The translations under genes and the position numbers were made by a program. A stretch of 42,742 nucleotides of DNA from a virus: positions 1 through 42,742 of IMG/VR virus record IMGVR_UViG_3300045988_096127; one strand, written 5' to 3'. This document shows, piece by piece, positions 1 to 42,742 of the stretch (its first letter is position 1; every line of letters begins with the position of its first letter). Under the pieces are notes generated by a model. It did not search any database and was not told the DNA's origin. It saw only the letters and a program-made list of their open reading frames with translations.

Positions 1-24
1 ACTATTCTTAAGAAAAAATCAATA
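1..24 (+). repeat. Terminal direct repeat copy 1 (actattcttaagaaaaaatcaata)
   Basis: Exact 24/24 identity with 42719..42742. The repeat reaches both window edges, so its true extent cannot be seen. Confidence 0.9.
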
Positions 25-39
25 ATTTCCTTTGATTTT
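15..39. repeat. Inverted repeat AAAATCAA-N9-TTGATTTT (candidate core-type recombinase site)
   Basis: 15..22 is the reverse complement of 32..39, with a 9-nt spacer. It partly overlaps the 24-nt terminal repeat in the int-proximal non-coding region. Confidence 0.4.
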
Positions 40-57
40 CTAGCTTTTTTTCAAGAC

Positions 58-79
58 TGTTACTAATTTGTTACTAATT
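58..79 (+). repeat. Tandem 11-mer TGTTACTAATT x2 (candidate integrase arm-type sites)
   Basis: Perfect tandem duplication. The same motif pair occurs at 42569..42590, and an 18-nt exact match (ctaatttgttactaatta) links 63..80 with 42574..42591. Confidence 0.6.
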
Positions 80-120
80 AATAAGAACCAACACATATTA
101 AAAATGACAAATAAAGACGT

Positions 121-151
121 GAAAATAGCCGGCAGATAAGCTCTACCGGCT
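121..151 (-). terminator. Intrinsic terminator after the endolysin gene
   Basis: On the minus strand: AGCCGG-loop-CCGGCT hairpin followed by ATTTTC, immediately 3' of the amidase stop. Confidence 0.55.
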
Positions 152-157
152 ATAGTT

Positions 158-931
158 TTATTTCTCATATACAGTAACGTATTTTGAAGATGCCGTGATA
201 TATAACCCAGATTTAAGCTTGTACATACTGCCACCGCCGACCTTGATAGGTCCTTCGGCAATGGTAAATACTTCATTTGCCTGCACCTCATGATCTACTG
301 CTGAATCATCCCAACTTGCACGCTTTCTTACTGCCAGACCGTCCATTAACACTCTGACATATTTTTTCACTTTCGGAAGTTGTACCGGTGCAACTGGCTT
401 CGGTGCTGCCTGTACATAATCTGCCAGAGCATAGGCAATTGCTGTGCAAATCTGCTCGAATTTCTGCTGATATGTGGTAGCATCTGGATCATTTACAAAG
501 CATACCTCAATCAACATGGATTTTGCTTTGGTCTTTTTGATTACATATAATCCGCTACCCTCTTTTACTCCACGGTTCGTGAATCCAAGCGCTGCAATAT
601 GCTCGCACACCTCTACTGCATCAGGATACTGTCTACCTTTATAGGTGTACACTTCCACTCCATGTCCTTTTCTGGCTTTGTCATTATTAAAATGAATGCT
701 AATAAAATAATCCAAATCAGTACGATTCGCCATATTTACCGCCTGTTGTAAATATGCTGACTGCGATGCCGCCTTGTCCACTGTACAAGGTACAACCTCC
801 ACTCCACATGCCTTAAACATCTCTGTCAGACGATTACATACTTTTCTTGTTTCAATACTCTCTACAATCACACCGGATGTGCCTGATCCCGGTCCTGATA
901 ATGTATGTCCTGCATTTAATCCGATTCTCAT
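158..931 (-). CDS. Endolysin: N-acetylmuramoyl-L-alanine amidase (Amidase_3 type) with a C-terminal SH3b-like wall-binding domain
   Basis: 'MRIGLNAGHT', 'ISIHFN' and 'LIEVCFVNDP' are typical of MurNAc-LAA amidases. It is the last gene of the late operon, 3 nt after the holin. Confidence 0.9.
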   Translation of the reverse strand: MRIGLNAGHTLSGPGSGTSGVIVESIETRKVCNRLTEMFKACGVEVVPCTVDKAASQSAYLQQAVNMANRTDLDYFISIHFNNDKARKGHGVEVYTYKGRQYPDAVEVCEHIAALGFTNRGVKEGSGLYVIKKTKAKSMLIEVCFVNDPDATTYQQKFEQICTAIAYALADYVQAAPKPVAPVQLPKVKKYVRVLMDGLAVRKRASWDDSAVDHEVQANEVFTIAEGPIKVGGGSMYKLKSGLYITASSKYVTVYEK

Positions 932-934
932 AAT

Positions 935-1162
935 TTATTCCTCACTTTCTACTTCTGGAATGCCGGCTACTGATGTGAGCAATGATGCAAGGCCAGCAAC
1001 TAATGCAGTCTGTAGCATCAATGACCATGCTGTTTCATTGAATGCTCCGATGACAAGCATTGTACCGGCAACTTGTGCCATCGTCTTAACAGCTCTGATT
1101 CCTGCTGCTTTGAACCATTTCTTTGTACTTACGCTTGGTTTTAAAACTGAATTTTTTAACAT
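935..1162 (-). CDS. Holin (LL-H-like small holin)
   Basis: 75 aa with two hydrophobic helices and an acidic tail 'PEVESEE'. It lies directly upstream of the amidase. Confidence 0.75.
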   Translation of the reverse strand: MLKNSVLKPSVSTKKWFKAAGIRAVKTMAQVAGTMLVIGAFNETAWSLMLQTALVAGLASLLTSVAGIPEVESEE

Positions 1163-1163
1163 A

Positions 1164-1412
1164 TTATTTTTCTCCTTCCAAATCTGCGATTCTGTGATTA
1201 ATTACCTTAATTTGTTCCTCCATGACCGGGACTCGCTGCGCAAAATTATTATGTAAGCGAACCTCACGTGTAAGTTCATCAATCTTACAGTCTGTGACTG
1301 CTTGTGCGGTCTGAAGCTTCTGCTCTGTTTTTTTCTGCCCAGAACTGACTGTAAGCACTGTTCCAATTAAAGTCAGTCCTCCTGCCACTAAAGCAGATAT
1401 AATCGATTCCAA
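1164..1412 (-). CDS. Lysis-cassette membrane protein (N-terminal TM helix plus coiled coil; XhlA-like role possible)
   Basis: 82 aa. 'IISALVAGGLTLIGTVLTV' forms a TM helix and is followed by a heptad-like segment. The gap to the holin is 1 nt, and the RBS is GAGGGAGG. Confidence 0.65.
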   Translation of the reverse strand: MESIISALVAGGLTLIGTVLTVSSGQKKTEQKLQTAQAVTDCKIDELTREVRLHNNFAQRVPVMEEQIKVINHRIADLEGEK

Positions 1413-1485
1413 ATGACCAACCTCCCTCTTTCTTTATAAAACCATTATAAATCTGCCAAGCCTTGTATTTGTGCCATTTTGCAAC

Positions 1486-1532
1486 GCAAAAAGCGCCGGA
1501 CAATTAATCTGATAGACTAATCATTCGGCGCT
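1486..1532 (-). terminator. Hairpin plus U-tract between tail fibre and lysis cassette (minus strand)
   Basis: AGCGCCG ... CGGCGCT stem (1492..1498 / 1526..1532) with a partly paired 27-nt interior. It is followed on the minus strand by TTTTTGCGTT. Confidence 0.4.
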
Positions 1533-1639
1533 ATGGCACTGCTTTATTTTGTTGCTATTATTATACACCACAATTCATATAAATCAAATATTTTAAATCG
1601 CAATTCTGTGATTTTAAGAAAATGTACTGATTATCTAAA

Positions 1640-1668
1640 TTTACATTTGCAAATTATTACCTTATAAT
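1640..1668 (+). promoter_or_regulatory. Sigma-70-like promoter on the plus strand (TTTACA-17-TATAAT)
   Basis: -35 TTTACA at 1640..1645, a 17-nt spacer, and a consensus -10 TATAAT at 1663..1668. Confidence 0.5.
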
Positions 1669-1674
1669 TTTTTT

Positions 1675-1776
1675 GAGAGAGTCATCTACGAAATTGATTT
1701 AAAAAATACCTTCCCAGATGACTTTTCTCCTCTTATCGTGTTATACGAGCCGGAATTATCCGGCTCTTTTTATTTT
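1675..1776 (+). ncRNA. Candidate ~100-nt small RNA, antisense in orientation to the late operon
   Basis: Located downstream of the promoter. It has a 13-bp hairpin (1675..1687 / 1716..1729, with one wobble pair and one bulge) and then the intrinsic terminator GAGCCGG-aattat-CCGGCTC + TTTTTATTTT (1747..1776). There is no RBS-preceded ORF. Confidence 0.4.
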
Positions 1777-1803
1777 ACCATGTTGCATCACTGAAACCAG
1801 AGT

Positions 1804-1932
1804 TTAATAAATTTTTTTTCCACATTTTACACATAACCTTGTTATATGTTCTTGTCCAAAAAATGACCACATTTCATTTGTATTTACATATTCATGTTTA
1901 CATAACAACTGCCTAAATACATATTTTATCAT
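1804..1932 (-). CDS. Small hypothetical protein (42 aa, Cys-containing, 'CVKCGKK')
   Basis: The ATG lies 2 nt after the tail-fibre stop, with GAGGG 7 nt upstream. The ORF is below the ORF-track size cutoff. Sequence: MIKYVFRQLLCKHEYVNTNEMWSFFGQEHITRLCVKCGKKIY. Confidence 0.4.
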   Translation of the reverse strand: MIKYVFRQLLCKHEYVNTNEMWSFFGQEHITRLCVKCGKKIY

Positions 1933-1934
1933 AA

Positions 1935-3638
1935 TCATGCCCTCGGAATAATGACAGCCCACTTATCGTTAACATTATCATATTTTAACAATCCTTCAGT
2001 CGAAATTGCATAAATCTGAAAATCATCGATAAATAAAAGCATAGTTGATGACTTATATGATTTTGAATCACTATAATCTATGACAGTCACATATAAAACA
2101 TCATTCTGCTTTGCATAAGAGTTATAAAGCTGAGCAAGTGTCAGCGTCTTCGTTTCTTTTAATGGCAAATGAACAATATTTAACGAGTTTCTCGTCCTTG
2201 CAACGATTGCATCCATACTTAATTTCTGGGAAACCACATCACGCTTTTCTGTTATTCCGCCTCTCGTAATAATAGGTTTCATTTTGACATTTTCAAACGA
2301 AGCAGTTGCCGTGGAAAGCCAGACGCTAATATATTTTATTTTCGTGTATTTTCCATCAATGTTATTAATTTCAACTGGAGAAGTTACATAAAATGTTTCA
2401 AGTTCCGAATCCTTCGCCCGCTCAAATGAGACTGCTAATGTCACTCCAGATGCGCTAGGTCGATTTTCAAAGTGAGGATCCATACTGTAAATGTCATTAT
2501 ATAATGGAATATTTTCAAAATTATCATGAATTAATCTAAATAATACTTGATTTGTTTTTGATGGAATTTTTCCATTGCTTCCGATAAGTAAAGATCCATC
2601 ATTTTTAGCTTCCACCGTTGTTAACGACGAACTGTTGAATGACTTCGCATAACTGCCTGTGCTTGTTGCGCAATATGGAAATGGAATTAAATTCTCCTTG
2701 CACATCTCAATCTGCTCCTGCAATCCTGCGTTTGACATCGAATATTGTTTATAATCTGACGCAACAGTTCCGTATTCCAGCATCGGCTTGAATATAACAT
2801 TATTTAAAGTTACTCCTTTCCACACAGAAATGTATGGAGCTATATATTTATATCCCGTCACAACTGTCCCGGCTTGTGATACCCTGATAATTTCCCCCGA
2901 CGATGGCGATGGCGCGTCTTTTTTTGTATAAACGCGCGCGCTTAAGCAGTACTTTCCACTCGAGCTTCCATTTGGCGAGCCGCTTATCGTGTATTTTATA
3001 TTATCATCAATCTCTAAATCATTAAAATATTTAATCCAAAAACTTAAATCGTCAGTTGCAGTGCCATTTGCAGTTATCGTCCCGTCGCCATTATCTATAA
3101 ACGTCACACCATTAATCGTCCGTGTTGTTTCATGATATGGGTAAGGAATTAAATTTTCATTTATAATCGTTAAACTCCGGGTGACATCCTCTATTGCATC
3201 TTTATTTTCTGCTATCGCTCCGGTCACAGTTCCATCACCGATACCAGATATATCAGTCGTTCCTATTTTTTTAGTATTACTATTTGCCAAATCATAAGCA
3301 GCTTTTACAGCTTTTGGCGTTGCCGCCACTCCAGCAGTTGATGCACTTGTACTTGATGTGCTGTCTGATAATTTTACATGTCCCAAAACTGAATTGGTAG
3401 CTTTAGATGCCACATGACTTATTAATGTACTGACTGCCTTTGCAATCTTTCCAAACGCTACAGTAATCATTTCTCCACTATTCAAATCTGACATGGCTGT
3501 AGACACTTCATAAGCTGGCTGCTTTAATCCATTAATCTCACGATCAATGATGTCCATGTTTTCATTCTGCACATTAATATCATAAAATTCATCCTCTGAC
3601 GGCTTTGTTAAATTCAAATTTGTTGTTTTACTAGACAT
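1935..3638 (-). CDS. Tail fibre protein
   Basis: The N-terminus 'TTNLNLTKPSEDEFYDINVQNENMDIID' and 'ATPKAVKAAYDLA' are typical phage tail-fibre motifs. It follows the baseplate genes, in the XkdV position. Confidence 0.85.
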   Translation of the reverse strand: MSSKTTNLNLTKPSEDEFYDINVQNENMDIIDREINGLKQPAYEVSTAMSDLNSGEMITVAFGKIAKAVSTLISHVASKATNSVLGHVKLSDSTSSTSASTAGVAATPKAVKAAYDLANSNTKKIGTTDISGIGDGTVTGAIAENKDAIEDVTRSLTIINENLIPYPYHETTRTINGVTFIDNGDGTITANGTATDDLSFWIKYFNDLEIDDNIKYTISGSPNGSSSGKYCLSARVYTKKDAPSPSSGEIIRVSQAGTVVTGYKYIAPYISVWKGVTLNNVIFKPMLEYGTVASDYKQYSMSNAGLQEQIEMCKENLIPFPYCATSTGSYAKSFNSSSLTTVEAKNDGSLLIGSNGKIPSKTNQVLFRLIHDNFENIPLYNDIYSMDPHFENRPSASGVTLAVSFERAKDSELETFYVTSPVEINNIDGKYTKIKYISVWLSTATASFENVKMKPIITRGGITEKRDVVSQKLSMDAIVARTRNSLNIVHLPLKETKTLTLAQLYNSYAKQNDVLYVTVIDYSDSKSYKSSTMLLFIDDFQIYAISTEGLLKYDNVNDKWAVIIPRA

Positions 3639-4176
3639 TCGTCAACACTTCCTCTCTCACTTGTTTCTGTGTGTATACTGCCAACTGCGCATGCGTGTAA
3701 TGCGAAAGTATTTCATGCGTATTAAACACACTAACCGAAATAACCATATTAGCTGGCACAACACGTCTTAACATATCACACACATCCTGGTAATTATTCT
3801 CATTGCCTAAAGCTAATTTAACATTGAGTAAATATTTATCTGCGCTTAGAATCAGGAGATACCCATTCTCTCCGCACATTCTTTTTAATTGCTGTTCCAA
3901 TACCGGCAGTGTATATGGAAGCTGTTCATTCAATTTAACCAAAATTCTAAATTTTCTCTCGTCTTGCGTATCTGTATCTTTTGGAATAATTCCAAGAATT
4001 TTCTCCATACGCTCTATGCCGATAGAAGATGAATCTGATACAAATTGATTATTCAAGACATTTTCTGCTTGTGGCCAGACTATTTCGAATTCTGGCTGTT
4101 CAGCTTCCATAATTGCTTTTATTTCTTTATATACCATTAAATATGGTGGCAAATAATCTATTATCTTACGCTCCAT
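3631..4176 (-). CDS. Baseplate/tail protein, XkdU/YmfQ-like (DUF2313-type)
   Basis: 'IIDYLPPYLMVYKEIKAIMEAEQPEF' is a typical N-terminus for this family. Its position after the baseplate J protein also fits. Confidence 0.75.
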   Translation of the reverse strand: MERKIIDYLPPYLMVYKEIKAIMEAEQPEFEIVWPQAENVLNNQFVSDSSSIGIERMEKILGIIPKDTDTQDERKFRILVKLNEQLPYTLPVLEQQLKRMCGENGYLLILSADKYLLNVKLALGNENNYQDVCDMLRRVVPANMVISVSVFNTHEILSHYTHAQLAVYTQKQVREEVLTNV

Positions 4177-5206
4177 CCGTCACACTTCCTCTCACAGGAA
4201 TGGAATTGGATTCCAATATTAAATTCTCTGCATTTCCATTTATCTTTGTATTTGAAATATCAATTACTCCGGCACAGTCCAAGATTCTTGTTTCAATTTG
4301 GCTGATTCGTACAATTAACTGATCAGACGACGCCCAGTTTTTTGCAAGTTCCTGAAAATAAGCGTCAATAGCTTTTTCAATATAATTTCCAGATGTTTTC
4401 CAACTCCACCCTGTCTGATATACGATATTAGTTTCTATCTGAATCTCCTTTTGGGTCGTGCCATCTACCGTTACGATATGTCCGATTGGAGCTACCGAAT
4501 CAATCTCTTTTTGTACTTTTTCTATCAATGTGGTTGTAGGCACTGTATAATCTGATGCAATAATAGTTAACTTTACCGTTCCACCGCCATTCCAGACAGG
4601 TGTCACTTTTACACCTCCAACGCCTTCTATAGCATTTGTTTTCTGCTTATAGTCTGTAATATTGCCTCCATATGACTGGCTCACAAGAGTATCAAAATAT
4701 CTCGATCTGAGATCTTCATCTGATTCTTCATTTTCGCCCGGAATTAAAATAGCCGTGATTTCTGCTGTTTCTAATCCGTTAATATAGTCAATCGGAATCA
4801 ACTGACCAGAAATCCCATTTGGAAGACTTCCTGCTGTCTCACACACCATCTCATACACACCATTTCCAATCTGTTCTTTAACTGTATAATTGTAATCTCC
4901 ACAATTAAATCGCAAACCAGACAAATCCAAGTCAACCGGTTTAAAAGTTCCCTGAACAATCGCATGCGTTGCTGGCTGTCTTGTGATTCCTCTTTCCATG
5001 CATCTTTTATCCAGATAAACTCCTTGACAGGTATCTGCAAATGTCTGGTCTAAAGCTGTCTCTAATTCAGTATAAAGAATAGACATTTCAAATGCTGCCG
5101 GTGCAAGTGCATCAAATATAATCGCTCCCTCACGCTTATCTAGGGTATCTGGCACCCTAGACAACATACGTTCCATAATCTTTTCATATGTCATCTCTTC
5201 GAACAT
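4166..5206 (-). CDS. Baseplate J-like protein (XkdT-like)
   Basis: The size, the synteny between the XkdS-like and XkdU-like genes, and the 'LDKREGAIIFDALAPAA' N-terminus are typical of Baseplate_J proteins. Confidence 0.85.
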   Translation of the reverse strand: MFEEMTYEKIMERMLSRVPDTLDKREGAIIFDALAPAAFEMSILYTELETALDQTFADTCQGVYLDKRCMERGITRQPATHAIVQGTFKPVDLDLSGLRFNCGDYNYTVKEQIGNGVYEMVCETAGSLPNGISGQLIPIDYINGLETAEITAILIPGENEESDEDLRSRYFDTLVSQSYGGNITDYKQKTNAIEGVGGVKVTPVWNGGGTVKLTIIASDYTVPTTTLIEKVQKEIDSVAPIGHIVTVDGTTQKEIQIETNIVYQTGWSWKTSGNYIEKAIDAYFQELAKNWASSDQLIVRISQIETRILDCAGVIDISNTKINGNAENLILESNSIPVRGSVTDGA

Positions 5207-5604
5207 TAAATACTCACCTCTTTTTCCATCTGAAAATCACCAAAAATGGTGTGCACTGAAAATGTACACACCACCTCATGTTTTTTACTTGTATCAAATT
5301 CAAATTGATCTACCGAATTAATTCTTTCATCTTGCAACAATGCTTCTTCAATTCGTCTGGTTATCTCAGGACATGCATATGTTACTGATTCGCCAAATAA
5401 ATCCACCAATTCTATACCATAATTCCATGAGTATATCGGGTAGACATATCGTTCTGTACATAATATCTTATATACCACCTGCTTCATTGCTTCAATGGTA
5501 TCCACCGTACCTCTAACGCTTTCACTGATCATTCGATAATTTTTACTCGGCATATCCTCTTCATTTATTTCTGTAAGCAACAAATTATTAACACTTGGGA
5601 TCAT
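5206..5604 (-). CDS. Baseplate protein, XkdS-like (DUF2634-type)
   Basis: 'YPIYSWNYGIELVDLFG' and 'EITRRIEEALLQDERI' are typical. The stop/start overlap indicates coupled translation with neighbours. Confidence 0.75.
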   Translation of the reverse strand: MIPSVNNLLLTEINEEDMPSKNYRMISESVRGTVDTIEAMKQVVYKILCTERYVYPIYSWNYGIELVDLFGESVTYACPEITRRIEEALLQDERINSVDQFEFDTSKKHEVVCTFSVHTIFGDFQMEKEVSI

Positions 5605-5606
5605 AT

Positions 5607-5945
5607 TTACACCGCCTTATCCAAAATAATATAACTTTGACCGCCCTGGATTCTTGCAAGGATCACTTTATCTCCTGTTTTTAATGCATTATGGATTACT
5701 ATTTTTTTCGTCCCCTTTTCATATTCCCAATCAACATCAACAGACATCTCATGGTTTGTTACATTACGCGCTAAGACAAGTTGTTCTTTCCCAAGTATAA
5801 GCTTCTGGTCTACTTTAACTTTTAATGGAGATACGCTTAATACTGTTCCTTCATAAAATCCTGCTGGTCCGGCGGAATTTACTGCATCTAATGCTGCTTG
5901 CTTGATCTGTTTGATCAATCCATCAAATTCAGACAAAATCACCAC
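5607..5945 (-). CDS. Baseplate spike/plug protein, XkdR-like (DUF2577-type)
   Basis: 112 aa with 'GTVLSVSPLKVKVDQKLILGKEQLVL' typical of the family. Synteny supports the call. Confidence 0.7.
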   Translation of the reverse strand: MVILSEFDGLIKQIKQAALDAVNSAGPAGFYEGTVLSVSPLKVKVDQKLILGKEQLVLARNVTNHEMSVDVDWEYEKGTKKIVIHNALKTGDKVILARIQGGQSYIILDKAV

Positions 5946-6885
5946 CCCTTAATGTCAAATTCATAAAATTCTCATTTTCTCTAAAAACATGCTTACACGA
6001 TTCCACCAACATCATAGACTGAACTTTTGCAACTCCTAAATTCAGAATAACAGGTAATAAACATCCTGCCCGGACTGATACATCTCCTATTGCATTCGTA
6101 ATCTGAAATGATTTTGATTTTCTGTTATACAATTGCAATAAAGATCCAACTTTTTCTTTGCCATTTTCACCCTCAGATAACTTATCGTAATACTGCAGCA
6201 TTCCCCACTCATTCATTTTAGATGAATCCTGCGCAATATATACATCTCTCTGTCCGGTGTTCTTATTGTCATAAACAAGCTTTATTTTGTTATACGTCTG
6301 ATCATCAATGGATGAGCTATATTTATAATTTTCTCCTGTTTCAGAATCAATCAAAATATTAACTGCCAAATTTGCAATATTTTTCAGTGACAATGAGCCG
6401 AAATCATCATATAAAACATACATTTCACCAACATTCATTAAAGTCTGATCTAGACAATCCTGCATGATGTCAAATAAAGATTTTCCGTCTTCCACAAGGG
6501 ATGGTATTACATAACCGGTATCTTCCACATCTCCAGTCTGCAATTCAAAATCTGCAGCTATCAGCTCTAAAACTTCACCGGCTGTTTTCCCATTAATCAC
6601 ATAAGTATCCTTATTTTTAAAATACCGCAATTGATCATATGCAGTAATCGACAGCACCGGTTCCTTGTCCTTTTCTATTTTAAAAATAAAGCCATAAAAC
6701 ACATTTAATCCATTCCAGCGCAATCTCACTGGATTACCCTCTGTGACATTTAATTTGCTGTCATACATACATTTAAAAGTTAACTTTCCCGGTGATCCAT
6801 ACCTTTCAGTTTCCCATTTAATATCCTCTAGTACGGCGGGAAAATACACAGTATCTCCATTCTGGATTAATAATTCTGCTGACAT
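5929..6885 (-). CDS. Baseplate hub / late-control-D-like protein (XkdQ-like)
   Basis: 318 aa, positioned between the LysM protein and the XkdR-like gene as in PBSX-type tails. Confidence 0.7.
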   Translation of the reverse strand: MSAELLIQNGDTVYFPAVLEDIKWETERYGSPGKLTFKCMYDSKLNVTEGNPVRLRWNGLNVFYGFIFKIEKDKEPVLSITAYDQLRYFKNKDTYVINGKTAGEVLELIAADFELQTGDVEDTGYVIPSLVEDGKSLFDIMQDCLDQTLMNVGEMYVLYDDFGSLSLKNIANLAVNILIDSETGENYKYSSSIDDQTYNKIKLVYDNKNTGQRDVYIAQDSSKMNEWGMLQYYDKLSEGENGKEKVGSLLQLYNRKSKSFQITNAIGDVSVRAGCLLPVILNLGVAKVQSMMLVESCKHVFRENENFMNLTLRGGDFV

Positions 6886-6893
6886 TTTCCCTC

Positions 6894-7568
6894 CTATACC
6901 GGAATCGTAAATACTTGATTTGGATATATCAAATTAGGATTGCTGATTCCATTTGCATTTGCAATTTTCATATAATATGTTTTTGATCCACTTCCATAAA
7001 ACTTTTTTGCTATTACACTTAGGCAGTCACCCTTTTTGACGGTATAAGTGGTTGGCAAACCATTAGATGGTGCTGTTGATGTATTACGAGAATTTTTCAC
7101 CTTTGCTGTTGTCTTTCTCTGCGTAATCGATAAAATAGCTGTTTTCGTTCCATATTCCTTATACTGCTTAAGCTTTATCGATACAGTAACGTCTAAACCG
7201 TTCTTGCTTTCTTCCACAATGTTATAATTTTCAAGTGATACTTTCATATTCGTATCAAATAACATCTTTCCGTTAGGAAATGCTCGTGTAACGATAAATT
7301 GAAATGGCAGTTTACTTTTTTTCAATGTCTCTATAGCATTCAGAAAGGCCTCTGCTGGCTGATAGCCATTTTTATAAACTGCAAAACCATATTGAACATT
7401 CGGTAACAGCGCATCAAATTCAATTTCTGTCAAACTGGCAGATTTCAAAACATTAATTTCACCATCATTTATAAGGTTATATGTTTTATTCTGTCCACCA
7501 ATTTTAAGAGTAAGCTTCGACGGTGCAACCGGCAACAATGTTTTCCCTAAATAAAAATAATATGCCAT
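6894..7568 (-). CDS. LysM-domain tail protein (XkdP-like)
   Basis: C-terminal LysM motif 'YTVKKGDCLSVIAKKFYG...NPNLIYPNQVFTIP'. It lies immediately downstream of the tape measure gene. Confidence 0.85.
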   Translation of the reverse strand: MAYYFYLGKTLLPVAPSKLTLKIGGQNKTYNLINDGEINVLKSASLTEIEFDALLPNVQYGFAVYKNGYQPAEAFLNAIETLKKSKLPFQFIVTRAFPNGKMLFDTNMKVSLENYNIVEESKNGLDVTVSIKLKQYKEYGTKTAILSITQRKTTAKVKNSRNTSTAPSNGLPTTYTVKKGDCLSVIAKKFYGSGSKTYYMKIANANGISNPNLIYPNQVFTIPV

Positions 7569-7569
7569 T

Positions 7570-9744
7570 TTATGAATGCACCCCCTCTGCTGCCTGCTGC
7601 AATGCTTCTGTTACTCCATTAGCCAAATATGAAATCACTCCATCAAGATCTGTATCCTGGCTTACCGTATTGGTAACGCCGCCCATATTTACATTTACAC
7701 TTGCTGTTGTAAAACGATTGATGACTTCCCGCTCTGCAAGGTCTCTCATGTACTCCAAATTCTCATTGCTGATATCTACAGAATCTGCAATTGCGCTTGT
7801 ATCTTTCGAAATATCGCCCAACGTTGAAGCCATTCCATCTGATGTGGAATCATATCCAGCGGAAGTAAGTAAATCCGAAAAACTGTCTGTAGATAATTCA
7901 CCGGAAAAAACAGAAGATATTTTATCATCAATTCCTTTTCCAAAATCATAACCACTTTGATACGCATCACCATAATTTATACGGTCAAGCGTGTAGTCTT
8001 CTGGATTCAACTGATTTGCTGCTGTTCCTCCAGCATCTTCGATTTTTGCATCGATTTTTGCCTGTATTGTATCCTGAAAGCCACTCACCGCATCAGCAAG
8101 ACTAGATCCAAAGATTGTATCTAGTAATTTTGCCGCGCTTTCAACAACACTCAGTATGAAATTGAAAAGAGACATAAACATGGTTTCAATAGCAATAATC
8201 GGATGTTCAAAAACAATTCCAAAAGATGCTGCGAAATTTGCAATTAAATTCCACAGACCGACTCCGACTGTTATGATCCTGTTCAGCCACCCTATCAAAA
8301 TATTTCCAATCAGAGCACCAGCTGTAGCGATAACTCCACATATAACACCTGTCGCACTGATAGTTGTACCCTGTACCTTATTAATTGCTGCAATGACCAT
8401 ATAAATTACTGCTATCACTGCAACTATTGCAAGTACAATCCATGTAAGCGGACAAGCATATAAAGCAGCATTAAATGCAATCTGTGCCGCAGATGCTCCG
8501 GTTGTAGCTGCCGCTTCTGTTGCTGTAGCTGTCCCATGCGCAACCGCTCTTATCGCAGCGACCAATTTTAATCCGTTGGAAACTGCTTCATATGCATTAT
8601 GCATTATAAGCACACCATTATAAAATGCCAGTGCCAATGCCACACTATAAATAATTGGACTGATAATGGACCAGTTATCAGATACGAAAGCGGCTCCCTG
8701 AATCAGCGTATTAACCACACTCAGTGATACATTTGCAAGTACAGCCATATCATTTATTGCAGTCTGCGTAAATTGTTTAAATTCCTCACTATTCGCAATC
8801 TCATTAATTCTCTGTAATACCGGTTGGAATTTCATTAATGCTGTATTTTGCATAGATGTCCAAATCTGCGACCATGTCATAGGCATATTATTAAACTTGT
8901 CGTTGATCTCATCAGAAGCAGAAAAGATTGCCTGTTTTACAATATCAGCCGAAATCTGTCCCTCCGACGCCATCTGCCGGATTTCTCCGATCGGGACTTC
9001 GAGATAATTTGCGATCTCCTGTATAAGGTTCGGAGCCTGCTCAAAGATACTATTAAGCTCATCACCACGAAGGACGCCAGAGCCTAATGCCTGTGATAAC
9101 TGCAACATTGCATTTGAAGCTTCTGTCGTGGATGCGCCGGCAATTACCATCTCTTTTTGTACAAGATTTGCAAAATCAACGACCTCTGCCGAACTGCTAA
9201 AAGCATCCTTCGCATTATTTCCAAATTTTGCAACGACTGCTGACATATCTGCAAATGAACCTCTGGCATCCTGCGCAGACGCATACACTAGATTAAATAA
9301 ATCTGACGTACTTTTTAAATTTCCTCCTACAGATTCGAAACCATTATTCATCATTTCAAGACGTGCCGTTGTTGCTGTCAGTTCGTCTGATGTATCAAGA
9401 ACATTTTTTAATGTCTGTACTGTTGCTACAGTTGCGAGTATACCTGCAGCTTTTCTAAATGCATTTTCCAATCCACCAGCAGAACTTCTTGCCTTTTCTG
9501 TCTGTTCCTGCATTTCCTGTATCTTATTATTTGATCTATCTAACTCATCCTGTATATCCTGAATCTTTCTTTCATATCCATACAATTCCTGCGTAATTGC
9601 CTGAATACCAGCAGAATTAAATGCAGAATTAGTTGCCTGATCTGTATCATGCAACGCATCCGTTGTGCTGTATAAAGCGGCTGTGATACGATTTAATGGT
9701 CCTGTCATCTTATCAGTTATCTCAATAGCTGTTCCTATCGCCAT
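7570..9744 (-). CDS. Tail tape measure protein
   Basis: 724 aa. The N-terminal half is coiled-coil, the central region is hydrophobic with multiple TM helices, and the gene lies after the chaperone pair. Confidence 0.9.
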   Translation of the reverse strand: MAIGTAIEITDKMTGPLNRITAALYSTTDALHDTDQATNSAFNSAGIQAITQELYGYERKIQDIQDELDRSNNKIQEMQEQTEKARSSAGGLENAFRKAAGILATVATVQTLKNVLDTSDELTATTARLEMMNNGFESVGGNLKSTSDLFNLVYASAQDARGSFADMSAVVAKFGNNAKDAFSSSAEVVDFANLVQKEMVIAGASTTEASNAMLQLSQALGSGVLRGDELNSIFEQAPNLIQEIANYLEVPIGEIRQMASEGQISADIVKQAIFSASDEINDKFNNMPMTWSQIWTSMQNTALMKFQPVLQRINEIANSEEFKQFTQTAINDMAVLANVSLSVVNTLIQGAAFVSDNWSIISPIIYSVALALAFYNGVLIMHNAYEAVSNGLKLVAAIRAVAHGTATATEAAATTGASAAQIAFNAALYACPLTWIVLAIVAVIAVIYMVIAAINKVQGTTISATGVICGVIATAGALIGNILIGWLNRIITVGVGLWNLIANFAASFGIVFEHPIIAIETMFMSLFNFILSVVESAAKLLDTIFGSSLADAVSGFQDTIQAKIDAKIEDAGGTAANQLNPEDYTLDRINYGDAYQSGYDFGKGIDDKISSVFSGELSTDSFSDLLTSAGYDSTSDGMASTLGDISKDTSAIADSVDISNENLEYMRDLAEREVINRFTTASVNVNMGGVTNTVSQDTDLDGVISYLANGVTEALQQAAEGVHS

Positions 9745-9791
9745 AAATCCACCAACCTTTCATGAGCATAAATATAATTTTAATACTCTTG

Positions 9792-10444
9792 TTATTTTGA
9801 GCTATGCTTCATTTTTTCTTCCTGCCTTTTTTCAGCTTCAATCCTCAAATCAATTGCCGCATAAATAAAAGCACGCTCATTTTCATCTAGTTCCATTAAT
9901 CTGGACGGCAATATATGAAGCTTATGCAATGCATAATATGCATAATTGGCTTCACTATCGCCGCCTTCTATTAGTTTTTTGCCTCTTCCACCTTATCATT
10001 CATGGTTTCATCTAATCCGTTGTATTCCTGGACAAATTCGACAAAATTGTTATACTCTGCCGGATCATCTACCATTTCTTTCAAAAGATCTGATGCAGTT
10101 TTAACTCCATAGGAATCCTGTAACTCTGCATTATAAAGATCTGGGTATACTACAGCTGAAACGAGTAATTCTGCTACATATTTAGAAGAATTTACTTTTG
10201 GTCGCATAACACCTGGTTTTCCGGTGACTGGAACATCTATTGTGCATTTTTCTCTGATAGCTTCTGTTTCTTTTGTTGATAAAGCTTTAATTTCCCATTT
10301 TAACGGTTCTCCATTTTCATCGCATAATGATTTTGTTGCAGCAAAAAATGCATTTTTCTTTTCCTTTTTGTTCTTTTTCAAAAAATATGCTAAATTTCCC
10401 ATATCACTTACCTCATTCTTAAAATATAAAGGCAGACACTGCAT
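9792..10444 (-). CDS. Tail assembly chaperone, predicted -1 frameshift fusion product (XkdN-like plus a 60-aa extension)
   Basis: A slippery heptamer A_AAA_AAC ends the zero-frame ORF. The -1 frame stays open for 60 codons (LIEGGDSEANYAYYALHKLHILPSRLMELDENERAFIYAAIDLRIEAEKRQEEKMKHSSK) up to TAA at 9792..9794. Confidence 0.65.
9971..10444 (-). CDS. Tail assembly chaperone (XkdN-like), zero-frame product
   Basis: 'FFAATKSLCDENGEPLKWEIKALSTKETEAIREKCT' is typical of XkdN-family proteins. It lies between the tube and tape measure genes. Confidence 0.85.
   Translation of the reverse strand: MQCLPLYFKNEVSDMGNLAYFLKKNKKEKKNAFFAATKSLCDENGEPLKWEIKALSTKETEAIREKCTIDVPVTGKPGVMRPKVNSSKYVAELLVSAVVYPDLYNAELQDSYGVKTASDLLKEMVDDPAEYNNFVEFVQEYNGLDETMNDKVEEAKN
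9974..9980 (-). promoter_or_regulatory. Programmed -1 ribosomal frameshift heptamer A_AAA_AAC
   Basis: The minus strand reads GCA AAA AAC TAA. This fits the X_XXY_YYZ pattern directly before the stop codon of the chaperone. Confidence 0.6.
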
Positions 10445-10471
10445 GATCTGCTAATTGCCTGCCTCAACTCT

Positions 10472-10942
10472 TTACATATATTCTGGATCTGTATATCTCT
10501 CTGGCGAATCAAAATCCATTGCATATCCTTCAATGGTCTGCTCTACAAATTCGCCGTCTGCATCGAACATCGATAAAAGAACATCTCCCTCAATTACACA
10601 CTGCTCATATACCTTCGTGCTCCGTCCCATACAAGTTGCTGAATCGCTACTCGTTACCTGGCATTCAAAGGTTGGCAATAAGCCTGTATTCTTAAATTCC
10701 TCGATCAATTTATCAAACATTTCACTGCATTTATAAACTGTCATTGAGAATTTAATGGTAAGTCCGACCGCTTTTTTACCATCAATCAATGCACCTAATC
10801 TTGTCACATCGGCATTTTTGACATTTGCTTTTGCTTCAAATTTTTTTGCATTAAGCATAGAATAACGTCTTCCATTAATTGTGCAAAAAAACTCTGCCTG
10901 TTTTGCGCTTGGTGCATCCTGCGTATTCATAAACTGTTTCGA
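10472..10942 (-). CDS. Tail tube protein (XkdM-like)
   Basis: Follows the sheath gene. The start was chosen at the ATG 9 nt after AGGAGG; the ORF-track start at 10969 is a TTG inside the sheath gene 3' end. Confidence 0.85.
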   Translation of the reverse strand, partial: SKQFMNTQDAPSAKQAEFFCTINGRRYSMLNAKKFEAKANVKNADVTRLGALIDGKKAVGLTIKFSMTVYKCSEMFDKLIEEFKNTGLLPTFECQVTSSDSATCMGRSTKVYEQCVIEGDVLLSMFDADGEFVEQTIEGYAMDFDSPERYTDPEYM

Positions 10943-10961
10943 CATGCCCATCTTCCTCCTA

Positions 10962-12251
10962 TTACTCAATCATTGATTTCATGTACAATTTTTCCATTGT
11001 ATTAATAATGGTAATTGCACTGTTAATAAGTACTGATTTCTTTGTATCGCCCTGTTCTACAGTAATATCTTCTGGGTCAAAATCTTCGATTGCATTGATA
11101 TCGCTTAACTGCTGATCAATTTTCACAATATCTGACCATAAACTTACTCTTCCCGATTTGTCATTCGGAACCTTGCCAAGATATTTGGAAGCAAAAATTG
11201 AAGCAATGGAATCTGCTCTTGTGTCGATGACACGGATTGTCTGATTATCCTTGAAAATATCGCCCATTTCGTCTGTAATGCTGGTAAAAGAATTGATATC
11301 CTCAAGAACATGAACCTCTGTACCCACCTGATGTAACACCCATTCGCCTTTTCCCAAAGCTTCTGTAAGTTCATCCTGGGTAAATTCAGTGTTAATGCTT
11401 AATTCGCCATCATATTTCATATTTGTCGCAGATTTATTTACAGCAATACCGGCAATAACACCTGTAGCCCAATACACAAGTTCTGCACTGTTTTTCACAT
11501 TTACACATGAAATCGAATCTGCCGAACTATAATCGTGCATAACCACCTGTAATCGAATGCCTACATCATTTCTTAATCTGTCTGCAAAAGCGGCATACAG
11601 TCCTTTTACTGCACTTTCAGATCCGGCATATCCAATTGCATTCACATCTGGATAAGAACTGATTTTATCTAAAAATGCCTGATGATTTGATGTCGATGCT
11701 GTACCATTTGTTCCACCGCTTAATGCTGTTGCTGCTGTAACAGACAATTCAGCGGATTTTTTCCACATAACAAAATCATTATCAATAAGCTCTGATGCTT
11801 TGGAAACTGTCTGACTGTCCATTTTTTCAGTTCCTAGATACAGTAACACATCGAATTTTTCACCATTATCCACATTTGTCTGAATAACAACCTTAAGATC
11901 ATTTCCCTTTTTGCCTGTATATTTTGCTTCCGCAAATGTATTTGAAGCTTTTACTCCCCCAGAAGTAACTTTATATACATATACTTTGGACGCATGTTTG
12001 AAAAGTTCTCTTAATGACAACATTTCTGCTGCATCATAGTCGAATCCAAATATTTTTTTACTATCCTTCATGAAATCCGAAGCTGTGACACCAATCACCT
12101 TATCATCAGCACCCCAGTCCAGTTCCAACGCCATTGCAGCTACGCCCCTGTCTGATAACGTTGCTGATGCAATTGCTTTTGAAATGAACTGAAAATAAGC
12201 CCCCGGAAGTACTTTATTCTGTGTTAAATATGTTCCTCCACCTAATGCCAT
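10962..12251 (-). CDS. Contractile tail sheath protein (XkdK-like)
   Basis: 'GGGTYLTQNKVLPGAYFQFIS' is a typical sheath N-terminus. The protein is 429 aa and is followed by the tube gene. Confidence 0.9.
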   Translation of the reverse strand: MALGGGTYLTQNKVLPGAYFQFISKAIASATLSDRGVAAMALELDWGADDKVIGVTASDFMKDSKKIFGFDYDAAEMLSLRELFKHASKVYVYKVTSGGVKASNTFAEAKYTGKKGNDLKVVIQTNVDNGEKFDVLLYLGTEKMDSQTVSKASELIDNDFVMWKKSAELSVTAATALSGGTNGTASTSNHQAFLDKISSYPDVNAIGYAGSESAVKGLYAAFADRLRNDVGIRLQVVMHDYSSADSISCVNVKNSAELVYWATGVIAGIAVNKSATNMKYDGELSINTEFTQDELTEALGKGEWVLHQVGTEVHVLEDINSFTSITDEMGDIFKDNQTIRVIDTRADSIASIFASKYLGKVPNDKSGRVSLWSDIVKIDQQLSDINAIEDFDPEDITVEQGDTKKSVLINSAITIINTMEKLYMKSMIE

Positions 12252-12436
12252 TATTTTCCACTCTTACCCTTTCCATAAAACGAATCAATCATCTTATCAA
12301 TTTCTTCTGTTGAATAATTTTTATTCTTGTCCAGATTTCCAACTAAAAAATCTCTGTACTTTTTATATCTCATGGAACTTACAATCTGTTCCTTTGAGAA
12401 TAAAATCTTTTCTGGTTCTTTTTTTGTTTCTGCCAT
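12251..12436 (-). CDS. Small hypothetical structural-module protein
   Basis: 61-aa ORF with an ATGA-type junction to the sheath gene. No motif recognised. Confidence 0.55.
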   Translation of the reverse strand: MAETKKEPEKILFSKEQIVSSMRYKKYRDFLVGNLDKNKNYSTEEIDKMIDSFYGKGKSGK

Positions 12437-12447
12437 GTTATCCTCCT

Positions 12448-12873
12448 TTACATCACTTTTGTACTTTCCTCAAACTGCATCATGCTTTCTAATTCCTCTT
12501 TTTTGAGCAAAAACAGATCATATGTAATCTGAAAATGTAAAACTCCATCCACTACATTTCCACTTACATTACTGCCACGTATAATCTTATCCTCTACAGT
12601 AATAGCACTGAGGCATTCGATTAGAGTCTCATAGACGGTATTACATTCATCCACAGGCTCATCATCTGATTTAGGAAAATAGTCAATCACAAACGGATAA
12701 TATCGTCTTGAGCGAACTTTTCCAGTCACTTCCACACTTGGATTCAGACACATAACAGAAAAACACGGATTTTTTAATCCCTGCTCTACCAATTCTGTAT
12801 ATACTTTAAAATGTGCTGAACCATATTCTGTCCTAATTGCTTCGATAATTCCATCAATTACTTTCTGTATCAT
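12448..12873 (-). CDS. Tail completion / terminator-like protein (XkdJ position)
   Basis: Start moved to 'MIQKVIDG', which forms an ATGA overlap with the upstream stop. The function is assigned from synteny only. Confidence 0.6.
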   Translation of the reverse strand: MIQKVIDGIIEAIRTEYGSAHFKVYTELVEQGLKNPCFSVMCLNPSVEVTGKVRSRRYYPFVIDYFPKSDDEPVDECNTVYETLIECLSAITVEDKIIRGSNVSGNVVDGVLHFQITYDLFLLKKEELESMMQFEESTKVM

Positions 12874-13421
12874 TTCATCGCGTCCTCCAGAAATTTTTGC
12901 AATTTTCGTTCTAAAATCTGTGGTGTAACGGTTCTTAATTCTGCTTCTGAAATTGTTAACATGAATTTTCCCGGAACCCATCCCTGATGATTTCGTTTTC
13001 TGTGACCGTATTCCACATATGCAGCATATTCAACAGGATTTGTAATCTCGACTTTGAATGTATTACCAATACGATCAATTTTCATTGAATTTGCATATTC
13101 TTCTGGTTTTTTACCATTTCCATTGCCATTTACTGCCTCTTCATGTGTTTCCGCTGTCCAGCCACGCCTGAGCGTACCTCCTTTTTTGGGAGTGACCTTC
13201 TTTTTATATTTATCTCCCTTTTTATGGTATTTCGAATCTCTTTTTGCTGTTACTTCAATTTCTTTTGAATAATTCCCAGGCTTAGTACGCTTTATTACTT
13301 TTGCTAATAATCTGGCGGCCAATTCTTTACAGCAGGCCTTCATAAATTCATCTTTCTGCTGTTTATTCAGATCCTCGATTTTTCTTGTGAAATCCTGTAA
13401 TTCTTTATACTTTACGCTCAT
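12870..13421 (-). CDS. HK97 gp10-like head-tail component
   Basis: 'GTLRRGWT' and the size and position fit the gp10 family. The ATG start overlaps the upstream TAA. Confidence 0.65.
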   Translation of the reverse strand: MSVKYKELQDFTRKIEDLNKQQKDEFMKACCKELAARLLAKVIKRTKPGNYSKEIEVTAKRDSKYHKKGDKYKKKVTPKKGGTLRRGWTAETHEEAVNGNGNGKKPEEYANSMKIDRIGNTFKVEITNPVEYAAYVEYGHRKRNHQGWVPGKFMLTISEAELRTVTPQILERKLQKFLEDAMK

Positions 13422-13777
13422 TATGACCACTTTTCCTTCAATTCGAGAATAACTTCCTGATGTGTTTCATATACCGCCGGCTTACCGGAGCTTGCATAAT
13501 CCGTTGTGACACCATTCTGCGTTACCGATATCTTTGAACCTGGTTCTATGATTTTCTCCGGTTTTAAAAATAGCTTTACAGTTTGCGTTTGAATTGAAGC
13601 TCTATCTCCTTCCTTGGTAGATTCCTTACTATTAAAAGAAAGTCTGCAAGGCTCATTCTCTAAAATCACAGTATTAGTAAATCCTGTCGATCCATTAGGC
13701 TTCTCGCATTCTGCACGTTGCGTCACGGTGCATCTTCCATCATATGTGCTTTCAATGATTTTTCTTACCATGTTCAT
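13421..13777 (-). CDS. Head closure / head-tail adaptor protein
   Basis: 118 aa, positioned after the gp6-like connector. Called from synteny and size. Confidence 0.6.
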   Translation of the reverse strand: MNMVRKIIESTYDGRCTVTQRAECEKPNGSTGFTNTVILENEPCRLSFNSKESTKEGDRASIQTQTVKLFLKPEKIIEPGSKISVTQNGVTTDYASSGKPAVYETHQEVILELKEKWS

Positions 13778-14142
13778 GTGAACACTACCTTCCTGTATCG
13801 GTTTAAAGATGATTTGTAGTTTTTCATGAGACTATCTGTAAATGATGCAGATACAGTGCCAAATGATGTAGAAGTATCACCGATTTGAGCCGAAGAAACT
13901 CTTTGTGGTGTCTCTAATTCTCCCGGCTTTTCATTTCTGTAAATATCCATTGCCATGCGCAAAACTGTTGTTTCTAATTCTACTGGTATTTCATCAATGT
14001 GACAGTAATTTTTCACAATTTCTTTTGCGTTATCCAATGCAAACTCTACACATATTTCTATGCTCTGCTCATCGGCATTTAATCCAAGAAGTGCTAACAG
14101 CCTTTCGGCTGTCAGCTTGCTACTTCCTTCCATGATCATCAC
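13774..14142 (-). CDS. gp6-like head-tail connector (QLRG/DNA-packaging family)
   Basis: 'LLALLGLNADEQSIEICVEFALDNAKEIVKNYCHI' matches the connector pattern. The start is ambiguous (GTG 14142, ATG 14139 or ATG 14133). Confidence 0.65.
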   Translation of the reverse strand: MMIMEGSSKLTAERLLALLGLNADEQSIEICVEFALDNAKEIVKNYCHIDEIPVELETTVLRMAMDIYRNEKPGELETPQRVSSAQIGDTSTSFGTVSASFTDSLMKNYKSSLNRYRKVVFT

Positions 14143-15153
14143 CTACCCGATTTTGTGTTTAATAGCAACAATTCTAAGCTGTTTTGACTCATATACAGGT
14201 TTCCAGTTCTCTGCCATCGCAAGTTCTGTACGGAGTGGTGTTTCCACATGATCACGTTTTGCTCCAGTGTATGCAATTCCTCTTGGATGTAAAATAAATG
14301 CTTTACGGTTAATGAGATAATCAATACCAGCACCGGTCTGTTTATCACGATCCGTCTCGGTAGCCACAAACCCAACAGGAGAACCATTACCATATGCTAC
14401 TGCGCCATTTCCAAAAAGATATGTAGTGTACACACCTCCGGCACCTACTGGGCATCCGTCATCTACAGTTACACGTCTACCCTGATAGGTATCAAACTCT
14501 ACATCCGTAGAATCACGCTCTGTCTCAATGAGATTCAGTTTCTTCAGATAAGACTTTGTTGCTGAATGCATTGCGACGCCAGATAACTGTGACTGTGCAT
14601 CACCAAGCAACTGACATGCATCAATAAATGCTGACGCACTGATCTGCTTTGCTGCTTCTGTCTTACCTGCAGTAAGATCAAGAATATGATCTTTCATTCT
14701 GGTCTCTGCCGCCGGTGTTCCTTCCGATCCTGCTGTAGTTGTACCAAATACTCCAGTAAGAATCGCAATCAGCTCTTTCTGCATATCACGTGCCCAATAA
14801 GACGCAACCAGATCACCAATCGCTTTCATTGGATCAGCACCTGCCAAAGCAGCGGAAAGATTCGTTGCTCCCCACATATTCTGGCGGAAAATGGTAGTTG
14901 ATACATCCTCATTGGAACCAATTTTCTTAGCAGTCATCTTGACATCTTCAAGAATCGCTTCGGATTCCCCCTGTAAATCCTCAAAAAACGGCATATTATG
15001 TGTTCTTGCCGCTTCGCTTGCCAACACATCAAATTCTGGACTGTTTACCACAATCCCACTCTTGAAAAACTCTGATAACTCCATTGTTCTGTTGATTACA
15101 TACGGGTTAAAAAGTTCCGGTACAATAACGTCTGAAATTTTTGTAATTGCCAT
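14143..15153 (-). CDS. Major capsid protein (HK97-fold type)
   Basis: 336 aa, directly after the scaffold gene. The N-terminus 'MAITKISDVIVPELFNPYVI' is typical of capsid proteins in this phage class. Confidence 0.85.
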   Translation of the reverse strand: MAITKISDVIVPELFNPYVINRTMELSEFFKSGIVVNSPEFDVLASEAARTHNMPFFEDLQGESEAILEDVKMTAKKIGSNEDVSTTIFRQNMWGATNLSAALAGADPMKAIGDLVASYWARDMQKELIAILTGVFGTTTAGSEGTPAAETRMKDHILDLTAGKTEAAKQISASAFIDACQLLGDAQSQLSGVAMHSATKSYLKKLNLIETERDSTDVEFDTYQGRRVTVDDGCPVGAGGVYTTYLFGNGAVAYGNGSPVGFVATETDRDKQTGAGIDYLINRKAFILHPRGIAYTGAKRDHVETPLRTELAMAENWKPVYESKQLRIVAIKHKIG

Positions 15154-15173
15154 AAATATTTATCCTCTCTTTC

Positions 15174-15785
15174 TTAAATCGTTACTCCAGCCGCAGCGGC
15201 AAGTTCTTTTGCCTGTGCTGGATTTTCTTTTAAAATGCGTCCCTGCTCAGTCAGATTGAATGTTTCCTTTGCAAATGGATTTGCTGTACCACCTGCGCCA
15301 CCATTTTTCGGATTATACGGTGGTTTCTGCTGTTCCTGTTTAAACAAATGTACCATTGCCGCATCCTCTTTATATGGTTTCACAGCATCCTCTACGCCAA
15401 CAGGCTTCCCTTCTTTATCGAAGTTGAACTTATCCAGCCCACCTGCCTTATAAATCAGATAGTCTGGATCCAGAACTCCCTGCTTTGCAAGAGATTCTTT
15501 TAAGGCGTATGTCTTTGCTGTTTTCTCTGCTGAATATTTAAGGTCTTTAATCTCAGTTTCATATTCTCCAATTTTTTTCTGCAAATCTGCATTATCTCCA
15601 TTGGATTTTTTAAGCTCTGTGATCGTGTCATTTGCAGTTTCCAACTCTTTGACTTTGTTATTAAAATCATCTTTTGGTACTGCATGTTTTGGGAACTCTT
15701 TCTGTGCCGCATTCATGACTGCATCCACATCAAGTTTTCCATCTTTAATCTCTGCTTTTTCTAAAATTGCCTTTAACCATTCCAT
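15174..15785 (-). CDS. Scaffolding protein (GP20-like)
   Basis: 'EFPKHAVPKDDFNNKVKELETANDTITELK' is a coiled-coil, GP20-type sequence. It lies upstream of the capsid gene. Confidence 0.8.
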   Translation of the reverse strand: MEWLKAILEKAEIKDGKLDVDAVMNAAQKEFPKHAVPKDDFNNKVKELETANDTITELKKSNGDNADLQKKIGEYETEIKDLKYSAEKTAKTYALKESLAKQGVLDPDYLIYKAGGLDKFNFDKEGKPVGVEDAVKPYKEDAAMVHLFKQEQQKPPYNPKNGGAGGTANPFAKETFNLTEQGRILKENPAQAKELAAAAGVTI

Positions 15786-15900
15786 TTTTTCTTATCCTCC
15801 ATAGATTTTTATTCCCGCTCTCCGGGTATTGGGATTCTCTGTTTATTCTCCAGATGAGTAATGCCGTTCTTTAATGTCTGCGGATAAAAGACACTATAAA

Positions 15901-15975
15901 AACAGGACTGCCGGAGAAACTTACTTGGTGTCAACCTGCACCGTTCAGTTCATAAATTTCCGGTTGTCCTGTTAT
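15901..15975 (-). terminator. Long hairpin plus U-tract in the MuF-scaffold intergenic region
   Basis: On the minus strand: AACAGGACAACCGGA ... TCCGGCAGTCCTGTT (about 13 paired positions with a 2-nt internal mismatch), followed by TTTTTATAG. The roughly 42-nt interior contains GGTG..CACC. Confidence 0.45.
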
Positions 15976-15984
15976 TACTGGTTT

Positions 15985-16044
15985 TTATTGCTTTTTTACG
16001 GATATTGTTGTAATATATACATAAGATATCTTAATAAGAGTCAT
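15985..16044 (-). CDS. 19-aa mini-ORF (MTLIKISYVYITTISVKKQ) with a strong RBS
   Basis: AAAGGGGGGAACAAA precedes the ATG, and the ORF lies in an otherwise non-coding 315-bp gap. Translation is unproven. Confidence 0.25.
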   Translation of the reverse strand: MTLIKISYVYITTISVKKQ

Positions 16045-16100
16045 TTTGTTCCCCCCTTTGCCTCTGTGTTATACAGAGTTGCCGGGAGCGAAAATGGCTC

Positions 16101-17765
16101 TTATTTATTTCTTTTATAGATTTTCACAATCTCCTGATTCTTTACCAAAATAATTATATCAACAAATGCCGTATTTCTTGAGCTATAAATTCCTTGCATC
16201 TGTTGCTCTATCTCATCCATGCTTAGTGCAGTTTTGTCAGCACATATAACAAAATTATTTGCTTGTTTCTTTTTCGATTTTACCATCCCATACAACGTAT
16301 TTTTTCCATTTCCAAGGGGAGTTTTCAAATCAAATTTTATTCCATCTATCAGGTAATCCGGTGTCTGTATATTTTGAGGGAACGTTATCCTTGGAACCAT
16401 CTTTATATCTTTCCCAGTTCCTTTTGCAATAATATTTGCAATTTCTTTTTCATGTTCCGAATAATCCAACAGCACTCTCTTTCCATCAACTTTGAAAGCT
16501 TCACCATTTACAAAATATTCCTGTAAATCCTCTACTTTACCAATTTTATTATCTTTCCCTATCCAAGATGCAGTTTTATCAACTGGAATCCCAAAGAAAT
16601 TCTGCTCCCGTTTTTTGTCAGTATATTCTTGTATGTTTTCTGTTTTGGTCTTAAATTTTACATGTTTCCACTCCTTTTCCGCTCCATATCGTGGTTGGAA
16701 ACTGTTTGACACAAAGTCCGCATCACCATTAACAAACGATTTTTTCCACTCCTCAAACGTCGTATCTGCCGGCACATAGTAGGTCTTTCCATCCTCGCCA
16801 CGGGCAGCACGTTCGCCCACACTGTCAAATTCATCATCAAAATAAGGGCATGTACAGCCACGGCAATTCGGATGAAATGGCGGTACGGTAACACCAATCT
16901 TATAATCTTTCATTTGAAAATGTTTTCCATCCATCTCTCCACATGTATCACACGTATTGCTATCTAAGGTCTCAACCACTTGAAACTCTTCCACACCAAG
17001 ATCAGAAAAACATGATTCCTGTGCCTTTGCAGAAAAAGCCGCCGATTCCGTCTGAACAATCCTCGCCGCCTGTGACCTGCTCACTTTCATGTTCTTGGAT
17101 ATTTCCTGTATAGCTCTATCCGGTGATTCCCCTGTAATACACATTCGAGTTAAAGAATCATGCATACTGTTAATTAGTCTTGTTTTGTCCGTCCAAACAC
17201 GATCTGAAAAGTTACGTCCATCAACAGCCCACGGTTTATGTATAATATCACTGACTTTCTCTGAATTAAAATTCTGCATCTGCCAGCCAACACCCATACC
17301 TCGCTGTACTTCAAATGCTGTGTGATAATATCCAGATGTATAAAGATTTGTAATATGCTCATCTATGGAATCATGATAATTTCCGTACAATTTTTCAAAT
17401 TCCTGCTGTGTCTGTAACTTAAGTGCCTCCAATCTGCTGATATGTACCTTTGCCGAAGCATTCTCAAGTTCTTTCATCCACTGCTGATTGATACCGTTTT
17501 CTTCTCCATATTTAATATAATCCTGTACATCCCACTTAAACTCTTCCAGCTCATCACTGTTGAGCAATTTTCTTGCCTCTATCATTGAAATTTTGTTATT
17601 GGATGCAAATCTCTGATACCAAGCATTAATTTTTCCGTCTAATACTTGTTCCGTACGCCGAAACTCCTGCTCGATACTCTGCATGGTCTGAACGGATGTG
17701 TCATGCTGCGCTTCTTCCAACTGCTGGAAACGTTCCTGCCAATATTCACTTGTCCGCTTTTCCAT
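16101..17765 (-). CDS. Head morphogenesis protein, SPP1 gp7/Mu F family, with a ~210-aa C-terminal extension
   Basis: 'TCDTCGEMDGKHF...PPFHPNCRGCTCPY' is the MuF signature. The C-terminal extension carries 'EHEKE...PDYLIDGIKFDLK', a PD-(D/E)xK-like motif. Confidence 0.85.
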   Translation of the reverse strand: MEKRTSEYWQERFQQLEEAQHDTSVQTMQSIEQEFRRTEQVLDGKINAWYQRFASNNKISMIEARKLLNSDELEEFKWDVQDYIKYGEENGINQQWMKELENASAKVHISRLEALKLQTQQEFEKLYGNYHDSIDEHITNLYTSGYYHTAFEVQRGMGVGWQMQNFNSEKVSDIIHKPWAVDGRNFSDRVWTDKTRLINSMHDSLTRMCITGESPDRAIQEISKNMKVSRSQAARIVQTESAAFSAKAQESCFSDLGVEEFQVVETLDSNTCDTCGEMDGKHFQMKDYKIGVTVPPFHPNCRGCTCPYFDDEFDSVGERAARGEDGKTYYVPADTTFEEWKKSFVNGDADFVSNSFQPRYGAEKEWKHVKFKTKTENIQEYTDKKREQNFFGIPVDKTASWIGKDNKIGKVEDLQEYFVNGEAFKVDGKRVLLDYSEHEKEIANIIAKGTGKDIKMVPRITFPQNIQTPDYLIDGIKFDLKTPLGNGKNTLYGMVKSKKKQANNFVICADKTALSMDEIEQQMQGIYSSRNTAFVDIIILVKNQEIVKIYKRNK

Positions 17766-17779
17766 GCAATCACCTCATT

Positions 17780-18139
17780 TCATAAAATCCCCAACTCTTT
17801 ATATACTGTTGCAATCTTCGGAAACTGAATTGCTATCCAATCAACCATCGTTTCTTCATGCCCAGCGTGCGGAGTATGTTCAAAATTATCTTTCAATCCA
17901 CTTTCATTCAAAAATGCATGAATAATTTCATGGCGCAAGCAGCTCTTAAAGTACGCATCTTTTTCTTCGTCATTGCGAAACCAAAAATGCTCTTCATCAT
18001 CTAAATCTGCTATAACGATCAGTGGGATTTCGCTACAACAGTAACCAGCCCACGAATTTTGGCTTAATTCTTTATCTTCTGACCATTTATGTATTTCTAT
18101 TTGATATTCCGTCCCCAGAATCATCACTGTTTGCTTCAT
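17780..18139 (-). CDS. Small HExxH protein (putative zinc metallopeptidase-like)
   Basis: Contains 'LRHEIIHAFLNESG'. The start was moved to 'MKQTVMILG', which has GGTGAGGAG 8 nt upstream. It overlaps the portal 3' end by 53 nt in another frame. Confidence 0.6.
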   Translation of the reverse strand: MKQTVMILGTEYQIEIHKWSEDKELSQNSWAGYCCSEIPLIVIADLDDEEHFWFRNDEEKDAYFKSCLRHEIIHAFLNESGLKDNFEHTPHAGHEETMVDWIAIQFPKIATVYKELGIL

Positions 18140-19523
18140 TAATTTTCTCCTCACCTTTTGAATTAAAAGCTCCAACATAAGCATCTGCTTTCTCTTGTGC
18201 TTCCTGTGCTTCTTTTTCTAACTGTTTTAATTCTGCGTCCGCATCCTCAACAAGTGGATGATTTTTAAGGATTGTCTTTTTACTTACAATTCCGACCGAA
18301 TCCTTGCAAATCTGTGCCTGTTCCGCGTCATTCTTTACACAAGTGCGGGACCATGTCTGAATGATTTTCTTACAATCAATCACTTCATGTCGGCATATCG
18401 CTCTTACCAGACGTGCAAACCCAAGCTGAAACTCCGTTTCCGTCAACCCAGCTTTCATCTCCAGCAATGAATACATGAATTTAAGAGCTTCTCCGCTCTG
18501 ATTCCCAAAATTCTCCGGCTGTGGATCAAATCCCTGCCCTTGTTCAAAAATAGCCTTTCTGGTGGCTTCCAACACGCTGTTACGTGCTTCAATCGGTATT
18601 TCAATGTTGAGCGTGCTCACTCCCGGATTACTTCCATCATCTCCATCAACCTTGATAGTTTTGTATTTTTTCAAGTCTGATAAAAACGTGTCGAGATCAG
18701 TTCCGCCATACCCAGACAGTACAAATATCAATTCCTGTATATCATCCAAATCATTAATAAAACCGCTGTAGACCTTGTCGTAAACGTCTATCAGCGGTTT
18801 TATATTTTTCAGATCGTTTGTATTCGTGTTGTTGTTCGGGAATGGAATAAAAGGCACCTCTCCGAATTCATGCCGATATTCTGCGACAAAATCGCCGGTA
18901 TCCGGCACCATGAAAGTGTTATAGTAGAACAGCCCATCTTCTAAAGTGTCGCCACACTTCCGCCGGAACGTCCAACAACTTTCCTTATCCCAGTATTCAT
19001 AAATTGTATAGGTATCTCCTGTTTCCTCGTCGATTTCATCATACACACGAAGAACACCGAGCAGTTTCTTTTTCAAATCGTGTGATTCAATCGGAATAAT
19101 CTGCTTGCTGTCGACTACCGCCCACTGGAATGTCTCATCTTCATCCTCCCAGTAATGAATCCATCCCACCGATGCATTGGAAGCATTTACGCACAGCTCC
19201 ATGCAGTTTTTCCGGTATTCATCACCGAGTACTTCTGTCACGACTTCATTTCCATGCTCATTCCCAATATCAAAAAGTGGCGGTGCTGTAAACATATATG
19301 CGGCCTTTTGATTGACAATAAGTCCGTGGAAGTTCCTCGGAATCCGGTTATCTGCATTACGCAACGGATTATCTGCATCCTCTTTTCTCTCATCACTAAT
19401 TTTATTAATTAAAATATCCGTTTCATTCCGGTAATACCTCTCTGCCTGCATAGCATTAAAGGAAAACTTTGTATGTCCCGGTTCATATTTTCTTATGAGT
19501 TTTTTCATAACCTCAAGTTCCAT
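18087..19523 (-). CDS. Portal protein (SPP1 gp6-like)
   Basis: 478 aa, immediately after TerL. It has 'AERYYRNETDIL' and an acidic C-terminus typical of SPP1-type portals. Confidence 0.9.
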   Translation of the reverse strand: MELEVMKKLIRKYEPGHTKFSFNAMQAERYYRNETDILINKISDERKEDADNPLRNADNRIPRNFHGLIVNQKAAYMFTAPPLFDIGNEHGNEVVTEVLGDEYRKNCMELCVNASNASVGWIHYWEDEDETFQWAVVDSKQIIPIESHDLKKKLLGVLRVYDEIDEETGDTYTIYEYWDKESCWTFRRKCGDTLEDGLFYYNTFMVPDTGDFVAEYRHEFGEVPFIPFPNNNTNTNDLKNIKPLIDVYDKVYSGFINDLDDIQELIFVLSGYGGTDLDTFLSDLKKYKTIKVDGDDGSNPGVSTLNIEIPIEARNSVLEATRKAIFEQGQGFDPQPENFGNQSGEALKFMYSLLEMKAGLTETEFQLGFARLVRAICRHEVIDCKKIIQTWSRTCVKNDAEQAQICKDSVGIVSKKTILKNHPLVEDADAELKQLEKEAQEAQEKADAYVGAFNSKGEEKINEANSDDSGDGISNRNT

Positions 19524-19533
19524 GTTCTCACCT

Positions 19534-20814
19534 CTATTTCAAAATGCTGATACCGCCCGGCTTGCGAATAATCGTATAACAGAAATACCGAAGAGCATCC
19601 ATCGCATGATCGTGCTGCTTTACCGGTTTATCCTCGCCACGCTCAGATGCTTTCTGGTCCCAGATATACGACCCAAACTCTTTGATCGTATTCGGGCACT
19701 GGTCACTGATGGCGATTTTCTCCTGATTCAGCAGCGATGCCACAAACCGGATTCCATCCAACACATCATTTTTTGCTTTCTTGATCGCATAGCCTCGTTT
19801 TTTCAACTCTGCAATGAAGGACGCTGCCGATGGATCTATAATGATCTTCACCGGCTTTATATCACCAAGCCACCGCTCCAGATCATCCGCATACTCACTA
19901 TCCGTTTTCTGCCTTTCCTCATCTCGGCCGGAATAATAATACTCGCGGCAGCACACCCACCGCCCAGAACGTTCTTTGCACCACAACAGGAATACTGTTG
20001 CATTCTGTGTACCATAGTCACAGGACACATAATAATTTGCATTGACCAGATCAGCCGTGCTGGAAATCACATGCTTGGCAGTGTCGAACATATCGTAAAT
20101 AATGCCCTCTGCCATCGCCCATAGTCCAAGGATGTACCGGCGGTAGAACACACCTGTGTACATGCCATGGTATCGTTCCTTGATTTTCTCCGACAGACTC
20201 AAGTTATCATCCATCGTGAAATGCAGATACAACAGATGCTTTTCTTCTCTCTTATCAATCCATCCGGTCTTGAACCAATGATACGGTCCATCCGGGTTGC
20301 AGTTGAACCAATACTTCGAACCATCAACAGAACATCGTCCGGTTGCCTGGTTCACGAAGCTTTCCGGCATCAACGCAACTTCATCAAAAAATACCCCAGC
20401 CAAGGTAATACCCTGAATGAGATCCTGTGATCGTTCGTCTTTGCCGCCAAATATATAGAAATAATTGGTCACATCTCCTTTTGTGATGATTACCAAATTG
20501 TCAGCCCTGTGATCTGCCACCGTATAACCGCGACTTCGCAGCATCAGCTTAAGCCAAAATAATACATTTCTGCGGAAAGAACCGATTGTCTTGCCGCACA
20601 TACCAAAATTTTCGCCGTCAAATGTGCTCATCGCCCACATAACAAACGATAGCGACATACTCACCGTCTTGCCAGATCGAATAGCACCATCTGCGATAAT
20701 ACCATCCTTATCTTTAACCGGAGAATCTTCACACCACCAGTTCAATACCTTGCGCTGCTTCTTGGAAAATGGCTTGAACTTGAAAACCCGCTTAATCTTA
20801 CTGATTCTCTTCAT
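19534..20814 (-). CDS. terL: Terminase large subunit (PBSX-type)
   Basis: Walker A motif 'DGAIRSGKT', 'FSKKQRKVLNWW', and a C-terminal nuclease-like 'HDHAMDALRY'. The start was taken at 'MKRISKIK'. Confidence 0.9.
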   Translation of the reverse strand: MKRISKIKRVFKFKPFSKKQRKVLNWWCEDSPVKDKDGIIADGAIRSGKTVSMSLSFVMWAMSTFDGENFGMCGKTIGSFRRNVLFWLKLMLRSRGYTVADHRADNLVIITKGDVTNYFYIFGGKDERSQDLIQGITLAGVFFDEVALMPESFVNQATGRCSVDGSKYWFNCNPDGPYHWFKTGWIDKREEKHLLYLHFTMDDNLSLSEKIKERYHGMYTGVFYRRYILGLWAMAEGIIYDMFDTAKHVISSTADLVNANYYVSCDYGTQNATVFLLWCKERSGRWVCCREYYYSGRDEERQKTDSEYADDLERWLGDIKPVKIIIDPSAASFIAELKKRGYAIKKAKNDVLDGIRFVASLLNQEKIAISDQCPNTIKEFGSYIWDQKASERGEDKPVKQHDHAMDALRYFCYTIIRKPGGISILK

Positions 20815-21655
20815 CACCCCAGTCCTCCGCGGCAGTACCATTCAAAGCTTCAAGGAATCCATCATCTGCAACCTCATCGCCGTCATCTGTCTGAACTTTG
20901 GCTTTCAGTAATGCAATCTCTGCTTTCTGCTTCTCAGTGGCAAGATCCATGTGATCCGAAAGCCACTGCAAAGCTTTCATCCGGTCAGCAAGTTTTACCT
21001 TTACGCCGTCCTTGCCTTTGGACACTTCTGAAATAATCGTTCCGTCCACATCCGCATCATTCTTGATATTGACATGGCTTACTGTGATAGTCTTTCGTTC
21101 TCCAGTGTCCAGGATCACATCTACATCCTCATTTCCAAACTCCACAAAATCAGTCACATCGGCAAAAGCAATGTCCATATACTTCTGGAAGATGTCTGAC
21201 TCACTCAGGAACTCCCTGTTGAGACGTTCTTGTTTCAACCTGAAAATTTCATCTTTTATCCTAGCATTTCCGAGCAGTCTAGGACCATTTACCACGGCAG
21301 TCGCATAATCAACATCATACGCTTTCTGATATGCCTTGGTGGCATTAAAGCAACGAATATAATAAATGCAAAAAAGCTGTTGCTTATCAGTCAAATCAGC
21401 GTTTTGTATCACCGCTTCTACTTCATCTGCAACAGACTCTTTTTTTACTTTCTTTGTTTGTTTATTTTCTTTCGCAACGTTGCGTTTATTTTTTTGCAAC
21501 GTTGCATTCGTTTCGCCATTCCATTTGTACCGGTTTTTCCAACTTCGTACCGTTCCCTCTGCTACTCCTAGTTGATTTGCAATATCTATTAGCTTAAGCC
21601 CTTGCTTATACATTTCAAAGGCTTTGTCCGCTCTCGCATCTTTTGCCTTTGGCAA
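20798..21655 (-). CDS. terS: Terminase small subunit (N-terminal HTH plus Terminase_2-like domain)
   Basis: 'LIDIANQLGVAEGTVRSWKNRYKW' and 'LTDKQQLFCIYYIRCFNATKAYQKAYDVDYATAVVNGPRLL'. The start codon is TTG. Confidence 0.85.
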   Translation of the reverse strand: MPKAKDARADKAFEMYKQGLKLIDIANQLGVAEGTVRSWKNRYKWNGETNATLQKNKRNVAKENKQTKKVKKESVADEVEAVIQNADLTDKQQLFCIYYIRCFNATKAYQKAYDVDYATAVVNGPRLLGNARIKDEIFRLKQERLNREFLSESDIFQKYMDIAFADVTDFVEFGNEDVDVILDTGERKTITVSHVNIKNDADVDGTIISEVSKGKDGVKVKLADRMKALQWLSDHMDLATEKQKAEIALLKAKVQTDDGDEVADDGFLEALNGTAAEDWGDEENQ

Positions 21656-21729
21656 GGACCATCACCACCATTTCTTTTATCAGTATCCCTCAAATAACTT
21701 AGGGGGAATAGGACGCCATCCGACGCCCA

Positions 21730-21766
21730 TAAAAAAAGCGTAAGCAGATTCTTCTCTACTTGCGCT
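21730..21766 (-). terminator. Strong intrinsic terminator between the late activator gene and terS
   Basis: On the minus strand: AGCGCAAGUAGA-gaagaa-UCUGCUUACGCU (11 of 12 positions paired) followed by U7. Confidence 0.7.
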
Positions 21767-21800
21767 CTTTTCATTTTATATATTATCACGAATATATGTA

Positions 21801-22268
21801 TCATTGTGTATCATCTTTATCAGATTCCTCATTTTCTATCATCAGTTGATAGTATACTCCTGTTGGATTGAAGTTTTTTAATGCATTAGCATGAATCCGG
21901 TGAATTTGTGCCCACTGATACCCCATATGCACACAAATCTTTTCCCAGCTGTACCGACGAAGATACCGATATGTTAATACCTCTCTTTCTGTCTCATTTT
22001 CCATCTTTTCAATATCTGCAAATATTTCTGCATATAGATCAATACGTTTGTATCTGGCAGCTATTAGCTTATTTATCAGTTCGTCCAACTTTGCCATATA
22101 ATCAGACAGATCTGTTTTATTATGTGCATGCGGCATATCATCCATAATAACAGACGGCATCATTTTATCCAGTCGCAATTGTTCTATTTCTTCCTCTATA
22201 CGTTTGGCTGCATTTATGGATGGAATATATGATTGTAAGTACGCCTTTTTCAAATCGTTATTGTTCAC
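21801..22268 (-). CDS. Late-gene transcriptional activator, sigma-70 region-4-like (ArpU/RinA/DUF1492 type)
   Basis: 'EREVLTYRYLRRYSWEKICVHMGYQWAQIHRIHANALKNF'. It lies immediately upstream of terS. The GTG start has AGGGGGAAATAAA upstream. Confidence 0.7.
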   Translation of the reverse strand: MNNNDLKKAYLQSYIPSINAAKRIEEEIEQLRLDKMMPSVIMDDMPHAHNKTDLSDYMAKLDELINKLIAARYKRIDLYAEIFADIEKMENETEREVLTYRYLRRYSWEKICVHMGYQWAQIHRIHANALKNFNPTGVYYQLMIENEESDKDDTQ

Positions 22269-22341
22269 TTTATTTCCCCCTGGTATTTCTTTTAACAAAA
22301 TTTTATCACGTACTTACATATTGTTTGTGCCAACTTTAAGG

Positions 22342-22377
22342 CAAAAAATACCAACCATCGTAATTGGTGGTTGGTAT
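22342..22377 (-). terminator. Intrinsic terminator after the AbiJ-like gene
   Basis: On the minus strand: ATACCAACCA-loop-TGGTTGGTAT (10 bp) followed by TTTTTTGCC. Confidence 0.7.
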
Positions 22378-22395
22378 TAATGGAATCATATTTTT

Positions 22396-23262
22396 TTATT
22401 TTGCAGATACTCCTATCAAATAATTTATAAATGCACTGCACGATACTAACATAAACTTTGCCTCATCGAATGTTGATGATGGACCACCTATATCTCCTGC
22501 ATGGCGGATACCATTCGCATCGCTCGTATATCCGTAAAGAATATTGAATGCAGATTTTAAAGCTTTGTGAATTACCACTCCGCTATCTTCAATTTTCTTT
22601 AGCATATTACCTAGTGTAGCTTCTTTCCCATTTACTCCCGTAAGTATTTTACAAATAGCTTCAACAGCACTTATGCTTTCTTTAATTGAGTTTTCATAAT
22701 CCGGATTTTCTCTATTAGATAAAAAACCAACCGCTTTAGATATGTGTGTATTAACAATACTATATGGACTATCTGCAGCCTTATTTATTGCTTCAATTTC
22801 ATTCTCATCTGTGATTGGAACAATAATTTCATTTACAAAACGATATCCAACGTACTCATTTTTAAATATAGTGTTATAGTCCTCAGCATATTCATCTTTC
22901 TTCCAGGAATTCATTTGTTTCATTTTCTGAACTATAAATTCAATAAGTGAAAAAACCTCATCATATGTATTTTCACGAATAGTTTGATATATTATTTCCT
23001 TAACATTTTTCTCATCACAGATTTGTGAACAATCAAATTCAAACGCAAATACCTGAATTATTATTGACTTGTAAAATGTCTGTGTTCTCTGGAAATCAAC
23101 ATCGTTCAAAACAATGCTTGTCATGTTAATCAGCATTGCCCTCGTTCTATCATCTAATGATTCATATTGCATATTTCTATTTTCGATGCTTATATTGTTT
23201 CTGTCTGAAAAACCACCGCGCAATCGAACCTTATAAGTTGGTTTACTATCTGATCTTTTCAT
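22396..23262 (-). CDS. AbiJ-NTD4 / HEPN-like abortive-infection-type protein
   Basis: The N-terminus 'GGFSDRNNISIENRNMQYESLDDRTRAMLINM' and the C-terminus 'SISAVEAICKILTG...LYGYTSDANGIRHAG' match my recollection of AbiJ-NTD4 domain proteins. The start at 'MKRSDSK' has GAGGGGGAA upstream. Confidence 0.6.
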   Translation of the reverse strand: MKRSDSKPTYKVRLRGGFSDRNNISIENRNMQYESLDDRTRAMLINMTSIVLNDVDFQRTQTFYKSIIIQVFAFEFDCSQICDEKNVKEIIYQTIRENTYDEVFSLIEFIVQKMKQMNSWKKDEYAEDYNTIFKNEYVGYRFVNEIIVPITDENEIEAINKAADSPYSIVNTHISKAVGFLSNRENPDYENSIKESISAVEAICKILTGVNGKEATLGNMLKKIEDSGVVIHKALKSAFNILYGYTSDANGIRHAGDIGGPSSTFDEAKFMLVSCSAFINYLIGVSAK

Positions 23263-23286
23263 TTTCGCATTCCCCCTCATACAAAG

Positions 23287-23315
23287 ATTATATCACTGCA
23301 TGAACATTTTTTCAA
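23287..23315 (-). promoter_or_regulatory. Consensus sigma-70 promoter for the AbiJ-like gene (TTGAAA-17-TATAAT)
   Basis: On the minus strand: TTGAAA (23310..23315), a 17-nt spacer, then TATAAT (23287..23292). Confidence 0.6.
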
Positions 23316-23321
23316 AAATTT

Positions 23322-23570
23322 CTACTCCCTTCCCCATACAATCATATACTGTCCGTTCTTTTCTTCTACCAGATGACACATCCTCTGACGCATTAACCTC
23401 TGTGCCATGCTGCGTCTCCGGTAAAAACTCCGCCTGCTGATCGGGAGAATACCATAATGAGCCTCAAGCATATCATAGGACACTTTATGTATTATGGATT
23501 CTGTTAATTCTCTGGCTATGAAGCTGTCAACCTCATTACAGATCTCATACGTTTCTTTTTCACTCATCAT
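23322..23570 (-). CDS. Small hypothetical protein (possible DNA-binding; Arg-rich 'RRSFYRRRSMAQRLMRQR')
   Basis: ORF with AAGGGGGA 7 nt upstream of the third Met. No confident family assignment. Confidence 0.55.
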   Translation of the reverse strand: MMSEKETYEICNEVDSFIARELTESIIHKVSYDMLEAHYGILPISRRSFYRRRSMAQRLMRQRMCHLVEEKNGQYMIVWGRE

Positions 23571-23689
23571 GCACATTCCCCCTTTCGTGCAAGCTGTTTA
23601 TGTATTATGCAACATTATAACATATGTTCCACTCGTTTTATAAGCTTTTATTATAATCTAATGCAACATTTTGGTTTATATATTGTTTT

Positions 23690-23744
23690 CAAAAATAAAA
23701 AAGAGCCGGACATACAAGACATTAAGTCTCATATATTCGGCTCT
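23690..23744 (-). terminator. Hairpin plus U-tract after ORF 23784..24338
   Basis: On the minus strand: AGAGCCG ... CGGCTCT followed by TTTTTTATTTTT. The loop is large, with an inner GAGAC..GTCT(T) stem. Confidence 0.5.
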
Positions 23745-23783
23745 ACGGCGCTAACTTATACAACTATTATATCATACATAGTC

Positions 23784-24338
23784 TTACTTTTCATCTTTTA
23801 ATAGTTTTGATACATTTTCTCCTACTAAGGAAATTTTTTTTCTTATCTCTTCTTGAAATTCTGATGTGCTACTATTTATCTTTTTTACCTGCTGTCCTTC
23901 CTGTTCCATGCAGTTCTCCTTGCATGTTTCACGAAGATCACTCATAAATTTCCCGGTCAAATGTCTAATCTCTTCTGGGGCAAATTCTATACATAGCGCT
24001 TTTAACACGCTACTATATGTCCCTATTCCTACTAAACATTTTTCCATCATTGCATTTGCTTCCCAGTTAAATTCCCTATGACTTGTAATAAACTTTTCTG
24101 TATCGGAAGAGCATACGCACTCAACAGCTTTATCTGAAACAATATACGCTAACATTTCTAATTCGCTCAGCCAGCCAATACATTCTTTCAAATATTGCAG
24201 CTTTAGCTCCTGTCTCTTATATTTGGCGTTTTGTTTTCTCTCGTCATGTAACGTTATTATTAGAATTATAAATGGTGCCAAAACTTCAACAATTCTCCAT
24301 ATTGTATCATCTTTACAAAGACATTGAGTAATTTCCAT
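23784..24338 (-). CDS. Hypothetical membrane-anchored protein (one N-terminal TM helix)
   Basis: 184 aa with the TM segment 'IVEVLAPFIILIITL'. No family recognised. Located in the accessory island. Confidence 0.6.
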   Translation of the reverse strand: MEITQCLCKDDTIWRIVEVLAPFIILIITLHDERKQNAKYKRQELKLQYLKECIGWLSELEMLAYIVSDKAVECVCSSDTEKFITSHREFNWEANAMMEKCLVGIGTYSSVLKALCIEFAPEEIRHLTGKFMSDLRETCKENCMEQEGQQVKKINSSTSEFQEEIRKKISLVGENVSKLLKDEK

Positions 24339-24426
24339 TTTTTCTCTTATTCCTTCCTCTAAAACTACCCAGTATATGTATAAAAACTTTCCGACATCGA
24401 ATATTGACGATTAATAGATAGATGCA

Positions 24427-24786
24427 TTAATAAGGAGCTATCCATTGATCTCCCTCTTTTAAATTTTGAGGTTCTTCATCTGAAAAAATCACATCTGGCT
24501 TATTTTTCGTTTTTTTTGCCACAACATCCTCTGCCAGCTCCTTTGTATCTCTATATCCAAGTCCATTATTATTTATCGTTTGAGCAACTTGTGAATTACT
24601 TATTTCAAGATTTTCGATTTTTGTCTTTAAATCTCCAAATTGAATTTTAAGTTCATTTGCTTCTTTTATCTCTTTTCCTCCAATTAAACCAACGAAAAGA
24701 CCAATAATTGAAACAATCAATCCAAGTGAACCTACAATGTTATCAAAATTTCCAAGACAGTCATTTATCTTTACTAATATTTCCAT
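24427..24786 (-). CDS. Hypothetical membrane protein (TM helix plus coiled coil)
   Basis: 119 aa with the TM segment 'IVGSLGLIVSIIGLFVGLIGG'. It has its own promoter upstream. Confidence 0.6.
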   Translation of the reverse strand: MEILVKINDCLGNFDNIVGSLGLIVSIIGLFVGLIGGKEIKEANELKIQFGDLKTKIENLEISNSQVAQTINNNGLGYRDTKELAEDVVAKKTKNKPDVIFSDEEPQNLKEGDQWIAPY

Positions 24787-24818
24787 TCACAATCCTCTTT
24801 TCATTTGCATTTTGTATC

Positions 24819-24847
24819 ATTATACATCCACAACCGCCAATATTCAA
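24819..24847 (-). promoter_or_regulatory. Sigma-70-like promoter (TTGAAT-17-TATAAT, with TG-extended -10)
   Basis: The minus strand reads TTGAAT at 24842..24847 and TGTATAAT ending at 24819. Confidence 0.5.
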
Positions 24848-24933
24848 TTCTCAATGTACTACAATGCTAATGTCTGTATACAATTTTTACCGGCATATTT
24901 CAGCCGGCAAAAATATCAATATTCAGTTTTGTT

Positions 24934-25134
24934 CTATGGCATCCTGTAATCTCCCTCTAATGCATTTTCAATTGCGCCTCCTAGATCAGAAAAGAAAACG
25001 CCCTCTTCGTCACAATCGTTTTGCCAAAGTCTTGCACCTAAATCATTCAGAATTTCACTTGCTTTTTTTTATATTTCCTTTTCTTCCTCTGAAAAATCAA
25101 TGTCTACATCATTACTCTTATAAAAGTTAGCCAT
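24934..25134 (-). pseudogene. 66-codon ORF interrupted by one in-frame TAA (codon 22)
   Basis: GGAGG RBS, then MANFYKSNDVDIDFSEEEKEI-TAA-KKASEILNDLGARLWQNDCDEEGVFFSDLGGAIENALEGDYRMP, all in one frame. The TAA lies at the start of an A8 run. Confidence 0.4.
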
Positions 25135-25171
25135 CTTTTTTCTACCTCCGTTTAATCCGTTAAAGTTCAGT

Positions 25172-25462
25172 TTACCAATCATATTTCTTATCATCCAAAA
25201 GATCTACATCTGTATAATTATCAAGACACTTTTCATAATGCCCTTCCTGCTTAGTAATACCAGAATAAGTTTCATATGGATTTGGAAGATTATGCTTTTT
25301 ACAACAATCATAGCAAATAACAAAGCTTCTTGTTTTTTCTCTACGCCCATATGGTTCATTGTCCGTGTGATATCTGGCAAAATTTTGGAAAGGTGTCATA
25401 GATAACAGCGTTGCAGTCCTATCGCAGTCTTTTCCACAAAAATCACAAATTGCATGTACCAT
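25172..25462 (-). CDS. Cys-rich hypothetical protein (zinc-ribbon-like CxxC ... CxxCC)
   Basis: 96 aa, with 'CDFCGKDC' and 'CYDCCKKH'. Confidence 0.6.
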   Translation of the reverse strand: MVHAICDFCGKDCDRTATLLSMTPFQNFARYHTDNEPYGRREKTRSFVICYDCCKKHNLPNPYETYSGITKQEGHYEKCLDNYTDVDLLDDKKYDW

Positions 25463-25521
25463 CCTACTATTCCTCCATTAATTCTAATTTTCAGCTATTT
25501 CCATTTTGGAAATAGTTCAGT

Positions 25522-25683
25522 TTAGCTATAATTTTCTGTTAAAAATCTGCCACAATAAGGACAATTAGAGATATGCGATGTTTTATATAAGACACCAAAA
25601 TCATCTCTAATTTCAAATGGTTCATTGGCTTTATGCCCCTTACATATACAGCATGTTTGTTTTTGCTTTTCAAATTTACTCAT
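25522..25683 (-). CDS. Small zinc-ribbon protein (53 aa)
   Basis: An AAAGGAG RBS precedes MSKFEKQKQTCCICKGHKANEPFEIRDDFGVLYKTSHISNCPYCGRFLTENYS. The ORF is below the ORF-track cutoff. Confidence 0.55.
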   Translation of the reverse strand: MSKFEKQKQTCCICKGHKANEPFEIRDDFGVLYKTSHISNCPYCGRFLTENYS

Positions 25684-25727
25684 ATAATTTCTCCTTTAAA
25701 TTTCTAAATTTGTAGAATCATTCGAAT

Positions 25728-26027
25728 CTACAAATATTTTCTATAGTGTTCTGGAAATTTAAAATCTTGTTCTCTCCCTATATTCCCTGGTTTTCTATTC
25801 AATCTCTGTAATTCCGTGGAGAAACTATTTACATTCAAATCCAAATCATTATAGCATTGACTGCACTCAAGTCTTACAACCCAATTAAAAGAACCACTAT
25901 CGTATTGATATAATAGTGCGCTTGCTTTTGGATAAGAATTAAGGTAGTTTTCTATCTCCTGAAATTGTCTAGCGGTTTCTTTGCAATCCGTATATCCGCT
26001 TATCTTGAGCCAATGAACATACTTCAT
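25728..26027 (-). CDS. Hypothetical protein
   Basis: Start moved to 'MKYVHWLK', which has AGGAGG 6 nt upstream. Confidence 0.6.
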   Translation of the reverse strand: MKYVHWLKISGYTDCKETARQFQEIENYLNSYPKASALLYQYDSGSFNWVVRLECSQCYNDLDLNVNSFSTELQRLNRKPGNIGREQDFKFPEHYRKYL

Positions 26028-26061
26028 ACTTCGCCTCCTAAATTCTAATTTAACTGACCTT

Positions 26062-26625
26062 TTAATTCCCACTTTCAAATTCTTCAAGTGCTTTGTAATA
26101 CTCACTTCCCTTAATTTCTGTGAACCCATCACTCTCTGGTGTTATTCCATTCTTTTTAGTTTTAACGTTCAGATAGCATTTTCCGTCATGTTCAAATCTG
26201 GTAACTGAATAACCGCCGTAACGCAATTCCTGAAAATAATCTCCTTCTCTAACTGGATGATTATTAATTATGATTTTTCTCTCAATGCATAATTCCTGAA
26301 ACTCTTTTAATGTTTTGCTATTTGCTCTGAAACTACGCATCATCACATCGGAATCACAGAATATATTGACAGGTTTTAATAATTCCTTACCGAACTTTGC
26401 ATTATTTTCTTCGCAATCCTCGACGTAAAGACGAATACTGTGTTTTTCAAAATCTTCGAATGGTCTATTGCAAAATCCATTGCCGCCGATATGATAGGCG
26501 TGCCCTGCAATTCCTTTTTCGTTAAAAAATTCATTTATCAATTTTCGTCTTTCTTCGTCATGGACGTTGTAATCTTTAATTTCATTTAAAAAATCTGCAT
26601 TTGTAACAATATAGAATTTTTCCAT
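26062..26625 (-). CDS. Hypothetical early protein
   Basis: 187-aa ORF in the operon frame. No motif recognised. Confidence 0.65.
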   Translation of the reverse strand: MEKFYIVTNADFLNEIKDYNVHDEERRKLINEFFNEKGIAGHAYHIGGNGFCNRPFEDFEKHSIRLYVEDCEENNAKFGKELLKPVNIFCDSDVMMRSFRANSKTLKEFQELCIERKIIINNHPVREGDYFQELRYGGYSVTRFEHDGKCYLNVKTKKNGITPESDGFTEIKGSEYYKALEEFESGN

Positions 26626-26637
26626 GTTTTTTCTCCT

Positions 26638-26997
26638 TTAAAACAAACTCATTTGTTGCTCGTCATAAATATATCTTTTTCTTTCTGGCATCTCTCGCTG
26701 GCAAAATATACGCTTAACTCTTTCTTTCTGTTTGAGATTTGCCATATAATAATTATCAACCTCCGGCGGAACTGACAAATAGTATTCTACCGGCAACGGT
26801 AACTGATTCTCGGCACAGATTTCTGCGATCTGACGTTGATAATAAATGATATGATTCCGTGTCAGATTCATGTTGCAGCCATCGGACCAGAACGGATCAT
26901 TACATCCATTCTGATTTATATCCTTCCATTGCGATATTTCTTCACGGATATACTGGCAATATATTTTTACTTTCTTCTCCGGTGTTTCTTCTTTCAT
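26638..26997 (-). CDS. Hypothetical protein coupled to the methyltransferase
   Basis: Start at 'MKEETPEKK' forms an ATGA overlap with the methyltransferase stop. Confidence 0.6.
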   Translation of the reverse strand: MKEETPEKKVKIYCQYIREEISQWKDINQNGCNDPFWSDGCNMNLTRNHIIYYQRQIAEICAENQLPLPVEYYLSVPPEVDNYYMANLKQKERVKRIFCQREMPERKRYIYDEQQMSLF

Positions 26998-27518
26998 GGC
27001 ATCACCTCCGGGAAGTCCGTAATACCTTTCATATAGCAGCCCCAAAATGTTTTTGATGCTTTCCCGCTTCTATGTCCAAATAAGGGCTTCTGACCTATCG
27101 CATCCCATACCTTATTGGCTGGAATTTGACACTCGGACCATTTAAAGATCAGTACGCCATCCGGCTTTAGAACTCTCATGCACTCACGAAAACCGTCATG
27201 TAGCATCTGCGGCCAATTATCTTCCAGTCTTCCGTACTTCTTTTTCATCCATGCGTTTTCTCCAACATGTTCCAGATGCGGTGGATCAAACACTACAAGT
27301 GCAAATGTATTATCTCCAAACGGTAAATTTGTGAAATCGCACTGTATATCAGGTGATACTGTGCAGGTTCGCTCAGATTCTCCATTTGTTGACTTCCATA
27401 TTCCAGTTAGATTTTCTGACCGCTTATCACAATACACCGCCGCCGGATGATTTTTATTAAACCAAATCGTTTTAGATCCGCATGTTACATCTAATATCTT
27501 TTTTTCTTTTATATTCAT
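26994..27518 (-). CDS. Small SAM-dependent DNA methyltransferase (DPPH motif; N6-adenine/N4-cytosine class)
   Basis: Motif I-like 'ILDVTCGS' and motif IV 'VVFDPPH'. Only 174 aa. Confidence 0.65.
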   Translation of the reverse strand: MNIKEKKILDVTCGSKTIWFNKNHPAAVYCDKRSENLTGIWKSTNGESERTCTVSPDIQCDFTNLPFGDNTFALVVFDPPHLEHVGENAWMKKKYGRLEDNWPQMLHDGFRECMRVLKPDGVLIFKWSECQIPANKVWDAIGQKPLFGHRSGKASKTFWGCYMKGITDFPEVMP

Positions 27519-27584
27519 TTCCCATAGGAACCGGGTACCCTTTATGCGCGCTGGTTCGGCTCCTTTCTGTAATAATTCTTGTTA

Positions 27585-27612
27585 TTGACAATTTTTAAAT
27601 AAAAGCTACAAT
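27585..27612 (+). promoter_or_regulatory. Near-consensus plus-strand promoter (TTGACA-16-TACAAT)
   Basis: TTGACA at 27585..27590 and TACAAT at 27607..27612, in the gap between two minus-strand genes. Confidence 0.55.
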
Positions 27613-27666
27613 ATATTTACAGCACCATACCTTAGTAGGCTTAAATTTATGATAAGGCAGGTGATT

Positions 27667-27759
27667 ATGTTGAATATTTCAGATGTTTTGCAGCTTCTAA
27701 CATTAATAGTCATAACGGCTCAACTGATAGAAACCATTAAAAACAATAAAGAAAAATAA
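27667..27759 (+). CDS. 30-aa hydrophobic peptide, type I toxin / holin-like-toxin-like
   Basis: An AGGTGATT RBS region precedes MLNISDVLQLLTLIVITAQLIETIKNNKEK, which has a hydrophobic core and a Lys-rich tail. It is on the opposite strand to all its neighbours. Confidence 0.4.
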   Translation: MLNISDVLQLLTLIVITAQLIETIKNNKEK

Positions 27760-27821
27760 ATCATAATCCAGCCCCAAAAAATTGTTAACCGAACAGGACA
27801 GGTGCTTTTTTAGTGCATTTC

Positions 27822-29030
27822 CTATAAAGGTAAACTTATCTGTCCCTTACAATTTCCACCGATGGTTGTCGGGTCCCATCCAACTCCAATGTAGTCCAGA
27901 ACCTTCGCCCATCCATAGTCGTTCCCATCCTTATCCTTGCACATATGGAACATCAGATAATCCCACTCTTTCGGATTGCTCTCATACAACAGATCAAACC
28001 GATGTGGTCTCTTTTCCATGTGAATCCCAAATCCACACATACTGCATCCGGTGCGCTGCGCCTTTGTCGTGTACAATGTACCATCTGGCTTTTTTTCAAT
28101 CGCTCCGTAGATCTCCGGTATAATGCTGTCTGGCATTTCAAAACTTTCAGATAATTTTCCATCTCTCAAAAGTTTCTCATGATATTTTTCTCTCAGTCCG
28201 GCTTTCCACAGTTCGTCCATTTCCAGTGCGAGTTTTAAAATGTCCTGCCTATGGAAGATTGCGAATGGTGCTGATCTGATCGTGGATGCTCCGAAATAAT
28301 TACATCCGTTCATCCGCAAGCTCTTGGCACGCCTGCCGCCTTCTGATGCCATCAGTCCCAGATATGGCACGCTATTATGTTTCTTTCCCCAGTTATCACA
28401 GTTCTTTTCCTTGAGATAATAACAGCATTTAGCAGATACAAGGAAGTCTGGCTTCTGGAAATCACACCCTTCATTTTCATTCTCATATCCACCGAACAAC
28501 TGTAACCATCGTTGATTTAACTGCATTTTTGAGTTTTTCTGCCATCCACCATATTCTCCAGTTTCTCCGGTTATGATCGCATGACGGACTGTCTTATTCT
28601 TCTCGCTCGGATTTTGCAAAAGTTCTATCTTCCCGGCAATCTCTTTTGAAATGACCGGAAACCCAAATTCCTGTATAACCTTTGGTTTTGTCCAATATGT
28701 GCCATCATCTCTTTTCAGTGGCGGTACATTTATTATTCCAAGAGCCTTATGTACTCTCTGTATACTCTTGTCTTCCAGTGTAGATGCACTGACTCCTGGT
28801 GCATCAATTCCGCATACCTCATGTAAAAACAGGTATAAGATTATACTGTCAAGTCCACCGACCGAAACATGGTAGTTGAGCAATCTTCCATCACATTCAG
28901 TTGCAAATTCTTCTGCTCTGATCTGTGCGTATTTTCTTTTATATTCATATGGCTGCTTTTCTTTCTGCATAAAAGATGCTATCTTTTCGTATGCTCCGAT
29001 TCGCTCCATACGTTCTTTTACTGATTCCAT
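27822..29030 (-). CDS. PAPS reductase / PP-loop ATPase family protein (DndC/IbrA-like)
   Basis: PP-loop-like 'VSVGGLDSIILYL', a 'GGRRAKSLRMNG' motif, and a C-terminal Cys cluster 'GCSMCGFG'. Confidence 0.7.
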   Translation of the reverse strand: MESVKERMERIGAYEKIASFMQKEKQPYEYKRKYAQIRAEEFATECDGRLLNYHVSVGGLDSIILYLFLHEVCGIDAPGVSASTLEDKSIQRVHKALGIINVPPLKRDDGTYWTKPKVIQEFGFPVISKEIAGKIELLQNPSEKNKTVRHAIITGETGEYGGWQKNSKMQLNQRWLQLFGGYENENEGCDFQKPDFLVSAKCCYYLKEKNCDNWGKKHNSVPYLGLMASEGGRRAKSLRMNGCNYFGASTIRSAPFAIFHRQDILKLALEMDELWKAGLREKYHEKLLRDGKLSESFEMPDSIIPEIYGAIEKKPDGTLYTTKAQRTGCSMCGFGIHMEKRPHRFDLLYESNPKEWDYLMFHMCKDKDGNDYGWAKVLDYIGVGWDPTTIGGNCKGQISLPL

Positions 29031-29089
29031 TTTTTCTCGGAGTAAAGAGCTCTTTCACGCTGGCCAGCAAACCTCTCACTCCTTTCAAT

Positions 29090-29353
29090 TTACTTTAAAA
29101 TTTCATCCAAGCAGGCATTCCAACCCACCCGACGTATTGATGTGCTGAGATCTTCATAACCGGATTTTAACTTTGGTATCTTCTCCGGCAGTTCCCGGAG
29201 CGGACACCAATCTGGCTTTCCAACGTTATATGCATCTTCTTGTGTCACACCACATATTAAATTTAATATTGGATTATCTCTTTCGAAAAAGCTACAAGGA
29301 CAATCAGCACAGCATTCCGGCATATCGTCCATTATCAATATTCCTTTAGGCAT
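29090..29353 (-). CDS. Cys-rich hypothetical protein
   Basis: Start at 'MPKGILIMDD', with GGAAGGAG upstream. Contains 'CCADCPC'. Confidence 0.55.
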   Translation of the reverse strand: MPKGILIMDDMPECCADCPCSFFERDNPILNLICGVTQEDAYNVGKPDWCPLRELPEKIPKLKSGYEDLSTSIRRVGWNACLDEILK

Positions 29354-29355
29354 AT

Positions 29356-30015
29356 TCACACTCCTTCCGGTTTCTCGCACCGCTCAAATTCGATTACCCA
29401 AACGTAAGGATTCGCATCCCAACCGTAGCGGTCAATATCGGATTTCTTGATGGTTGATTCCCACAACCAAGCAAATTGTTCCTTTGTAATCCCGTACTCT
29501 GGGTCTACTTCTGTTCCATAATTTTTTTCACCGTATCCGATATCATCATAGAAAAGGTTTCCAACACCTTCGCTTTCTGCCCCCTTTGGTGTGATATCCT
29601 GCAACCGCTCCACCCTCACATCCGTAACCTTAAGCCAGATACGTGCCGCTTCTTTCGGCATATGAATTGATGGTTTCCATTTAGTAACATCGGCTATATC
29701 ATCTTTCTGCCAATCTTCGTAGTAATAGTATCCGTTCGGTGCCTTTTTCCATGTTTCACGGACATACAGGATGTTGCCCGGCTCATACGGTGCTTTATAT
29801 GCCGTCATTATCAATTCCGCATCCGTCATGTCGCAATATGGCTTAAACGTCATCCTCTTACCTTTTAAAAAATCATCAGGCGCAGCATTTTTACACTTGT
29901 CTGGCAACATTCCCAAAAACTGACGAGAACTTACCAGCCGCCTGGTGCAGGTCTTCCACCCGTTCAGAATTGCCCGGACCATTTCTGTGTTGAATAAAAT
30001 CGGTTTAATTGACAT
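29356..30015 (-). CDS. ASCH-like (PUA-fold) domain protein
   Basis: The N-terminus 'KPILFNTEMVRAILNGWKTCTRR' is typical of phage ASCH-type proteins as I recall them. Confidence 0.5.
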   Translation of the reverse strand: MSIKPILFNTEMVRAILNGWKTCTRRLVSSRQFLGMLPDKCKNAAPDDFLKGKRMTFKPYCDMTDAELIMTAYKAPYEPGNILYVRETWKKAPNGYYYYEDWQKDDIADVTKWKPSIHMPKEAARIWLKVTDVRVERLQDITPKGAESEGVGNLFYDDIGYGEKNYGTEVDPEYGITKEQFAWLWESTIKKSDIDRYGWDANPYVWVIEFERCEKPEGV

Positions 30016-30319
30016 CTACTCCACCGCCTTTCACGATCTCGATTGCTTTCTCAACCGCATCATTTATAGTCTTGTTTTCAATTTCTGTCATATGATACAA
30101 ACTACTGTCCCAGTAACTGTCATATTTATTTCCATATTTTTTTAATCCATACAACTGCTCCACAACCTTGTCCGGGTCATAGGCGGTCGGTTGCGCATCT
30201 ATTAATTTTAAAATTGCATCTTTAATATCATTAGTAAATACATCTTTATTTTCTACCTCATCCCAAATTCCTAAAATTTTTATATGTCCTTCTAATTCAT
30301 CAGCATCAATCAATCTCAT
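30005..30319 (-). CDS. Hypothetical protein
   Basis: Start moved to 'MRLIDADELE'. Short overlap with the Lar-like gene. Confidence 0.55.
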   Translation of the reverse strand: MRLIDADELEGHIKILGIWDEVENKDVFTNDIKDAILKLIDAQPTAYDPDKVVEQLYGLKKYGNKYDSYWDSSLYHMTEIENKTINDAVEKAIEIVKGGGVDVN

Positions 30320-30557
30320 CGTTCGCCCTCTTGTTCCAATCTGTAGTTGCTTTCGCACGCTCGTCTCTCCCTGTTCTGATTCCTCCTTCCTGATCCATGT
30401 ACATCTCACATTCATAGCTTTTTGGAAGTTCTGTTCCGCATTTCATACATTTGATTTTGAACATTACCCCAACATCCGAATGTAATGGCTTATTTCTAAT
30501 GGTTAAGAACATTGCTTTTCCACCGCAGAACGGACATGGCTTAAGGCTTTCACTCAT
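30306..30557 (-). CDS. lar: Lar-family restriction alleviation protein
   Basis: 'LKPCPFCGGKA ... KCMKCG ... ATTDWNKRA' matches the Lar_restr_allev pattern (zinc ribbon plus WNxR). Confidence 0.7.
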   Translation of the reverse strand: MSESLKPCPFCGGKAMFLTIRNKPLHSDVGVMFKIKCMKCGTELPKSYECEMYMDQEGGIRTGRDERAKATTDWNKRANDEID

Positions 30558-31165
30558 TCTTCATCACCTCCAAAACTAAATTCAATCCCATCGCTCCAAT
30601 CGACACCTAACTGTTTACATTTTGCTCTCGTAGATGTACCTCCAGAATGACTGGTTCTGAAAAGAAACAGTTCTTGAACGATACTAAAATATGACATTCT
30701 ATAATAAAAGCGTTCCTCTTCGTCCAACTCCCTAATAGCATCTTCACCATGCACATATTCGTACCATTCCTCGAACTTTCCGACCAACTCCTGCATAAGG
30801 CTAATGCAATACTTCAAGATGTACTTTTCATCGTGGCTCTCCAATTCTTTCTCTACAATCTGTTTCTCCATCGCCGCCCGGCATTCTTCCGGCGTGCCGA
30901 TTGCTCTATACTGTTTCACTTCTTCCGATACTAATGCCATTTGACATAGTTCTTTATAATTTTTTTCTTTATCATACTCAACTTCTGTGAATGGTTTATC
31001 CAACAGAACACATAATAATTCGTACCAGCTTAAACCATGTCGCCTTGCTAATTGCTCTAAAGTCTGTCCACAATGATTTTCCATTGCCTGTTTTTCATGC
31101 GGTGCAATTAAATTCCAGTCTATAGATTCATTTGTTTCTAAAATTGGGAATTTTTTCTCACTCAT
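30554..31165 (-). CDS. Hypothetical early protein
   Basis: 203-aa ORF translationally coupled to its neighbours. Confidence 0.65.
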   Translation of the reverse strand: MSEKKFPILETNESIDWNLIAPHEKQAMENHCGQTLEQLARRHGLSWYELLCVLLDKPFTEVEYDKEKNYKELCQMALVSEEVKQYRAIGTPEECRAAMEKQIVEKELESHDEKYILKYCISLMQELVGKFEEWYEYVHGEDAIRELDEEERFYYRMSYFSIVQELFLFRTSHSGGTSTRAKCKQLGVDWSDGIEFSFGGDEE

Positions 31166-31560
31166 AACCGCACCTCCAACAGCTCCGGGTTATCAATCAT
31201 GTTGCCGATCACTTCAAAATTCTCTGAATCAAAATCATCCAGTTCCTCGTAGTAATCACAGCCCGGTTCATTCGTACACCATCCGTTTTCGTGCCACACG
31301 ACACGCTTTCTCGTCTCATCTTCTGGAAACTCAACGTCGATATGCCCTGAAAGAATATCATTCTCAAAAATCCGTCTGCCGCTTTTATCATTAAGTCCTG
31401 TGCACTGGCAAATAGTTGATGGGTCTATCTCGTAAACAGCTTTTTTACTTGCGAAAACCGGTTTAAAAATAAGCGGTCTTCCTGCAAGTTCATAATAACT
31501 ACCAGACATCCATTCTCCGTCATCAATGCACTTTCCGCGGAATAAATATCTATCTTCCAT
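31162..31560 (-). CDS. YopX-family protein
   Basis: 'RYLFRGKCIDDGEWMSGSYY' and 'ICQCTGLNDKSGRRIFENDIL' are typical of YopX. The start is at 'MEDRYLF'. Confidence 0.75.
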   Translation of the reverse strand: MEDRYLFRGKCIDDGEWMSGSYYELAGRPLIFKPVFASKKAVYEIDPSTICQCTGLNDKSGRRIFENDILSGHIDVEFPEDETRKRVVWHENGWCTNEPGCDYYEELDDFDSENFEVIGNMIDNPELLEVRL

Positions 31561-31978
31561 CCTTTTTCTCCATTTCTTTCTGCAACCATTTCTTGATATT
31601 ATTTTTGCAACCTGTATCACAATTACTATGTCTGCAATTTATTTTGTCTGATAAATACACTACGCAATGCTGGCTCACAGTAGACAGCATTTCTGCCAAC
31701 TCCTCATCCGTCATGCTTCTGATCCGGTCTGCATTGGTCTGTGGCTTCTTCTGGTCTCTAAGAAACGCACCAATTACAGGCATATCCCTGTCTGCAAAAG
31801 AGAGATGCTCACTACTTTTCGCAGAATAGATAACCAAAGGATTCTGTCTTCCAGCTTTACCGGCTCTTAATACCTCATAATGATTGTTTGAGAGCGGAAG
31901 CAATTGCCATCCATCCTTAACCAGCCATTTCTTTAAATTTTCTAACTTACTGATATGTAACACATTTCTTTTTGCCAT
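31550..31978 (-). CDS. Hypothetical early protein
   Basis: 142-aa ORF. No motif recognised. Confidence 0.6.
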   Translation of the reverse strand: MAKRNVLHISKLENLKKWLVKDGWQLLPLSNNHYEVLRAGKAGRQNPLVIYSAKSSEHLSFADRDMPVIGAFLRDQKKPQTNADRIRSMTDEELAEMLSTVSQHCVVYLSDKINCRHSNCDTGCKNNIKKWLQKEMEKKDGR

Positions 31979-31982
31979 ATTT

Positions 31983-32174
31983 CTACCTCACTAAATCCGT
32001 TCTTTTAACAGATATCCCTTTAAATTTCCCGGTGCGACAATACTCTGCGGTATCAAAAAAACAAATGCATCCATCGCCTTTTTTTTCAAGTGCTATGCTT
32101 ACACCATTGCTTACCAGTGTATTTTTTAACAACGTCAGTACCACTTGTATCTCCTGCTTGGTCTCCTCTGTCAT
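31983..32174 (-). CDS. Hypothetical small protein
   Basis: 63-aa ORF, tightly packed after the loader gene. Confidence 0.5.
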   Translation of the reverse strand: MTEETKQEIQVVLTLLKNTLVSNGVSIALEKKGDGCICFFDTAEYCRTGKFKGISVKRTDLVR

Positions 32175-32175
32175 T

Positions 32176-33012
32176 TCAACTGCGCCCTCCCGAATTTATT
32201 ACTTTTTCAATGATTTCTTCCCGTAACTGCTCTGCTATATGGTCCCGAACCGATTCCTCTGGGAATGCGATCTGATACGTCCGTTCCTTGATGCGGTTCG
32301 TGATCCGGTCATCATACTGCAACGTCTCCAACGGATCATTGCTCGTAAAAATAGTCACTTTTCGGTTTATGTAACGCTCATTGATGATTTGATACATCTT
32401 GTCGTTGATCCAGTCCGCTGGTCTCTCCACTCCGAAATCATCAATCACAAGGATGTCTGTGGTGTAGAGCGCGTCCAAAAGCTGATTCTCACTGCATTCT
32501 GTATCTCTCCGCCATGTATTCTTAATCTCTTGCAGGATGGTCAGTGACACTGCAAACTTCACTGCATAGTTTTTCATCAGTTCATTTGCAATCCCGGCAG
32601 AAATCCTTGTCTTACCGCTTCCCTTTGTCCTCGACCAGATATACAGTCCCATGCCTCTTTCCTTCTGGCTCTCGAAATCATCCAGATAGGTTTTTATGAT
32701 TTTACAGGCATCTGACACCATCTTTTTACTTTCCTGCTTTCTGTACACATCCATTCGAAACGATCTCAGATCCATCCCACGGAATGCCTCCGGTATATCT
32801 GCGAATCGCAACCGCCTTGACATGACCGCTTTCTTACGGCATTTACACGGTACTGCTATTTCAACTCCGTCTTTTATTTTCAAGATCCACTCCCGACCTT
32901 CGCAAATTGGACACACATCAGAATCCTTGGAAGTCTCCGGTGTCTCCGCGTTCCTGCATGAGTTCGTTGAGTGATTTTTCATGCGTTCCAGTATCTCTTC
33001 CAACTGATCCAT
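32176..33012 (-). CDS. DnaC/IstB-like AAA+ helicase loader with an N-terminal zinc finger
   Basis: Walker A 'TKGSGKTR', Walker B 'ILVIDDFG', 'CPICEG...CKC', and an AAGGAGAG RBS before the ATG at 33012. Confidence 0.85.
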   Translation of the reverse strand: MDQLEEILERMKNHSTNSCRNAETPETSKDSDVCPICEGREWILKIKDGVEIAVPCKCRKKAVMSRRLRFADIPEAFRGMDLRSFRMDVYRKQESKKMVSDACKIIKTYLDDFESQKERGMGLYIWSRTKGSGKTRISAGIANELMKNYAVKFAVSLTILQEIKNTWRRDTECSENQLLDALYTTDILVIDDFGVERPADWINDKMYQIINERYINRKVTIFTSNDPLETLQYDDRITNRIKERTYQIAFPEESVRDHIAEQLREEIIEKVINSGGRS

Positions 33013-33676
33013 CGTTCTCTCCTTTCAGGTACTGCATAAACAAGTTCTCTCGTAAAAAATTCTCAGGCTTTTTAATATACCGCTCTGCTGTTTTCTCCCG
33101 TCTGCATATATCTGCATAATTCTGTGCGGCCAATACCAGATCATCTTCCGGTACACCAGCCAGTACCACATTGCAGTATTCTGTTTCAACAAGACAGCCA
33201 GTACACCGTTTCGGATAGGCCGCGGCAAACTCTCCGAATTTTTCCACGGGGGATATAGGGGGTGTGTTTCTTCCCTTCTTTCCTTCTTTCTTTTCTTCTA
33301 TTGTTGTCGTTAGTTTGTCGTTAGTTTGTCGCTTGTATGTCGGTTGCTTGTCATTCTGCTTGTCGGTTGTCTGGTATAAATCGTACTTAACTACTGTAAA
33401 TACGCTAAATTTGTTTGTCGTTTTGCTTGTCACTTCGCCTGTCTTTTTCAAATGCGAAATTGCTGTGCGAATTTCACGGTCTGTAAGACCTGTTTCGCCC
33501 GACAGTTTCCCGATGGACGAGACAAACGATCCGCGTGGAATCGTTGTCCCTTTGAAATTTCCATCCTTCCAATTGGCTTTCAGCAACATATGGATAAACA
33601 GCCGGGTTGTATTAATGTCTGTGTACCACTCCCACTCCAGAAGTCCACGGCTCAGTTTTATGTAGTTGCCATCCAC
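32918..33676 (-). CDS. Replisome organizer / DnaD-like replication initiation protein
   Basis: An N-terminal wHTH-like 'YIKLSRGLLEWEWYTD...FVSSIGKLSGETGLTDREIRTAISHLKKTGEV'. The gene contains an iteron array and lies upstream of the loader. Confidence 0.7.
   Translation of the reverse strand: MDGNYIKLSRGLLEWEWYTDINTTRLFIHMLLKANWKDGNFKGTTIPRGSFVSSIGKLSGETGLTDREIRTAISHLKKTGEVTSKTTNKFSVFTVVKYDLYQTTDKQNDKQPTYKRQTNDKLTTTIEEKKEGKKGRNTPPISPVEKFGEFAAAYPKRCTGCLVETEYCNVVLAGVPEDDLVLAAQNYADICRREKTAERYIKKPENFLRENLFMQYLKGENDGSVGRDTGTHEKSLNELMQERGDTGDFQGF
33305..33372. repeat. Iteron array: TGTCG motif phased every 11 bp (candidate origin of replication)
   Basis: TGTCG/TGTCA occurs at 33305, 33316, 33327, 33338, 33349 and 33361, including the perfect tandem GTCGTTAGTTT x2. 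Further copies lie at 33416 and 33428. A 40-nt polypyrimidine tract (33267..33305) flanks the array. Confidence 0.6.
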
Positions 33677-33680
33677 CAGA

Positions 33681-34064
33681 TCACCCCGTTTCCAATTCCG
33701 ATATTGTCACTTCTGTACGAGGATGCCATTTATCTACATCCACATAACTCCCATCAGTGGAAACAATGATTTTACAGTTATCATCCTTAAGGATCTCGTA
33801 ATGTACCAGAATGTCATGCAATGCCTCATGCAAATTTGTCAGATCAACTCTTCGTCCAGTTGGCATATAATAAACAGCTTTTACATTCACCGGGCTTTCA
33901 ATAGTCTTTATGTCCGGCATGTATGCCCTGCACTCTTTCTCATACTTCGTGTACGCTTCGGATGGGATGATAAATGGTCTGCCGCTCCCGGTAAATACAA
34001 TCCTCTGGCTATTCTTTTTTGTGATCGGTTTCAAAGGTATTGTAAATTTATACTCCATCGACAT
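33681..34064 (-). CDS. rusA: RusA-family Holliday junction resolvase
   Basis: 127 aa, with 'FTIPLKPITKKNSQRIV' and 'DLTNLHEALHDILV' typical of RusA. Confidence 0.75.
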   Translation of the reverse strand: MSMEYKFTIPLKPITKKNSQRIVFTGSGRPFIIPSEAYTKYEKECRAYMPDIKTIESPVNVKAVYYMPTGRRVDLTNLHEALHDILVHYEILKDDNCKIIVSTDGSYVDVDKWHPRTEVTISELETG

Positions 34065-34782
34065 CCTCCAGATTCAGTTGCGCATTACTGTCTTTGATTT
34101 CTTCTGCCAGTACATACGGTGGTTCATAGTTTCTTACGATCTCAATAGCGATATTTTTCTGATTTCTGTGGATGCAGTTATATTTGCTTACCTCGAACTG
34201 TCTTTTTAATTCCCGGTAAATATCTGAATACACCTTTCCACGGATGGAGCTGTCATGATATGCATTGCTGTTCTTACCGCCCAGGCAATCAATCACCCGC
34301 TTATTTACTTCCGCTTTCACATCATCTGCGTCCGATGGGAGCAACGGCAACGTTTCCTTGAAATCCTGCAAATCTCTGTTGATTGCATCCACTTTACTGT
34401 CTACTTCTTTGAGAGCTGCAAACTCCATTTCCAAAAGCTGCATTGGAGACTTCGGTTTCTGAATAACATCTTCCATCTCATGAAAACGATTGATGTAGCG
34501 TGCCGTGAACTCTGTTCCTTTAATACCTGTCAGTTTATGGGCGATGAACTCGCAGCCTTTCTTGGTAATGTCATAACATGGTAATGTCTTATTTTGCTCT
34601 GTTTTATATGTATTTTCTTTAAAGAAATCGGTGGGCTCAATTTTGAGCTCTCCTAATTCCTTTACATAAGAACGTACATCTCTCATTAAATTTTTATGTT
34701 CTTTTTCCACCATCTCCGCAACCTCAACTGAGGTAATTGTTTTCTGTTCTAAATTCAAAACTTCTCCTTTCTCCCGGTACAT
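34048..34782 (-). CDS. Rha-family phage regulatory protein / antirepressor-like
   Basis: 'ITSVEVAEMVEKEHKNLMRDVRSYVKELG' is Rha-like. The TTG at 34758, with AAAGGAGAAG upstream, is the better-supported start. Confidence 0.75.
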   Translation of the reverse strand: MYREKGEVLNLEQKTITSVEVAEMVEKEHKNLMRDVRSYVKELGELKIEPTDFFKENTYKTEQNKTLPCYDITKKGCEFIAHKLTGIKGTEFTARYINRFHEMEDVIQKPKSPMQLLEMEFAALKEVDSKVDAINRDLQDFKETLPLLPSDADDVKAEVNKRVIDCLGGKNSNAYHDSSIRGKVYSDIYRELKRQFEVSKYNCIHRNQKNIAIEIVRNYEPPYVLAEEIKDSNAQLNLEDVDGV

Positions 34783-34876
34783 GACAGCACCGGGAAATCA
34801 TGGCTTCCAACAATCGTGATATATCATTTTCTGCATGAATAGGTTTCTTTCTGCCATTTGGCAAGGTGTTTCAACC

Positions 34877-35506
34877 CTATAAATCCTTTACAACAATTCC
34901 ATAGACCTTATACATCTCTCTGAACCGGATCACTCCAAGGCTGTGTGCCAGTGTGTGGTGTTCTCTGCATAAACAGATTTTTTTATAACTGGAATCATCT
35001 ACTTTTGTTCTGTCATTACCCATTCCGATTGCATCCTCGTGATGAATCTCTCCATCTTTTCCGCAGATCGCACATTTTTTATGTACCAGACAGTAGTAAA
35101 GGTATCTTCCTATATCATCTGTGCGCTCTATTGCATTTCCAGAAAGTGGTATCCCCCATTCCAAGCAAAATTCAATCAGAAAGCTAATAAAGTCTCTTGC
35201 TGTATCCATTGAACAATTTGAAAGACTGATATGTTCTACTCCTGTTCGCACTGTATATTCATTCTTAAGTCTTTCTTTCGCTTCTTCTGGTAGATATCCT
35301 GTCCAGTCTGAAATATCCCCTATCGTGGCATATGCCTTTTTTCTCTGTTCTGCCGATATGTGTCTGCCATCATCAAACCGGATCTCAGCATTTGATATTT
35401 TCTTACGCTGTAACATATCTCCGATCTGCATACCAGGTACAGAAATAATAAGATCCGTGCCACTTTGTGTTTCTTTGTATTTGCTTATTTTTACAAGCGC
35501 ATGCAT
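34877..35506 (-). CDS. HNH-motif protein (DUF968-like)
   Basis: 'CAICGKDGEIHHEDAIGMGNDR ... CLCREHHTLAH'. Confidence 0.65.
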   Translation of the reverse strand: MHALVKISKYKETQSGTDLIISVPGMQIGDMLQRKKISNAEIRFDDGRHISAEQRKKAYATIGDISDWTGYLPEEAKERLKNEYTVRTGVEHISLSNCSMDTARDFISFLIEFCLEWGIPLSGNAIERTDDIGRYLYYCLVHKKCAICGKDGEIHHEDAIGMGNDRTKVDDSSYKKICLCREHHTLAHSLGVIRFREMYKVYGIVVKDL

Positions 35507-36204
35507 TATGCATCACCCTTTTTTCCGGCATTTGCTGCAATCGTGACTTCAAGTTTTCTCATGCATTTATTCCACTGATTAATATCAAGTTCCTGTAATG
35601 TATTTACATGAAACAGCTCAACAATTGTATCCATTGATACATCCGCTTCTTCCAGTTTTCCGAGTAGAACCTGATATTTCACATCATCAATTTTCTGAGA
35701 CGGATATTGTTTAAATACAATGTTCATCTCCTGATCTACAATTTCTAATTCATCAATTTTGCCATCCGAGGAATATTTAATAAGATTTACAAAAAACTTA
35801 TCTCTTGTAGAAGATTTTCCATTATTGTCTGTTTTAATATGACAATTGGCTGCCGGAATCCATATAAAAGGTGCCGTGTATAATTCTCTTCCAATTCCAT
35901 GCTTTACACATGCCCTCTTAAATGCATCCGATGCTCGTCCCTTTTCTTTTGCTGTATAAGATGCAGTTCCTACATCCTCTTTAGAAATCCACATCTTCTT
36001 TTCGTTGTCCCATGCAGAAATAATGCAATATAAATCTCCATCGATTACTTCATATCTGTCCTGCCATCCGAGCGCTCCATATTTTTCATCAAGCCTTTTT
36101 TGTCCATCTCTGGAAGTGACATACAACAGCAAAGACAATCCTTTTTCTGAAATCTGCTGAACTCTGCAACTGATTTCATTTGCATTTAAAAAATTATTTT
36201 CCAT
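35506..36204 (-). CDS. Rad52/Sak-type single-strand annealing recombinase
   Basis: 'KGRASDAFKRACVKHGIGRELY' is the Rad52-family signature. The start at 'MENNF' has GAGAGG upstream. Confidence 0.8.
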   Translation of the reverse strand: MENNFLNANEISCRVQQISEKGLSLLLYVTSRDGQKRLDEKYGALGWQDRYEVIDGDLYCIISAWDNEKKMWISKEDVGTASYTAKEKGRASDAFKRACVKHGIGRELYTAPFIWIPAANCHIKTDNNGKSSTRDKFFVNLIKYSSDGKIDELEIVDQEMNIVFKQYPSQKIDDVKYQVLLGKLEEADVSMDTIVELFHVNTLQELDINQWNKCMRKLEVTIAANAGKKGDA

Positions 36205-36215
36205 TATCTTGCCTC

Positions 36216-36422
36216 TCAATCTTCGATATAAACTCTCATATCATCCAGGCAGCTATCGCAATAATAATCTCCTCTAATCTGTACTGCTGTATCATCCTGG
36301 ATGTGTTCACCGCAACATATACATTTTGGTCTACGCTTAAGCCATTCGCATTGACTCCGATCTCTGTCTTTCCACAAATCGTAACTATCATTCATATCTG
36401 TGAGAAAATCCCTCCCCATCAT
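36216..36422 (-). CDS. Small zinc-ribbon protein
   Basis: 'CICCGEH ... YYCDSC'. The start is uncertain; an alternative ATG at 36395 forms an ATGAATGA overlap. Confidence 0.55.
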   Translation of the reverse strand: MMGRDFLTDMNDSYDLWKDRDRSQCEWLKRRPKCICCGEHIQDDTAVQIRGDYYCDSCLDDMRVYIED

Positions 36423-36600
36423 CGTCTGTGTTGGTAATCAGCTTCCTTGTGCCATACACGAATTCACCATGAATACTTCCGTCGGTATGCCATGACACTT
36501 CACCGGTTTCTATGTCTAAATCTTCCAGTGTTCTTTCAAATTCATCCAGTGCATCCTTGAGTATTCCTAAATCCTTCCATGTCAAACTAGGCGCTGCCAT
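36388..36600 (-). CDS. Hypothetical small acidic protein
   Basis: 70-aa ORF with an ATGGAGGAA RBS region upstream. Confidence 0.55.
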   Translation of the reverse strand: MAAPSLTWKDLGILKDALDEFERTLEDLDIETGEVSWHTDGSIHGEFVYGTRKLITNTDDDGEGFSHRYE

Positions 36601-36673
36601 TCAAAAATTCCTCCATTTCCATCTGTCTGAAATCTGTAGATAAAACCATGTATCTGACAGCTTTCTCTTGCTG

Positions 36674-36769
36674 TTACTTCATGTACTGCTCGTCCCGGCA
36701 TTCTTCACACATGTTTCCTTCGCCGGGATCTAAACTGCATCCACAGATTCTGCATTTTCTGTAAATCAT
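36674..36769 (-). CDS. 31-aa zinc-ribbon mini-protein (MIYRKCRICGCSLDPGEGNMCEECRDEQYMK)
   Basis: Two CxxC pairs and a weak GGAAAG RBS. Below the ORF-track cutoff. Confidence 0.35.
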   Translation of the reverse strand: MIYRKCRICGCSLDPGEGNMCEECRDEQYMK

Positions 36770-36867
36770 AAAATCACGCTTTCCAATATTCAGTTTTCGT
36801 GTTACAATAAACGCAGAAATACTTTTGTATTTCCACGGTTAAATAGCACCTGTACTCGCCAAAGTTA

Positions 36868-37140
36868 TCAGGGTGCTATTTTTTTGTCCTCAAATTCTCC
36901 AGGGAACTCAACATCAGCGTCAAGCTTGTCCTTCCGGCGGATCATGTAAAAGTATGCTTTCCGCTTTTCTTCCCGGCGTTTCTCCACATCCATGATCGCA
37001 ACTCCCACAAGTGCAACCAAAGCTCCGAGTGCCATAGCGATTAATAATAAGATGTACTTTTCACCATCCGCATCGAGCATTCCGCAAAGAAACATAATTC
37101 CAAGCCCTACCGCTATAAATACTTTACTGATCTGCTTCAT
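36868..37140 (-). CDS. Small membrane protein (two TM helices)
   Basis: 90 aa with the TM segments 'VFIAVGLGIMFLCGML' and 'LLLIAMALGALVALVGVAIM'. Confidence 0.6.
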   Translation of the reverse strand: MKQISKVFIAVGLGIMFLCGMLDADGEKYILLLIAMALGALVALVGVAIMDVEKRREEKRKAYFYMIRRKDKLDADVEFPGEFEDKKIAP

Positions 37141-37351
37141 TCTCCACCTCCTCGTTGTCTGCTCTTGGTTCGATACCTAGAAACTTGTCCAGCTTTGCCC
37201 GGAAGATAAAATACTGATAATTCTTAACCTTCGAAGTCGGCTTTATCACACTTCCGAGATCCCATCGTCCTGCTTTCATCTGGCGTCTAAGGTATTCCAC
37301 ATTGCATCCTATCTCGGTGGCGGCTTCTTTTACCGTTAAGCGTTGGCTCAC
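37124..37351 (-). CDS. Excisionase-type / MerR-like HTH DNA-binding protein
   Basis: 'LTVKEAATEIGCNVEYLRRQMKAGR' matches the HTH_17/Xis pattern. It is the first sizeable gene of the early operon. Confidence 0.6.
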   Translation of the reverse strand: MSQRLTVKEAATEIGCNVEYLRRQMKAGRWDLGSVIKPTSKVKNYQYFIFRAKLDKFLGIEPRADNEEVENEADQ

Positions 37352-37381
37352 TCTCGATCTCTCCTTTCATAATATTCTAAG

Positions 37382-37410
37382 TTGATTTTCGCTTATCAAA
37401 ATGTTAAAAT
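37382..37410 (+). promoter_or_regulatory. Plus-strand promoter candidate (TTGATT-17-TAAAAT)
   Basis: -35 at 37382..37387 and -10 at 37405..37410, upstream of the plus-strand 65-aa gene. Confidence 0.4.
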
Positions 37411-37476
37411 TTTTATGCCACATCATACGGAAAGGCTTTCAAAGGAAAATCTCGCCTTTGGAAGGGGGTGGCATAT

Positions 37477-37674
37477 ATGACTTCTCTTTCTGAGAAAGCT
37501 TTAGAGATTCTTCAAGCCAATACGGAAAAAACAGAATTTTCAAATTCTTACCTAATCAAAAATGGTTTTTCCGATGCAACCGCCAAAGTTGCTATCAATG
37601 AGCTTGAAGCGGAAGGTTATATAGTTATCAGCCGTACTTATATAAGCGGCAATGTAGTTTTTGAACTCATATAA
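37477..37674 (+). CDS. Small winged-helix-like protein on the lysogeny strand
   Basis: ATG 8 nt after GGAAGGGGG. 'ATAKVAINELEAEGYIVISR' is wHTH-like. The gene converges on cro. Confidence 0.55.
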   Translation: MTSLSEKALEILQANTEKTEFSNSYLIKNGFSDATAKVAINELEAEGYIVISRTYISGNVVFELI

Positions 37675-37679
37675 CCTAT

Positions 37680-37716
37680 ATAGTCCTGAGTGTTCCAGCA
37701 CTTGGGACTATTTTTC
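37680..37716 (+). terminator. Intrinsic terminator (plus strand) overlapping the cro stop codon
   Basis: ATAGTCC (37680..37686) ... GGACTAT (37705..37711) followed by TTTTT, with an inner GTG..CAC pairing. Confidence 0.6.
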
Positions 37717-37899
37717 TGTCTCAAAGAGATAGTCAAATTTACATTTGAAAAGCTTGCACAGAGTTTTAATTTCAAAAGTTGTGAATTTTCCAGATTTTTT
37801 CTTACTTTCGTATGAAACCCTTGAAATCCCAAGTTTCTCTGCAACATCCGAATTTGTAAACCCTTTACGTGCCTGTTCTGCTTCTAAATTTCTAAACAA
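37708..37899 (-). CDS. Cro-like XRE-family HTH repressor (63 aa)
   Basis: TTG start 7 nt after AAGGAGG. 'RNLEAEQARKGFTNSDVAEKLGISRVSYESKKK' is an XRE-type HTH. It is divergent from the CI-like gene. Confidence 0.75.
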   Translation of the reverse strand: MFRNLEAEQARKGFTNSDVAEKLGISRVSYESKKKSGKFTTFEIKTLCKLFKCKFDYLFETEK

Positions 37900-37921
37900 A
37901 ATTTTACCTCCTTTCTCAGTT

Positions 37922-38036
37922 GTTTGCACTTTGCAAACTCTGATTATAATATAATTGCTTTTCGTAAACTTGTCAATAGTTTTCTTTACAAATTGCAAAC
38001 TTTTTAATTGACATGTTTACGCGTGCTATATATAAT
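37922..38036. promoter_or_regulatory. Genetic switch: back-to-back promoters and palindromic operators
   Basis: Plus-strand promoter: TTGACA (38008..38013), 17-nt spacer, TATAAT (38031..38036). Minus-strand promoter: TTGACA (37971..37976), 17-nt spacer, TATATT (37948..37953). Palindrome GTTTGCA-N3-TGCAAAC at 37922..37938, with a degenerate copy at 37984..38000. The 14-nt inverted pair CGTAAACtTGTCAA / TTGACAtGTTTACG embeds both -35 boxes. Confidence 0.7.
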
Positions 38037-38059
38037 CAAGGTAACAGGAGGTGCTAATC

Positions 38060-38368
38060 ATGGGAGACAACTTTAATGAGAATTTGAAAAATGCAAGAAT
38101 ACGAAAAGGAATGTCACAAAAAGATGTTGCAGAAGAAATAGGTGTTGCAAAATCTACATATTCACTATATGAAAGTGGAAACCGTGAGCCAAATGTTCAA
38201 ACAATAAAGAAAATTGCAGATGTATTAAGTGTTTCAGCAGATGATTTGCTTGGTTTAAATGAAGAACCTCAAACTCTAGCAGCTCACTTTACTGGTGCCG
38301 AATATACAGATGAAGAATTAGACGAAATCAAACAATTTGCTGAATTTGTAAAAGCAAAAAGAAAGTAG
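38060..38368 (+). CDS. CI-like XRE-family repressor (ImmR-type)
   Basis: 'LKNARIRKGMSQKDVAEEIGVAKSTYSLYESGNREPNVQTIKKIADVLSV'. The ATG follows AGGAGG by 8 nt. It is paired with an ImmA-like gene. Confidence 0.85.
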   Translation: MGDNFNENLKNARIRKGMSQKDVAEEIGVAKSTYSLYESGNREPNVQTIKKIADVLSVSADDLLGLNEEPQTLAAHFTGAEYTDEELDEIKQFAEFVKAKRK

Positions 38369-38421
38369 CAGTCCGGATTATTGGACAGTTACTATAATAT
38401 ACTGGAGCGGGAGGTATCTAA

Positions 38422-38892
38422 ATGAACACTTTTGAAGAATTGCAAGATGAAGCCTGCAAGGATGGTATAGAAGTTATAGAAAATTATCCATTCACCAGCG
38501 ATCGAATAGAGGGGTTATATGTGGACAGCACGATCGCTCTGAGTAAAGGTCTTACAACATGTGCAGAAAAAAGCTGCGTACTCGCTGAGGAACTCGGACA
38601 TCATTACACCGCATCTGGAGATATTATAGATCAGTCAACCGCAGAAAACAGAAAGCAAGAACTTCGTGGAAGAATCTGGGCTTACAACAAGCAGATCGGA
38701 TTGACAGGGCTTGTGAATGCCTACCGCAGCCACTGCCAGAATGCACACGAAGTTGCAGAATATTTAGGTGTTACGGATGAGTTTCTTGCTGATTCTCTGG
38801 ATTATTACCGGAGCAAGTACGGATGCTGTGTCCAGATTGATAATTATATTATATTTTTCGAACCGGCAGTTGCTGTTATGGAATTAATTTAG
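38422..38892 (+). CDS. ImmA/IrrE-like (COG2856) metallopeptidase-family protein
   Basis: 'LAEELGHHYT' is an EExxH variant of HExxH. 'RGRIWAYNKQI' and the position after the XRE repressor fit ImmR/ImmA modules. Confidence 0.7.
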   Translation: MNTFEELQDEACKDGIEVIENYPFTSDRIEGLYVDSTIALSKGLTTCAEKSCVLAEELGHHYTASGDIIDQSTAENRKQELRGRIWAYNKQIGLTGLVNAYRSHCQNAHEVAEYLGVTDEFLADSLDYYRSKYGCCVQIDNYIIFFEPAVAVMELI

Positions 38893-38942
38893 TAATTTGA
38901 ATGTTCCACCATATAAATTATCCACCAAAGGGAGAACTACAT

Positions 38943-39833
38943 ATGCATAAGCTTTTTTTTAAACAACTTCAAAAGTTAATTGGTGTATTTTTTCTATTAG
39001 AAACACTTATCGGCATCCTAATTATTGTAAAAAATATTACCAATATTATTCAGGTAATTGCCGCTGCAATAGTATCAATAATGTTTGGTACACTTTCATT
39101 CTTGCTTTTAAAAAATGATTCATCAAAAAAGAAAGTTAAAAATTCAGATGCAATATGCGCTGACAAGCCACAGGAACGAGATTATTCTAAGCAAACGGAA
39201 TATGTCCAAGACGGTAACGTAATATACCGTGCAGATGGTAAAAAAATCTCTGATGAAGAAGTGCCATACCTTATGCAAGTAGGATACGAAAATGCTTTGG
39301 CTGAGGAGAAAAATAGTTCCAACCCAAAGTTTCATAGATCATTTAAGGAAGAGGAATTATCTTACTCTTTTGAAAATAAATACTATAACGAGATTGCTAA
39401 AAGAATAGAAAAATTTGAAACTCCATACCATAATTCCTTTTCAGAGCAGGACTTGTCAAAAAAAATTATGTTATTGGAACAATCTATTACGGAATTCGAT
39501 AAATGTAAAAATTTCTGCTATTCAAAAGGAAAAGGCGGCACAATCTATTTTCAGGACATGTATGAATACTTACACAATACACATAATGATTGCTTTTCTT
39601 ACCGAGATATGATTTTAGGCAGTCTGGAAGAATGTTATTACGAACGAGACGAATTGATTCCCGAAATAAAAAATGCAATTTCCAATCACAATGGAATATT
39701 ACAGAAAAACATCTATGCAGAATTGCCAGATTTTCAAAGAAGCGACATTCAACGCATGCTCCGCAAGTTAGAAAGCGAAAATGTAATAACACGAATAAAA
39801 AAATCTGGCTCTTATGAATTACACCTTAATTAA
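38943..39833 (+). CDS. Hypothetical membrane-anchored protein with a C-terminal wHTH-like segment (lysogeny cargo gene 1)
   Basis: Start at 'MHKLFFKQ', with AAAGGGAG upstream. It has two N-terminal TM helices, a Lys-rich linker and the C-terminus 'RSDIQRMLRKLESENVITRIKKSGSYELHL'. Confidence 0.65.
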   Translation: MHKLFFKQLQKLIGVFFLLETLIGILIIVKNITNIIQVIAAAIVSIMFGTLSFLLLKNDSSKKKVKNSDAICADKPQERDYSKQTEYVQDGNVIYRADGKKISDEEVPYLMQVGYENALAEEKNSSNPKFHRSFKEEELSYSFENKYYNEIAKRIEKFETPYHNSFSEQDLSKKIMLLEQSITEFDKCKNFCYSKGKGGTIYFQDMYEYLHNTHNDCFSYRDMILGSLEECYYERDELIPEIKNAISNHNGILQKNIYAELPDFQRSDIQRMLRKLESENVITRIKKSGSYELHLN

Positions 39834-39855
39834 AAATTATTATTAGGAGGTCTTT

Positions 39856-41310
39856 ATGGGATTACTTGATATATTTCGAATTTCTCAAATAAAAGAGGAA
39901 AATGAGCGTTTAAAATCTGATAATGCAACTCTACAAGCTAAAATAAATTCTCTAGGAGTAAATGAATACTACGAAACCAAACAAAAAATTGAAGAATTAG
40001 AACATGAAGCTTCTACCTCTTTAGAAAAAACAAATTCGGATATTGCATCAAATAACACAATTATTTTCAATTTAAGGCAAGAAATTTCCGAACTAGAAGA
40101 AAAAAATTCTAAACTTCAAAAATCAGTTGCTTCTCAGGAACGGAAAGTATCAAAATGTAAAGAACTATATAAAAGTATTGATTATGCAATTAATAATTTT
40201 TTTAATTTAGATATTCCATATAGCAATTGTAAGCTTTCCACCAAAGATTTTGATGATCTAGAACTTATTTCACCTTCTGTCACATTAAAATTACATTGTA
40301 TGGATGTGAAAAGCTTAAGAAAAGCATATAAAGAAAATGAAAAACAAATATCTAAATTACTCGACCAGTACTCCTCACGTTATACAACTAAAGCAAATAA
40401 GTCCATTTACAATCTAATGGTCATAGCTTTACGTGCTGAAATTCAAAATATTTTATATAATTTGAAATATGAAAAACTTGAAAAATCCATCGATGACGTG
40501 AAAACTATTTCGGCGAAATATCTAAAAATTGCAGGAGAAGGAAACCAAAGTATAGCTGGTACTTTAACAAAGTTCATTGGCGAAATTGAATATCTTTTTA
40601 TAAATGCTGTAAAAATTGAATACAACTATTATGTAAAAAAAGAACAGGCTCGTCAGGAACAGCTTGCTATACGTGAACAAATGCGTCAAGAAGCTGAAGA
40701 ACGAAAAGCTCTGGAAAATGAACGTAAAAAAATTGCTAAAGAAGAAGAAAAATATAATAATGAAATTTCAAAAATCCAAGAAACTATTGCTCAAACCACT
40801 GATCAATCAGACTTAGAAAAATTAAAAGCAAGGATTCTTGAATTACAAGAGCAATTGGGACAAGTAATTATTAAAAAAGAAGAAATTACCAATTTACAAA
40901 ATGGTAAAGCCGGTACTGTTTATGTAATCAGTAATCTTGGATCGTTTGGAGAAGATGTATTCAAAATCGGTATGACAAGACGCCTTGATCCACAGGATCG
41001 TATTAATGAACTTGGAAGTGCCAGTGTTCCCTTTAAATTTGATGTACATAGTTTTATCTTCTCTGATGATGCTGTCTCACTTGAAAACAAAATGCATCAA
41101 ATATTAAATGATAGACGAGTAAATAAAGTAAATCTTCGAAAGGAATTTTTCAAGATATCAATCGATGAATTAGAGACTTTGGTCGAAGAAATTGATCCTT
41201 CTGCGGAATTTAATAAAACAATGATTGCAGAAGAATTCAGACAATCTATTTCTTCTGATGAAGTTTACAGTTCAGATTATTCCTTAGATGATGACCCAGA
41301 AGATGAATAA
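39856..41310 (+). CDS. DUF4041 coiled-coil plus T5orf172/MUG113 (GIY-YIG-superfamily) domain protein (lysogeny cargo gene 2)
   Basis: AGGAGG RBS. 'EQARQEQLAIREQMRQEAEERK' is coiled coil. The C-terminus 'GTVYVISNLGSFGEDVFKIGMTRRLDPQDRINELGSASVPFKFDVH...NLRKEFF' is the T5orf172 signature. Confidence 0.8.
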   Translation: MGLLDIFRISQIKEENERLKSDNATLQAKINSLGVNEYYETKQKIEELEHEASTSLEKTNSDIASNNTIIFNLRQEISELEEKNSKLQKSVASQERKVSKCKELYKSIDYAINNFFNLDIPYSNCKLSTKDFDDLELISPSVTLKLHCMDVKSLRKAYKENEKQISKLLDQYSSRYTTKANKSIYNLMVIALRAEIQNILYNLKYEKLEKSIDDVKTISAKYLKIAGEGNQSIAGTLTKFIGEIEYLFINAVKIEYNYYVKKEQARQEQLAIREQMRQEAEERKALENERKKIAKEEEKYNNEISKIQETIAQTTDQSDLEKLKARILELQEQLGQVIIKKEEITNLQNGKAGTVYVISNLGSFGEDVFKIGMTRRLDPQDRINELGSASVPFKFDVHSFIFSDDAVSLENKMHQILNDRRVNKVNLRKEFFKISIDELETLVEEIDPSAEFNKTMIAEEFRQSISSDEVYSSDYSLDDDPEDE

Positions 41311-41397
41311 TTAAAATTGCCTCCAGTACTGGAATACCAGAGGCAATCCTTCTGAATGATACAGAAGTTCTCACAAAATATATTGTATCATTCGGAG

Positions 41398-41445
41398 CAG
41401 CCAACCGCAAGCGGAACAGATGTTCTCTGTTGGCTGTTATTTTTA
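41398..41445 (+). terminator. Intrinsic terminator upstream of int
   Basis: CAGCCAAC (41398..41405) ... GTTGGCTG (41429..41436) followed by TTATTTTTA. Two further hairpins precede it (41316..41347 and 41354..41393). Confidence 0.6.
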
Positions 41446-41472
41446 TACTCAAAAATAGAAAGGATGGTACAT

Positions 41473-42558
41473 ATGGCACGAAGAAAAAAACACCAAAAGC
41501 TCCCGAACGGCTTCGGATCAATAAAATATCTCGGTAAAGGACGCTATAAGCCGTATGGCGTATACCCACCAGTAACTGAATACACCTCAAAAGGACCTGT
41601 CACACCGAAAGCTCTCGCCTACGTTGAGACATGGGATGAAGGTTATGAGATTCTGGCAGCACGTAAGTTGGAGAACGAGGGAAAAATTAAAATACAGAAT
41701 GGAGTTTATATTGACCGTACTCCAACCTTTAAAGAAGTATATGAGGATTTCTATAAAGAGAAGTACCGGAACGAACTGCGTGAAGGAAAGAAAAAAACCT
41801 CCTCCATGTATTCTACCCAGGCAGCTTTTAAAAACTCCTCTTCCATTCATGACATACAATTTGGTCAGATTAAATATAAAGATTTACAAGACATCCTTAA
41901 TAATTGTGAGTTAAAGCATTCATCACAAGAATTAATAGTGTCTCTAATGCATCAGATGTACGAATATGCGATTAAATATGATATAGTGGATAAAGACTAC
42001 TCTTCTGCACTTTTTATCCCTGTATTGGACGATGACGAAAGAGGAATGCCATTTACTGATGAAGAATTAAAAATACTTTGGAATAATAAAGATAATCTTA
42101 CTGTACAAATGCTATTAATTATGTGCTACAGCGGATTCAGGATTGCCGCCTTTAATGATATGGAAGTAAATCTACCAAAGAAATATTTTAAAGGCGGAGT
42201 AAAAACACAGGCTGGAAAAGATCGAATTGTACCAATCCATTCAGCAATTTATAACATGGTGAAATCCAGATGCAATGGTAAGGATCTACTTGGCTGCACG
42301 ACTGCTACTTTCCGTAATAATATGTATAATACTTTAACTGCTCTAAAAATACCAACTGCAGTAACAGGAGAAAAACATACTCCTCATGATTGCAGGCATA
42401 CATTTTCATATCTTTGTGAACGTTATAAAGTAAACGACAATGACAGAAAACGAATGCTTGGTCATTCATTCGGTAATGATGTAACAAATGGCGTATATGG
42501 TCACAGAACGACCGAGGAACTTAGGACAGAAATTGAAAAAATAAAGACACCTTTTTAA
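41473..42558 (+). CDS. int: Tyrosine site-specific integrase
   Basis: Start at 'MARRKKHQKLPNGFGSIKYLG', an arm-binding-type N-terminus. Catalytic motifs: 'HDCRHTF', 'MLGHS' and 'GVYGHRT'. Confidence 0.9.
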   Translation: MARRKKHQKLPNGFGSIKYLGKGRYKPYGVYPPVTEYTSKGPVTPKALAYVETWDEGYEILAARKLENEGKIKIQNGVYIDRTPTFKEVYEDFYKEKYRNELREGKKKTSSMYSTQAAFKNSSSIHDIQFGQIKYKDLQDILNNCELKHSSQELIVSLMHQMYEYAIKYDIVDKDYSSALFIPVLDDDERGMPFTDEELKILWNNKDNLTVQMLLIMCYSGFRIAAFNDMEVNLPKKYFKGGVKTQAGKDRIVPIHSAIYNMVKSRCNGKDLLGCTTATFRNNMYNTLTALKIPTAVTGEKHTPHDCRHTFSYLCERYKVNDNDRKRMLGHSFGNDVTNGVYGHRTTEELRTEIEKIKTPF

Positions 42559-42568
42559 AGATAAAGAT

Positions 42569-42590
42569 TGTTGCTAATTTGTTACTAATT
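42569..42590 (+). repeat. Tandem 11-mers TGTTGCTAATT + TGTTACTAATT (candidate integrase arm-type sites)
   Basis: Located 11 nt after the int stop. Matches the tandem pair at 58..79. Confidence 0.6.
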
Positions 42591-42718
42591 AGAACACTTT
42601 TTTATATTTTGCAACAATCTGAAATAGTTTATTACAAGCACTAAAAACCAAGTATTTATAATGGTTACAGACATTTTCTAAGTAAAATTCATACTTTCAA
42701 AGACTTGATGTTTTTTAA

Positions 42719-42742
42719 ACTATTCTTAAGAAAAAATCAATA
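42719..42742 (+). repeat. Terminal direct repeat copy 2
   Basis: Identical to 1..24. Confidence 0.9.

Follow-up and report, generated by a model that had tools for sequence, protein, structure and literature searches.

An anchor-less SNIPE/PD-lambda-1 homologue and an unrelated, predicted membrane-anchored DNA-binding protein in a prophage cargo interval

Introduction

PD-lambda-1 was validated as a single-gene anti-phage defence (Vassallo 2022, PMC9519451) and was later characterised as SNIPE, a membrane-bound protein that combines a DUF4041 region with a GIY-YIG nuclease and cleaves phage DNA while it is being injected (Saxton et al. 2025, bioRxiv 10.1101/2025.11.03.685801). At the membrane, the DUF4041 region of SNIPE engages the tape-measure/injection machinery of infecting siphoviruses, the E414A substitution abolishes defence, and the protein is reported to act as a direct defence (bioRxiv 10.1101/2025.11.03.685801). 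According to the same study, E. coli SNIPE without its transmembrane (TM) helix is toxic, and 34% of SNIPE homologues lack a TM helix, carrying DivIVA-like, PH or DUF4428 N-termini or none. Proteins of this type are already catalogued by PADLOC and DefenseFinder as 'PD-Lambda-1', and PF13250 (DUF4041) is named 'SNIPE' in newer Pfam data.

Two further groups of systems are relevant here by position or by concept. The interval between the repressor and integrase genes of Firmicutes prophages holds superinfection-exclusion genes, including Sie2009 of lactococcal phages and ltp of the S. thermophilus phage TP-J34, which encodes a surface lipoprotein. Kiwa (KwaA/KwaB) and Zorya each station a module that binds or cuts DNA at the inner membrane, the point of phage DNA entry.

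We analysed a stretch of 42,742 nucleotides (IMG/VR record IMGVR_UViG_3300045988_096127; hereafter the window) that amounts to an almost complete genome of a temperate tailed phage. The initial annotation had singled out two genes between its immunity genes and int as a candidate for an uncharacterised two-component anti-phage or abortive-infection module. Our reading, to which we assign a probability of about 0.8, is that the downstream gene (gene 2) is a SNIPE-family cassette, that the upstream gene (gene 1) is an unrelated neighbour, and that the interval is a cargo slot filled here with two independent cassettes.

Results

Organization of the lysogeny module

The repressor operon lies on the plus strand and is preceded at 38008..38036 by a promoter-like site that matches the sigma-70 consensus at 12 of 12 positions (TTGACA-17-TATAAT), with a divergent promoter-like site (11/12) on the minus strand at 37976-37948. 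The plus-strand site is predicted to be the lysogenic promoter that drives immR, immA, gene 1, and gene 2. It is followed by a gene for an ImmR/CI-like HTH_3 repressor (38051..38368, +; Pfam HTH_3, E 2.8e-18) and one for an ImmA/IrrE-like metalloprotease (38422..38892, +) that matched the phrog_87 metallo-protease family with an E-value of 8.2e-31 and Pfam Peptidase_M78 only weakly, under the cut-off (E 0.0041). Gene 1 (38943..39833, +; 296 aa) sits in a frame that is open from 38901, and its start at 38943 is backed by the equivalent methionine of homologues and by an upstream GGGAG. Gene 2 (39856..41310, +; 484 aa) begins 22 nt past the gene 1 stop codon, behind an AGGAGG at 39845-39850. The interval ends at a gene for a tyrosine integrase (41473..42558, +; ATG at 41473), which matched Pfam Phage_integrase with an E-value of 2.6e-5 and 24.5 bits, under the Pfam cut-off of 27.1 bits; this integrase served as one BLASTP reference for classing related downstream ORFs as tyrosine recombinases. 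The placement, coordinates, and spacing of the two ORFs given by the initial annotation were thus confirmed, together with the families of the flanking genes, and its view that the pair is cargo of the lysogeny module, encoded on the same strand as the repressor operon, was borne out. A megablast search with the locus found no match among 50,697 cultured phage records.

Gene 2 encodes a SNIPE-family nuclease

Gene 2 matched the PADLOC PD-Lambda-1 models over nearly its full length: residues 11-469 of 484 aligned to positions 26-474 of the 491 in PDLC03976 (E 1.8e-80), and PDLC03977 gave an E-value of 8.7e-79. The protein also matched phrog_1847 (E 5.7e-102), and residues 353-446, which precede an acidic tail, form a T5orf172/MUG113 domain of the GIY-YIG superfamily (PF13455, E 1.8e-19; PF10544, E 1.1e-15). 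The linker and nuclease (residues 272-466) were 45% identical to an E. coli prophage protein annotated as PD-lambda-1 (XSB42081.1). In the pairwise alignment, Glu410 (codon 41083..41085, +; 'AVSLENKMH') pairs with E414 of XSB42081.1 ('APSLEKKLH'), and this residue was invariant in an alignment of 56 sequences; its equivalence to the catalytic E414 of SNIPE assumes that the numbering of the SNIPE paper is that of XSB42081.1.

The expected DUF4041 region was less readily seen. Pfam DUF4041 (PF13250) did not match gene 2 even at E<=10, and none of the 120 closest homologues of gene 2 had it among their precomputed domains. Gene 2 was 33% identical over its full length to a PF13250-positive homologue, and its residues ~189-255 aligned to the PF13250 match (144-199) of that protein; the PADLOC profile spans this region, and the AlphaFold2 (AF2) model has a helical domain there (aa ~138-230). 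The model places long helices at aa 3-115 and linker helices at aa 231-349 on either side of this domain, so that the coiled coil of about 330 aa proposed earlier is an approximate description. When the whole gene 2 model was submitted to a fold search, the matches were all coiled-coil and helical-bundle noise, and a sequence search of gene 2 against the PDB gave a weak resemblance to OXA-10 that we judged to be chance.

Gene 2 is thus an anchor-less member of the described SNIPE/PD-lambda-1 family of anti-phage nucleases, with a predicted defence activity. Like E. coli SNIPE, it is a single prophage-carried gene (484 versus 500 aa) whose product has, in order, a putative N-terminal targeting region, a helical region with a candidate DUF4041 equivalent, a long linker helix, and a C-terminal T5orf172-type GIY-YIG nuclease with the catalytic glutamate retained. 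Its N-terminal half could not be aligned to E. coli SNIPE by BLAST. These assignments uphold the earlier proposal of a DUF4041/T5orf172-type defence nuclease, as does the full-length PADLOC match; the claim that the architecture had no assigned mechanism does not stand, since that mechanism is published, and neither does abortive infection, given that SNIPE is reported as a direct defence. By homology to a Gram-negative prototype, gene 2 would be expected to act in the manner of SNIPE. Its host is of a Gram-positive type (gut Clostridia, Lachnospiraceae-like), so a partner like the ManYZ used by E. coli SNIPE is not expected.

Lytic phages and eukaryotes also commonly carry the T5orf172/MUG113 domain, and the T5orf172 proteins of lytic phages are assumed to serve the phage itself. 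Gene 2 could likewise be a homing-type or a replication/recombination nuclease that offers the lysogen no protection, but we consider this very improbable: the match to the defence-validated PD-Lambda-1 model extends beyond the nuclease domain to the full length of the protein, and relatives of gene 2 occupied the lysogen-expressed slot between immunity genes and int in every context examined, beside Abi_2, HicAB, NYN, and other defence-type cargo.

A conserved motif takes the place of the TM helix

No TM helix was found in gene 2, for which the highest Kyte-Doolittle score in a 19-residue window was 0.91; gene 1 reaches 2.45 and 2.49 in its two hydrophobic segments. The N-terminus of gene 2 is all-helical in the AF2 model, where residue 3 starts an amphipathic or coiled helix, and in place of a TM helix it carries a conserved MGLxDIF motif (aa 1-16, MGLLDIFRISQIKEEN) on a coiled coil of ~110 residues. 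The subfamily consensus, MG[LIF][LF]DIF, was kept with or without gene 1 nearby, and it marks a large group of proteins without a TM anchor in prophages of gut Clostridia. The missing helix does not strictly set gene 2 apart from SNIPE, because 34% of homologues are without one; gene 2 falls in the class with no predicted TM helix and no globular N-terminal domain. The SNIPE paper (bioRxiv 10.1101/2025.11.03.685801) does not describe this motif or the context of this subfamily.

Because E. coli SNIPE is toxic when its TM helix is removed, an anchor-less copy needs some restraint, and we infer that gene 2 may be localised or restrained by its N-terminus where other SNIPE proteins use the helix. 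Residues 1-11 have a moderate amphipathic moment (0.42) that lies outside the top values for the protein. No match to DivIVA, PH, or PspA profiles was obtained with Pfam or hhalign. The N-terminus of E. coli PspA resembles the subfamily motif by eye (MGIFSRF versus MGIFDIF); a PspA/Vipp1-like N-terminus is at most a tentative lead, as hhalign gave a probability of 4% with a different region aligned and Pfam PspA_IM30 did not match.

Gene 1 and gene 2 occur independently

Close relatives of gene 2 were found without gene 1. Homologues with 95%, 79%, 75%, 75%, 75%, and 73% identity lie directly past the repressor/ImmA genes with no gene 1 between, and the same arrangement was seen for P0434, a member of the PF13250-positive subfamily that is ~30-35% identical to gene 2; overall, relatives without gene 1 reached 75-99% identity. 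Among the 80 best viral loci with gene 2 relatives, a profile search detected gene 1 in only one, which belongs to the window's own lineage, and seven sampled gene 2 lineages had neither a gene 1 homologue nor any other conserved neighbour. Conversely, gene 1 copies of 93-98% identity in sister phages are followed by PDC-M24A/B or by unknown pairs (315+202, 286+137, and 294+214 aa). More distant gene 1 homologues have Abi_2, PDC-M11A, PIN, or HicAB toxin-antitoxin genes as the next cargo, or a tyrosine or serine recombinase directly next. The two families were adjacent in only three lineages (the window, L003-6, and L067-68) with differing spacing, and the gene order was reversed in L067.

From these comparisons, gene 1 and gene 2 are independent occupants of a cargo slot that do not constitute a new two-gene system, and gene 2 is predicted to act as a single gene with no obligatory partner. 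The proposed two-component module thus falls, as close relatives carry either gene without the other and neither order nor co-occurrence is conserved. A complete lack of co-occurrence beyond this phage, which the initial annotation had named as a refutation, was not literally found, given the two other lineages, which are heavily outnumbered by independent occurrences.

Some features of the locus do count against independence, namely the 22-nt spacing and the recurrence of the adjacency in two further lineages, and a membrane protein beside an anchor-less nuclease is a tempting candidate for its restraint. One can picture a facultative two-part SNIPE in which, whenever both genes are present, the TM hairpin of gene 1 substitutes as membrane anchor or restraint for the helix missing from gene 2. 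The shared operon and the toxicity of E. coli SNIPE without its TM helix fit this idea, yet we regard it as improbable: 79 of the 80 viral loci lack gene 1, gene 2 copies of 95-99% identity sit in backbones without it, near-identical gene 1 copies travel with unrelated cargo or none, order and spacing vary, and gene 2 keeps its N-terminal motif in the presence and absence of gene 1 alike.

Boundaries of the two cassettes

The independence of the two genes is also visible at the nucleotide level. The SNIPE cassette spans 39834..41318 (+), from the ribosome-binding site at 39845-39850 through gene 2 to a few bases past its stop codon, and no promoter of its own was detected. In two backbones that both lack gene 1, this segment was recovered at 92.7% nucleotide identity (window 39834-41318 versus 4978-6464 of L056) and at 98% (window 39832-41316 versus 3976-5461 of L081). 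Sister phages with other cargo lose homology to the window at 39829 and regain it at 41349 or 41380. Gene 1 behaves as a cassette as well; in related phages without it, homology stops at 38905, just past immA. By these comparisons, the SNIPE cassette is a mobile, swappable unit, and the interval from ImmR/ImmA to int is a hotspot for cargo, occupied in this prophage by two independent cassettes that lack promoters. Both would be transcribed from the lysogenic promoter of the repressor operon.

Gene 1 is a predicted membrane-anchored DNA-binding protein

The two N-terminal TM helices, Lys-rich linker, and winged-helix-like end described for gene 1 in the initial annotation were confirmed by hydropathy and by the AF2 model (pLDDT 89.9). 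The model comprises a TM hairpin (aa 2-56), a disordered Lys-rich linker (aa 62-83), a beta-hairpin (aa 87-96), a helical domain without a fold match (aa 106-247), and a winged helix with H-H-H-beta-beta topology and pLDDT >95 (aa 254-295). With an N-in/C-in orientation, the hairpin would tether both the conserved helical domain and the winged helix to the cytoplasmic side of the membrane. The fold search assigned the winged helix to the ArsR/MarR/BlaI type, with matches to YtcD, SrnR, HlyU, BlaI, and SSV1 F-93 at Foldseek probabilities of 0.99-1.0 and E-values of only 0.09-0.6. The structure-based comparison of the two proteins was thus informative for the winged helix of gene 1 and not for the whole chain of gene 2. 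Structural matches to the gene 1 model in the PDB and BFVD were confined to its winged helix (~60 residues), to which none of the Pfam HTH models gave a match.

Searches for sequence relatives in reference collections were negative: a profile search of the PDB found no relative, tblastn against the 50,697 cultured phage records found no homologue, and Pfam, PHROG, NCBIfam, and PADLOC gave no significant family. Sub-threshold matches to STM3941 (E 0.007), PDC-M02A (E 0.017), and, on the winged helix, phrog_1324 (E 0.008) were set aside as noise. Gene 1 nevertheless belongs to an unannotated family of ~800 sequence clusters, in which the helical domain carries the conserved polar motifs NPKFHR and KGKGGxIYFQD and some members have a SAP domain in place of the helical domain and winged helix. 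On model and sequence grounds, gene 1 is a widespread, unannotated prophage protein, unrelated to gene 2 and predicted to be membrane-anchored and DNA-binding.

Our best guess is that gene 1 provides a stand-alone function expressed in the lysogen, either superinfection exclusion/defence or membrane-tethered regulation, and is not a SNIPE partner. It resembles Sie2009 and Ltp in genomic position, in membrane association, and in its lysogen-expressed strand (expression being deduced from the promoter site), but it shows no sequence or profile similarity to described Sie families, it is larger, and its conserved part is predicted to be cytoplasmic and DNA-binding, in contrast to the surface lipoprotein Ltp. 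The likeness to Kiwa and Zorya is conceptual; no homology was found in PADLOC, and gene 1 is a single polypeptide without a nuclease or motor domain. The regulatory version of this function, in which gene 1 would control the lysogeny switch or int/xis expression (for example, by coupling the envelope state to induction) and have no part in defence or exclusion, is doubtful. It draws on the invariable location of gene 1 in the repressor operon, directly past the repressor or ImmA, on the ArsR/MarR/BlaI type of its winged helix, and on the two polar motifs, which suggest a site for a ligand or partner. It is harder to reconcile with the dispensability of gene 1, as closely related immunity modules do without it (in L063, immA homology stops at 38905 with SNIPE directly next), with the exchange of its head for SAP, which is not a typical domain of sequence-specific regulators, and with the lack of a homologue among the cultured phages.

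Hairpins and a conserved leader precede int

Three hairpins separate gene 2 from int, as had been described, and the region folds with an MFE of -49.6 kcal/mol (z -5.4). The first (41318..41345) is preceded by an A-run and varies in sequence between phages but is always present. The second (41351-41396, +) and the third (41397-41437, +), which is followed by TTATTTTTAT and is terminator-like on the plus strand, belong to a conserved non-coding leader of the recombinase gene (41349..41475, +) that continues into the int ribosome-binding site and ATG. The terminator ascribed to this region was less clear, in that a terminator scan flagged hairpin 1 alone, and on the minus strand. The leader, of which ~100 nt are conserved upstream of both tyrosine and serine recombinases, matched no Rfam family. 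RNAalifold analysis of 10 sequences suggested that TTGTATCATTC may act as an anti-Shine-Dalgarno element by pairing with the int ribosome-binding site; this pairing showed no covariation and was lost upstream of serine recombinases.

Discussion

The supposed new two-gene system dissolves on comparison, and its nuclease gene proves to be of a catalogued type with a published mechanism. What gene 2 adds is a question about the abundant anchor-less SNIPE proteins: as loss of the anchor is autotoxic in E. coli, the way in which such proteins are restrained or localised matters, and the MGLxDIF motif makes that question testable.

Gene 1 stands in the classic position of an exclusion gene, its main domain has no fold relative, and its family extends to ~800 clusters. 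We put forward, as a tentative and on balance unlikely proposal, that it founds a new class of prophage membrane-anchored DNA-binding proteins, built from a TM hairpin and an exchangeable cytoplasmic head (the novel helical domain with its winged helix, or SAP), which, in the lysogen, would work unaided on the cytoplasmic side of the membrane, for example, by capturing or blocking incoming foreign DNA. If so, gene 1 would follow the logic of SNIPE without a nuclease, and its slot would be a ready source of further, as yet unknown, defence cassettes.

The conserved recombinase leader of ~100 nt is new to Rfam. Together with gene 1 it bounds the interval between immunity genes and int, within which near-identical phages swap cassettes and which already shows three cargo pairs without a match in any defence library.

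Assignment of gene 2 to the SNIPE/PD-lambda-1 family

The PADLOC PD-Lambda-1 profile matched residues 11-469 of the 484-residue gene 2 product (39856-41310, plus strand; E = 1.8e-80), and phrog_1847 matched the product over its entire length (E = 5.7e-102). A T5orf172/MUG113 domain forms the C-terminus; residues 272-466 were 45% identical to the E. coli prophage protein PhiR26_1 (XSB42081.1), annotated as PD-lambda-1, and E410, which was invariant in a 56-sequence alignment, lay opposite E414 of that protein. The initial annotation had described the sequence accurately except for DUF4041: this Pfam family gave no match to gene 2, and its match in a 33%-identical Clostridia homolog, which aligned with gene 2 over the full length, sat opposite residues ∼189-255. 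PF13250 is named "SNIPE" in newer Pfam data. The AF2 model (pLDDT 70.8) comprised long helices (3-115), a helical domain (∼138-230), linker helices (231-349), and an α/β domain (353-454), a predicted elongated layout like that of SNIPE. We assign gene 2 to the SNIPE/PD-lambda-1 family (probability about 0.9), as a new member of a known and recently explained defense family. Residues 205-281 (40468-40698) weakly resembled residues ∼102-179 of the class D beta-lactamase OXA-10 (NCBIfam E = 0.0028; PDB E = 0.012-0.05), probably by chance in a helical region. On one viral contig (L157, 1916-3299), the gene 2 homolog was broken into two ORFs (141 and 318 aa), likely a frameshift or pseudogene.

PD-lambda-1 came out of an E. 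coli functional screen (PMC9519451) and was later characterized as SNIPE, which is anchored at the inner membrane via an N-terminal TM helix; its DUF4041 region binds DNA and probably also the tape-measure protein, its GIY-YIG nuclease cleaves phage DNA during injection, and defense is lost with E414A (bioRxiv 10.1101/2025.11.03.685801). Most likely, gene 2 would protect the lysogen in the manner of SNIPE, cutting the DNA of incoming phages where it enters the cell; by analogy with the prototype, we lean toward the same mechanism for this TM-less Gram-positive version. Unlike the prototype, gene 2 has no TM segment (top Kyte-Doolittle 19-residue window of 0.91 versus 2.45-2.49 in the two hydrophobic segments of gene 1). 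SNIPE without its TM helix is a toxic enzyme, and alternative membrane-targeting N-termini have been proposed for the 34% of homologs that lack the helix (bioRxiv 10.1101/2025.11.03.685801). The subfamily of gene 2 is large (>7,000 database proteins matched, the best 120 of which were all PF13250-negative). Its N-terminus, MG[LIF][LF]DIF[KR]IS.IK.EN (gene 2 residues 1-20; 39856-39915), was strongly conserved, was kept in the 33%-identical PF13250-positive subfamily, and might, tentatively, provide localization or auto-inhibition. DivIVA, PH, and PspA profiles gave no support at the gene 2 N-terminus; by eye, MGIFDIF resembles the membrane-binding PspA N-terminus MGIFSRF, a sequence likeness that we regard as only a lead.

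Gene 1 and gene 2 share an insertion slot and are not a system

The window covers nearly the whole genome of a temperate tailed phage. On its minus strand are the genes for endolysin, tail fiber, baseplate, tape measure, tail sheath, major head, portal, and terminase; a short right-end block on the plus strand encodes an HTH_3 repressor (38051-38368), an ImmA-like metalloprotease (38422-38892), the products of gene 1 (38943-39833) and gene 2, and a tyrosine integrase. Upstream of the repressor lies a sigma-70 site that matches the consensus perfectly (38008-38036), and a divergent 11/12 sigma-70 site points toward a cro-like gene. The gaps of 50 nt (immA to gene 1) and 22 nt (gene 1 to gene 2, with AGGAGG upstream of gene 2) support one operon; from this tight spacing, and because a terminator scan found no terminator-like site between the genes of the run, we reasonably infer that gene 1 and gene 2 would be co-transcribed in the lysogen. 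The early leftward operon includes a 90-aa two-TM protein (36868-37140, minus strand) that is kept in sister phages (MKQISKVFIAVGLGIMFL...).

The proposal that the two genes form an uncharacterized two-component prophage defense system was not upheld, since gene 2 already belongs to a known family and each gene occurs without the other. Gene 1 was 93-98% identical in sister phages, yet these carried different cargo before int, such as PDC-M24A/B (DUF6978 + DUF1828/1829). More distant gene 1 homologs adjoined Abi_2, PDC-M11A, PIN, or HicAB toxin-antitoxin genes, and about ten lineages had a recombinase, of the tyrosine or serine type, directly after the homolog. Gene 2 relatives at 95%, 79%, 75%, 75%, 75%, and 73% identity directly followed repressor/ImmA genes without gene 1, as did P0434, from the PF13250-positive subfamily, whose identity to gene 2 is about 30-35%, and tblastn agreed. 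An unbiased scan yielded 562 viral stretches with gene 2 relatives; among the best 80 loci, taken with ∼4 kb of flank each, the gene 1 family profile matched a single one (L080), from the window's own lineage. It is very improbable that gene 1 assists the anchor-less SNIPE, which clearly does not require its help. Elsewhere, adjacent copies were spaced by 110 nt (L003) or reversed in order (L067).

Homology to sister phages with other cargo ended at 39829 and returned at 41349/41380, and the block 39832/39834-41316/41318 was 93-98% identical in L056 and L081, two unrelated backbones without gene 1. In locus L063, immunity genes related to those of the window led straight into SNIPE, and homology ended at 38905. 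The independence of the two genes, these sharp DNA boundaries, and the variable spacing and order therefore indicate that their adjacency reflects a shared insertion slot.

Between the 93-98% identical gene 1 and int, the slot corresponding to 39834-41318 held other gene pairs in three sister phages: L011 (6916-8440; about 311-315 + 199-202 aa), L017 (3334-4614; about 282-286 + 137 aa), and L018 (6968-8447; about 290-294 + 214 aa). These pairs had no PADLOC match and nothing over Pfam cut-offs; sub-threshold Pfam matches of two small proteins were to DUF805 (E = 7e-4) and HHD_RTEL1 (E = 0.003), and the second protein of each pair looked membrane-associated. They are candidate new defense or exclusion pairs. 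In a distant relative of the locus (L027, 6616-7314), the slot between int and a gene 1-like ORF encoded a product of 232 aa that bears a lipoprotein-type signal (MKKIITLMALALTLTACGG), has no Pfam match, and recalls the exclusion lipoproteins of the Ltp type.

The gene 1 family

Gene 1 had no significant match in the family libraries searched, the PDB, or cultured phages. A word-indexed search returned 198 homologs, and a profile search extended the family to 793 clusters at 50% identity. The confident AF2 model (pLDDT 89.9) showed a TM hairpin (2-56), a disordered Lys-rich linker, a beta-hairpin, a helical domain (106-247) with the invariant polar motifs SxNPKFHRT, KGKGGTIYFQD, and HNS..FSY, and a C-terminal winged helix, to which fold relatives were limited. 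The positive-inside rule would place the soluble part in the cytoplasm. Some relatives (L020, 5959-7215; L033, 5887-7098; L029, 5437-6591) kept the TM hairpin and first ∼140 residues (including ∼82-140) and carried a SAP domain (PF02037, E = 1e-6 to 3e-11) instead of the helical domain and winged helix; thus, the exchangeable part is a predicted DNA-binding head. We favor a function that gene 1 performs on its own at the membrane of the lysogen and that involves DNA binding; a role in exclusion or defense is possible if rather doubtful, and one as a membrane-tethered regulator is unlikely.

Hairpins and a conserved recombinase leader

RNA folding placed three hairpins downstream of gene 2 (MFE -49.6 kcal/mol, z -5.4), the third followed by TTATTTTTAT. 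Hairpin 1 (41318-41345) varied in sequence among phages and was always present, always with a preceding A-run, and therefore scored as a minus-strand intrinsic terminator; no minus-strand gene runs into it in the window. A non-coding leader of ∼100-125 nt (41349-41475) immediately precedes the recombinase gene and also occurred in loci L010, L011, L017, L020, L021, L033-35, L056, L063, and L160-L260. It contains the invariant blocks ATTGTATCATTC, GCAAGC, and GCTGTTATTTTT.TAC, and its core pattern was found in at least 118 IMG/VR contigs. Among the matches listed, 79 occurrences were examined: the ORF that followed was a tyrosine recombinase in 43, a serine recombinase in 26, and unclassified with an integrase-like start in one, and nine were too near the contig end. 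The leader has two hairpins, ∼85% paired, with a few G-C/G-U/A-U series, and no Rfam family was found for it. It anchors the cargo slot on the right and may be a terminator/leader controlling int. The residual value of the locus lies in this conserved recombinase leader, the unannotated family of gene 1, the cassette hotspot and its unannotated cargo, and the question posed by an anchor-less SNIPE.
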